Shown here: positions 1-64,000 of the stretch, piece after piece
How positions within the stretch are numbered: position 1 is the first letter of the stretch
Layout of the letters: each line of letters opens with the position of its first letter
Assembly: GCA_900770415.1 (NCBI GenBank)
Contig: CAAGKN010000026.1
Coordinates: 109,955 to 173,954, forward strand
Direction: 5' to 3'
DNA length: 64,000 bases
DNA from: Clostridia bacterium
GTDB lineage: Bacteria > Bacillota > Clostridia > TANB77 > CAG-508
Notes under the pieces: model-generated
What the model was told of the DNA's origin: nothing
Seen by the model: only the letters and a program-made list of their open reading frames with translations
Database searches by the model: none
Program-made: the position numbers and the translations under genes

Positions 1-434
1 TTTTATATAATTCTGCAACTTCACTATTATTCATTCTTATACATCCATGCGAACTCGCCCATCCTACTGAATATGGATCTAGCGTTCCATGTATTCCAAA
101 TTTTCCCCATGGCACATTAAGCCCAAGCCAACTACCGTCCAAATCCTTCTCCCCATTTTGCTTTTGATGTTACAGTCCATGTTCCTATTGGTGAAGGCGT
201 AGACCATTTCCCGCCTGAGCATTTATATTCTTTTTTTAATTCGTCATTTTCAAACAGATATAGTTTTGAGTCTTCTACATCAACTAGTATTTTATATTTT
301 TGCTTATTATTAGATGATGTTGCAACAACTTTTTCATTTTCTACTTTGTTTTTTATTATTAATATACTTATAACTATAGCAGTTACTAGAATTAATATTT
401 TTAATATTGTTCTTATTTTAAACACTTTAATCAT
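1..434 (-). CDS. L,D-transpeptidase (YkuD domain); C-terminus runs off the window start; needs +1 at CGG 137
   Basis: N-terminal TM helix. After skipping C137 the frame continues G-SWLGLNVPWGKFGIHGTLDPYSVGWASSHGCIRMNN, which contains the HG...SHGC catalytic motif. Confidence 0.8.
134..137 (-). other. +1 recoding site: 0-frame CGG (followed by TAG), Gly codon GGT in +1
   Basis: Sense GGA C|GGT AGT TGG CTT = G-G-S-W-L. Joins ORF 132..434 to the catalytic domain in 1..131. Confidence 0.6.
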
Positions 435-506
435 AATATAAATTATATTTTAAATTAATTAAATAAATGCATAAATTATTTTTTGGTTATTTATTAGTTT
501 TGGAAA

Positions 507-809
507 TTAATTGTTAATGATATTTACTGAATTTAAAAAATCTCTAGAATGGTGAAAAACATTTAAGATATAAATGTTAGAATTAACTTTATAAAGAATT
601 CTATATGATTTATATATTAATTCTCTGAAATTTGTGTTATCAAATTCCGGTATTTTTCTTCCCATGTATGGAAACATTAGTAGATATTCTGTTTTGTTAA
701 TTATTTCATTTATTGTTTTATTTGCATAATATATAGAATCTTTTGATATATATTCTTGTATTTGTTTTAAATCTGCTTTGGCCTCTATTTCAATATTGAT
801 ATTTACCAA
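507..809 (-). CDS. ParE/RelE-family type II toxin
   Basis: 100 aa, ...RELIYKSYRILYKVNSNIYILNVFHHSRDF, typical ParE-like C-terminus. Overlaps the upstream small gene. Paralogue at 42533..42823. Confidence 0.75.
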   Translation of the reverse strand: MVNINIEIEAKADLKQIQEYISKDSIYYANKTINEIINKTEYLLMFPYMGRKIPEFDNTNFRELIYKSYRILYKVNSNIYILNVFHHSRDFLNSVNIINN

Positions 810-1014
810 TTTTAAGTTCCCTTTTTAGCTCCTCTAATGTACAAGTTAACCCTAATTCTATTCCTTTTTCTCCTCGAGCTACACATATATTTACTATATC
901 TGCCCTTGTTGAATTTGGGTTTTTTAATATTTCTTTTTCCATTCTACTTAATTCTTCGTATGGTAGTTTTTTTAACTCTTGCAGTTTTTTTCTATTTTCT
1001 TCTACGTATGTCAT
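790..1014 (-). CDS. Cognate antitoxin (74 aa)
   Basis: ATG at 1014 preceded by AAGGAG. Overlaps the toxin start by 20 nt. Same length and alignable to 42792..43016 (…ARGEKGIELGLTCTLEE vs …LRGEKEIELGYGCTLEE). Confidence 0.55.
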   Translation of the reverse strand: MTYVEENRKKLQELKKLPYEELSRMEKEILKNPNSTRADIVNICVARGEKGIELGLTCTLEELKRELKIGKYQY

Positions 1015-1134
1015 AATACCACGCTCCTTCTTTTGCATATTTAATTCATGCATTTATTATGCTGATTATACACCCAAAGGAAAAAACTGTCAATTGTTTT
1101 TTTGACAGTTTTTGTGATTTTAATTATTTATAAA

Positions 1135-2883
1135 TCATATATTATACTTATTCCTTTTATGATATGTTGTATGTAATAGCTCGTGTGCTTTATGGCTTCC
1201 TGGTTCTTCTAGAAATTCCTTATATAGTTTTTTAATTATTGGATTTTCATGTGATTTTCTTATTGTACTTTTTTCATCAATATTATATAAGCAATCTGCT
1301 CTTAATTTTCTTACATCATATTCACTTCTTTGTTTTGATGTTTTAATTGGCTGTCCTCCACCCATTACGCATCCTCCTGGGCAAGCCATTATTTCTACAA
1401 ATTGATATTCTGCTTTTCCTGATTTTATTTCTTCCATTATTTTTTGTGCATTTGCTAAACCATGTGCTACTGCAACTTTTACTTCGTTATCTCCAATTTT
1501 TACTGTTGCTTTTTTTATTCCTTCTTCTCCTCTTACTGCTTCAAAATCTAATTTTTTTAGTTCTTCACCTGTTATTGTTTCGAATGCTGTACGAAGAGCT
1601 GCTTCCATTACTCCTCCTGTTGTTCCAAATATAGCTCCAGCGCCTGTTGCTTCTCCCATTGGGTCATCAAATTCGCTATCTTCTAATTCCACAAAATCTA
1701 TATTTGCTTGTTTTATCATTCTTGCAAGTTCACGTGTTGTAAGCACTGCATCTACATTATCTAATTCTTCATTTTTCATTTCTTCTCTTTGTCTCTCAAA
1801 CTTTTTAGCTATACATGGCATTACAGATACAACAAACATTTTCTTTGGATCTATTCCAGCTTTAGAAGCATAATATGATTTTAATATTGCTCCAAACATT
1901 TCATGTGGTGATTTGCAACTTGATAAATGTGAAAGCAATTCTGGATAATTCATTTCTATGTATTTTACCCAACCAGGGCTACAAGATGTAATCATTGGTA
2001 ACGTTCCACCTTGTGTAAGTCTTTTGATAAATTCGTTTGCTTCTTCCATTATTGTTAAATCTGCACCAGTATTTGTATCAAACACTTTATTAAATCCTAG
2101 TTTTTTAAGTGATGTTACCATTTTTCCTGTTACATTTGTTCCGATTTTCATTCCAAATTCTTCTCCAAGTGCTGCTCTAACTGCAGGTGCTGTTTGTACT
2201 ACAACAAATGTATCTTCATCTTTTAGGTTTTCCCATACTAAATCTGTGCTATCTTTTTCACGAAGTGCTCCAACTGGGCATGCTGTAATACATTGCCCAC
2301 AAAATGTACAGTTAACATCATTTAAGCTGTGGTCTCCAACTGTTGATACACAAGAGCTAAATCCTCTGTTTACACAGTCTATTGCTCCTATCTTTTGAAC
2401 TTTTTTACATGTTGATATACATCTTCTACAAAGTATACATTTATTAAAATCTCTTACTATTGAAGGTGATAAGTCATCTATTTTGTGAACTGATTTTTCC
2501 CCTTCATATTCAACATTCATTACATTAAATTTCATTGCTAGTGTTTGTAACTCACAACTTCCGTTCCTTGTGCATGTTAAGCAGTCTCTTTGATGATTAG
2601 ATAGTATTAAATCTAGTATTACTTTTCTTGCTTCCATAATTTGCTTTGAATGCGTATGTACTACCATTCCCTCTTCTGCTTTTTGAATACAAGATGTTGC
2701 AAATCCTCTTCTTCCTTCAACTTCTACTATGCAAATTCTGCAATCTCCTATTTCATTTATTTCTTTTAAATAGCACAATGTTGGAATATCTATATTTGCT
2801 TTTTTAGCTGCTTGAAGTATTGTTGTACCTTTTGGCACTTCTATATCTATTCCATCTATTTTTAGGTTAATCATTTCTGACAT
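1135..2883 (-). CDS. hydA: [FeFe]-hydrogenase catalytic subunit (HydA, bifurcating HydABC type)
   Basis: N-terminal 2Fe-2S and 4Fe-4S Cys clusters. H-cluster motifs TSCSPGW, MPCIAKKFE, EIMACPGGCVMGGGQP. Confidence 0.9.
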   Translation of the reverse strand: MSEMINLKIDGIDIEVPKGTTILQAAKKANIDIPTLCYLKEINEIGDCRICIVEVEGRRGFATSCIQKAEEGMVVHTHSKQIMEARKVILDLILSNHQRDCLTCTRNGSCELQTLAMKFNVMNVEYEGEKSVHKIDDLSPSIVRDFNKCILCRRCISTCKKVQKIGAIDCVNRGFSSCVSTVGDHSLNDVNCTFCGQCITACPVGALREKDSTDLVWENLKDEDTFVVVQTAPAVRAALGEEFGMKIGTNVTGKMVTSLKKLGFNKVFDTNTGADLTIMEEANEFIKRLTQGGTLPMITSCSPGWVKYIEMNYPELLSHLSSCKSPHEMFGAILKSYYASKAGIDPKKMFVVSVMPCIAKKFERQREEMKNEELDNVDAVLTTRELARMIKQANIDFVELEDSEFDDPMGEATGAGAIFGTTGGVMEAALRTAFETITGEELKKLDFEAVRGEEGIKKATVKIGDNEVKVAVAHGLANAQKIMEEIKSGKAEYQFVEIMACPGGCVMGGGQPIKTSKQRSEYDVRKLRADCLYNIDEKSTIRKSHENPIIKKLYKEFLEEPGSHKAHELLHTTYHKRNKYNI

Positions 2884-2906
2884 ACTACTACTCTCCCTTC
2901 TGTTCT

Positions 2907-2946
2907 GGGCAGTTACAGAGGTCTGCCCCTACACATCAATTTTTGC
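2907..2946. repeat. GC-rich hairpin repeat (GGGCAG-N10-CTGCCC + CTACACATCAAT), hairpin-only member of the dispersed family
   Basis: Lies between hydB stop and hydA start. Shares the CCCCTACA(CATCAAT) tail with copies at 4880, 31768, 44718, 61226. Confidence 0.5.
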
Positions 2947-2974
2947 GAAGTTTAACAACGCAAGATGAATTTTT

Positions 2975-4834
2975 TTACTTAGATATAGCTTTAAATGGGC
3001 ATTTACTAATACATGTACCACATTTAATACAAACATCCTCATCTATTTTGTGTGGTTGTTTTACTTCTCCTGTTATTGCATTTACTGGGCAATTCTTTTT
3101 ACAAATTCCACAACCCCTACATTTTTCTGGGTCAATTTCTATTGCTCTTAATGCTTTACATTCTTTTGCAGGACATTTTTTATCTCTTATATGTGCAATA
3201 TATTCATCTCTAAAATATTTCATTGTGCTAAGTACTGGGTTTGGTGCTGTTTGACCAAGTCCACATACAGAAGCTTTTTGTATTGTTTTTGCAAGTCTTT
3301 CTAATTTTTCTAAATCTTCTGTTTCTCCGTTTCCTTCTGTAATTCTTTCTAGAATTTCTAGCATTCTTTTAGTTCCAATTCTACATGGTGTACATTTTCC
3401 GCATGATTCATCTACTGTAAATCCTAAATAAAACTTTGCAAGATTCACCATACATTTTGTATCATCCATTACAATTAGTCCACCAGATCCCATCATTGAA
3501 CCTATTTGCGATAATGATTCATAATCTATTGGTGTATCCAGATGTTCTGCTGGTATACATCCACCTGATGGTCCTCCTGTTTGTGCTGCTTTAAATTCAT
3601 GTCCCCCAGGAATTCCTCCACCTATATCGAATACTATTTCTCTTAAAGTTGTTCCCATTGGCACTTCTACAAGGCCTACGTTTACAACATTTCCGCCTAG
3701 TGCAAATACTTTTGTTCCTTTTGATTTTTCTGTTCCTATTGAGCTATACCATTTTGCACCATTTAAAATTATTTTTGTTATATTCGCATACGTTTCTACA
3801 TTATTTATTAGTGTTGGCTTTTGCCATAATCCACAATTTGCTGGGAATGGTGGTTTTAATCTTGGTCTACCACTTCTTCCTTCTATCGACTCTAATAATG
3901 CTGTTTCTTCTCCACAAACAAAAGCTCCTGCTCCAAGTCTTATTTCTAAATCAAAGCTAAAGTCTGTTCCAAATATATTTTTACCTAATATTCCATATTC
4001 TTTTGCTTGATTTATTGCAGTTTGAAATCTATGTACAGCTATTGGATATTCTGCTCTTACATAAATATATCCTTTATTTGCACCAACTGCATATCCAGCA
4101 ATCATCATTGCTTCTATTACAGAGTGTGGATCACCTTCTAATATGCTCCTATCCATAAATGCACCTGGATCTCCCTCGTCCGCATTACATACTACATACT
4201 TTTGATCTCCTTCTGCTATTTTAGTAAAATACCATTTCTTACCTGTTGGGAATCCTGCTCCACCTCTACCACGAAGTCCAGACTCTGTTACTTCATTTAT
4301 AACATCATCTTGGCTCATTTCAAATAATACTTTTTCTAGTGCTTTATAACCATCAAAAGCTATGTATTCATCAATATTCTCTGGGTCAATTATTCCGCAA
4401 TTTTTAAGCGCAATTCTTTCTTGTTTTTTGTAAAAAGTTAATTCATCTAACCTTTGAACTATTGAATTGTCAATATCTTTACAAAGTAATCTCTCTACTG
4501 TTTTTCCTTCTAAAATATGTGTATTTATTATCTCTTCGCAATCTTCTGGTTTTACCATAGCATAAAAGGTATCTTCTGGTCTTATTATAACTATTGGTCC
4601 TTTTGCACATAGCCCAAAGCAGCCAGTTTGTATAACTCTTACATTTTTTATACCTTTTTCATCTATTATTTTTCTAAAATTCTCTATTATTTTAGGTGAT
4701 TTAGAAGATGTACATCCTGTACCATGACACACTAAAATATGTTTTTCTCTTGTATTTGCTTTTAAATTAACACGTAAATCAAGTTCTTTTCTTTTTTCTT
4801 CTCTTATTTTTCTTATTTCTTGTAGGGATTTCAT
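2975..4834 (-). CDS. hydB: NADH-binding hydrogenase subunit HydB (NuoF-like flavoprotein with extra Fe-S domains)
   Basis: GRGGAGFPTGKKW, GAGAFVCGEETALLESIEG, ESCGKCTPCR, C-terminal 2x CxxCxxCxxxCP ferredoxin motifs. Confidence 0.9.
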   Translation of the reverse strand: MKSLQEIRKIREEKRKELDLRVNLKANTREKHILVCHGTGCTSSKSPKIIENFRKIIDEKGIKNVRVIQTGCFGLCAKGPIVIIRPEDTFYAMVKPEDCEEIINTHILEGKTVERLLCKDIDNSIVQRLDELTFYKKQERIALKNCGIIDPENIDEYIAFDGYKALEKVLFEMSQDDVINEVTESGLRGRGGAGFPTGKKWYFTKIAEGDQKYVVCNADEGDPGAFMDRSILEGDPHSVIEAMMIAGYAVGANKGYIYVRAEYPIAVHRFQTAINQAKEYGILGKNIFGTDFSFDLEIRLGAGAFVCGEETALLESIEGRSGRPRLKPPFPANCGLWQKPTLINNVETYANITKIILNGAKWYSSIGTEKSKGTKVFALGGNVVNVGLVEVPMGTTLREIVFDIGGGIPGGHEFKAAQTGGPSGGCIPAEHLDTPIDYESLSQIGSMMGSGGLIVMDDTKCMVNLAKFYLGFTVDESCGKCTPCRIGTKRMLEILERITEGNGETEDLEKLERLAKTIQKASVCGLGQTAPNPVLSTMKYFRDEYIAHIRDKKCPAKECKALRAIEIDPEKCRGCGICKKNCPVNAITGEVKQPHKIDEDVCIKCGTCISKCPFKAISK

Positions 4835-4879
4835 TTTGGCCTCCTATAATATAAATTTTTAGCAATTTTTTTGAGGTGT

Positions 4880-4908
4880 GGGTCGCCGATGTTGGCGACC
4901 CCTACAAG
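4880..4908. repeat. GC-rich hairpin repeat GGGTCGCC-GATGTT-GGCGACCC-CTACAAG
   Basis: Perfect 8-bp GC stem in an AT-rich spacer between hydC stop and hydB start. Confidence 0.6.
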
Positions 4909-4933
4909 TCTATTCTTTATCAATCGCTTTACA

Positions 4934-5416
4934 TTATTTGTTTTTGTATTCTGCAATTACCTTTTCCATTAATTCTGGTGTTGCTTTTCCATAAACTTCT
5001 TCATTTACTGTAAATACTGGTGCTAATCCACATGCTCCTATACATCTTGTTGCTTCTAGTGAAAACTCTCCATCCTCTGTTGTTTCTCCTACATCTATTT
5101 TTAGGATTTCTTTTGCTTTATCTAATACTTTTTCTGAGCCTTTTACAAAGCATGCTGTTCCTAAGCATACTGCTACGTTGTATTTTCCTTTTGGTTTTAA
5201 TGTAAATCTTGCATAAAATGTAATTACACCATAAATTTCTGCAAGTGGGATTTCTAAATACTCTGAAATTGCCATTTGAGCATGTTTTGGTATATATCCA
5301 TAATGCTCTTGAACCTCATTTAATATTTGTATTAAATTACTTTTGTCCTTTGTGTATTTCTCTAAGATACTATTCATTGCTTCATCTTTTTGATTTCCTC
5401 CACAATTACAAGCCAT
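4934..5416 (-). CDS. hydC: Hydrogenase subunit HydC (NuoE-like thioredoxin-fold 2Fe-2S)
   Basis: CLGTAC...CIGACGLAP cysteine pattern. ATG at 5416 with AGGAGG 7 nt upstream is preferred over the longer track ORF. Confidence 0.85.
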   Translation of the reverse strand: MACNCGGNQKDEAMNSILEKYTKDKSNLIQILNEVQEHYGYIPKHAQMAISEYLEIPLAEIYGVITFYARFTLKPKGKYNVAVCLGTACFVKGSEKVLDKAKEILKIDVGETTEDGEFSLEATRCIGACGLAPVFTVNEEVYGKATPELMEKVIAEYKNK

Positions 5417-5420
5417 TCTT

Positions 5421-6866
5421 TTACCTCCTGCTTTGAATTTTTTCTTCAAACCTATCTTTTTTTATTTCTTTTGGTACTTCTATTGGGTACTTTCCTGTAA
5501 AACATCCCATACAAAAGTCCTCCATTTTACAGCCCTTTGCTATCTCTTTTAAGTTGTCTATGCTTAAGTATTCTAGTGTATCTGCTCCAATAATTTTTCT
5601 TATTTCTTCAACGTTTCTTCCATTTGCTATTAAATTTTCTTTGCTATCTATATCTGTTCCAAAATAGCATACATCTATAAAAGCTGGTGAAGCAATTCTT
5701 AAATGAATCTCTTTTGCTCCTGCTTTTCTAAGAGTTTTTACTATTCCCGCAAGAGTTGTTCCTCTTACAATTGAGTCGTCTATTAATACTATTCTCTTTC
5801 CCTTTATACTATTCTTTAATGGATTTAATTTTAATGCTACTAATTTTTTTCTTTTATTTTGTGTGTTTTGTATAAATGTTCTTCCTATGTATTTGCTTTT
5901 TGTAAATACTAAATCATAAGGGATTTTTGATTCTTTTGAATATCCAAGTGCTGCATCTATTCCAGAGTCGGGTACTGCAGCTACAATGTCTGCATCAACT
6001 GGCATTTGTGTTGCTAAATATCTTCCTGCTTTCTCTCTAAATTCATGTACCCCCATTCCTTCTAATACTGAATCAGGTCTTGCAAAATATATATATTCAA
6101 ATATACACATTCCTTTGGGAGCTTTTTCTTTGTATTCAATTGATTTTATATTTCCATCTTGTACTACTATTATTTCTCCTGGTTTTACGTCTCTTATAAA
6201 TTCTGCACCACATATATCTAATGCGCAGCTTTCTGATGCAAACACTATGTCTTCTCCTAATTTGCCCATACATAGAGGTCTAAATCCTTGTGGATCTCTG
6301 CAAGCTATTAGTTTTTGTGGCGACATTATTACTAATGAATATGACCCCTTTAAAACTTTCATTGTATTTGCAATTGCTTCTTCTGTTGATTTCGCTTTTA
6401 ATCTTTCTTTAACTATAACGTGACAAATAACCTCTGTATCACTTGTTGTTGTAAATATTGCTCCTTGATCCTCTAATTCTTGTTTTAGCTCCATAGCATT
6501 TGTAATATTTCCGTTATGTGCTACTGCTAAATTTCCTTTTTTGTGTCTTATAACTATTGGCTGAGCATTTTCTTTTTTTGAAGCACCTGTTGTTGAATAT
6601 CTAACATGTCCTATTGACATATTTCCTTCTGGAAGATTATCCAATACTTCGTTTGTAAACACTTCTGATACTAGCCCTGGTTCTTTGTGATATGAAATAA
6701 CTCCATCTGTATTTACCGCAATTCCACAGCTTTCTTCTCCTCTGTGTTGAAGTCCTGATAATCCTATGCAGGTAATGTATGCAAGTCTTTCTGGCTTTTT
6801 AGAATAAACACCAAAAACCCCACATTCTTCTTTTATATTATCAAACATTAAAAGTTCCTCCATCAT
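5421..6866 (-). CDS. purF: Amidophosphoribosyltransferase
   Basis: Propeptide then CGVFGV Ntn nucleophile. PRPP loop VLIDDSIVRGTT. C-terminal Fe-S cysteines. Confidence 0.95.
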   Translation of the reverse strand: MMEELLMFDNIKEECGVFGVYSKKPERLAYITCIGLSGLQHRGEESCGIAVNTDGVISYHKEPGLVSEVFTNEVLDNLPEGNMSIGHVRYSTTGASKKENAQPIVIRHKKGNLAVAHNGNITNAMELKQELEDQGAIFTTTSDTEVICHVIVKERLKAKSTEEAIANTMKVLKGSYSLVIMSPQKLIACRDPQGFRPLCMGKLGEDIVFASESCALDICGAEFIRDVKPGEIIVVQDGNIKSIEYKEKAPKGMCIFEYIYFARPDSVLEGMGVHEFREKAGRYLATQMPVDADIVAAVPDSGIDAALGYSKESKIPYDLVFTKSKYIGRTFIQNTQNKRKKLVALKLNPLKNSIKGKRIVLIDDSIVRGTTLAGIVKTLRKAGAKEIHLRIASPAFIDVCYFGTDIDSKENLIANGRNVEEIRKIIGADTLEYLSIDNLKEIAKGCKMEDFCMGCFTGKYPIEVPKEIKKDRFEEKIQSRR

Positions 6867-6903
6867 TATTTTTTAACATAGCTTTATTATAATTGGAAAT
6901 TTT

Positions 6904-7033
6904 AAAATTGTATATAGTTTTTTAAAATTTGACATTTTTTTCTGTTTTTATTATTTTAATTTTTGAGAAAATATATTGCAAACTTTGTAATAAATCCCAC
7001 CTCTCACATCAATTAAACAAATTCCAATTTGTC
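6904..7033. mobile_element. MITE-like repeat copy (degenerate left end)
   Basis: Left AAAATTGTATATAG. Internal ATATATTGCAAAC and CACCTCTCACATCAATTAAA. Right CAAATTCCAATTTGTC. Right half near-identical to 31785..31823. Confidence 0.4.
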
Positions 7034-7086
7034 TTTTTCTCTATATAATGTTATAATTTTATTATATTTTGAAAGGGCGTGTTTTT

Positions 7087-7661
7087 ATGTATAATTTAGT
7101 TGTTTTTGCCTCTCGGAAATGGTTCTACTTTACAAGCTATTATTGATAGTATTAATAGTCGGAGATTTAAAAGCTAAAATCAATTTAGTTGTTTCTAATA
7201 ATCCAAATGCATTTGCCATTGAAAGGGCTAAAAATAGTAATATTCCTACTTATATTATAGTTGGAAAAAATAAAGATGAAATTGATATAGAATTAGAAAA
7301 TGTCTTAAGTAATTATAGCATTGATTTAATCGTCCTTGCTGGATATTTAAAATTAATCGGCAGTAGATTAATAAATAAATATACAATAATAAATACACAT
7401 CCTTCACTTTTGCCTAAGTTTGGTGGTAAAGGAATGTACGGTATGAATGTTCACAAAGCAGTTGTAGAAGCCAAAGAAGAATTTAGTGGTCCTACTGTTC
7501 ACTTTGTAAATAATAATTATGACGAAGGAAATATTATCTCCCAAACTAAAATTAAACTTTGTAGTGATGAAACTCCTGAAAGTTTAGCAAAAAAAGTTCA
7601 AAATGCTGAAAAAATTCAATTAATTAATGTTTTAAAAAAATTTATAGATACAAAAAACTAG
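7087..7661 (+). CDS. purN: Phosphoribosylglycinamide formyltransferase; needs +1 at CGG 7114 and CGG 7160
   Basis: MYNLVVFAS-G-NGSTLQAIIDSINS-G-DLKAKINLVVSNNP...NTHPSLLP. 575 nt minus 2 = 573 = 191 codons. Plus-strand gene. Confidence 0.85.
7114..7117 (+). other. +1 recoding site CGGA (purN #1)
   Basis: GCC TCT C|GGA AAT GGT = A-S-G-N-G (conserved ASGxGSN loop). Confidence 0.6.
7160..7163 (+). other. +1 recoding site CGGA (purN #2)
   Basis: AAT AGT C|GGA GAT TTA = N-S-G-D-L. The CGG is in the frame produced by site #1. Confidence 0.6.
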
Positions 7662-7687
7662 TCTTACTGTTAAGACTAGTTTTTTTA
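7658..7687 (+). terminator. Intrinsic terminator after purN
   Basis: CTAGTCTTA-CTGT-TAAGACTAG followed by T8. Confidence 0.65.
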
Positions 7688-7689
7688 TT

Positions 7690-8535
7690 TTAAATATTCT
7701 TATATCTTCTGTAATTTATATATGCAAGTAATGCTATTACTGCTAATATAAAAATTACTGGTATCGTATCTTCTATTCCTGTGTACGGAACATCATTGTT
7801 TGCTCTATTGTCATTTTTATTTCTATTTTCAATATTCTTTACTTGTGTATTTTTTATTTGATTTTTAGTATCCCCTGATTCTGTATTGTTTGGTTGGTTG
7901 TTATTTGTTTGTCCATTATTATTTTGTTGTCCATTTCCAGATGTTCCATTTACTGTAAGAATGACATTGGCATCTGTTACCTTGTCTCCACTTGTTGCTC
8001 CGCTCGAAATGGCATCTGCATCAAAGGCTTCCATGTCTTTGATTAAAATTTCTGCTGGTGTTTCTTCTATGTTTTGCTTTACTTTAAATTTTATTCTTCC
8101 TACTATTTGAGATGTCTTTTGTGGGTCTGATAAAGTACTTGCAAATATACCATTTTGTTCATTTTCTTTTACATGTAAAACATACCAAGGGTTCTTTACT
8201 GTAGTATCTGTATCCTTTTCTCCAGTATATAATATTGACATATTATATTTTTCAAATTCTGTTCCTACTAAATCTTCTTTTAATCCGTCATCTTCTTCGT
8301 ATATAATCTCAAATATATCTTCAGGATACTCTAATATTCCAAAAAATTGAGCAATTCCTGTTGATTTTTTTATATCTGACATAAGTAAATTAACTGTAAC
8401 TGTATCTCCTGATTTAACTGACGTTTTATCAGCAGATATTGTAATTTTACATGCTTCATCTGCAGCATTTACTGTTGTTGCTATTGCTATTAAAATTATT
8501 GTAAAAAGTAAAATTATTATATTTCTTTTTTTCAT
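7690..8535 (-). CDS. Secreted surface protein with C-terminal sortase-type sorting signal
   Basis: Signal peptide, Asn/Gln-rich linker, then VPYTG + hydrophobic helix + RRYK tail. Confidence 0.55.
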   Translation of the reverse strand: MKKRNIIILLFTIILIAIATTVNAADEACKITISADKTSVKSGDTVTVNLLMSDIKKSTGIAQFFGILEYPEDIFEIIYEEDDGLKEDLVGTEFEKYNMSILYTGEKDTDTTVKNPWYVLHVKENEQNGIFASTLSDPQKTSQIVGRIKFKVKQNIEETPAEILIKDMEAFDADAISSGATSGDKVTDANVILTVNGTSGNGQQNNNGQTNNNQPNNTESGDTKNQIKNTQVKNIENRNKNDNRANNDVPYTGIEDTIPVIFILAVIALLAYINYRRYKNI

Positions 8536-8615
8536 TTTTATTCTCCTTTGTATTTAACATTATTAGTATATACATTTATTCTAATAAAATCAATATTTTT
8601 TCAAAAAAAATACCA

Positions 8616-8634
8616 TCTCGAATTTAATTCGAGA
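8616..8634 (-). terminator. Intrinsic terminator after 8659..9738
   Basis: TCTCGAATT-T-AATTCGAGA stem with a U-run on the minus strand (A8 on plus at about 8603..8610). Confidence 0.55.
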
Positions 8635-8658
8635 CAGTATCTTAATCAAATTTATATA

Positions 8659-9738
8659 CTATTTAATTCTTGATAATAATGCTCTTAAAGCGCTTAATAC
8701 TGGAACTGTTTTTTCTTCAACATTAATTACATTTTTATCTAGTATATCAACATTTACATCTGCTGTTGGATCATCTGCTCCATATTCATATTTCATTCCT
8801 GCATCTCCTGAGATTATTTCTTTGTCATTTACTGATGCATCTCCACCTGCTCCTGCAGATACTTTTTCTTTATCTATACTAGCATTTGCTCTTTCACTTA
8901 GTTTTAATGTTAATCTTTGTAATAATGTAATTGTTTGTGTTGCCTTTCCTTCTGCTGAAATTCCATCTTTATTAGCTGTTGCACTTCCGTTTGCATTAAC
9001 ATCCACATCTAGAATTTCTTTATCTTCTACTGTTGTATTAAGTTTACCATTTCCTTCTGCATCTACACCAATTGATCCGTTTTCTATTTTTAATGTTGCT
9101 TTTGCATCTCCTTCAGCTACAACTTTTACTTTTTTGTCTACCATTTCTGCTGTTACTTTACCTGTTGTTGAAACTGATTTTTCTGGAACATTTAATTCAA
9201 TATTACCATCGTATACTGTTGCTAATACTTCGATTTCCTTACCCTCTTTTGTTGTAAATTTTATTGTTGTTGTACCATCGCCTTTAGCTTCTAATATACC
9301 ATCTTTGTATGTAATTATTCCATTATTGTTACTTTCTACTGTTGTAAATTCACCATTAACATTTAATTTTGCATTTAGTCCGTTTTCTATTTTTTCAAAT
9401 TCTAATGTTATGTATTTATCTGTGTTGATTATTTGTTCTTCAGAAATCCATCCTTCACCTGATACATAAATTCCTTTGTTTTTGTTTGGAACTATAATGC
9501 TTATTATACCACAACCTTTTTCTCCTTCTGCATAAGTTTTTCTTACTCTGTTACCGTTATGGAATGTATATGTGTCTCCTTCAAAATAAACCTTTCTGTT
9601 TAATTTTACTTCAACTTGTTTTGTTTCTTCTGGTTTTGTTTCAGTATCAGTTGCTGCAAAGCTCATTGTGCTTACTAAAGATACTAATAATGTTATTAAT
9701 ATTATTACTGAAATTCTAGATTTTAATGTTTGACTCAT
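8659..9738 (-). CDS. Secreted protein, Ig-like (Big_2-type) repeat region, function unknown
   Basis: ATG 9738 after GGGAGG. Signal peptide ...STMSFA. Segment ITYKDGILEAKGDGTTTIKFTTKEGKEIEVLATV. Confidence 0.4.
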   Translation of the reverse strand: MSQTLKSRISVIILITLLVSLVSTMSFAATDTETKPEETKQVEVKLNRKVYFEGDTYTFHNGNRVRKTYAEGEKGCGIISIIVPNKNKGIYVSGEGWISEEQIINTDKYITLEFEKIENGLNAKLNVNGEFTTVESNNNGIITYKDGILEAKGDGTTTIKFTTKEGKEIEVLATVYDGNIELNVPEKSVSTTGKVTAEMVDKKVKVVAEGDAKATLKIENGSIGVDAEGNGKLNTTVEDKEILDVDVNANGSATANKDGISAEGKATQTITLLQRLTLKLSERANASIDKEKVSAGAGGDASVNDKEIISGDAGMKYEYGADDPTADVNVDILDKNVINVEEKTVPVLSALRALLSRIK

Positions 9739-20376: not shown

Positions 20377-20470
20377 GCTAGAACAAAGCGACTTTAGTCG
20401 TCCTTTGTTCTAGCCGATTTGAGTTTCCGAATGAAATGAGGAAATCTCAAAGGCAATAGCGATTATAGCA
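20376..20470 (-). promoter_or_regulatory. Possible extended -10 promoter (TGCTATAAT) plus structured, locally GC-rich leader upstream of the PolC-like operon
   Basis: 13-bp stem GGCTAGAACAAAG/CTTTGTTCTAGCC (20376..20415). Second imperfect hairpin 20418..20452. TGCTATAAT on the minus strand at about 20462..20470. Confidence 0.3.
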
Positions 20471-20553
20471 TTTTTATATACTAGGAAATTTCTCATTTCC
20501 TAGTATATAAAAAACAACTTAATTTGTACTTTTTAATAATACAAATTAAGTTG
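20471..20553 (-). terminator. Two tandem strong hairpins downstream of 20574..21398
   Basis: 19-bp perfect stem TTTTTATATACTAGGAAAT/ATTTCCTAGTATATAAAAA (20471..20513). 14-bp stem CAACTTAATTTGTA/TACAAATTAAGTTG (20515..20553). Confidence 0.6.
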
Positions 20554-20573
20554 TAATTTTTCAATATAGCTGG

Positions 20574-21398
20574 TCACGCAATGCCTTTTCTCTTTTTTAT
20601 TTCATTTATTAGTCTTTGTTTTCCATATTTACTTTCTCCTCCATTAGATAGCATTCCTGAAAAGAAGATAGGAATCTGCTTATCATCTTTATAATTATAA
20701 ACATGGTATGTAATAGGCTTTTCTTCACCGGTTAGTGCTTTTATTATATATTTAGATGCCCTTGCATTGTTTATTAAAATAAATTCAAGAGTTTTTCCTT
20801 TTGCTAGTACCTTTTTTATATGTAAATCTAACATATTCTTTATCTTCTTATCAAAACCTTTATCTGTGTCATTTATCTTCTTGATAAAATTTTTTGAACT
20901 AGTTTCGTGATAATAAAATAAATCTCCTATAAGAATTGTATATTTTCTTTTTAGTTCATTAAAATGTTTTTCTAATATTTTTATATTATTTTCATTTTCT
21001 TTTTTTTCTATTTCTTTTTTTATTTCATCAAATTTTCTATTTTGCCATGAAAAATTAGCTTCATCTTCATCTTTTTCATCTTTTTTATATACCTCATTTA
21101 CTAAATTATATATAGGTTTAAAATAGCCATTATTAACCAGTTTTCCTCTTAATTCCTGTTCCTTTCCCTCTTCTTTATATTTCACATAATTTAAGAATAT
21201 TTTACAATCTTTTTCTCTTTTTACATCCTGTTCATTTCCGGCTGGATTAAGTCCCAATACTAGAATATTCTTTTTCTTTTTATCTATTTCTTCATTAAAA
21301 ATTGCTTCTTCTGGTGTTAAATAAGTATCTTCAGCATTTTTTAACATTTCTTTAGTTAGTTTCCTCATAGTATTACTTATATTTTCTTCATTACTCAT
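20574..21398 (-). CDS. Hypothetical protein (274 aa)
   Basis: ATG 21398 after GGAGG. ILVLGLNPAG motif is reminiscent of UDG-fold/DUF1643-type proteins, but the assignment is not secure. Confidence 0.45.
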   Translation of the reverse strand: MSNEENISNTMRKLTKEMLKNAEDTYLTPEEAIFNEEIDKKKKNILVLGLNPAGNEQDVKREKDCKIFLNYVKYKEEGKEQELRGKLVNNGYFKPIYNLVNEVYKKDEKDEDEANFSWQNRKFDEIKKEIEKKENENNIKILEKHFNELKRKYTILIGDLFYYHETSSKNFIKKINDTDKGFDKKIKNMLDLHIKKVLAKGKTLEFILINNARASKYIIKALTGEEKPITYHVYNYKDDKQIPIFFSGMLSNGGESKYGKQRLINEIKKRKGIA

Positions 21399-21464
21399 CT
21401 TTCTTGCCTCCTTCCTTATTACTTTCATTTTCTAATTTTATTAGCTTCTCCCCATTCTTTTTTC

Positions 21465-22310
21465 CTAATTATTCATTCCAAACTTTATAGTCTGAAATAC
21501 CTTCTTCCAAAATTCTTCTCTTTGAATAATATAACTATCTTTAGTTTTTTTATCAAAAATTTCTAAAATAGCATATGTAAAATTATCTTTAATATATTTT
21601 TCTCCTTGGGCTGGATTCTTTAATATTTCATTGAAAGTTTTGTTACCTCCTGTTAACCCTTTTGCATATGAACACCACCTTTGCCATATGCCATCTTCGC
21701 CAGTTGCAGAACCTATGTAAATTTTTCCATTTGAAGTATCTGTTATTGTATATATTCCCTTTACATTTTCTAAAGCATTTTTCCAGTCTGGTGCTTCGTA
21801 TTTAGCAATAATTCTCAATTCGTTGTGTGACAATAGTACATTATTATATCCATTAAAATCACATAGTCTTGCAGAAGGTGTTACTTCATATATTTCTGGA
21901 TTGAAATCTCTTTGTACATTCTCAAATGGCTTATTATATATATCTCTACCCACTGGTCTATCTAATTTTATTATTAGTCTTTTGATATATTCTTTAAATT
22001 CCTTTTGCAAAGTTAATTTATATCCTATTTCATCATATACTTCTGGTATTATTTTTTCAATTTTATAAAGGCCTCCAAACATATAATAATTGCTTCCATA
22101 TGGATAATATTGTGCAAAGGCAAAAACGTATTCTGCGTCTGCATAATTATTGTTTGCTTGTTTAGATTTCCAAGTGTTCATTTCAATCCATCTATAGTCA
22201 TCACTCAACAATAAATCTAACGCACGTAGACCTCTATTTCCTGCATTCATATTAAATTTTACTTTTGCTTTACCTTTTTTAAATTCAAAAAAATCTTCGA
22301 ACCTTATCAT
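21465..22310 (-). CDS. GIY-YIG nuclease domain protein with unknown about 170-aa N-terminal domain
   Basis: C-terminus KGIYTITDTSNGKIYIGSATG...WQRW...GGN...YAILE...REEFWK matches GIY-(10-11)-YIG plus downstream R/E/N pattern. Confidence 0.7.
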   Translation of the reverse strand: MIRFEDFFEFKKGKAKVKFNMNAGNRGLRALDLLLSDDYRWIEMNTWKSKQANNNYADAEYVFAFAQYYPYGSNYYMFGGLYKIEKIIPEVYDEIGYKLTLQKEFKEYIKRLIIKLDRPVGRDIYNKPFENVQRDFNPEIYEVTPSARLCDFNGYNNVLLSHNELRIIAKYEAPDWKNALENVKGIYTITDTSNGKIYIGSATGEDGIWQRWCSYAKGLTGGNKTFNEILKNPAQGEKYIKDNFTYAILEIFDKKTKDSYIIQREEFWKKVFQTIKFGMNN

Positions 22311-22399
22311 TTAAGCTCCCCCTTATTTAATGTTATCCAGTTAATAATACTATTTGAACTATAGTTAATCAATGTGCTTGGTCACACAATATATGAATT

Positions 22400-23386
22400 T
22401 TATTCATATTTCTTACTTGCTTCCTCTATTATTTCTTTCATTTCATTTCTTAATTCTAATGGTTTTACAACTTCTACACAGTCTATATTTCTCATTGCCC
22501 ACATTTTGAAGCCCATTGAATTTACTTTTAGTTTTATTTTTATAGTTTCATCATTTATTTTTGATATTTTTATGTCTTTTCCAAATAATTCTATAACAGT
22601 ATCTAAAAGAGAGATTGGACATTTTACTTCTATTTCTTCCTTTTTCCCACCAAACATTTCTACTAATGACTCTGCATATTCTTTTATTTCTTTTTGTGTT
22701 ATTTTAGCTGTTCTTTTTTCTTCCAATTCTTTAATGTTTTTTATTCTGTCCAGTCTATAGTTATATAGTTTTTCTTTTCCTTCTTTCAATGCAAGCATGT
22801 AAAATTCCTGTTTGTTATATATAATCGCATACGGTGTTACTATTGGTTTGCTTACAATTTCTTTTGTAATCTTATCATTTATTGCGTATTTCCAATATTC
22901 AAAAGTTATCTTACTTAAATTTTGAATTGCTGTAGATATATCTTCTATATTTTTTATGACTTCCATATTATCTGTTTTAGTATCATTTGCATAAATCATA
23001 TAGTTTTTTAATTTTTCATTTTCATAAACGCTTTGAAGATTTTTACATTTTTTTATAATACTTTTGCTAATTGATGGAACAATGTAATTTGCATAACTAA
23101 ATGTATCAATAATTGCTCTTATTTCTCCTGGTTCAAAGTCCGTTTCCGGATTCTTTATTATGTAGTAACCTTGTCCATTTTCCTCTCTTGTACTTATATC
23201 AAAATCTAGTTTATATTTTAATAAGTTTATATTTCGCCTAATAGTTCTAGGATCAATTTCTACGTCATATATTTCTTCTACTTTTCTTCCTATCTCTGCT
23301 GCTGACATTTTATGATTCTCATCACTATATTTTTTTAATACATTTAATATATATAATATATTTCCATTTTTTTCATACAAATCCAT
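22400..23386 (-). CDS. HTH + WYL domain transcriptional regulator (YafY/BrxR/CapW-like)
   Basis: N-terminal wHTH (MSAAEIGRKVEEIYDVEIDPRTIRRNINLL). Central WYL-like block ITFEYW...VTPYAIIYNKQEFYMLA...LYNYRLDRIKNI. WCX-like C-terminus. Confidence 0.8.
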   Translation of the reverse strand: MDLYEKNGNILYILNVLKKYSDENHKMSAAEIGRKVEEIYDVEIDPRTIRRNINLLKYKLDFDISTREENGQGYYIIKNPETDFEPGEIRAIIDTFSYANYIVPSISKSIIKKCKNLQSVYENEKLKNYMIYANDTKTDNMEVIKNIEDISTAIQNLSKITFEYWKYAINDKITKEIVSKPIVTPYAIIYNKQEFYMLALKEGKEKLYNYRLDRIKNIKELEEKRTAKITQKEIKEYAESLVEMFGGKKEEIEVKCPISLLDTVIELFGKDIKISKINDETIKIKLKVNSMGFKMWAMRNIDCVEVVKPLELRNEMKEIIEEASKKYE

Positions 23387-23414
23387 ACGTTACTCCTTTA
23401 ATGAAAAATTTATG

Positions 23415-23810
23415 CTAATTATATTTTTCGCTCTTATTTCCATATATTTTAATTAAAATATGTAGTTTTCCTCTTTCATCATTTTTATCGTATCTTGAAC
23501 CTCTATTTTCAAATACTATCTCATCATTATGTTTTACTTTGGCTGGAATTTTTACAGTAATTTTTTCTGTATTATGGATATCTAATCCATAGCCAAAACA
23601 TTTAGAGCATTTCTTTGCATCATCATTGTCATGTAAACAATAATCTATGTAATCACATATTATCTCTTTTTCTATGCCTCTTTTTGCTTGTTCTTTTGTT
23701 AATTTTATTTCCACATATTCATCTTTATTTTTGTTTTTAATTTTATCCGAATAAATTTCCAAAAAGAGTTTATATGCTTCCTTATTATCTATTTCAAAAA
23801 TTTCATTCAT
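23415..23810 (-). CDS. Small hypothetical protein, weak DnaJ C-terminal/zinc-finger-like features
   Basis: CSKCFGYG then a beta-rich segment ...GKLHILIKI. First gene of the WYL module. Confidence 0.3.
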   Translation of the reverse strand: MNEIFEIDNKEAYKLFLEIYSDKIKNKNKDEYVEIKLTKEQAKRGIEKEIICDYIDYCLHDNDDAKKCSKCFGYGLDIHNTEKITVKIPAKVKHNDEIVFENRGSRYDKNDERGKLHILIKIYGNKSEKYN

Positions 23811-24059
23811 TATTATCACCAAAATTATTATATCATATATACTTCTTTATTCAAGGTGCTGGTCTTATAATGTACATTTTTATAGTATTAATATATTATT
23901 GCTGTTTTTTTATTGCATGTTCTTCTAATTTAGTTTACTGTATTTCTTAATCTATTTTTTTCTTATGAAGGTTTTCATTTTTTGTGTTAAAATATCATAT
24001 CTTATTTGCTTTTTGTTTATTAATATAATATACTTTATTCATATTAATGGAGGTGTTTT

Positions 24060-25115
24060 ATGAGTATTGAAATATCTGATTTTGGAAAAGATTTAAATGG
24101 AAACTGTGTTAAACTTTTTTCAATAAGCAATTTTAATGGTCTTGTTGCAAAGGTTACTAATTTTGGAGCTGTGCTTGTTTCTCTGTTTGTTCCTGACAAA
24201 AATGGTAATCTAGCGGATATTGTTTTAGGATTTGATTCTTTAGAAAATTACTTTAAAAATGATATTTGCTACTTTGGTTCAACTGTTGGAAGAAACAGCA
24301 ACAGAGTTAAAAATGCTAGTTTTGTACTAAATGGTACAACTTATAATTTAGATAAAAATGAAAGAGGAAAAAATGACTTGCATAGTGGATTTAATCCATA
24401 TAATAGTAGGCTTTGGGATTATTCTATAGATGAAGATACAAATTCCGTTTCTTTTAACTTAATGAGTCCAGATATGGATCAGGGATTCCCTGGAGAATTT
24501 AATATAACAGTTACTTACAGCTTAGATAATGATAATAATTTAAAAATAAAATATACAGGAACATCTAATAAAGATACTATTGCAAATATGACAAATCATA
24601 GTTATTTTAACTTATCTGGTCATAATAGTGGAACTGCAATGGAGCATAAATTGTACATAAATGCTGATAAATATGTAGAAGTTGATGATGAACTTATTCC
24701 TACTGGGGAATTAAGAGATGTTTCTAATACCCCTATGGATTTTAGGACTCCAACTAAAATAGGACTTAGAATAAATGAAGACTTTAAACAATTTGAATAT
24801 ACTGGTGGATATGATCATAGTTTTGTTATTAACAAAACTAATAATGGTATTGAAAAAATAGCTGTTTTATCTGATGAAAGTTCTGGAAGAACTATGGAAG
24901 TTTATACTGATAGTATCGGAGTTCAATTTTATGCTGGAAACTTTATAGAAAATAATAAAGTAATTGGTAAAGAGAATTGTAGTTATAAAAATCGTTCTGG
25001 TGTTTGCTTAGAAACTGGATTTTTACCAGACTCTATGAATCAACCAAATTTTGTTACACCTTTGTTAAAAGCAGGTGATACATATAGCACAACTACAATA
25101 TATAAATTTATATAG
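24060..25115 (+). CDS. galM: Aldose 1-epimerase (mutarotase)
   Basis: GSTVGRNSNRV, LHSGFNPYNSRLW, MTNHSYFNL, CLETGFLPD motifs. Confidence 0.9.
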   Translation: MSIEISDFGKDLNGNCVKLFSISNFNGLVAKVTNFGAVLVSLFVPDKNGNLADIVLGFDSLENYFKNDICYFGSTVGRNSNRVKNASFVLNGTTYNLDKNERGKNDLHSGFNPYNSRLWDYSIDEDTNSVSFNLMSPDMDQGFPGEFNITVTYSLDNDNNLKIKYTGTSNKDTIANMTNHSYFNLSGHNSGTAMEHKLYINADKYVEVDDELIPTGELRDVSNTPMDFRTPTKIGLRINEDFKQFEYTGGYDHSFVINKTNNGIEKIAVLSDESSGRTMEVYTDSIGVQFYAGNFIENNKVIGKENCSYKNRSGVCLETGFLPDSMNQPNFVTPLLKAGDTYSTTTIYKFI

Positions 25116-25120
25116 AGCAA

Positions 25121-25147
25121 ATAAAGGGCGACTATGTCGCCCTTTAT
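25121..25147. terminator. Bidirectional terminator between galM and the sortase gene
   Basis: ATAAAGGGCGAC-TAT-GTCGCCCTTTAT with flanking A/T runs. Confidence 0.7.
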
Positions 25148-25153
25148 TTTATG

Positions 25154-25888
25154 TTACATTACTCTTGCTTTTATTATATGTCTTTGTTTGTTGTCATTTG
25201 TACATGTTATTAATGTTATTTCTTTTTTGCCATTTGTTAATTGGCTAGTACATGCTAGCTCATCTGGGTTTACTATAAATTTATCATATACTGTATATGT
25301 TAGCATTCTTCCACTTAAGTCTGTTATTTCTATTGTATCTCCCAATTGTAAATTTGGTACTTTGCTAAAGAATTTTGAATTTCTATAATTGTGTCCTGCT
25401 ATACAAAGATTTCCAACTTCATTTGGATTTGGCCCATGGAATTTACATGGAGCTATTTTTAACAATTCATCTGTATATGTTGATAGAATTGGATAATTAA
25501 CATTTATTGAAGGTATGTTTATTACTCCTATTGTATAATATGATGTACCGTCACTTGCAGTAAGTTTTTGCTCTTCTTCTACATTAACTTGTTGTTCTAT
25601 TTGAACAACTTCTGTTGTTGCCACATCTTCCTCTTCTGGAATAGCATTTAATCTAACTACTACAACTTCTTCATCAACTAGTTTTGTTGGCTCTCTAAAA
25701 GATATTTCTTGTAAAATTTCTTTTGAAACTTCTTCACTCTTGTTTCTATCATACTCAGCATAGATTGCATAAGATGATAAAGCGCATAACAAAAAAACAG
25801 ATAGAAAAAATTCAAATTTAAAAACTTTTTTCTTTCTTTTCATGTCTGGTGTTACATATAATTTTTGAGAAACAAGAATTTGATTCAT
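25154..25888 (-). CDS. Sortase (class not determined)
   Basis: N-terminal TM anchor, IPSINVNYPIL, HN...F..L, catalytic TLITCT, conserved Arg near the C-terminus. Confidence 0.8.
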   Translation of the reverse strand: MNQILVSQKLYVTPDMKRKKKVFKFEFFLSVFLLCALSSYAIYAEYDRNKSEEVSKEILQEISFREPTKLVDEEVVVVRLNAIPEEEDVATTEVVQIEQQVNVEEEQKLTASDGTSYYTIGVINIPSINVNYPILSTYTDELLKIAPCKFHGPNPNEVGNLCIAGHNYRNSKFFSKVPNLQLGDTIEITDLSGRMLTYTVYDKFIVNPDELACTSQLTNGKKEITLITCTNDNKQRHIIKARVM

Positions 25889-25925
25889 GCTATATCCCTT
25901 TCTTTAAAATTAATCCAATATAATT

Positions 25926-26783
25926 TTAACACATTTCTTTTAACTTTTCAACAGTGTTTCTTATACTTTCCGCTGGGGTTGATGCCCCTGCCATAACACC
26001 TATTTTTCTTATATTTTTAATGCTACCCTGTCTTATTTCTTCTGCTGTTTCTATAAGCATACAATTATTACATTCTTTTTTAGCAATTTCATATAATTTA
26101 GTAGTATTTGAACTGTGTTTTCCACCAATTATAATCATTAAATCAACTTGTTTTGCTATTTCTTGCGTTTCTTTTTGTCTAATATTTGTAGCATTACAAA
26201 TTGTATTTTTAACTTCAAAAACTGTATTTTTATCTATATTTTCCTCTACATCTTTTACAATTTTATTAAATTTTTCCACACTAAATGTAGTTTGAGAAAC
26301 TATTAATAATTTTTTTAAATTAGATTCCTTAAAATTTTTTATTGCCTTTTCTACATCTTCTTGTTTTTCTAATATAGTTGAATTTTTTCTGCAATAGCTC
26401 ACTGTTCCTATTGTTTCCGCATGATCCTTTTGCCCTATTATAAAAATATAGTAGTTCTTCGAAGAATACTCTTTTACAATATTGTGTATTTTTAATACAT
26501 TTGGGCATGTTAAATCTATTACTTTTAAATCGAGCTCTTCAGCTCTTTCGTATACTTCTTTTGGCACACCATGTGACCTTATTATTACATTATTTTTTGC
26601 TTCTTCTACATTATTAATAATTATAAGGCCTTGTTCTTCCAAGCTCTGTGTAACCTGTTTATTATGTACTAGTTCTCCTAAGCAATATGTTTCTTTTTGT
26701 TTTTGTACTGACTCTTTTGTTTTGTCAACAGCATTTTTAACTCCATAACAGAAACCTGCTGTTTTGCCAACGATTATCTCCAT
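25926..26783 (-). CDS. ispH: 4-hydroxy-3-methylbut-2-enyl diphosphate reductase
   Basis: GFCYGV, LGELVHN, TICNAT, GGKHSSNT motifs. ATG 26783 preferred over the upstream GTG. Confidence 0.9.
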   Translation of the reverse strand: MEIIVGKTAGFCYGVKNAVDKTKESVQKQKETYCLGELVHNKQVTQSLEEQGLIIINNVEEAKNNVIIRSHGVPKEVYERAEELDLKVIDLTCPNVLKIHNIVKEYSSKNYYIFIIGQKDHAETIGTVSYCRKNSTILEKQEDVEKAIKNFKESNLKKLLIVSQTTFSVEKFNKIVKDVEENIDKNTVFEVKNTICNATNIRQKETQEIAKQVDLMIIIGGKHSSNTTKLYEIAKKECNNCMLIETAEEIRQGSIKNIRKIGVMAGASTPAESIRNTVEKLKEMC

Positions 26784-26795
26784 ACATTTCACCTT

Positions 26796-27341
26796 TTAAT
26801 TATTTTCGTTCATTAATTTTTCGTAGCATTTTCTACATACAGGAATATATAGCCCTTCGTCGCCAACTAGTATATCTCCATTTTTTTGTTTTCCCTTAAA
26901 ATATGTAAAAATAGCCTCTTCACTTCTGCAATTCTCGCATACAGATGTTAACATTTGAACATTATCAGACATACATAATAAATCTCCCATTGCCCCAAAT
27001 GTCTTTCTTTCTGATGTTAGATTTAAGCCAGCTATAAAAAACTTTTTTCCTTTTTGAGTAAGTTTGTATAGTTCATTTAAATCTCCTTTTAAAAACTGGA
27101 ATTCATCAATTACATATACATCTGCATCATAGTTTTTTATCTCGTCTATGCTACTAATATTAATTGCATTTTGTTTGTATCCATTTCTACTAATAACACT
27201 TTGCTCTGAAAATCTATCATCTATAGTTGGTTTAAATATTTTTACGTTTTTTCCTGCAATTTGTTGTCTTTTAGCTTCATCTAGTATTTTTTGAGTTTTA
27301 CCACATTTCATTGGTCCTGTGTAAACATTTATATCTCCCAT
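26796..27341 (-). CDS. tdk: Thymidine kinase
   Basis: P-loop GPMKCGKT, IDEFQF, C-terminal zinc ribbon CxxC...CRKC. Confidence 0.9.
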   Translation of the reverse strand: MGDINVYTGPMKCGKTQKILDEAKRQQIAGKNVKIFKPTIDDRFSEQSVISRNGYKQNAINISSIDEIKNYDADVYVIDEFQFLKGDLNELYKLTQKGKKFFIAGLNLTSERKTFGAMGDLLCMSDNVQMLTSVCENCRSEEAIFTYFKGKQKNGDILVGDEGLYIPVCRKCYEKLMNENN

Positions 27342-27354
27342 TTTTCTCACCTGT

Positions 27355-28410
27355 TTATATCATTTTTAAAATTTCTTCTTTTAGTACTTTTACTATATCT
27401 TCTTGTTTTACTTTTCTAATTATCTCACCTTTTTTAAATAAAAGTCCTTCTTTAATTCCTCCGGCAATTCCTATATCTGCGTGTCTTGCTTCATTCGGTC
27501 CATTTACTCCGCAACCCATTACAGCTACTGTAATAGGAGCTTTTATAGTTTGTAAAAATTCTTCTATTTCATTTGCTATTGGTATTAAATCATATTGAAT
27601 TCTTCCACATGTTGGGCACGCTATAAGTGTTGGTGCATTTTTATATAAGTTGCAATCTTTTAATATTTCTTTGGCAACTTTTATTTCTTTAACAGGGTCT
27701 GCTGATAATGATACCCTCATTGTATCTCCAATACCTTCTCTTAACAAAATCCCAAGTCCTATACTTGAGCTTACAGTTCCACTAAATTCTGTTCCCGCAT
27801 GTGTTACTCCTAGATGTAATGGATAATTTATTGTATTTGCAGCCTCTTTATAACTTTCTATACATAAGTCTAATGATGATGCTTTTAATGATAATGCTAT
27901 ATCATAAAAATCTAAGTCTTCTAATATTTTTATATGTCTTAGCCCTGCTTCTACCATTCCTTTTGCTGTTGGCTTTCCATCTCTTTGTAAAATATCTTTT
28001 GGAAGTGATCCACTATTTACACCTATTCTAATTGGAATTTTTCTTTCTTTACAAGCATCTACTACAGCTTTTACTCTATCTACGCTTCCAATGTTTCCTG
28101 GATTTATTCTAATTTTATCTACTCCTGCCTTTGCTGCTTCTAGTGCTATTCTATAATCAAAATGTATATCAGAAACAATTGGTATATGTATTTTACTTTT
28201 TATTTCTTTTATTGCTTTTGCATCTTCTTCGTCTAAGCATGCAACTCTTATAATCTCACAACCAGCTTCTTCTAATTTTAAAATTTGTTCCACTGTTGAT
28301 TTAACATCTTTTGTTTTTGTATTTGTCATTGATTGAATTACTACTTTATTTTGTCCACCTATTTGTACATCTCCTACAAATATTTTTCTTGTTTCATTTC
28401 TTGTTATCAT
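27355..28410 (-). CDS. ispG: 4-hydroxy-3-methylbut-2-enyl-diphosphate synthase (flavodoxin)
   Basis: [34 protein letters not shown] motifs. Confidence 0.95.
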
Positions 28411-28483
28411 AGTTATCCCCTTAATTTTTATTTTACTTTGTTATTCTATCATAGATTATCTATTTTTTAAACAATAAGTTATA

Positions 28484-28538
28484 AAAATTGTAATTTGTTG
28501 TGCACATCACACCTTTCACATCAATTAAACAAATTACC
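28484..28538. mobile_element. Short MITE-like repeat copy (no GC hairpin)
   Basis: AAAATTGTAATTTG ...CACATCACACCTTTCACATCAATTAAA... CAAATTACC. Lies upstream of ispG. Confidence 0.5.
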
Positions 28539-28605
28539 TCTTCTTTACTTTTCTTGCAAATCTTGATATAATTATTGTTGGAATAAATTTTAGGAGGGCT
28601 ATTGT

Positions 28606-30381
28606 ATGGGAAATGCAAAAGCAGAAAAGGAAGAATTAAAAAAATTAGAAGACGAAGCATATTTTGAACTTTGCCAAATTATTGCAGAAGCTATGCAAGA
28701 ACAGTCTATTGAGCTTTTGGATTACAGAATTGCTTCATGGAAAAATAAATATAAAAAATTATTAGATAATCCTAGTCCTAATTTTAAAAAAAGAATTGAA
28801 TACTTACTTACTGAATATTATTCTTCTGTTACCCAATACATTCAATCCCAAATTAAATTTAATGAGAATAAAAAGATTGAAAATCAGAGTAAAGCTTTAA
28901 GAGAATTATATGTAATAATCAGAGATACAGATGATTTAAAAACGTTAGAGAAAAAAGTTAATGCTTGGAAAGAAAAATATCCAAAAGACAAATTTCTTAA
29001 AATGTATCAGTCAAAATATGAACACATGACTAGCAAAAGAAATTTGAGAGAAAATGCTTTTGACCAAGAAGTAGCTTTTAAAGATCTTGTTGAAATTACT
29101 AAACACACTGGCACCTTTGAAGAATTTGCAAGAGAACGTGAACAATGGGAAAATAAGTATTCTATACATGATAAATTTGAATTAGATGATTTTATAAAAC
29201 ATCAATCTGACATTAAAAGATATACCTCAGATGAATATTTACATTCTATCTCTAAGGATGAAGAACCTAAAGAAAATAATAATTCAACTACTTTTGAAAC
29301 TACCGAATTGTCTAAAGAGCCTGAACAAGAAGAACAGCCACAAAAGGTCTATTCAGATTTAGCTAAACAAGCTTCTGCATATACTGCTCTTTTGGCTATT
29401 TCTCAAAAGCCAAACAATGTAAATGAAATGTTTAAGTGGGTATATAAAAATGGTTCTATTAAATTTAATGATAAATATAAAGAACTTATATTAAATGCCA
29501 CATATTTGGACTATTCACCAACCTATTTAAACAAATTGAGAACACCTGGCTTAAATGTAAATAACAAATCACTTTCTTATGAAGAGTTTAAAGAAATGGA
29601 CGATATTAAAAGATATGCAATAATAAGTTATTTTAATTTGTTGCTTCCGCCAGATAAAGCAATTTCTAATGGTTTTTTCAACTCTTGTATAAATACAGTT
29701 TATGCAAAATCAGAAAAGGCCAAGTACACAAATTCTTCACTTAATGAAATAAATCAAGAAAACTTAAAAGATGGCATAGAAATAAAATTATCTAAATCTG
29801 ATGCAGAACAAGAACTTGATTTGCCTGAGCTAAAAAAGCAAGAAATCCCTGATACTGAGGTTGAAAAAGTTTCAACTAGTACAGCTGAGGAAAAACAAGA
29901 AGAAAACATTGACTCTGCAAAGAAATTGCAAGAAGATTTGCCAACAGAGCCAGAAGAATCGCCTGCTGAACATATTAAGCAAGACGAAGTAAAAAAAGAA
30001 GATGAAGATTCGCAAAGCCTTGTAAAAGAAAATAATACACCAACAGTAGATTTGGAAGTTGAAGAAGAACCTAGTAAAGAAGAATTATTTAGTCTAACAG
30101 AAAAGGCTGTTGAAGAACCTAGAATTGATGTTCCTTTAGATAATTCTTTTGAAGATCCTGTAGTAGAAGAAGCAAAAGAAGTAGAAAACGTTGAACCAGA
30201 ACCTTTACAGCAGGAACAAATTATTGCTGTTTCTCCATTGCTATTTTCTGCAATAAATTATAAATCAAAGCAAGCTGATGCAGTAGAAAAAATAGATGAA
30301 CATGTAAATGAGTATGTATTATCAAGTGCTAAAACAATTTCTGATAATATTCAAACAAAACAAAAAACAGATTGGGATTAA
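28606..30381 (+). CDS. Hypothetical acidic protein (591 aa), Glu/Lys/Pro-rich low-complexity C-terminal third
   Basis: Long uninterrupted ORF with GGAGGG RBS. No recognisable catalytic motif. Confidence 0.5.
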   Translation: MGNAKAEKEELKKLEDEAYFELCQIIAEAMQEQSIELLDYRIASWKNKYKKLLDNPSPNFKKRIEYLLTEYYSSVTQYIQSQIKFNENKKIENQSKALRELYVIIRDTDDLKTLEKKVNAWKEKYPKDKFLKMYQSKYEHMTSKRNLRENAFDQEVAFKDLVEITKHTGTFEEFAREREQWENKYSIHDKFELDDFIKHQSDIKRYTSDEYLHSISKDEEPKENNNSTTFETTELSKEPEQEEQPQKVYSDLAKQASAYTALLAISQKPNNVNEMFKWVYKNGSIKFNDKYKELILNATYLDYSPTYLNKLRTPGLNVNNKSLSYEEFKEMDDIKRYAIISYFNLLLPPDKAISNGFFNSCINTVYAKSEKAKYTNSSLNEINQENLKDGIEIKLSKSDAEQELDLPELKKQEIPDTEVEKVSTSTAEEKQEENIDSAKKLQEDLPTEPEESPAEHIKQDEVKKEDEDSQSLVKENNTPTVDLEVEEEPSKEELFSLTEKAVEEPRIDVPLDNSFEDPVVEEAKEVENVEPEPLQQEQIIAVSPLLFSAINYKSKQADAVEKIDEHVNEYVLSSAKTISDNIQTKQKTDWD

Positions 30382-30405
30382 CAAAGAGGCTATTAAAGCC
30401 TCTTT

Positions 30406-31707
30406 TTAGTGTTCATATATATTTCCTATATCTGTCCTATAATCTAATTTCTCATCTATGTTTCCTTTTATTGCATTATATACTTTTTCCTTTGCTTCTT
30501 GTAAAGATTTTGCTGATGTTGTTAAACCAAATAATCTAGAATTGCTTACTGATGAATATTTATTACCTTCTAAATGCTTAGTGTTTGCAAAATATATTTT
30601 TACTCCTTGTTTTTCTATTGCTTCTCTACTTATTGTAAATATCAAAGGTTCTTTTCTACTTTCTACTGCATATTCTTTTGTAACTATGTATACTGTAAAA
30701 GTACATTCTTTTTTGAATTTGCAGTTTTCTGTGCTTAATGTTTTGTTAAATATATTCTTCATTACATCTGTAAATGAAGTTTCTAATGAATTTAAAACAT
30801 TTAGTGCTTCTGGATCCCCAAATCTAGAATTGAATTCTATAAATTTAATTCCATTTTTTGTTTTAAAGAATCCACCATATATAACTCCATTAAATTCTAA
30901 ATTATCTTTATTTATATATTTTAATGTTTCTTTTATTAAATTGCTACATTCGTCTATGTCTTTTTGCTCTAAGAATGGTAGCATTCCATTTTCAAAACTT
31001 AGGCAACCCATTCCGCCTGTTCCTGGTCCCTTATCTTCATTAAATCTATATGGATAGTCAAATGTTGTTGGAGTAACTACAATATTTTCTCCATCTGTTA
31101 ATGCCATTACAGTGAATTCTCTTCCTTCTATTTTGTCTTGAATAATTACATTTCCACTTATTTCCAAACAGCTTTTTGCATACTCAAACCCTTCGTCTTT
31201 CCCCTTAAAATTTATTCCTCCAACTTTTACTCCTTTTCCGCCTGTAAGTCCTTCTGGTTTTACAACAAAGCTATCATCATTATATGAATCTATTATATTT
31301 TTTAATTCTTCTATGCTTGTTATATTATAATTTTTTATTATCATTTCTGGAGCTAATTTTTCTACTATGTTCAATGCGTAAGTTTTGCTCCATTCTATTT
31401 TAGCTCCTTTTGATGTTGGTCCAAATGTTTTTAATCCTAGTTCTCTTGCAACATCTATTAATCCGTCTTGTAATAAATTATCACTACTTATTAAACATAC
31501 TTCAATATTATTTTCTTTTATAAATTCTGAAACTATCTCTTTGTTAAATGGATCTGCTACAATATATTTGCCTCCTGATCTATTTACCATTTCTATAATG
31601 CTTGGATTCTCATAAGGACATACTGTATACAAACTATAGCCTTTGCTAATATATTCTGCTAGTACTGCTTCTCTTCCACCATTACCTAGTAATAAACATT
31701 TTTCCAT
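30406..31707 (-). CDS. purD: Phosphoribosylamine-glycine ligase
   Basis: ATP-grasp layout: LLLGNGGRE N-terminus, GLTGGKGV, GPGTGGMGC, EFNSRFGDPE. Confidence 0.9.
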   Translation of the reverse strand: MEKCLLLGNGGREAVLAEYISKGYSLYTVCPYENPSIIEMVNRSGGKYIVADPFNKEIVSEFIKENNIEVCLISSDNLLQDGLIDVARELGLKTFGPTSKGAKIEWSKTYALNIVEKLAPEMIIKNYNITSIEELKNIIDSYNDDSFVVKPEGLTGGKGVKVGGINFKGKDEGFEYAKSCLEISGNVIIQDKIEGREFTVMALTDGENIVVTPTTFDYPYRFNEDKGPGTGGMGCLSFENGMLPFLEQKDIDECSNLIKETLKYINKDNLEFNGVIYGGFFKTKNGIKFIEFNSRFGDPEALNVLNSLETSFTDVMKNIFNKTLSTENCKFKKECTFTVYIVTKEYAVESRKEPLIFTISREAIEKQGVKIYFANTKHLEGNKYSSVSNSRLFGLTTSAKSLQEAKEKVYNAIKGNIDEKLDYRTDIGNIYEH

Positions 31708-31727
31708 TTTGGATTCCTCCTAATTTT

Positions 31728-31823
31728 ACAGATTGGGATTTTGTTGGACTAAATTTATTTTGGGCTTGTAGGGGTCGCAATAAATCACATCTCCCACATC
31801 AATTAAACAAATTCCAATTTGTC
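31728..31823. mobile_element. MITE-like repeat, best-delimited copy (96 bp)
   Basis: TIRs ACAGATTGGGATTTTG / CAAATTCCAATTTGTC. Internal AAATTTATTTTGGGCTTGTAGGGGTCGC half-hairpin and CACATCAATTAAA core. Starts 8 nt upstream of the purD RBS. Confidence 0.6.
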
Positions 31824-31984
31824 TATTTAATTATTTATATTCTATCAATATAGATAATTTTTTTCAATATATATTTAAAATCAGATGTAACAAATTTGTA
31901 ATATAAGTTTAATGATTTTGAAATATTTTTTTAGTCTTTATGTTATATAATAATTGTGTACCAAAGATTTAAAAGGAGTTACGG

Positions 31985-33112
31985 ATGAGTACTAATTCTA
32001 GACTAAAAAAAGAAGGTATAGAAATTGTAGAACAATTAGATACCTTAAAAGTTAATACAATTGCAATTAGTATAGCAAGTAAATTATGTCTCGCTTTTCC
32101 AGAACACAATTTGAATAAAAGCGAGTTGTTTACGTCTCTTTCTAGAATTAATATGTATATTGCAAAAATGCCAGGAGATTCATCAGGTGCAAAATATTTC
32201 TATAAAAATAATTCTATATACTTTAATGAAGAAACCGACTTAGATGAGATGGCAAAACTTGCAATGCATGAATGCATACACTATATTCAAGAATTTAGAG
32301 ATGCAAATAATAATTTAGTTAAAATGGGCTTGTATAATTGTACTTTTAATTCTGGACTTGGCATTAATGAGGCTGCTGTCCAACTAATGGCTTCAGAAGC
32401 TAATATGTGTTCTTCTACATCAGAAACTTATTATAATGTTTCTTTGAACACAATTAGTCCAAATTATTATCCTCTAGAATGTGCTTTAGTTAACCAAATG
32501 GCCTATTTTACAGGTACATATCCACTATTTCATAGTACTTTAAACAGTAATGACGTTTTTAAAAATACTTTTATTTTAAAGTCTAATAAAAGAGCTTATA
32601 ACACAATTGTTAAAAATATAGATTTACTTCTAGCTTACGAAAACGATTTAAACTATTTTGCAAATGAACTTCAATATGCTAGTAAAGTAAACGAAATAAA
32701 ATTATTAAACAAACTAATTACTTCAAAAAAAGAAAGCATAACTTCAACATTCTTTAAAACTCAAAACTTAATTATTGAAAGTTGCTTTGTTTCTGAATTT
32801 AATAGCATTAGAAATTTAGATGATATAAAAGATTATAAGAGAAAATTATATAATTTTAAAAATATAATGGGCTCTAATGAGAACTACACTTTTTACAATG
32901 AATTCTACCGCAAAATTATGGAAAGCCTTGAGGAAAAGAAAGAACAGATAGAGCAATTTGGTGAGATAAACTTATTTGAAACATCAGAAAATAGTTTAGT
33001 TTTAGTTGATAACACAAAACGCGCTTTATCTTTTGTTTCTACTTTCTTTGTAAAAGTAAAAAAATTATTTGGATTTAATAAATCTAGGGATACAATTAAT
33101 AATTTATATTAA
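31985..33112 (+). CDS. Hypothetical protein with HExxH motif (possible metallopeptidase)
   Basis: AMHECIHYIQE. AAGGAG RBS. No other assignable domain. Confidence 0.45.
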   Translation: MSTNSRLKKEGIEIVEQLDTLKVNTIAISIASKLCLAFPEHNLNKSELFTSLSRINMYIAKMPGDSSGAKYFYKNNSIYFNEETDLDEMAKLAMHECIHYIQEFRDANNNLVKMGLYNCTFNSGLGINEAAVQLMASEANMCSSTSETYYNVSLNTISPNYYPLECALVNQMAYFTGTYPLFHSTLNSNDVFKNTFILKSNKRAYNTIVKNIDLLLAYENDLNYFANELQYASKVNEIKLLNKLITSKKESITSTFFKTQNLIIESCFVSEFNSIRNLDDIKDYKRKLYNFKNIMGSNENYTFYNEFYRKIMESLEEKKEQIEQFGEINLFETSENSLVLVDNTKRALSFVSTFFVKVKKLFGFNKSRDTINNLY

Positions 33113-33156
33113 CAAAATGGGGAAAAAGTGGTCTGACCCCTTTTTCCCCATTTTGT
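33113..33156. terminator. Bidirectional terminator
   Basis: CAAAATGGGGAAAAAG ... CTTTTTCCCCATTTTG long stem between convergent genes. Confidence 0.7.
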
Positions 33157-33164
33157 TATTTTTT

Positions 33165-33710
33165 TCATATCAACTGTTTTACTTTTTTTAAGTCGTTCCA
33201 GAAGTCTATTTTTTTTGCTTCATCTCTTAATAGTGCTGCTGGATGAAATGTTGGCAAATATTTTATTCCGTCTTTTTTAAACCATTTTCCTCTGCTTGAT
33301 GTTATTCCATATTCTTTGCCTAATATATTTTTTAATGCCACACTTCCTAATAGTATAATTATTTCTGGTTTTACTAGATTAATTTGAGTTTCTAAATATT
33401 CTTTGCAAGCATCTGCTTCTTCGTATTCTGGATTTCTATTGTTTGGAGGCCTACACTTTACTATGTTTGCTATATATACTTCTTCTCTTTTTATTCCTAT
33501 CCCTTCAAAAGCCTTGTCCATTAATTTGCCAGCTTTCCCTACAAAAGGTATCCCTTGCAAATCCTCGTCTGCACCTGGTCCTTCTCCTATAAACATTATT
33601 TTTGCATTTCTATTTCCTGTGCCTATTACCACATTATGCCTGTTTGCACAGAGTTTACATTTGTTGCAATTTTTACATGCTTCTTCTAATTCTTCCCATG
33701 TTTGATACAT
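33165..33710 (-). CDS. Uracil-DNA glycosylase, family 4
   Basis: N-terminal CxxCxxCxLC, FIGEGPGADED, FVGKAG, HPAALLR motifs. Confidence 0.85.
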   Translation of the reverse strand: MYQTWEELEEACKNCNKCKLCANRHNVVIGTGNRNAKIMFIGEGPGADEDLQGIPFVGKAGKLMDKAFEGIGIKREEVYIANIVKCRPPNNRNPEYEEADACKEYLETQINLVKPEIIILLGSVALKNILGKEYGITSSRGKWFKKDGIKYLPTFHPAALLRDEAKKIDFWNDLKKVKQLI

Positions 33711-33723
33711 ATTTTGTTCCTTT

Positions 33724-35104
33724 CTATTTTAAACAAATTAATGCTGTATTTCTTCCTGCCTGTTTTCCTTCTTTTCTATATGAATGAATTATATTACTAT
33801 TACAGTATGTGCAAATTTTGCTATCTATTATATTTTCCTCTAATATTCCTTCTTCTTTTAGTAGTTCTTTATTTATTTCTACTGTGTCTATAAAATAACT
33901 ATTTGTGTTTTTATTAAATTCTATTATTTTATCTATATTTTTCATGTAATTGAATGTATTATAAAATTTGTTTTTTACATCTTCTTGTACTTCAAAATGA
34001 CATTTTCTAATTGTTGGTCCTATTACACAAACAATATCTTTTGGATTAGAATTAAATTCTTTTTTCATTTGAATTATTGCATGTTTTGCTATCTTTTTAA
34101 TTGTTCCCTGCCATCCTGAATGAATGTTACCTATTATATTTTTTTGTTTATCATATAAATATATTGGTGTGCAATCTGCAAATGTTAAAGAAAGTATTTT
34201 ATTATTTTCTTGTGTTATTAATCCATCTATGTCTTTTAATTCTTGTGGAAATATGCCAACTTCACCACTTATTTTTTTCACGTTGTTTGTATGTGTTTGA
34301 TATGGTCTTACTATGTTGTTACTATCTAATTTTAATAAATTACATATATCATTATAGTTTTTGTTTGCTATATCTTTTATTTCTTTGTAAGTATCATTGC
34401 TTCCCACATCTAATGGTTTTAAAGTAAAACAATGTTTAATATTTTTGTAATCTAATAGTTTTTTGAATTGCATATATCTTATGTTTTCATTTTTTATTAT
34501 AACTGTTTCTTTATTAAATAAATTCTTATTACTTAACAATTCTAAAAAGTCTTTCGCTTCTTTTTCTAAATTTGCATTATTGTTTATTAAAACATAATTT
34601 GAATTTTTAATATATGTATCTTCCGCAAGCTGGCTGTTTAGCCTTTGTTTTGCTGTTTTTTTGTCAACATTATCTCTTTTACAAATTCTATCTATTTTTA
34701 TATCTTCATTTGCTATAACAGAAACTACTATATCACATACTTCATTTAGTTTTGTTTCTATTAAAAGTGGTGCATCTATTATCACTATTCTTTTGGTTTC
34801 TTTTTTCGTTTCTTCTTTAATTTTTTTTGCAATATGTGCGCATGTAATTTTATTTAATTCTTCTCTTTTTTGGTTATCGCTAAAAATTATTTGTGCTAAT
34901 TGAGGTCTGTTTATTTCTTTATTTTCTAATAATATTTCTTGTCCAAATTGTTTTACTATTTCTTTATAATATGGTTCTTCGTATTTTGATAATTCTTTTA
35001 CCATTTGGTCTGCATTTATTAATTTTGCATTTGTTTTTGCACATAATTCTTGGCTAAATAAAGTTTTTCCGCGAACCAGAATTTCCTGTAATTCCTATTA
35101 TCAT
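33724..35104 (-). CDS. coaE: Dephospho-CoA kinase fused to a PgeF/YfiH (DUF152, purine nucleoside phosphorylase/peptidoglycan-editing) domain; needs +1 at CGG 35071
   Basis: MIIGITGNSGS-G-KTLFSQEL (P-loop) ...IIDAPLLIE... then ...HCFTLKP...QTHTN...IHSGWQGT...HSYR. 1381 nt minus 1 = 460 codons. Confidence 0.75.
35068..35071 (-). other. +1 recoding site CGGA (coaE P-loop)
   Basis: GGT TCG C|GGA AAA ACT = G-S-G-K-T (Walker A GxxxxGK[ST]). Confidence 0.65.
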
Positions 35105-35121
35105 ATTTCTTTTCTTCACCT

Positions 35122-35595
35122 CTACATTGTTTGCAATAATTTTGCAACTGCTTTTGGCACATATTTATCTATTTCTTTACTATGTGTATATAGCTCCATA
35201 ACAATGCTTGAAGACAAATAGCCTAAGTCTCCTGCTCTAAAATAACATGTGTCCATTCCCGCTAATTTTTCGTTTATTGCAGATATATTCTCTTCATATT
35301 CGTAATCCGTACCATTTCTTAAGCCTCTAATTAATATGTCACAATTCATTTGTTTTGCTTTTTCTACTGTTAGTCCTTCATAAAGTACTACTTCTACATT
35401 ACTTAATCCTATCTCTTTTATTGTTTCTTCTATTGCTTCTTTCATTTTATTCTTGTCTATACGCTCTGATTTATTTTTATTGTGTCCTATACCTATTATT
35501 ACTTTATCAAAACATCTGGCAGCTTTTTTTACTATTTGCAAGTGTCCATTTGTAAATGGATCAAATGATCCTGCATAAAAACCTATTAATCCCAT
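35122..35595 (-). CDS. coaD: Phosphopantetheine adenylyltransferase
   Basis: YAGSFDPFTNGHL (HxGH-type nucleotidyltransferase), ISSS motif. Confidence 0.9.
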   Translation of the reverse strand: MGLIGFYAGSFDPFTNGHLQIVKKAARCFDKVIIGIGHNKNKSERIDKNKMKEAIEETIKEIGLSNVEVVLYEGLTVEKAKQMNCDILIRGLRNGTDYEYEENISAINEKLAGMDTCYFRAGDLGYLSSSIVMELYTHSKEIDKYVPKAVAKLLQTM

Positions 35596-35613
35596 TTTGT
35601 TTCTCCTTTCGCT

Positions 35614-38600
35614 TTATTGTAAATTATCTAACAATTCTTTTTTTGATTTATTATCTATAAATGAATAGTTATTTACATTTGGATTAAAACAGCATATTGA
35701 TTTATATTCACAATATTTGCATGCTTCTTCTTTTTTTCCTTTGTTGTATGTTGGTTTTATTTCTATATTTCCTTCTAATATTTCTTTTGCTATTTGCTTT
35801 ATTATTTTTTTTACCTTATTTTGCAATAAAGTAAATTGTTCTTTTGTTATTGCATTTGAACGAGAATCCATTATATCTCCATTTTTGTCAAGAGTTACTG
35901 GTATTGTGCTTGAAGCACCTGTTTGTAAGTTTTTATCCATCATTCGTATAATGTTTACATCTGCTAATACCATACCACTCATTCTAAATTGCTTTTTTAA
36001 TTCTTCTTGTATTTGTTCATCTGTTAAATTTCTACTTGCTTTTATTACTGGGTCTATTAAGTTAAAATAAAGCATTCCAACAGGTATATTCTCTGTTTTT
36101 TCTACTGCTGTATCTAAATATGTTAATAATTGTATTTGTGTTCCAGCTTCTAACTCATTTAAATTTATACTTCTATCTGATGATTTATAGTCTATTATTC
36201 TAATGTATTTGCCTTGTTCATTTTGTGCTGTATCTATTCTATCTATTTTACCTGTTATTTCTACATTATCTATTTTTCTTTTAAATTCTATTTCGTTTCC
36301 TGCTATTTCAAAATCGCTATTTTTCATTTGTTGAACTATATATGTTATTGATTGAAGTATTGCTTTTTTTAGTATGTTTGTAAGTACTGCAAACCTTGGT
36401 GTGCTTGTAAATATATAGTTTTTGCTAAGTGAAAGTTTTTCATCGATTATGCTATTTACTATTTCTTTTATTTCTTGGTCTTCTATTGTTTTTATATTTT
36501 TTGTATTTTCAAAAAACTCATCTATTACTTCATGCATAAATGAACCTGTGTCAATTGGTCTTACTACAAATTCTTCTCTTTCTTTTAATTTTAGTCCATA
36601 TTTTAAATGGAAAGAAAATGGGCATTCTCTATATTGTTCAAGCCTTGATACACTTGTTTTTAAAGTGTTTCCATATAGTCTTTTTATATTTTCTTCTGTT
36701 ATTTTTTCTGCATCATTTTTATGTGAAAAACCTTTTATAGCCTCTTTTAATTTAGGCTTCCATTCATCATTTTGCATGTACCAATTATACACAGCAAGCC
36801 AAATTTCATCTATCTCTTTTCCTTGTTTAAAATCTTTAATGTTTGAAAGCATTTGATTAAATGTACTTTCTGCTGTTAAAATACTATCATTTTTACTTAC
36901 TACATCACTTTCTTCTTTTAAATTTTTAAACATCTTTTTTATTCTAGAAATTAGTATAGATTGTCTTTTAGCTTTTTGTTCTTTATCTGTTGATACATAA
37001 GATAAATATAGTTCTTCTTCTGCTGTTGTAAAAGCTCTATATATATTAAATTGGTCTTCATACAAGTTTTCTATTGTTCCTTTTGCAAGTTCAATTCCAT
37101 TTTGTTTTAAATACTTTCTATCTTTATCGTTAAGGAAACCTTCTCCTGAATTAACCGCAGGAAATACGCCATCATTTAAGCCAAGTATAAATACAACTTT
37201 TGCTTTATGGTTTCTAGACCTATCTGTATCTCCTATTATAACTTGATCTATTACTTGAGGTATTTCTCCTAAACTAGAAAATTCTAATCCAACTTTTAAT
37301 ATGTTTTTGTATTGTTTAAAACTCATTTTGTCTTGGCTAAATATTAGCACTATCTCATCAAATATTTGCATAAGAATATTCCAACTAGATTTATACTTAT
37401 TTGCTACATCTTTTCTACCTGCTTGCTCTAATTTTTCTGCTTTTTCTTCTAGTTTTTCTCTTATTTGATTTTCTTCTAAAAATCTATATAGTTTTGTTGT
37501 TATTTCTTCTGCTAGCTTTGATTCATCTAAACTTGTTTTTAGTTTTAATAGTGGTTCTACAATTTTTCTTCTTAACTCGTTTAGCTTTTCTACATCTTTG
37601 TTTAAGCTATCATATTTCCAATCTTCTTTATACCATTTGTTACCTTTTATTCCCCACTTTTTGCAATAGTTTTCTAAATTATATATATCTTCTTTTTCTA
37701 GTGGAAGGAAACCAGTTTTTATATATGCAAGTACTGCATCTTGTGACCAACTTTTTGCATATATTTCTAAAATTGAAAGCACATATTTTACTAAAATATT
37801 TTGGCTTAAATCCTCTTTTTGGTCTATAAATACTGGTATTTCATATTTTTCGAAAATTGCTTTTACTATGTTTGTATATTCATCTATATTTTTTGTAATT
37901 ACCGATATATCTTTATACCTATATTCTTTTTCTCTTACTAATTCTATTATTGTTTTTGCTACATATTCTACTTCTGAATATGGCTGACTAAGCAAGCTTA
38001 TATGTATATTGTTTACTGGTTTTTCATATATTTTATATGGTACTTCATAAATGTTTTTTTCTAAATGTTTTAATTCCTCATTTTTAAATCTATAAGTATT
38101 TTTTAATTCTATATTTTCTTCTAAATTTACATTAACCTCTTGAGCACATTTTATTAATTCTTGAATTACCATTTTATTTTGATAAAAAATATCTTCTTCT
38201 GGCTGTTTTTCTATGTTTATTCCATCTGAACATATTGTAATATCAATCTCTTTGGCCTTTTTTAATAATTCTTTTATTACATTGTATTCTTGTCTTGTAA
38301 AACCAGAAAATTCGTCTATGTAAATATATGAATTATCAAACATACTGCTTTCTTCTATTTTCTTTGCAAGAATTGTAAGTATATCATCTTCGTCTATATA
38401 CTTATTTTGTAATGTTTCCTCATATTTTTTGTATATTGTATTTATATCATTTAATTTTATTTTTAAGTATTCGTCTTCTGTCTCTTTTTGTTTTTGCTCT
38501 AAATCTTCTAGTTTTACATCATGTTTTTTTAGTTCTGTTATAGTCCTTAATACTATATCTATATTTTCGGATGATTTATTTAAAAATTGTAAATCTTTTT

Positions 38601-38907
38601 TATATTTTTCTAATATGTTGCTCACAAGCATTGCCTTACCTGTTTTTGATAAGTTTACCTCTGTAAGTCCTCCAACTTCTGTAAAAATTCTATGTGCCAT
38701 TCTTTTAAATGTTATAACTTCTGCATTTATTACACTATTTTGTTCTAGTGTTTCTAGCAACCTTTTTTCTGTCGAAAATGAAAACTGTTCTGGCACAACA
38801 AGATATATTTTTTGTGCTGTTTTATTATTTATTTGCTCTTTAATTTTGTTTAAGCAGAACTGGCTTTTCCCAGTTCCTGCTCTTCCATAAATCAACCTTA
38901 AACCCAT
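35614..38907 (-). CDS. addB: Helicase-exonuclease AddAB, subunit AddB
   Basis: N-terminal GRAGTGKS, RecB-type nuclease IIDYKS, C-terminal Fe-S cysteines C...CKYCEYKSIC. ATG 38907 preferred. Confidence 0.9.
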   Translation of the reverse strand: MGLRLIYGRAGTGKSQFCLNKIKEQINNKTAQKIYLVVPEQFSFSTEKRLLETLEQNSVINAEVITFKRMAHRIFTEVGGLTEVNLSKTGKAMLVSNILEKYKKDLQFLNKSSENIDIVLRTITELKKHDVKLEDLEQKQKETEDEYLKIKLNDINTIYKKYEETLQNKYIDEDDILTILAKKIEESSMFDNSYIYIDEFSGFTRQEYNVIKELLKKAKEIDITICSDGINIEKQPEEDIFYQNKMVIQELIKCAQEVNVNLEENIELKNTYRFKNEELKHLEKNIYEVPYKIYEKPVNNIHISLLSQPYSEVEYVAKTIIELVREKEYRYKDISVITKNIDEYTNIVKAIFEKYEIPVFIDQKEDLSQNILVKYVLSILEIYAKSWSQDAVLAYIKTGFLPLEKEDIYNLENYCKKWGIKGNKWYKEDWKYDSLNKDVEKLNELRRKIVEPLLKLKTSLDESKLAEEITTKLYRFLEENQIREKLEEKAEKLEQAGRKDVANKYKSSWNILMQIFDEIVLIFSQDKMSFKQYKNILKVGLEFSSLGEIPQVIDQVIIGDTDRSRNHKAKVVFILGLNDGVFPAVNSGEGFLNDKDRKYLKQNGIELAKGTIENLYEDQFNIYRAFTTAEEELYLSYVSTDKEQKAKRQSILISRIKKMFKNLKEESDVVSKNDSILTAESTFNQMLSNIKDFKQGKEIDEIWLAVYNWYMQNDEWKPKLKEAIKGFSHKNDAEKITEENIKRLYGNTLKTSVSRLEQYRECPFSFHLKYGLKLKEREEFVVRPIDTGSFMHEVIDEFFENTKNIKTIEDQEIKEIVNSIIDEKLSLSKNYIFTSTPRFAVLTNILKKAILQSITYIVQQMKNSDFEIAGNEIEFKRKIDNVEITGKIDRIDTAQNEQGKYIRIIDYKSSDRSINLNELEAGTQIQLLTYLDTAVEKTENIPVGMLYFNLIDPVIKASRNLTDEQIQEELKKQFRMSGMVLADVNIIRMMDKNLQTGASSTIPVTLDKNGDIMDSRSNAITKEQFTLLQNKVKKIIKQIAKEILEGNIEIKPTYNKGKKEEACKYCEYKSICCFNPNVNNYSFIDNKSKKELLDNLQ

Positions 38908-38911
38908 TAAT

Positions 38912-39775
38912 TTAAGCTCCCCTTCTCCAATAGAATAAATATTGTTGTGCAATTCCTGCTAAATTACCATATTTTGTTTTGGCTAATTGTTCTATTTCTT
39001 TTTTGTTTATTTTTGTTTCGTCTTCATTTTTTATATATAATTCATTCATAACTCTTCGTACCCAAACATCTATTGGGAATACTTCTAATCGTTTAAGTGT
39101 AGAAAATAGCATTACGCAATCTGCTACTTTTGGCCCTACGCCTGGGAATTCCAACAACTCTTCTCTTAATCTGTTTACATCCTTTTCATCTTCTAATTCA
39201 TTTAGTTTATTAGGATTTTCATTTATTATTTTAGTTGTTTCATATACTCTTACATCTCTAAATCCAAGTCCAAGATTTCTTAAATCTTCTACACTTGCTT
39301 TAGATAATTCTTTAGGTGTTGGGAATGTGTAGTATTCGGTCTTATCCCAAACTATTTTTTTGCCATATTTTTTGGAAATTCTTTCTATTATTCCTTTTAT
39401 TCTAGGAATGTTGTTATTTGCTGATATTATAAATGAAATAAGTGTTTCCCATAAATCTTGATTTAGTATTCTAATTCCCTCGCCATATTTAATGCTAGTT
39501 TTTAAATAATCATCTACATTTGATAATTTGTTTTTTATATTGTCATAATCGGTATCTAAATCAAAATAATCTATGCATTCTTCTTTTATATTTCCTTTGC
39601 ATATCCCTTTAAAAATTATTCTATTATTTTCCTTTTTTACATTAACAACATTTTCTTTAAATATTCCTGTATAGCTTCCATCATCTTGCTTATTCCATCT
39701 AAAGCATTGTCCACATTCAAAAATGTGCTCTGGTTCAAAGGATTTGCAATCTTCTAAAATGTACTCTTGTTCCAT
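38912..39775 (-). CDS. ogg: 8-oxoguanine DNA glycosylase/AP lyase (Ogg, HhH-GPD family)
   Basis: OGG_N-like N-terminus (CGQCFRW), HhH-GPD FPGVGPKVADCVMLF, downstream catalytic-type D (PIDVW). Confidence 0.75.
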   Translation of the reverse strand: MEQEYILEDCKSFEPEHIFECGQCFRWNKQDDGSYTGIFKENVVNVKKENNRIIFKGICKGNIKEECIDYFDLDTDYDNIKNKLSNVDDYLKTSIKYGEGIRILNQDLWETLISFIISANNNIPRIKGIIERISKKYGKKIVWDKTEYYTFPTPKELSKASVEDLRNLGLGFRDVRVYETTKIINENPNKLNELEDEKDVNRLREELLEFPGVGPKVADCVMLFSTLKRLEVFPIDVWVRRVMNELYIKNEDETKINKKEIEQLAKTKYGNLAGIAQQYLFYWRRGA

Positions 39776-39896
39776 AAAATCTCCTCTTTTACAATTGTTA
39801 TTATATCATATTTAGCTTGTTTCTGTATATATTTTAATTGACATTTCAAGTTTATTATATTATTATATTGTATATTTAACTAGAAGGGATGATATT

Positions 39897-40031
39897 ATGG
39901 ACTATAAGTGTGACATTTGTGGATTCGTTTATGATGAAAGCAAAGAAGCAGTTAAATTTGAAGACTTACCAACTGACTGGGTTTGCCCAATTTGCGGTAC
40001 AAGTAAAAATTCTTTTTCTGAAGTAAAATAA
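39897..40031 (+). CDS. Rubredoxin (44 aa), absent from the supplied ORF track
   Basis: MDYKCDICGFVYDE...DLPTDWVCPICGTSK: two CxxCG knuckles. RBS AGAAGGGA. Followed by hairpin 40044..40076. Confidence 0.85.
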   Translation: MDYKCDICGFVYDESKEAVKFEDLPTDWVCPICGTSKNSFSEVK

Positions 40032-40079
40032 ATAAAAATATATAAATAGCTTACAAGTAAAACTTGCAAGCTATTATTT

Positions 40080-48003: not shown

Positions 48004-50178
48004 CTATGCAAAAAAATGCGGAAATCCATCATACATTTTAATTTTGTTTTCTAATTCTTTATGACAATAGAAATCACTTCCATATCCAAAGTTTATTGGT
48101 ATCAATTTGTTTGAAAAAGCCCTAACAACATGAATTTGCTTCATAATAGGCTTGTACTCCATAAAAACAATATCTAAATCTTCTATCTGTCCTTGTTTTT
48201 CTAATTTTATATTATTAGCTTCTACACTATTACCCGTAAATAGAAATTTCACCTTGCTAGATTGATCAGAATAAGCATATAAATTTCCATGTTCTACAGG
48301 AGTACAAACATTCTGAGGTAATATATTTATTTTTTCAGTATTTTCAGAATAAACTATTATTGAATATTCCATTTCATTAAAAGCTTTTTGAATAGCTTCA
48401 TTTATATTATCAAATGAAGTAGCTGCTCCACTTACAAAATATGGTATGCAATCATCTCTGGTCGCACATATAAGTATAGAAAACGCATATAAGTTAGATA
48501 ATGATAAAACCGATATAGAAAATCCTTTATCTTCATATTTATTTATTCGCTTTTGAATGTTTATTGGCAATGAAGTATGACTTATTTTATTAGGAACACT
48601 TTTTAGTAACCATGTTCTCATTAGGGCATCTCTTTCTAATAATTCTGCAACTGCTGATTTTTTTGCTTCATCCAAGTTGAAATGAGCAGCGCATCCGCTT
48701 GAATTAGAATGATGTAGTAATTTTCTACCAACTGACTCTTCTACTAATGGAAAAAAGCAAAAATCAACTGGTATAAGAACTTGATTACCTTTATAATCAA
48801 CTCCTTTTATCCAAAACATCTTATCTTCTTTATTAAAATGCGAAAGATTAAGTTTTCTTATTTGTTCATCTGAATATGGAAAATAGATATCACAATTCAT
48901 TACCTTATCTTTTATTTCTTTTGCACTAGCATGAACATCATAATAAAATCTACCACATATATATCTTTCATATGATTCCATTAATGATTTTGTTGCCGCC
49001 CCAAAAAAAGTTTTATCTATTCCTGTTCCATATCTGTCATTGTCCCTTGATGCTCTAGGTTCAGCTCGATTATAATGTGATACAACAACATTAATACATG
49101 AATTTTCGAGTTCACTATTCTTAACAGCTACAACTTTATCAATTATATTAAGTTTATTGATAAGTTCTTCTTCGAAATTATCAAAATCAATTTTATTTTT
49201 TTCATTATTATTTTTTATACTATCTGATGAATAGCCTATTGCAATGCATGCTATTGGTAATAATTCATTTTTTAATCCTATTAAATTAGAAATTGCCACA
49301 TCTTTGAATCCTCCATATTCTATTGAATTAACTTTCTGTTCTATTGCCTCAACTGTTATATTTTGCAACACATGTCCTACTTCTAATAATGTAAATCTAT
49401 AGCCTCTATTTGAATATTTAGACATATGTCTATTTAAATCCGCTGCAATTACAAATATACATGGAGCTCCAAATATGATACTCTCATCATTAAATGCATA
49501 GATCAATTCTTCATCTGTAATATCTGTTCGTATTTGATTTAATTTTTCATTATCATTATCATATTGATAGATTCCTCTTGGAATCTCATTTGTTCCTTTT
49601 AATAGAATTACAAAGATTGAAAGTGGTGTGAGATTTCCTGCAGATGCTACTGGTTTGATTTCTGAACTATATGAACTTTTACAGATAGAAAATATTTTAT
49701 CAGTTGGTATAGCTCTACTATCAAAATTTCGACAAGAATATCTTTTTTCTAAAAGACTTAAGAAATTTGACCTTTTAACATCCTTTAATTTAATTGATTT
49801 TTTTGATTCTAACATATAATTAGGATGGTTGTTTTGTATTTGAATAACTTTTTCATTATTAAGGCGTTGATAATATAAGCTTGGATTAAATGTTAATGAA
49901 TGTGCACATAACATTTGTTTTCTACTATCTACTAAAATTTTTAAAGAAACAAGATCCTCAATAATTGCTTCTATGTACTTAATATCATTTTTTGTATCTT
50001 CTGCTATTCTCTTTGCTATTGTATCACTTGAAAATGTACCATTACATAGATTTATTATTTTTAATATTAAATCTTTATTAAATCTTATTGTAATTTCATT
50101 GTCTTCAATTCTAAACACCAATAAATTTGAATTAGTATTTATTAAGTGAGCTGAATAATATGGATATAAATCTTCCAT
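48004..50178 (-). CDS. TOMM/LAP biosynthesis fusion protein: PqqD-like RRE + SagB-type FMN dehydrogenase + YcaO cyclodehydratase
   Basis: aa about 20-95: ILKIINLCNGTFSSDTIAKRIA...IIEDLVSLKILV. aa about 130-320: RYSCRNF...AGNLTPL...GYRFTLLEVGHVLQN...GGF. aa about 345-724: ...ESYERY...SSGCAAHFNLDEAKKSAVAELLERDA... ATG 50178 after AAGGGAGGA. Confidence 0.85.
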   Translation of the reverse strand: MEDLYPYYSAHLINTNSNLLVFRIEDNEITIRFNKDLILKIINLCNGTFSSDTIAKRIAEDTKNDIKYIEAIIEDLVSLKILVDSRKQMLCAHSLTFNPSLYYQRLNNEKVIQIQNNHPNYMLESKKSIKLKDVKRSNFLSLLEKRYSCRNFDSRAIPTDKIFSICKSSYSSEIKPVASAGNLTPLSIFVILLKGTNEIPRGIYQYDNDNEKLNQIRTDITDEELIYAFNDESIIFGAPCIFVIAADLNRHMSKYSNRGYRFTLLEVGHVLQNITVEAIEQKVNSIEYGGFKDVAISNLIGLKNELLPIACIAIGYSSDSIKNNNEKNKIDFDNFEEELINKLNIIDKVVAVKNSELENSCINVVVSHYNRAEPRASRDNDRYGTGIDKTFFGAATKSLMESYERYICGRFYYDVHASAKEIKDKVMNCDIYFPYSDEQIRKLNLSHFNKEDKMFWIKGVDYKGNQVLIPVDFCFFPLVEESVGRKLLHHSNSSGCAAHFNLDEAKKSAVAELLERDALMRTWLLKSVPNKISHTSLPINIQKRINKYEDKGFSISVLSLSNLYAFSILICATRDDCIPYFVSGAATSFDNINEAIQKAFNEMEYSIIVYSENTEKINILPQNVCTPVEHGNLYAYSDQSSKVKFLFTGNSVEANNIKLEKQGQIEDLDIVFMEYKPIMKQIHVVRAFSNKLIPINFGYGSDFYCHKELENKIKMYDGFPHFFA

Positions 50179-50210
50179 TATTTTTAATCCTCCCTTAAAC
50201 AATTTAAATT

Positions 50211-50250
50211 AAAATCTAGGTTGCACTATAGACAATGTAACCTAGATTTT
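50211..50250 (-). terminator. Terminator-like hairpin between the precursor and the enzyme gene (possible partial attenuator)
   Basis: 12-bp stem AAAATCTAGGTT/AACCTAGATTTT, 16-nt loop, followed on the minus strand by a U-rich tract. Confidence 0.5.
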
Positions 50251-50259
50251 AATTACTCT

Positions 50260-50421
50260 TTAGCCAGCTCCGCAACCAGAGCCACCTCCTGAGCCACAAT
50301 TTCCTCCACATGCAGCTCCTCCGCCACAACCACCAGAACCACATTGTTGAGCGCTATTAAATGTTGAAGCAATTGAAGTGATTGAAACATTTGTAAGAAT
50401 TTTTAAATTTGAATTATTCAT
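50260..50421 (-). CDS. TOMM/LAP precursor peptide, microcin-B17-like Gly/Cys/Ser core (53 aa; absent from the ORF track)
   Basis: MNNSNLKILTNVSITSIASTFNSAQQ-CGSGGCGGGAACGGNCGSGGGSGCGAG. GGAGGA RBS 6 nt upstream (an alternative ATG at 50427 adds MS-). Immediately upstream of the YcaO fusion. Confidence 0.8.
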   Translation of the reverse strand: MNNSNLKILTNVSITSIASTFNSAQQCGSGGCGGGAACGGNCGSGGGSGCGAG

Positions 50422-50674
50422 ACTCATTCCTCCTATGTCATATTCTATTTTTTAGCGTCACTTCTTAATGTGATTAGATTTTATCATAAGCCGACATTTT
50501 TTTCAACATATTTTCCGAATTTTATCGTATTTTATATTGTTTTTTATTTCGCTAATTTTATAATAATAGTTTTTATTTCGGTATTTCATACGTTATATAT
50601 CGTATGTTATACTGTTTATGTGTATAAATTAATTTGATATACTTAATAATATAATTAATTAAGTGGGTGATCAT

Positions 50675-51007
50675 ATGGAAAATGATATTAATATCTCATT
50701 GGGTAAAATATTTAAAACAACTAGACGAGCAAAGGGCTATACGCAAGAATATGTTGCTGAGCAACTCCAACTAGGTTCTAGATATATATCTGATTTGGAG
50801 CGTGGGAAAACTGTCGGAAGCATTCCTACTTTCGTTAAATTATGTAATTTATATGAAGTATCTCCAACTTTTATTCTTCAGGACTATTTAAAAATTAACA
50901 ACGATTTGAGAATAGATCCTGAGTTGATTGGTTTCTACTCCTTAGATTCTAGAGATAAAGAGACCATTATTAATTTAATAAAATTTATGAATTCAAAAAA
51001 AGAATAA
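50675..51007 (+). CDS. XRE-family HTH transcriptional regulator, divergent from the TOMM operon
   Basis: RRAKGYTQEYVAEQLQLGSRYISDLERGK helix-turn-helix. Confidence 0.8.
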   Translation: MENDINISLGKIFKTTRRAKGYTQEYVAEQLQLGSRYISDLERGKTVGSIPTFVKLCNLYEVSPTFILQDYLKINNDLRIDPELIGFYSLDSRDKETIINLIKFMNSKKE

Positions 51008-51013
51008 AAATCT

Positions 51014-51283
51014 TTATTTTATTCCGGCAATTATCAGTTTTGATGCTAGTTTATAGCCCTCAAGGAACTTTTCTTTACATTCTAAACTTACTATTTGTGA
51101 CTTTTTCTCTATATATTTATTTAATATTTTTTTATCTTTTTCATTTAGCTTATTTTCAATTTCTTTTAATACCGTATTACATTCTTTTAGAATTTTACGG
51201 TATTCATCTGAATTTGATAACTTAATATTTACATTAATTTTTCCATTATATAAATCATCCAAAACATCATCTAATTCATTCAT
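51014..51283 (-). CDS. Small hypothetical helical protein
   Basis: ATG 51283 after GGAGGTG. Convergent with the XRE gene. No motif assigned. Confidence 0.4.
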   Translation of the reverse strand: MNELDDVLDDLYNGKINVNIKLSNSDEYRKILKECNTVLKEIENKLNEKDKKILNKYIEKKSQIVSLECKEKFLEGYKLASKLIIAGIK

Positions 51284-51497
51284 ATAACACACCTCCATAA
51301 TTTACAATGCTAATATATCACCTTTTATTTAAATATTTTGTTAAAATTTGTCGAATAATTACTTTTCTTTGTAATATTTTTCTAATCTAATTGTCTCAGT
51401 GTTAAAACTATTTTTACTTTATGAATTCATTTATTTTCTTGTATATTATAATTTTATATAATATAATTAATTCAGATTTATTTTTTGGGAGGGAAAA

Positions 51498-52007
51498 ATG
51501 GAAAAAAATATTGATGTAGCAATAATTATGGGCAGTGATTCTGATTTACCTATAATGAAAGATAGTGCCAAATTCTTGGATAATATGGGAATTTCTTATG
51601 AGATGAAAATTTTATCTGTTCATAGATGCCCAGATGAAGCAATTGATTACGCAAAAAATCTTAAAAATAGAGGTGTTAAAGCAATTATTGCTGGTGCTGG
51701 TGGTGCAGCCCATTTACCTGGAATTTTTGCAGCAGTAAATACATGCCCAGTAATTGGTGTTCCTATTCATTCTAAGGCTTTAAATGGTATTGATTCACTT
51801 TATTCAATTGTGCAAATGCCTTCTGGAATTCCTGTTGCGACAGTTGCAATAAATGGTGCAAAAAATGCAGCTATTTTAGCAACTCAAATAATAGGCGTTT
51901 CAAATGAAGATATACGTAATAAATTAGCTGATTTTAAAGCTGGATTAAAAGATGCTGTTATGGAAAAAGATGCAAAATTACAAGATGTAGGTTATGAGAA
52001 TTATTAA
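51498..52007 (+). CDS. purE: N5-carboxyaminoimidazole ribonucleotide mutase
   Basis: IIMGSDSDL, AGGAAHLPG motifs. Confidence 0.95.
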   Translation: MEKNIDVAIIMGSDSDLPIMKDSAKFLDNMGISYEMKILSVHRCPDEAIDYAKNLKNRGVKAIIAGAGGAAHLPGIFAAVNTCPVIGVPIHSKALNGIDSLYSIVQMPSGIPVATVAINGAKNAAILATQIIGVSNEDIRNKLADFKAGLKDAVMEKDAKLQDVGYENY

Positions 52008-52028
52008 TTTAGAAAGGATTGTTATTTT

Positions 52029-52880
52029 ATGAAAAAAATTAGTAGTGGTAAAGTTCGTGAAATATATGAAGTAGATGATGATAAACTTATGATGGTTGTT
52101 TCTGATAGGATTTCTGCATTTGATTTTATTATGCCAAATCCTGTTTTGGATAAGGGAAAAATTCTAAATAAATTATCTGAATTTTGGTTTAATTTTGTTT
52201 CTGATATTATACCAAATGATATAATTACTACAAATTATGAGGAATTTCCAGACGAATTTAGAAAAGAAGAATTTAAAGATAGAAGTATGCTAGTAAAAAA
52301 ACTAAAAATGCTTCCAGTTGAATGCATTGTAAGAGGATATATTACAGGTTCTGGTTGGGCAGAATATCAAAAAACTGGTACTGTTTGCAATATTAAATTG
52401 CCAGAAGGTTTACAAGAATGTCAAAAATTAGATGAACCAATTTTTACGCCTTCTACAAAGGCTGAACTTGGAGATCATGACGAAAATATTTCTTTTGAAA
52501 GATGTAAAGAAATTTTAGGTGATGAACTTGCTGAAAAAGTAAAAAATGCTACAATTAATATCTATAAAAAATGTGCTGATTATGCTCTTTCTAAGGGAAT
52601 AATTATAGCTGATACAAAATTTGAATTTGGTTTAGATGAAAATGGTATTTTAGTTTTAGGAGATGAAGTTTTAACTCCTGATTCTAGTAGATTTTGGCCT
52701 CTTGATGATTATGAAGTAGGTAGAGGTCAAAAAAGTTTTGATAAGCAATACTTAAGAGATTGGTTATCAAATAATGGATATAGAAATAATCCTCCTACTG
52801 AACTTCCAAAAGATGTTTTAGAAACTACAAGAAATAAATATATTGAAGCTTATGAAAAAATAACAGGAAAGAAATTTTAA
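52029..52880 (+). CDS. purC: SAICAR synthetase
   Basis: GKVREIY, SDRISAFD, ADTKFEFG, DSSRFW motifs. Confidence 0.9.
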   Translation: MKKISSGKVREIYEVDDDKLMMVVSDRISAFDFIMPNPVLDKGKILNKLSEFWFNFVSDIIPNDIITTNYEEFPDEFRKEEFKDRSMLVKKLKMLPVECIVRGYITGSGWAEYQKTGTVCNIKLPEGLQECQKLDEPIFTPSTKAELGDHDENISFERCKEILGDELAEKVKNATINIYKKCADYALSKGIIIADTKFEFGLDENGILVLGDEVLTPDSSRFWPLDDYEVGRGQKSFDKQYLRDWLSNNGYRNNPPTELPKDVLETTRNKYIEAYEKITGKKF

Positions 52881-52920
52881 ATAAATGAGACAAAAGGGTG
52901 TAATTCTCTTTTGTCTCATT

Positions 52921-54042
52921 TTATAACTCTAATTCTTCTATTTCTATTTGTTCTCTATTGTCTATGTCACCAATTATCTCTAAGTCTTTTGCATTGTCTA
53001 CAAATCTTTTTAATTCCTCTTTTGAAATTTCTTCATATTTTTTGTTACTAGCATTATATAAAAAATATGAGTTTTCGCCTTTTAATTTTTCTGCTGGTCT
53101 TAATTTTACAATAGAATGTATTTTAGAAAGGTTACCATTGTTCACTGCTGCATACATATTTATTCTTTTTGCTTCTTCTTTTGAGAAAAAATTTCGCAAT
53201 GTATAAAAATAGTATCTTACATTTTCTAAATATCTTGTGTCTCCATTATATGTAGAAAACTTATCCATATTTTCCAAAAAGAATTCTAATTTATATTTAA
53301 GCACCTCTTCTTCTGGTACATCTTCTCTTCCTTTTAAAACATATTTTTTAAACTTCTCTGGATTTTCTAGTTCTTGTTTTATTCTTTCAAATACATCATC
53401 TGTATATATTCCTCTTTTGTTATTATCTTTTTCAGCTTTGGTGCTATAACTATATCCCAATTTTTTATCCATTCTTTCTATTTCTTCTCTTGGTAAAAAA
53501 GATAAGTTATAACATTTTTTTACTCTGTCTTTATATGTTCGTGAATACATAATATTTCTACTATTCTCTAAATCAAATCCAAATGAGTTTACCCTTTTTG
53601 CAGTTTTTATTCTTGATAAATCGCTTATTAGGTTAGTAATATAGTATTTCCCATCAATATTTGACACTACATCCACATGTGCCCCTGGATTTTCATTTAC
53701 TTTTATTAAATCTGAACTTATTCCTATATCTTCTAATATACTTGCATATAATTCTGCTATAGCTTTACAATTTCCTTGAAGTTCTTTTCCTATTTTTTTA
53801 TTGAATAGGTCTCTTCTCTCTTCAACTTCTCCAAAAGCATTAATAGGATCTTCTGATAAAATTTTTCCTAATTCTATATATGCATAGTAAGCCTCTTCAA
53901 TTTTACTAAATTCTTTGCCCTGCATACTGTTTATAATTTTTTCTTTTACTTGCTTAATTGAATCTTCGTAATCAGGATTACTGCTAGGTATTAGTAATCT
54001 TTTTCGCAGTCTAATTCTTCTAAACCAATCTATTATTTTCAT
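52921..54042 (-). CDS. Hypothetical protein, possible transglutaminase-like cysteine protease fold
   Basis: GNCKAIAELYASIL ... GAHVDVV ... spacing resembles a Cys/His/Asp transglutaminase core. Weak. Confidence 0.35.
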   Translation of the reverse strand: MKIIDWFRRIRLRKRLLIPSSNPDYEDSIKQVKEKIINSMQGKEFSKIEEAYYAYIELGKILSEDPINAFGEVEERRDLFNKKIGKELQGNCKAIAELYASILEDIGISSDLIKVNENPGAHVDVVSNIDGKYYITNLISDLSRIKTAKRVNSFGFDLENSRNIMYSRTYKDRVKKCYNLSFLPREEIERMDKKLGYSYSTKAEKDNNKRGIYTDDVFERIKQELENPEKFKKYVLKGREDVPEEEVLKYKLEFFLENMDKFSTYNGDTRYLENVRYYFYTLRNFFSKEEAKRINMYAAVNNGNLSKIHSIVKLRPAEKLKGENSYFLYNASNKKYEEISKEELKRFVDNAKDLEIIGDIDNREQIEIEELEL

Positions 54043-54106
54043 ATTTTCCTCTATTATTTATAATTAATGAGACAAAAAGGGGCTATCTCCTTTTGTCTCA
54101 TTTTTT

Positions 54107-55540
54107 CTAGACATTTATCTCTACTTTTTCTTCGCTTATTAAGTCTTTATATTTTTCTAGTACTGGATTTACACATTCTTCTATAAAATCTGTTACTTGA
54201 TTTTTTGCTCTTCCGCAAAGGTGATCTGGATTTAATATATGTAAAATTTCTTCTTTGGTTAGTCCAAATGTTTCGTCTGCTGCTATTCTATCTACTAAAT
54301 CATTTGGTCTACCAAATTCTTTTACTTCTCTTCCAGCTTCCATTGAGTATACTCTTATTTTCTCATGTAACTCTTGTCTATCTCCACCTTTTAAAACTGC
54401 ATTCATAAGTATTTCTTCTGTCCCCATAAATGGAAGTTCTTGCATCATATTTGTTTTTATTACGTTTTTATATACTACAATGTTTGATGATATGTTTTCG
54501 TAAAGGATTAATATTGCATCTGTTGCTAAAAAGCTTTCTGGCACACATATTCTCTTGTTTGCAGAATCATCTAGTGTTCTTTCTAACCATTGTGTTGCTG
54601 TTGTTATTTTTGCATCATTTGAAAGTACCATTACATGTCTTGAAAGTGAATTTATTCTTTCACATCTCATTGGATTTCTTTTATATGCCATTGCTGATGA
54701 TCCAATTTGTCCTTTTTCGAATGGCTCTTCTAATTCTTTTTCGTGTTGTAAAAGTCTCATGTCATTTGCAAATTTTGATGCACTTTCTGCTATTCCTGAT
54801 AAGCAATTTAATACTATTGAATCTAATTTTCTTGTATATGTTTGTCCAGATACTGCATATACTTTGTCAAATCCCATTTTTTCTGCTATTTTTCCATCTA
54901 TTTGTTTTACTTTTTCTTCATCTTTAAATAATTTCATAAAGCTTTCTTGTGTTCCTGTTGTTCCTTTGCAACCTAAAAGCTTCATTCTTGATTCTACAAA
55001 TTCTAGTTCTTCTAAATCTTCTAATAAATCTTGCATCCAAAGTGTTGCTCTTTTACCAACTGTTGTTAGCTGTGCAGGTTGAAAATGTGTATATCCTAAG
55101 CATGTTGTTCCTTTATATTCATCTGCAAATTTTTTTAGATTATTTATTACATTAACTAATTTTGCTTTTATAATTTTTAAAGCTTCTCTCATTAAAATTA
55201 CGTCTGTGTTATCTGTTACGTAGCAAGATGTTGCTCCTAAGTGTATTATTGGTTTTGCTTTTGGGCATTTTGTACCAAATTCATAAACATGTGCCATAAC
55301 ATCATGTCTACATTCTTTTTCTCTTTTTGCAACTACATCATAATCAATGTTATTTACATTTTCTTTCATTTCATTAATTTGTTCGTCTGTTATATCAATT
55401 CCTAGCTCTTTTTCTGTTTCTGCAAGTGCAACCCAAAGTTTTCTCCATGTTGAATATTTAGAATCACTTGACCAAATTTTGTTCATCTCTTTACTTGGAT
55501 ATCTTCCAGCAAGTGGTGTTACATAGATTTCATTGTTCAT
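54107..55540 (-). CDS. purB: Adenylosuccinate lyase
   Basis: Fumarate-lyase signature GSSAMAYKRNP. 477 aa. Confidence 0.95.
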   Translation of the reverse strand: MNNEIYVTPLAGRYPSKEMNKIWSSDSKYSTWRKLWVALAETEKELGIDITDEQINEMKENVNNIDYDVVAKREKECRHDVMAHVYEFGTKCPKAKPIIHLGATSCYVTDNTDVILMREALKIIKAKLVNVINNLKKFADEYKGTTCLGYTHFQPAQLTTVGKRATLWMQDLLEDLEELEFVESRMKLLGCKGTTGTQESFMKLFKDEEKVKQIDGKIAEKMGFDKVYAVSGQTYTRKLDSIVLNCLSGIAESASKFANDMRLLQHEKELEEPFEKGQIGSSAMAYKRNPMRCERINSLSRHVMVLSNDAKITTATQWLERTLDDSANKRICVPESFLATDAILILYENISSNIVVYKNVIKTNMMQELPFMGTEEILMNAVLKGGDRQELHEKIRVYSMEAGREVKEFGRPNDLVDRIAADETFGLTKEEILHILNPDHLCGRAKNQVTDFIEECVNPVLEKYKDLISEEKVEINV

Positions 55541-55563
55541 AATATATCTCCTTTTCTTTTATA

Positions 55564-56380
55564 TTATTTTGTTATTACCAATACTGTTTCTAACTTTGAA
55601 AAATCCACTGATGTTTCTACAATTGCATATCTGTCTGTTATATTTTTTGATTCTATTATTTCTTTTATTTTACCTATTTGTATTCCTTTTGGATATATTC
55701 CACCTAATCCAGAAGTTTCTATTGTATCTTCTAAAACTAGGTCGGCATCTGTTGGAATATACATTAATTTTAATGTATTACTGCTTCCGTAAAATTCCTC
55801 TTACAATTACGCTATCTCTTGATGTTGTAATTGTTCCGCTTATATTAGTTGCTGGATCTATTATTGGTTGAACTTTTGCAGTGTTTTCTGTTACAGACAT
55901 AATGTATCCAACTAATCCTTGTTCTGTAATAACTGGCATATCTACATCTATTCCACTTGATTTTCCTGCGTTGATAACCATTGTTTCACTTAAATTGCTA
56001 ACATCTTTATTTATTATATATGCTGGTACAGTTTTGTATTCTGAGTACTTTTCTGCCATATTTACATATTGTCTTAGTGTTGCATTTTCTGTTTTAATTA
56101 TTTCTAATTCTTGTAATTTTTTTTGTAATTCACTATTTTCTTCTTTTAGCTTTTTATTTTCTTCATCTAGTTTATCTATGTTTTCGAAAAACGAATCATT
56201 TTTTGCTATTTTATTTTTTAAATGCGTTAATCCATTTTGCACAGGCATTACAAGTTTACTAAATAAATTCTCTGCACCAGAAAGTTTATTTGTATTTATA
56301 TTGGTAAGCAAAACTAATATAATCAATACTATTATTGTTATTACTATACCTATAATACTTGTTTTATTGTTTCTATACAT
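55564..56380 (-). CDS. mreC: Rod shape-determining protein MreC; needs +1 at CGG 55789
   Basis: TM helix, coiled coil, then ...TSRDSVIVRGIL-G-SSNTLKLMYIPTDADLVLEDTIETSGLGGIYPKG. 817 nt minus 1 = 272 codons. Confidence 0.85.
55786..55789 (-). other. +1 recoding site CGGA (mreC)
   Basis: ATT TTA C|GGA AGC AGT = I-L-G-S-S. Joins ORFs 55778..56380 and 55564..55764. Confidence 0.6.
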
Positions 56381-56406
56381 CGCTGTAATCCTTTCTTATT
56401 TATTGT

Positions 56407-57444
56407 TTATCTACGTTTACGCGCATTTATAAGAACAGTTTTTAATCTTTCTAAGTCTTCTAAAGTTTTTCCTGTTCCTTTTACAACACATTCTAATGGA
56501 TCTTCTGCAATATATACTGGCATTTCTGTTTTTTGGCTTAATAATTTGTCTAGATTTCTGATTAGTGCTCCTCCACCTGCAAGCACTATTCCCTTTTCTA
56601 CTATGTCTGATGCAAGCTCTGGTGGAGTTTTTTCTAATGTAGCTTTTACAACTTCTACTATTTCATTTATTGAATCATGCATTGCCTCTTCTATTTGTGT
56701 TGAAGTAACTATAACATTTCTTGGTAACCCATTTCCTAAATCTCTTCCTCTTACTTCCATGCTTGCTTCTGTCATTAATGGTAATGCACATCCTATTTCT
56801 ATTTTTATTTCTTCTGCTGTTGTTTCTCCTATTGCTAGTCCCATTTCTCTTTTTATATAATTTACTATATCTTCGTCTAATTCATCTCCAGCAGTTCTTA
56901 AAGAGTTACTTATTACAACTCCTCCTAGAGAAATTACGGCAACCTCTGTTGTTCCTCCACCTATATCAACTATTATATTTCCTGTAGGTTCTGCTACATC
57001 TAAGTTTGCTCCAATTGCTGCTGCCATTGGTTCTTCTATTAAGTATACTTCTTTTGCTCCAGCTCTTAAAACTGATTCTTCTACTGCTCTTTCTTCCACT
57101 TCTGTAATACCAGATGGTACTCCAACAACTACTCTTGGTCTACCTGCATTATATCTTTGGCATACTTTTGATACTATATTTTTAAGCATTAACTGTGTTG
57201 CTGTGAAATCTGCTATCACACCATCTTTTAATGGTCTTACTGCTTTAATAGTTTCTGGTGTTCTTCCAAGCATTTCTTTTGCTTCATAACCAGTAGCTAA
57301 AATATTACCACTTCTTCTATCTATTGCTACAACAGATGGTTCTTTTAATATTACTCCTTTTCCTTTTAGTGTAACTAAAGTATTAGCTGTTCCTAAATCT
57401 ATTCCAATATCTTTTGATTTTAGTCCAAATAACATATTTCTCAC
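56407..57444 (-). CDS. mreB: Rod shape-determining protein MreB
   Basis: IGIDLGTANT, actin-fold phosphate and adenosine motifs. Confidence 0.95.
   Translation of the reverse strand: MRNMLFGLKSKDIGIDLGTANTLVTLKGKGVILKEPSVVAIDRRSGNILATGYEAKEMLGRTPETIKAVRPLKDGVIADFTATQLMLKNIVSKVCQRYNAGRPRVVVGVPSGITEVEERAVEESVLRAGAKEVYLIEEPMAAAIGANLDVAEPTGNIIVDIGGGTTEVAVISLGGVVISNSLRTAGDELDEDIVNYIKREMGLAIGETTAEEIKIEIGCALPLMTEASMEVRGRDLGNGLPRNVIVTSTQIEEAMHDSINEIVEVVKATLEKTPPELASDIVEKGIVLAGGGALIRNLDKLLSQKTEMPVYIAEDPLECVVKGTGKTLEDLERLKTVLINARKRR

Positions 57445-64000: not shown

Follow-up and report, generated by a model that had tools for sequence, protein, structure and literature searches.

The 724-aa ORF at positions 48004 to 50178 of the window (the whole stretch of 64,000 nucleotides analyzed herein) probably encodes a self-contained, E1-independent synthetase for a linear azole peptide (LAP), as judged from its domain composition, its predicted structure, and its gene neighborhood. 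The installation of azoles is usually described as requiring a YcaO enzyme, an E1-like/ThiF-like leader-binding partner, and a separate oxidase. If the assignment is true, the protein performs these three jobs in 724 residues, and no complete azole synthetase of smaller size would be known; with one gene and one leader tag, it would be a convenient tool for peptide engineering. It would also test the need for an E1-like domain in YcaO activation. The gene and its domains are located as follows.

48004..50178, minus strand: tri-domain synthetase gene (RRE, SagB-type dehydrogenase, YcaO), from the 724-aa ORF, its Pfam and NCBIfam domains, and the AlphaFold2 model
49894..50178, minus strand: N-terminal RRE (winged-helix) domain, residues 1 to ~95, from the AlphaFold2 model and Foldseek
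49219..49803, minus strand: SagB-type FMN dehydrogenase domain, residues ~126-320, with Lys254-Tyr255, from TIGR03605 and PF00881
48007..49143, minus strand: YcaO domain, residues ~346-724, with the C-terminus PHFFA, from PF02624 and conserved motifs

Translation from the ATG at 50178, which is preceded by a ribosome binding site (GGGAGG) 10 nt upstream, gives the 724-aa protein, and translation from an in-frame upstream TTG at 50202 gives 732 aa. The sequence-only reading had proposed that three domains reside in this one polypeptide, and the profile searches and modeling bore this out: Nitroreductase PF00881 (residues 144-316, E 5e-16, 59.7 bits against a cutoff of 23.5), the SagB-type dehydrogenase model TIGR03605 (residues 171-305, 90.4 bits against 78.4), and YcaO PF02624 (residues 393-687, E 1e-27, 97.6 bits against 25.7) were all above cutoff, and the N-terminal segment was modeled with an RRE fold. 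The AlphaFold2 model of the full-length protein (pLDDT 85.9, pTM 0.79) was matched by Foldseek to LynD, MusD, the YcaO of Methanocaldococcus jannaschii (M. jannaschii), BmdC, McbD, and McbC, among which LynD was the best match via its RRE and YcaO parts, and McbC and BmdC were aligned over the dehydrogenase part. Since residues 93-135 and 321-385 formed short linkers in this model, the protein had no space for an E1-like domain.

A fusion of this kind might also originate from an assembly error that joined a separate dehydrogenase gene and a separate YcaO gene, as frameshifts interrupt several genes of the window (dnaB, ABC transporter gene) and as relatives encoding RRE-SagB and YcaO in adjacent separate genes do exist (loci L067-L070). 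However, the identical 724-aa protein occurs in independent public assemblies (its 90% identity cluster has 32 near-identical members, one of which lies on 173 contigs), and full-length homologues of 700-750 aa are found in many independent assemblies. The public protein, together with the dozens of relatives of the same length and architecture, effectively refuted the artifact.

The N-terminal segment quoted in the sequence-only reading is indeed present in the protein. Its fold was addressed by structure prediction because the sequence HMMs gave weak winged-helix and PqqD matches: a Pfam search of the window protein found no match to PqqD (PF05402), and this family matched the N-terminal segments of 2 of 22 relatives at E ~0.095, the remaining weak matches being to generic winged-helix families. 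The AlphaFold2 model of the segment (pLDDT 85, above 90 over residues 20-80) consisted of strands at residues 6-8, 11-14, 20-24, and 27-31 followed by helices at residues 35-44, 51-62, and 66-78. Except for two lysine methyltransferase structures, the 25 best PDB matches returned by Foldseek were nearly all RREs, including those of LynD, TruD, MibB, PbtF, PqqD, McbB, ThcOx, TbiB1, and lasso B1, with probabilities of 0.7-1.0 and modest E-values of ~0.02-0.9; the TM-score against the PbtF RRE was 0.71 when normalized by target length. The predicted structure gives the segment an RRE fold, and the earlier description of a PqqD-like winged helix held for the fold but not for PqqD at the level of a significant sequence HMM match. 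That the RRE assignment comes from a predicted structure, with Foldseek E ~0.02 and no significant sequence HMM, counts against the proposed synthetase function.

Within the dehydrogenase domain, K254-Y255, located in RHMSKYSNRGYR, was invariant in 25 relatives and corresponds by motif to the catalytic pair of McbC, Lys201-Tyr202 (PMC6395948). In the YcaO domain, the residues E401, E404, R405, SSGxAAH (493-499), E512, E515, R516, D517, K598, E602, and E604 were likewise invariant in 25 relatives, and SSGCAAH...ELLERDA of the synthetase was aligned with TNGLASG...EIIERDA of the M. jannaschii YcaO. From YcaO structures, the invariant acidic and arginine residues would be contacts for ATP/Mg2+ ligands.

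In azoline-forming cyclodehydratases, the terminal proline of a PxPxP motif inserts into the active site. The synthetase ends in GFPHFFA without a clear PxPxP, as the sequence-only reading had stated, and thus departs from the canonical terminus that is a trait of the SagD family; PH[FY]FA is conserved among the relatives. Since the termini across the synthetase family grade from PHPFP and PHPFA to PHYFA and PHFFA (mostly PHFFA or PHYFA, some PHPFA or PHPFP, with PLPHPFP in the split relative L067), PHFFA is, to judge from these sequences, a degenerate homologue of the canonical PHPFP (PxPxP). The departure from PxPxP counts against the synthetase function, as does the score of the SagD model TIGR03604, which was the best NCBIfam match of the YcaO type and yet fell below its cutoff (106.3 bits against 219.25). 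Both points, and the fact that the solved YcaO nearest in sequence, from M. jannaschii, is one that thioamidates a glycine of McrA, would also suit a YcaO domain engaged in other backbone chemistry, forming a thioamide or amidine, next to a nitroreductase-fold domain with another role. We regard such chemistry as very unlikely, however, because no other family came near the azoline-forming TIGR03604 (1.6e-30, with the thioamidation family at 3e-12), the fused domain passed the SagB azoline-dehydrogenase model with the Lys-Tyr motif kept, the precursor cores are rich in Gly-Cys and Gly-Ser like that of microcin B17, and a TfuA gene was not found nearby.

A survey for the tri-domain architecture revealed a real family. 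It comprised 39 clusters at 90% identity, all with PF00881 and PF02624 and ~710-730 aa in length, and, in genomes, a full-length fused ORF was present at 58 distinct loci; a search with an RRE profile gave 318 clusters at 50% identity, mostly of ~720 aa, and among the best 150 of these, 85 were of 680 aa or longer. Most members belong to Saccharibacteria and other CPR bacteria, and others to Clostridia, Bacilli, and Actinomycetota. No homologue of the synthetase was found in the phage collection.

The sequence-only reading had also claimed that the operon has no E1-like/ThiF-like gene, and none was found there. The same result was obtained for a ThiF/TOMM C-protein among the unassigned ORFs of the window (ten searched against Pfam, four against NCBIfam), for ThiF or E1 annotations on a Rothia plasmid carrying a homologue, and for a conserved E1/ThiF neighbor in neighbor clustering of the 58 loci (~10 kb each side), where a DUF2268 Zn-protease was the only conserved neighbor (46 of the 58). 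A 376-aa neighbor in L001, considered as a C protein, was rejected as a membrane-anchored protein with no family match. In the split relatives, the YcaO protein has an N-terminal extension of 143-152 residues, considered as a candidate second RRE, for which hhalign against the RRE profile was negative (probability of 0.4%) and Pfam gave faint winged-helix matches.

These searches extended over the 64 kb of the window and, in the relatives, over ~10 kb to either side, and cyclodehydration might still depend on an E1-like (C protein) or Ocin-ThiF-like (F protein) partner whose gene lies at another site of the genome; trans-encoded components have a precedent, since heterocycloanthracin precursors are encoded away from their enzymes (PMC4603692). 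We nevertheless consider such a partner improbable: none of the 58 loci has a gene of this kind as a conserved neighbor, the CPR bacteria and Saccharibacteria in which the family is concentrated have very small genomes, and the module moves as a unit without such a gene, both onto a plasmid and between genomic contexts of which at least three are unrelated.

Comparative data support the view that the fused RRE may itself supply leader recognition, because no other RRE was found in the cluster and every full-length relative retains this one, because no E1/ThiF neighbor is conserved in the 58 loci, which come from many phyla, and because the adjacent precursors have short leaders with a hydrophobic, strand-like N-terminal segment. 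Short Gly/Cys/Ser-rich ORFs were flagged in 36 of the 58 loci, ~33 of them convincing. On the other hand, a possibly vestigial nature has been ascribed to the RREs that are fused to azoline dehydrogenases in clusters for cyanobactins, LAPs, and thiopeptides (PMC7470986), which counts against the synthetase function as proposed here. The domain could then be vestigial or purely structural, with the YcaO and/or the dehydrogenase recognizing the substrate directly, as would be in line with the standalone, partner-free YcaOs of bottromycin pathways (PMC7136475). In the present family, the RRE was indeed the least conserved of the three domains (mean pairwise identity of 0.30 against 0.44 and 0.38), yet the full-length relatives, from many phyla, all keep the complete domain, and its best-conserved part is the third helix together with the DSR segment that follows. 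Fast divergence is typical of RREs, because they co-evolve with their leaders. Because, in addition, the precursors have clear leaders and the cluster offers no other candidate for binding them, a vestigial or structural role appears unlikely, and leader binding by the fused RRE is preferred.

The synthetase gene is flanked on its 5' side by the following features.

50260..50421, minus strand: precursor peptide gene, 53 aa from the second ATG, with leader MNNSNLKILTNVSITSIASTFNSAQQ and core CGSGGCGGGAACGGNCGSGGGSGCGAG, from the ORF and its ribosome binding site
50207..50254, minus strand: stem-loop followed by a U-rich tract, between the precursor and synthetase genes, from RNA folding
50478..50506, minus strand: promoter-like site 5' of the precursor gene (TTGAAA, 17 nt, TAAAAT, extended -10 TG), from its consensus match
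50675..51007, plus strand: divergent HTH_3 (XRE-type) regulator, from PF01381 (E 4e-10)
51014..51298, minus strand: DUF6809 protein, from PF20648 (E 5e-16)

The operon therefore reads, in order, promoter-like site, precursor, hairpin, synthetase, and ABC-F gene, with the HTH regulator in divergent orientation. The second ATG of the precursor gene has a ribosome binding site (AGGAGG) 7 nt upstream, and the peptide is likewise annotated as 53 aa in public data. Its Gly-rich core of 27 residues contains five Cys and three Ser and is nearly identical in relatives whose enzymes share only 63-74% identity; this near-invariance, while the enzymes differ by 26-37%, is evidence that the core may be under selection as the product. 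The stem-loop (-20.7 kcal/mol, z = -6.4 against shuffles, with 0 of 200 shuffles as stable) is probably an attenuating terminator. The promoter-like site matched the consensus at 10 of 12 positions and was the best in the region, where the number of matches was no higher than in shuffled sequences. The HTH regulator was found at the same position in L088, L092, and L094, the closest relatives, where the DUF6809 gene adjoins it and thus travels with the module; a divergent HTH gene also occurs in L001. There is no protease or exporter gene at the synthetase locus, and an HMM of the DUF2268 neighbor had no match in the window; housekeeping functions would therefore have to supply both proteolysis and export.

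Downstream of the synthetase gene, at a distance of 40 nt, lies the proposed self-immunity gene.

46494..47963, minus strand: ABC-F ribosomal-protection-type ATPase, 489 aa, from NF000355 and NF000167

The protein scored 457.3 bits against NF000355 (cutoff 380) and contains two PF00005 stretches and no membrane domain. Against the Lsa model NF000167 it was aligned end to end with 625.5 bits, below the cutoff of 750, and by these profiles it is best described as Lsa-like, not a called Lsa. In three related loci, the gene in this position encodes a protein with 82-89% identity; the flanks of two of these loci are unrelated, and the third, L092, shares the downstream genes of the window, so that the ABC-F gene adjoins the synthetase gene in all four loci and in at least three distinct flanking contexts; it is better conserved than the enzyme. 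From this gene linkage, the ribosome is the suggested target of the product. The score below the Lsa cutoff counts against a ribosomal target, as does microcin B17, whose core is similar in composition and whose target is gyrase; the immunity to microcin B17, however, is provided by McbEFG, and since an ABC-F protein would take that role at the present locus, the ribosome rather than gyrase is the predicted target. No LAP cluster with an ABC-F immunity gene was found in the searchable literature.

In the proposed mechanism, the N-terminal RRE would bind the short leader (around NLKILTNV) as an added β-strand, the YcaO domain with ATP would convert the five Cys residues, and possibly also the three Ser residues, to azolines by cyclodehydration, and the fused dehydrogenase would oxidize the azolines to thiazoles and oxazoles. 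Nitroreductase-fold and YcaO domains both normally dimerize, and the synthetase thus probably acts as a dimer. In its domain order, the nitroreductase domain would occupy the position held by the E1-like domain in LynD-type enzymes. Through the hairpin that follows its gene, the precursor is probably made at a high ratio to the enzyme. The co-transcribed Lsa-like ABC-F probably confers self-immunity by ribosome protection, and the product would thus be a translation inhibitor; the Gly/Cys-rich peptide is probably an antibiotic.

Among characterized systems, the microcin B17 synthetase McbBCD of E. coli offers a close chemical parallel, comprising a YcaO (McbD) and a SagB/McbC-type FMN dehydrogenase with the Lys-Tyr pair; the same chemistry is predicted here, with action on a Gly/Cys/Ser-rich core behind an RRE-bound leader, and Foldseek matched the synthetase models to the McbB RRE, McbD, and McbC. 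In McbBCD, a leader of ~26 residues is bound by the RRE as an extra β-strand (PMC6395948). That enzyme is an octamer of three separate proteins with the RRE on the E1-like scaffold McbB, whereas the present synthetase is one polypeptide with no E1-like domain and with its RRE joined to the dehydrogenase. The cyanobactin heterocyclases LynD, TruD, and PatD, which work with the oxidases ThcOx/PatG-ox, are also similar, the RRE and YcaO of LynD being the best match to the full-length model; LynD differs in having an RRE, an E1-like domain, and then the YcaO, its oxidase being a separate protein, whereas the present synthetase has the nitroreductase-fold oxidase in the middle position.

The sequence-only reading had stated that characterized azole synthetases use an E1-like C protein, which is incomplete, as RRE-fused oxidases and partner-free YcaOs are known (PMC7470986, PMC4603692, PMC7136475). 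RREs fused directly to an azoline oxidase are exemplified by ThcOx (PMC7470986, PMC6395948), which differs in carrying two RRE copies and no YcaO. Bottromycin YcaOs form an azoline or amidine without an E1-like/ThiF-like partner (PMC4603692, PMC7136475) and thus provide a precedent, but they have neither an RRE nor a fused dehydrogenase and act on a follower-peptide substrate. Translation is inhibited by klebsazolicin and phazolicin, two linear peptides with azole modifications (PMC6783444, PMC7136475); the likeness lies in the adjacent gene at the synthetase locus, which passes the ribosomal-protection ABC-F model and from which a link to the ribosome is inferred, and the difference lies in their clusters, where C, D, and B are separate enzymes and immunity comes from an exporter.

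By genome mining, Sharrar et al. (2020) reported 110 LAP clusters in 93 CPR genomes (PMC7298704). As far as the accessible part of that report goes, these clusters occur in the same taxa and have the same minimal set of YcaO, nitroreductase, peptidase, and short precursor, to which the split relatives L067-L070 and the DUF2268 protease neighbor fit; they differ in having the YcaO and nitroreductase as separate genes, with none characterized, and a fusion, an RRE, or a missing E1-like partner is not mentioned in that part. No published description specific to an RRE-dehydrogenase-YcaO fusion, to DUF2268 with YcaO, or to ABC-F with YcaO was found in the literature.

The synthetase family is thus widespread yet unstudied. 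The Saccharibacteria and other CPR bacteria from the human mouth and gut, in which it is abundant, have a chemistry that is almost unknown. We tentatively suggest, as a broader reading held with less than even confidence, that the present protein may be the founding example of a large uncharacterized class of single-polypeptide azole synthetases without an E1-like/ThiF-like partner, in which the dehydrogenase-borne RRE serves both catalytic domains; Saccharibacteria and the other ultra-small CPR bacteria might have this class as their principal RiPP machinery, and its Clostridia branch might make a Gly-rich polythiazole ribosome blocker with ABC-F target protection as producer immunity. The conserved ABC-F gene points to a possible new ribosome-targeting peptide antibiotic and a matching Lsa-type resistance protein. 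Resistance of the Lsa type matters clinically. Cultured carriers of the gene exist, on a Rothia nasimurium plasmid and in a Mycolicibacterium isolate, and the idea is therefore directly testable.

The synthetase is a new architectural variant within a known enzyme system, and the family to which it belongs is sizeable and uncharacterised. The observation of the sequence-only reading, namely a single-polypeptide RRE (RiPP recognition element)-dehydrogenase-YcaO synthetase with no separate E1-like partner, was confirmed, and its interpretation was supported. The ORF lies on the minus strand at 48004-50178, exactly as had been claimed, and encodes 724 aa counted from an ATG preceded by a ribosome-binding site (GGGAGG); a start at the in-frame TTG of position 50202 would add 8 residues. 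All three domains were recovered in this one ORF, two of them by Pfam with scores over gathering (Nitroreductase, residues 144-316, E 5e-16; YcaO, residues 393-687, E 1e-27) and the N-terminal RRE fold by predicted structure. Among the NCBIfam models, TIGR03605 (90.4 bits against a cutoff of 78.4) identified the middle domain as a peptide dehydrogenase of the SagB family, as had been anticipated, and the best YcaO-type model was TIGR03604 (SagD-type cyclodehydratase; 106 bits, under its cutoff of 219). No variation was seen among 25 relatives in Lys254-Tyr255 of the dehydrogenase domain, the counterparts of the catalytic Lys201-Tyr202 of McbC (PMC6395948), or in the YcaO motifs E401/E404/R405, SSGxAAH, E512/E515/R516/D517 and K598/E602/E604. 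We infer that the synthetase forms azoles.

The proposal of a PqqD-like N-terminus held at the level of fold, whereas sequence models were silent on the window protein. Residues 1-112 matched no such model, and the corresponding segments of 22 relatives gave weak matches, mostly to generic winged-helix families (PqqD in two of the 22, E ~0.1). AlphaFold2, run on the N-terminal domain with an alignment of 22 sequences, predicted a fold of four short strands and then three helices (pLDDT 85; >90 at residues 20-80). The best 25 Foldseek matches in the PDB were RREs nearly throughout (LynD, TruD, MibB, the PbtF RRE, PqqD, McbB, ThcOx, TbiB1 and one lasso B1 protein), the sole exceptions being two lysine methyltransferase structures. 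The TM-score to the PbtF RRE was 0.71 (normalised by target length), and the RRE matches had probabilities of 0.7-1.0, yet E-values of only ~0.02-0.9. An RRE fold is thus well supported by the predicted structure, and this domain would be the one that binds the leader. In the full-length model (pLDDT 85.9, pTM 0.79), the three domains are joined by short, low-confidence linkers (93-135 and 321-385); LynD matched across the RRE and YcaO parts, the YcaO domain matched MusD, archaeal YcaOs and McbD, and the dehydrogenase domain matched BmdC and McbC. As modelled, the protein has no space for any E1-like domain.

A survey for the same tri-domain architecture, proposed in the earlier reading, bore fruit: across genomes sampled at one per species, a full-length fused ORF was present at 58 distinct loci. 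A word-indexed search gave 39 clusters at 90% identity, all with PF00881 and PF02624 and of 708-730 aa save one 517-aa fragment. Most fused loci belong to Saccharibacteria and other CPR lineages (Yanofskybacteria, Paceibacteria, Taylorbacteria), and the remainder to Clostridia, Bacilli, Tenericutes, Mycolicibacterium, Gammaproteobacteria, Bdellovibrionales, Rhodocyclales and Nitrospinaceae. One Saccharimonadales contig (JBOHNX010000001.1, 556 kb) carries two fused copies (L012, L016) ~300 kb apart, notable given the small Saccharimonadales genome. The cultured actinobacterium Rothia nasimurium E1706032 carries a full-length homologue (L095 5305-8076; terminus PHFIA), annotated merely as 'YcaO-like family protein', on a complete 40-kb plasmid (NZ_CP056081.1).

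An RRE-only profile, searched against 1.84 billion representatives (E up to 0.001), found 318 clusters at 50% identity. Among the best 150, 85 were of at least 680 aa, 19 were of 280-400 aa, the length expected for RRE plus dehydrogenase, and the remainder were fragments. Four relatives have split genes:

L067 9977-12495, L068 158-2640 and L069 9953-12395: RRE-SagB gene (~325 aa) abutting or overlapping the start of the YcaO gene (~505 aa)
L070 3778-6650: RRE-SagB and YcaO genes ~20 nt apart, YcaO ORF of 618 aa

The RRE, present on the SagB gene in these relatives, therefore travels with the dehydrogenase, and the tri-domain protein represents adjacent B (dehydrogenase) and D (YcaO cyclodehydratase) genes fused into one. 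The YcaOs of L067-L069 have a near-canonical C-terminus and an N-terminal extension of 143-152 residues, strand-then-helix by eye, for which hhalign gave no match to the RRE profile (probability 0.4%).

The C-terminal GFPHFFA had been read correctly and contrasted with PxPxP; however, it is a degenerate homologue of that motif rather than an unrelated sequence. Close family members keep PH[FY]FA as their final five residues, and the termini of all relatives grade through PHPFP, PHPFA, PHPYT, PHYFA and PHFFA, with the split YcaO of L067 terminating in PLPHPFP. The active-site pocket of McbD and of LynD receives a C-terminal proline (PMC6395948), whereas the final residue of the synthetase is alanine.

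Along the minus strand, the operon runs from promoter-like site through precursor, stem-loop with U-rich tract and synthetase to ABC-F:

50506-50478, minus strand: promoter-like site (TTGAAA - 17 nt - TG-n-TAAAAT) upstream of the precursor gene
minus strand: precursor gene, 53 aa, MNNSNLKILTNVSITSIASTFNSAQQ then CGSGGCGGGAACGGNCGSGGGSGCGAG, from the second ATG, favoured by its ribosome-binding site
50254-50207, minus strand: stem-loop, then U-rich tract (-20.7 kcal/mol, z = -6.4), between precursor and synthetase genes
minus strand, 40 nt downstream of the synthetase gene: ABC-F protein, 489 aa
upstream of the operon, divergently transcribed: XRE-type regulator
upstream of the operon: DUF6809 gene

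This gene content bore out the claim that no E1-like/ThiF-like gene is present in the operon, and no ThiF or TOMM C-protein was found among the ten window ORFs without assignment by eye. Clustering of the neighbours of the 58 enzymes, taken up to 7 kb away, likewise gave no E1-like/ThiF-like family, and no gene on the Rothia plasmid is annotated ThiF or E1. The synthetase would be E1-independent, although a partner might be encoded elsewhere in a chromosome. The sole conserved neighbour family from the clustering, at 46 loci, was a ~220-aa HExxH protein (PF10026, DUF2268; E 3e-22). This zinc protease adjoins the fused enzyme in L004, L014 (12401-13063) and 44 others, mostly CPR, and is presumably the leader peptidase of these minimal clusters; no DUF2268 homologue was found in the window or in its Clostridia relatives.

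Candidate precursors, each a short ORF comprising a leader and a core rich in Gly, Cys and Ser, were flagged beside the enzyme at 36 of the 58 loci, ~33 of them convincing; one example, in many Saccharibacteria, is MKKLLDVKRTPYDVNVAAAGN-CGGAGCGSGCGGGCGGGGGSCGGGSGCNGGGGGGCGGGGK. The leaders, of 17-40 residues, open with a basic segment of alternating hydrophobic residues (LKIL, LKVL, LLDVK, KVxV), and such strand-like segments are of the kind clamped by RREs (PMC6395948). One or two candidates lie immediately upstream of the Rothia homologue; the two share the leader motif LTTLSVxVR, and one has the core CGNGGSSCNGGGGGGCH, which resembles the Mycolicibacterium precursor in L033. In the P0016 branch (L001; enzyme 38% identical to that of the window), the precursor lies downstream and ends CGGGGGCGGCGGCGGCGGGRYIDTAK. 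The core is nearly invariant in the four closest Clostridia loci despite enzymes just 63-74% identical, which argues for selection on their product.

The ABC-F protein scored 457 bits on the ribosomal-protection ABC-F model NF000355, above its cutoff of 380; its alignment to the Lsa model spanned the full length, with a score of 625 bits, under the cutoff of 750. L088, L090 and L092 carry the same module of regulator, precursor, enzyme and ABC-F, near recombinase, transposase-like or conjugation genes; the flanks of L088 and L090 are unrelated to those of the window, while L092 shares the downstream transport genes and differs upstream. The ABC-F proteins of the module loci are 82-89% identical, above the conservation of the enzymes. 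This linkage suggests that ABC-F provides immunity to the producer and that the ribosome may be the target of the product, as it is for klebsazolicin and phazolicin (PMC7136475, PMC6783444); microcin B17, similar in composition, targets gyrase. In L001, ABC-F is replaced by a 376-aa membrane-anchored protein encoded just upstream of the synthetase (8841-9971), which matched no family and may serve a different immunity or export function.

CD fusions (C being the E1-like protein), systems dependent on the Ocin-ThiF-like F protein, standalone YcaOs and RRE-fused oxidases have been described (PMC4603692, PMC7136475, PMC7470986, PMC6395948, PMC10634744), and genome mining is reported to have found 110 CPR clusters for linear azole-containing peptides (LAPs) with YcaO, nitroreductase and peptidase genes (PMC7298704). 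The searchable literature yielded no account of a natural RRE-dehydrogenase-YcaO fusion, although the main YcaO review may mention one briefly. It likewise yielded no remark that CPR-type LAP clusters lack an E1-like partner, and no LAP cluster carrying an ABC-F gene.

Elsewhere in the window, dnaB (13028-14363, minus strand) is split by a frameshift immediately upstream of the Walker A motif, and the binding protein, permease and ATPase genes of a NitT/TauT-type ABC transporter (43638-46333, minus strand) are all split, the ATPase within GPSGxGKS; breakage of an essential gene suggests assembly indel errors rather than true pseudogenes. Two paralogous ParE/RelE-like toxin genes (507-809 and 42533-43016, both minus strand) are ~38% identical, the second overlapped by an upstream antitoxin-like ORF. 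The stretch at ~15700-23900, with a G+C of 0.245-0.265 (below ~0.28), encodes a DUF4116 protein, a protein with a GIY-YIG nuclease domain, a WYL/WCX regulator and a 781-aa protein, besides several ORFs without a family match, and is possibly a mobile or defence island.

Follow-up and report, generated by a model that had tools for sequence, protein, structure and literature searches.

What does a reading frame of 53 codons encode when half of it specifies little but glycine, cysteine and serine, how would its product be modified, and on what target would it act? These questions are raised by a locus in a stretch of 64,000 nucleotides from a Clostridia bacterium, the whole of which is called the window here. 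An earlier note on this DNA had proposed an unannotated azole-peptide precursor resembling that of microcin B17. The explanation that we consider likely is that the reading frame encodes the precursor of a linear azole peptide, that the product would target the ribosome and that a neighboring ABC-F protein would provide self-immunity. The features of the locus are the following.

46494..47963, minus strand: gene for an ABC-F ribosomal protection protein of the Lsa type, separated by 40 nt from the enzyme gene upstream of it
48000..51423, no strand assigned: island of 3,424 bp with the DUF6809, XRE, precursor and fusion enzyme genes, lying between purE and the resident ABC-F gene
48004..50178, minus strand: gene for a predicted fused azole synthetase of 724 aa, with an RRE-like domain (residues ~1-92), a SagB FMN dehydrogenase (~140-320) and a YcaO cyclodehydratase (~385-724)
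50207..50254, minus strand: stem-loop and T-run, directly 3′ of the precursor stop codon
50260..50421, minus strand: precursor gene, 53 aa, with a 26-aa leader bearing an LKILTNV motif and a 27-aa Gly/Cys/Ser core
50428..50433, minus strand: ribosome-binding site (RBS) GGAGGA, 6 nt 5′ of the ATG at 50421
50478..50506, minus strand: promoter-like site, TTGAAA, 17 nt, TG-extended TAAAAT, with the top score in the scan (10/12 plus the TG extension)
50663..51007, plus strand: gene for an XRE-family HTH regulator (PF01381), divergent from the precursor, member of the island
51014..51298, minus strand: gene for a DUF6809 protein (PF20648, E = 4.7e-16), member of the island

The minus strand of 50260..50421 translates to MNNSNLKILTNVSITSIASTFNSAQQCGSGGCGGGAACGGNCGSGGGSGCGAG, followed by TAA. 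The GGAGGA sequence named in the earlier note lies at the position given above, GGAGG is likewise found 5′ of orthologous precursors, and a second candidate ATG, at 50427, directly adjoins the RBS and makes a poorer start. The core, CGSGGCGGGAACGGNCGSGGGSGCGAG, has 27 residues (15 Gly, 5 Cys, 3 Ser, 3 Ala and 1 Asn), which agrees with the composition first described, similar to microcin B17 and dissimilar to streptolysin S; it has no adjacent Cys/Ser pairs. The leader had been called hydrophilic. It is indeed polar, but it is uncharged and contains an alternating hydrophobic segment, LKILTNVSI. Among the six-frame segments of the 64 kb, the core is the only one with at least nine Gly and at least three Cys in 22 residues, and its GC content is 60.5%, compared to 28.2% for the window as a whole. 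Comparison of the 27 core codons with those of three orthologues revealed 11–16 synonymous and 1–3 non-synonymous codon differences, and the core is nearly invariant over four species-level loci despite this codon divergence. On this codon evidence the peptide is shown to be under purifying selection and the gene to be conserved.

The precursor is always paired with a fused enzyme bearing RRE-like, SagB-type FMN dehydrogenase and YcaO domains; orthologous precursors adjoin it in loci L081, L083, L087, L104 and L115. Relatives of the precursor are very common in human-gut metagenomes, and one orthologue was found in 878 blocks of a collection of 15 billion proteins. The description of the gene as unannotated holds in that the exact 53-aa peptide is absent from that collection and that its close relatives, although called there, are nameless. 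An NCBIfam scan at E ≤ 1 gave only a spurious match to TafF and none to the heterocycloanthracin/sonorensin model (TIGR03601), and a Pfam scan gave no match, so that the proposed likeness to heterocycloanthracins does not extend to family membership.

The arrangement TTGAAA-17-TGnTAnAnT is kept 5′ of the precursor in L087, L081, L083 and L104, and a related promoter, TTGACA-17-TATAAT, occupies the equivalent position in a cassette at L094. This conserved promoter would drive the operon. The stem-loop has a dG of −20.7 kcal/mol (z = −6.7 versus shuffled sequences). The hairpin AGGTTACATTG..CAATGTAACCT is kept in all related loci, and it survives as a relic in L089 and L097, both of which are devoid of a precursor. 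It is probably a leaky terminator or an mRNA stabilizer that sets the precursor-to-enzyme ratio, holding precursor mRNA in excess of enzyme mRNA. A search of the whole window with Rfam gave no family at the gathering score, and thus no known riboswitch or attenuator. Translation, RBS, promoter, hairpin and purifying selection on the core together confirm the earlier view that the small gene is real.

The gene for the 724-aa fusion enzyme begins 81 nt downstream of the precursor, as expected from the earlier placement of the precursor directly upstream of a SagB-YcaO gene. Matches above cut-off were obtained for PF00881 (nitroreductase), PF02624 (YcaO; 97.6 bits, cut-off 25.7) and TIGR03605 (SagB; 90.4 bits, cut-off 78.4). 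TIGR03604 (SagD) scored 106 bits, below its cut-off of 219, which places the YcaO part in a divergent subfamily. The FMN, Lys-Tyr and ATP/Mg motifs were scored in 18 homologues of 29–74% identity: R146-x-S148-C-R150 (RxSCR) and K254-Y255 of the SagB part are invariant or nearly so, and the YcaO residues E401/E404/R405 (ExxER) and E512/E515/R516/D517 (ExxERD) are invariant. The AF2 model (pLDDT 82.7) and PDB profile searches matched LynD, TruD, MusD, McbD, McbC, BmdC and ThcOx. With a short Cys/Ser core adjoining a SagB-YcaO enzyme, the assignment to the linear azol(in)e type is borne out.

The N-terminal domain was modeled (pLDDT 81) as a sheet of β-strands followed by three helices. Its ten best Foldseek matches are RRE-bearing chains (LynD, TruD, PqqD, ThcOx), with TbiB1 and McbB lower; these matches are modest, with E values of 4e-3 to 0.2 over ~83 residues at ~3 Å rmsd. 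RREs fused to dehydrogenases have been described as possibly vestigial (PMC7470986). A partner of the E1-like (C) or Ocin-ThiF-like (F) kind was found neither in the 724-aa protein nor elsewhere in the conserved unit of three genes, and the linker between SagB and YcaO, at only 75 aa, is too short for such a domain. Azoline-forming YcaOs normally require an E1-like or ThiF-like partner. The enzyme thus seems to form azoles without a component held necessary for nearly all azoline-forming YcaOs, and with all activities on one chain of 724 aa it would be a compact tool for peptide engineering.

From these domains a pathway can be proposed. The RRE-like domain would bind the short leader at the strand motif LK(I/V)L(T)(N/D)V, and the YcaO domain would convert the five Cys, and perhaps the three Ser as well, to azolines by ATP-dependent cyclodehydration. 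The fused dehydrogenase would then oxidize these to thiazoles and oxazoles, with a loss of ~20 Da each and an overall loss of 100 to 160 Da. A separate E1-like or ThiF-like partner would have no part in these steps. Leader removal and export would presumably depend on host functions; neither an exporter nor a leader protease is encoded in the conserved unit, which is odd for a secreted antibiotic. DrrA/ABC-2 pairs occur in the vicinity of the unit in L081 and L104 without adjoining it; there are none in the window, and they were regarded as coincidental. For the leader protease a DUF2268 protein was considered, but the window has none.

The third gene of the unit bears on the target. The ABC-F protein matched NF000355 over its full length (457.3 bits, cut-off 380), as an ARE-type protein with two ABC domains and an interdomain linker. 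With NF000167 (Lsa) it scored 625.5 bits, under the cut-off of 750; it is therefore Lsa-like, but forms a clade separate from the Lsa family proper. Its best match in the PDB is Lsa(A) (7NHK, E = 7.7e-120, residues 1-486 against 1-496), and Lsa(A), not the housekeeping proteins EttA, YbiT or Uup, is its nearest relative. In actinomycete producers of macrolides and lincosamides an in-cluster ABC-F serves as self-resistance (NF000171, the TlrC/CarA/OleB/SrmB family). The gene at 46494..47963 is a candidate self-immunity gene, whose product would most likely shield the producer's own ribosomes. Since the only conserved accessory gene encodes ribosome protection, the peptide should inhibit translation, and the ribosome is indicated as target rather than DNA gyrase. 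We give about even weight to the proposal that the mature Gly-rich polyazole would inhibit the large ribosomal subunit, at the peptidyl-transferase center or the tunnel entrance, and not gyrase, with the ABC-F protecting the producer. If so, ABC-F-guided mining could be extended to RiPPs, and the Lsa-type resistance genes of gut Firmicutes would gain a natural ligand. A full-text search of the literature brought up no description of a RiPP cluster containing an ABC-F gene, although such absence is no proof of unpublished status.

Another explanation, in our view rather unlikely, accepts the azole peptide and regards the ABC-F as an unrelated resident resistance gene, upstream of which the RiPP cassette is merely located or preferentially inserted; the target would then lie elsewhere, in the membrane, gyrase, metal binding or signaling. 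Lsa-type ABC-F proteins are common factors of intrinsic resistance to lincosamides, streptogramin A and pleuromutilins, and several facts on the strain-variable island fit this explanation. On all the conspecific contigs examined that extend to the site, 21 with ABC-F allele P0045 and 14 with P0040, the allele of the window, 38 bp stands in place of the island. The window's exact allele is thus free of the island on all other conspecific contigs examined, and the ABC-F is clearly valuable alone. The empty site, in which there is no clear relic of the enzyme gene, supplies the ABC-F with a complete promoter, TTGCAA-17-TATAAT. On a mobilizable element (L089/L090) the enzyme and ABC-F genes occur with the precursor missing, and the large Patescibacteria branch of the enzyme family, discussed below, has no ABC-F.

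Against an unrelated resident gene stands the behavior of the ABC-F across species. Its chromosomal position is not conserved; it moves with the enzyme, to which it is linked in L081, L083, L087, L089 and L104. Within the Clostridia clade the order precursor-enzyme-ABC-F, with gaps of 36–63 nt, occurs with at least five different sets of flanking sequence. The linked ABC-Fs cluster tightly in one clade, with identities of 70% or more against 59% or less for the next tier, and this single clade is accompanied by a single, nearly invariant core. In the window the island takes the place of the −35 element of the promoter that the ABC-F has at the empty site, so that joint transcription of the enzyme and ABC-F genes is probable. 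In two of three stand-alone contexts in other species (L091 and L097), relics of the enzyme gene are still present upstream of the lone ABC-F, and the third (L094) lies near the regulatory cassette of the island. A second gut species carries frameshifts in the enzyme gene at three of the six places listed, and a deletion of it in another strain, with the ABC-F intact; here the direction, loss of the enzyme by deletion, is clear. Loss of production with retention of protection is the pattern expected of an immunity gene. The linkage could also have arisen from one ancestral juxtaposition that later moved as a block.

The XRE gene is kept with the island in L081, L087 and L115. DUF6809 and XRE genes occur together in L081, L087, L094 and L115, in L094 as a cassette with different cargo. 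The independent assembly L115 covers both island junctions at 99.94% identity, which rules out an assembly chimera. Sequencing errors were likewise eliminated as the cause of a fragmented ABC transporter downstream, identical fragments being present in all conspecific assemblies. PADLOC returned nothing for the enzyme and only generic ATPase and HTH matches for the ABC-F and XRE genes, and a reading of the locus as a defense system is unsupported. Within species, producing strains occur side by side with former producers that carry frameshifts and with strains that have the candidate immunity gene alone, a natural system in which bacteriocin-type population dynamics could be studied.

That the product is a gyrase poison of the microcin B17 type is very improbable. 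The resemblance to microcin B17 (McbABCDEFG of E. coli) includes a short precursor, a Gly-rich core with Cys and Ser, a YcaO protein with a SagB-type FMN dehydrogenase, and a cluster without a leader protease; the SagB part is similar to McbC and the YcaO part to McbD, though the sequence match to McbD is weak (E = 9.4e-4). In E. coli the synthetase is an octamer built from three individual proteins, of which the E1-like McbB is one, in contrast to the single RRE+B+D polypeptide without C found here, and the producer has the McbEF pump and McbG, a pentapeptide-repeat protein that protects gyrase, in place of ribosome protection by an ABC-F. No McbEF or McbG genes were found in 40000..60000 or in related loci, where the neighbors are the ABC-F, XRE and DUF6809 genes, and the sole accessory gene acts on ribosomes. 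Bis-heterocycles are important for the activity of microcin B17. Its core has bis-heterocycle sites, whereas the window core, lacking adjacent Ser-Cys or Cys-Ser to give 4,2-fused bis-heterocycles, has none. In family and likely function the comparison with microcin B17 made in the earlier note finds no support.

As judged from its sequence, the locus is of the linear azole peptide type and lies outside the microcin B17 and heterocycloanthracin families. Heterocycloanthracins and sonorensin are also Gly/Cys-rich LAP precursors of Firmicutes, and a sister clade of 38% identity (L084) has CGG repeats of their Cys-Xaa-Xaa type; the window precursor does not match their family model. Heterocycloanthracin clusters encode a fused C-D cyclodehydratase, a ThiF-like partner and a separate SagB. 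ThcOx, a cyanobactin oxidase, and BmdC, an NRPS oxidase, share with the present enzyme an N-terminal RRE-like domain followed by a SagB/nitroreductase azoline oxidase, but are not fused to YcaO, and their action follows that of a separate heterocyclase or NRPS module. In mode of action the closest parallels are klebsazolicin and phazolicin, both of them LAPs that act by obstructing the exit tunnel of the ribosome (PMC7136475; PMC6783444). The action predicted here from the ABC-F is the same, theirs being experimental and ours inferred. They differ in coming from Proteobacteria, in having their B, C and D enzymes as separate proteins together with a dedicated exporter, and in cores that are not Gly-rich; ABC-F proteins are unmentioned in the two papers (PMC7136475; PMC6783444).

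The lack of an exporter or protease in the conserved unit suggests another reading, to which we assign a low probability: an addiction or regulatory module resembling a toxin and antidote, in which the unexported peptide would hit the cell's own ribosomes and the ABC-F would counter it, stabilizing the island or tuning translation. The unit is mobile, and decay always takes the enzyme first and spares the ABC-F. A host transporter could, however, export the peptide, and the island is easily lost within the species, contrary to what is expected of an addictive module. We know of no precedent for a RiPP-based addiction module.

There is also a slight chance that the YcaO domain modifies the Gly-rich core in another way, by thioamidation or amidine formation for example, and that no azoles are formed. 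Its best matches in sequence and structure include the archaeal thioamide-forming MJ1094 and Mk YcaO, and the E1/ThiF partner is missing. Azole formation is favored over this by the fusion to a SagB dehydrogenase in which the Lys-Tyr motif of azoline oxidases and the FMN motif are retained, by the invariance of Cys in the cores and by the lack of a TfuA or sulfur-donor gene in the unit. Finally, short reading frames are abundant, the length of this one has by itself no significance in a genome of 28% GC, and the enzyme gene is pseudogenized in some strains of a sister species, but the idea of a chance frame or dead relic without a product is essentially refuted by the codon differences and further opposed by the conserved RBS, promoter and hairpin, the intact enzyme gene of the window and the independent assembly, and its probability is negligible.

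Returning to the linear azole peptide with ABC-F self-immunity, the fullest form of the reading is tentative, and we would put it somewhat short of even. Among ribosomally made peptide natural products this one would be the first with ABC-F self-immunity, a Gly-rich polythiazole hitting the peptidyl-transferase center or tunnel entrance. Its maker would be a minimal, partner-independent, "all-in-one" RRE-SagB-YcaO synthetase, its carrier would be a small strain-variable island of abundant human-gut Clostridia, and the ABC-F would be kept by non-producers as orphan immunity. If this is true, part of the intrinsic Lsa-type "antibiotic resistance" of gut Firmicutes would be a defense against a neighbor's peptide, and Saccharibacteria would have, in the sister branch with a DUF2268 protease, a major conserved system of secondary metabolism.

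Not mentioned in the earlier note were the linkage with the ABC-F gene, the island that varies between strains and the spread of the enzyme family across phyla. At 50% identity the fusion-enzyme family falls into 288 clusters, and its members are common among Saccharibacteria. The family was missing from the list of a 2015 TOMM census, which demanded a C protein or precursor (PMC4603692), and stand-alone YcaOs were explicitly excluded by Travin et al. (2020; PMC7136475). We found no account of the family, or of a DUF2268-YcaO link, in the full-text literature, an absence that is no proof of unpublished status. Sixty loci were sampled from Saccharibacteria, other Patescibacteria, Bacilli and Mycolicibacterium, and a small Gly/Cys-rich ORF adjoins the enzyme in about 35 of them. 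One short N-terminal motif is common to the leaders of the precursors. A DUF2268 protease is present in 43 loci of the Patescibacteria type. In this much larger branch the ABC-F is absent, and the inference of a ribosomal target is thus not extendable to it. The fusion-enzyme family is among the few biosynthetic systems retained in the tiny genomes of Saccharibacteria.

The genes of the unit lie on the minus strand of the window as follows:

50260..50421, minus strand: precursor ORF, encoding MNNSNLKILTNVSITSIASTFNSAQQCGSGGCGGGAACGGNCGSGGGSGCGAG, then TAA
6 nt before the ATG at 50421, minus strand: GGAGGA ribosome binding site (RBS) of the precursor, read from the sequence
48004..50178, minus strand: fusion enzyme of 724 aa, start MEDLYPYY, RBS GGGAGG, with SagB-type nitroreductase and YcaO domains
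46494..47963, minus strand: ABC-F ribosomal protection protein, 40 nt downstream of the enzyme gene

The product of the small gene is very probably a linear azole peptide precursor on which the adjoining fused enzyme acts. As the earlier note had claimed, translation of 50260..50421 gives an ORF with GGAGGA 6 nt from its ATG, and the residue count confirms a 27-residue Gly-rich core with 5 Cys and 3 Ser, accompanied by 15 Gly, 3 Ala and 1 Asn. Because a second in-frame ATG, upstream at 50427, abuts the RBS, it is the less likely start, and that at 50421 is preferred. Since ORFs of 30–60 codons are plentiful in the host genome (28.2% GC), length alone is weak evidence for a precursor gene; the composition of the core is the stronger signal of coding. 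The core has 60.5% GC, compared to 24.4% in the leader and about 27% in the neighbouring genes, and in a six-frame scan of the 64 kb it was the sole Gly/Cys-dense stretch.

Other genomes from metagenomes have orthologous precursors, likewise adjoining this enzyme gene: MNQANLKILTDVLIKPINIGLNGSQQCGAGGCGGGAACGGNCGSGGGSGCGGG in the related loci L081 and L001, MISTNLKVLTNVSISSINAGFNASEQCGSGGCGGGAACGGNCGSGGGAGCGGGK in L083 and MNNANLKVLTDISIKPINAMFNGAQQCGAGGCGGGAACGGNCGSGGGSGCGAG in L087. A codon-by-codon comparison with these orthologues found synonymous differences at 11–16 of the 27 core codons and non-synonymous differences at 1–3, compared to 3–5 synonymous and 8–12 non-synonymous differences in the 26 leader codons. 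On these counts the precursor is best read as a translated gene under selection. Among the orthologues the core is nearly frozen while the leader drifts, the opposite of the usual RiPP pattern, and the frozen core suggests a molecular target under tight constraint.

A promoter, TTGAAA-17-TGnTAnAnT, lies 55–75 nt 5′ of the start codon in the window, L087, L081, L083 and L104. The precursor stop is followed by a stable, likewise conserved stem-loop, AGGTTACATTG...CAATGTAACCT, with a T-run, found at 50207..50254 in the window (dG -20.7 kcal/mol, z = -6.7). In other RiPP operons, attenuating or stabilising hairpins separate the precursor gene from the modification genes, and the hairpin seen here would fit such a role. 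Directly 5′ of the -35 of the precursor promoter is a conserved element, AAAATACGATAAAATTCGGAAAA (50530..50555, minus strand), which holds an imperfect CGA-N7-TCG inverted repeat and has equivalents in L087, L081 and L094; the divergent XRE regulator may use it as its operator.

The adjoining SagB-YcaO gene of the earlier note was recovered by profile matches: PF00881 and TIGR03605 (90.4 bits, cut-off 78.4) for the SagB part and PF02624 (97.6 bits) for the YcaO part. Among 18 homologues at 29–74% identity, the FMN-phosphate motif R146-x-S-C-R150, the K254-Y255 pair, the YcaO ATP/Mg motifs E401-x-x-E404-R405 and E512-x-x-E515-R516-D517, and the C-terminal FPHFFA are invariant or nearly so. In TOMM dehydrogenases, the Lys-Tyr pair that corresponds to K254-Y255 is essential for azoline oxidation. 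A PDB profile search matched the middle part of the enzyme to McbC, BmdC and ThcOx and the C-terminal part to MJ1094, TruD, LynD, MusD and, weakly, McbD; Foldseek on an AF2 model (pLDDT 82.7) returned the same proteins. In the model, residues 1–92 form a small beta-sheet and then three helices. When these residues were modelled alone (pLDDT 81), the best ten structural matches were all RRE-bearing chains (LynD, TruD, PqqD, ThcOx), with TbiB1 and McbB further down the list; the RRE-type matches aligned about 83 residues at about 3 Å rmsd, with modest E values of 4e-3 to 0.2. Neither the enzyme nor the conserved gene unit has an E1-like or ThiF-like domain. From the RRE-like N-terminus, the SagB and YcaO domains and the lack of E1/ThiF, the predicted architecture is RRE-B-D on one chain. 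Fusions of RREs to LAP dehydrogenases have been described before, and such RREs have been suspected to be vestigial (PMC7470986). The predicted N-terminal RRE is the sole one available to this system.

Judged by its genes, the system would work like a LAP/TOMM: YcaO, SagB dehydrogenase and precursor are all found, whereas the E1/ThiF partner protein of that class is missing. The proposed likeness to microcin B17 and heterocycloanthracin holds for the class, that of linear azole-peptide precursors, but each specific feature of either family that could be tested is absent. What is new here is a minimal one-polypeptide azole synthetase, a hyper-conserved Gly-rich core and, in Clostridia, an ABC-F within the operon. 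The host belongs to an uncultured gut Clostridia lineage with 28% GC.

The ABC-F scored 457 bits with NF000355 (cut-off 380) and 625 bits with the Lsa family model, under the cut-off of 750. By far its closest solved relative is Lsa(A) of E. faecalis (7NHK, E = 7.7e-120), compared to E values of about 1e-32 to 1e-45 for the housekeeping EttA, YbiT and Uup. The order precursor-enzyme-ABC-F repeats in differing surroundings, with gaps of 36–63 nt.

Surroundings of the unit
Window and L087: purE-side or T4SS-pilin-side flanks
L081: neighbours YitT and Rpn
L083: sigma factor/HTH upstream, NUDIX/recombinase downstream
L103-L108, a very prevalent second gut species: between UPRTase and rsmD
L089 and L090: relaxase/RepA_N mobilisable element; precursor missing, its hairpin kept

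In total, the enzyme gene stands beside an ABC-F in five contexts. The linked ABC-Fs are 80–88% identical to that of the window and fall within a tight clade (at least 70% identity), the next tier being at most 59%. The sequence collection lists the precursor of the second species, P0165, in 878 blocks. On the mobilisable element (L089, 2549-6268, and L090), which carries relaxase, NikA/MobC, TnpV and RepA_N with the enzyme and ABC-F, a truncated RNase_T-like fragment takes the place of the precursor, of which only the terminal hairpin is left.

A 3,424-bp island, 48000..51423 (DUF6809, XRE regulator, precursor, enzyme), is absent from all other conspecific contigs examined, including carriers of the window's exact ABC-F allele, in which purE and ABC-F are 148 nt apart. 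The empty site has a 38-bp filler giving a -35, TTGCAA, 17 nt ahead of the shared TATAAT, and in the window's species no clear relic of the enzyme gene is visible in it. Since the island takes the place of this -35, the window ABC-F and the enzyme gene probably share a transcript. An assembly artefact was ruled out, as L115, an independent assembly from another sample, covers both junctions and is 99.94% identical to window 51453..47970. The flanks of the island match conspecific contigs unevenly, at 95.8% identity towards purE/purB (51424..56349) and 99.1% towards the ABC-F (43634..47999); a recombination tract derived from a more divergent strain may have brought the island in or removed it.

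In the second species a 13-bp frameshifting deletion affects the enzyme gene in three of the six places shown (L103, L105 and L106, 6289-8462; compared with L104), and the precursor and ABC-F of these strains are intact. In L097 (4714-4967), of the same species, the precursor and the bulk of the enzyme gene are missing; what is left, the hairpin and a 149-bp piece from near the 3′ end of the enzyme gene, plainly marks this as a deletion. The ABC-F is intact in all of these frameshifted or deleted cases. ABC-Fs of the clade stand alone in three contexts of other species, L097 being one, all with enzyme-gene relics or the island's regulatory cassette: L091 and L092 retain the final 23 nt or so of the enzyme gene together with the conserved spacer, and in L094 about 1.3 kb separates the ABC-F from the same DUF6809-XRE-promoter cassette, there with different cargo. 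That cassette (L094 7839-9670; also L095 and L096) is 75–79% identical in nucleotides to the window island. Its cargo consists of a 58-aa peptide rich in Asp, Gly, Tyr and Asn, MAWKDGQDFRNDYPGGYSKNGDVYDGNGNRVGYVCGDGDYHINNDPSNDGQYYHMRDD, and a Cys-rich protein of 245 aa that has no Pfam match; the two may form a further peptide system controlled by this regulator.

By analogy, the ABC-F would confer self-immunity and the peptide would be directed at the ribosome, a proposal whose chances we judge to be evenly balanced. It is favoured by the tight operonic linkage of enzyme and ABC-F across contexts, by the association of one invariant core with one ABC-F clade, and by the repeated loss of production with protection retained, which is the typical pattern of bacteriocin immunity genes. 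Alternatively, the ABC-F may not be tied to the peptide. It is clearly of use by itself, proteins of the Lsa type commonly serve as intrinsic resistance factors, neither an exporter nor a protease is encoded in the unit, and the linkage might stem from a single ancestral juxtaposition; against this stand the tightness of that linkage in differing contexts and the pairing of core and clade. A gyrase function as in microcin B17 is disfavoured, since no gyrase-type immunity gene is present, the core is without bis-heterocycle sites, and the sole accessory gene, the ABC-F, acts on ribosomes. For a ribosome-directed LAP, klebsazolicin and phazolicin are the analogues, but they differ from the window system in enzymes, cores and exporters (PMC7136475, PMC6783444).

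When 1.84 billion representatives were searched exhaustively with HMMER, 288 enzyme clusters (50% identity) reached E <= 1e-30, and nearly all of the top 150 are full-length, 700–740 aa. Full-length relatives in species-representative genomes are mainly from Saccharibacteria and other Patescibacteria, with a minority in a few Bacilli and Tenericutes MAGs, one Mycolicibacterium and some Proteobacteria. A small Gly/Cys-rich ORF adjoins the enzyme gene in ~35 of 60 species-representative loci. The recurrent Saccharibacteria precursor is MKKLLDVKRTPYDVNVAAAGNCGGAGCGSGCGGGCGGGGGSCGGGSGCNGGGGGGCGGGGK; the recurrent Saccharibacteria/Patescibacteria form reads MKKLLDVKRTPYDVNV...CGGGGK. The leaders are all short and open with a [KL][KL][IV]L-x-[DNE][VI]-type motif. 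In 43 loci (among L002-L064) the fusion enzyme has as its conserved companion a predicted Zn protease with DUF2268, a plausible leader peptidase; the window has no DUF2268 gene. Saccharibacteria/Patescibacteria loci with fusion enzyme, precursor and DUF2268 (among L002-L064, e.g., L014 2476-2661 and L049 8135-9019) have no ABC-F. These episymbionts, with their tiny genomes, appear to keep the fusion-enzyme loci as a major conserved peptide system. No description of the fusion family, including the Patescibacteria system, was found in the searchable literature, which is not proof of its being unpublished. In L084 (4841-5971 and 8216-8401), of a sister clade at 38% identity, the precursor, MEKKLKVLADVEIVNDKTNFELEKGFGQLAYSYQACGGGGGCGGCGGCGGCGGGRYIDTAK, is 3′ of the enzyme gene and has a core of CGG repeats in the heterocycloanthracin style; a 376-aa membrane-anchored protein, family unassigned, is located upstream, and the locus has neither ABC-F nor DUF2268.

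Two more strain-specific insertions relative to conspecific contigs are present in the window. One (42436..43143) carries a ParE-family toxin (42533..42823, PF05016) and, upstream of it, a short ORF (42792..43016) that probably encodes the antitoxin; the other (43271..43633) has a 94-aa ORF (43285..43569), function unassigned. An NMT1-type (nitrate/sulfonate/taurine-like) ABC transporter operon at 43638..46333 is broken up, leaving fragments of the ATPase (53 and 177 aa), of the permease and of the binding protein (101 and 246 aa); L087 has an intact version. Because these fragments recur in all conspecific assemblies, sequencing errors were ruled out, and the fragments are real pseudogenes.
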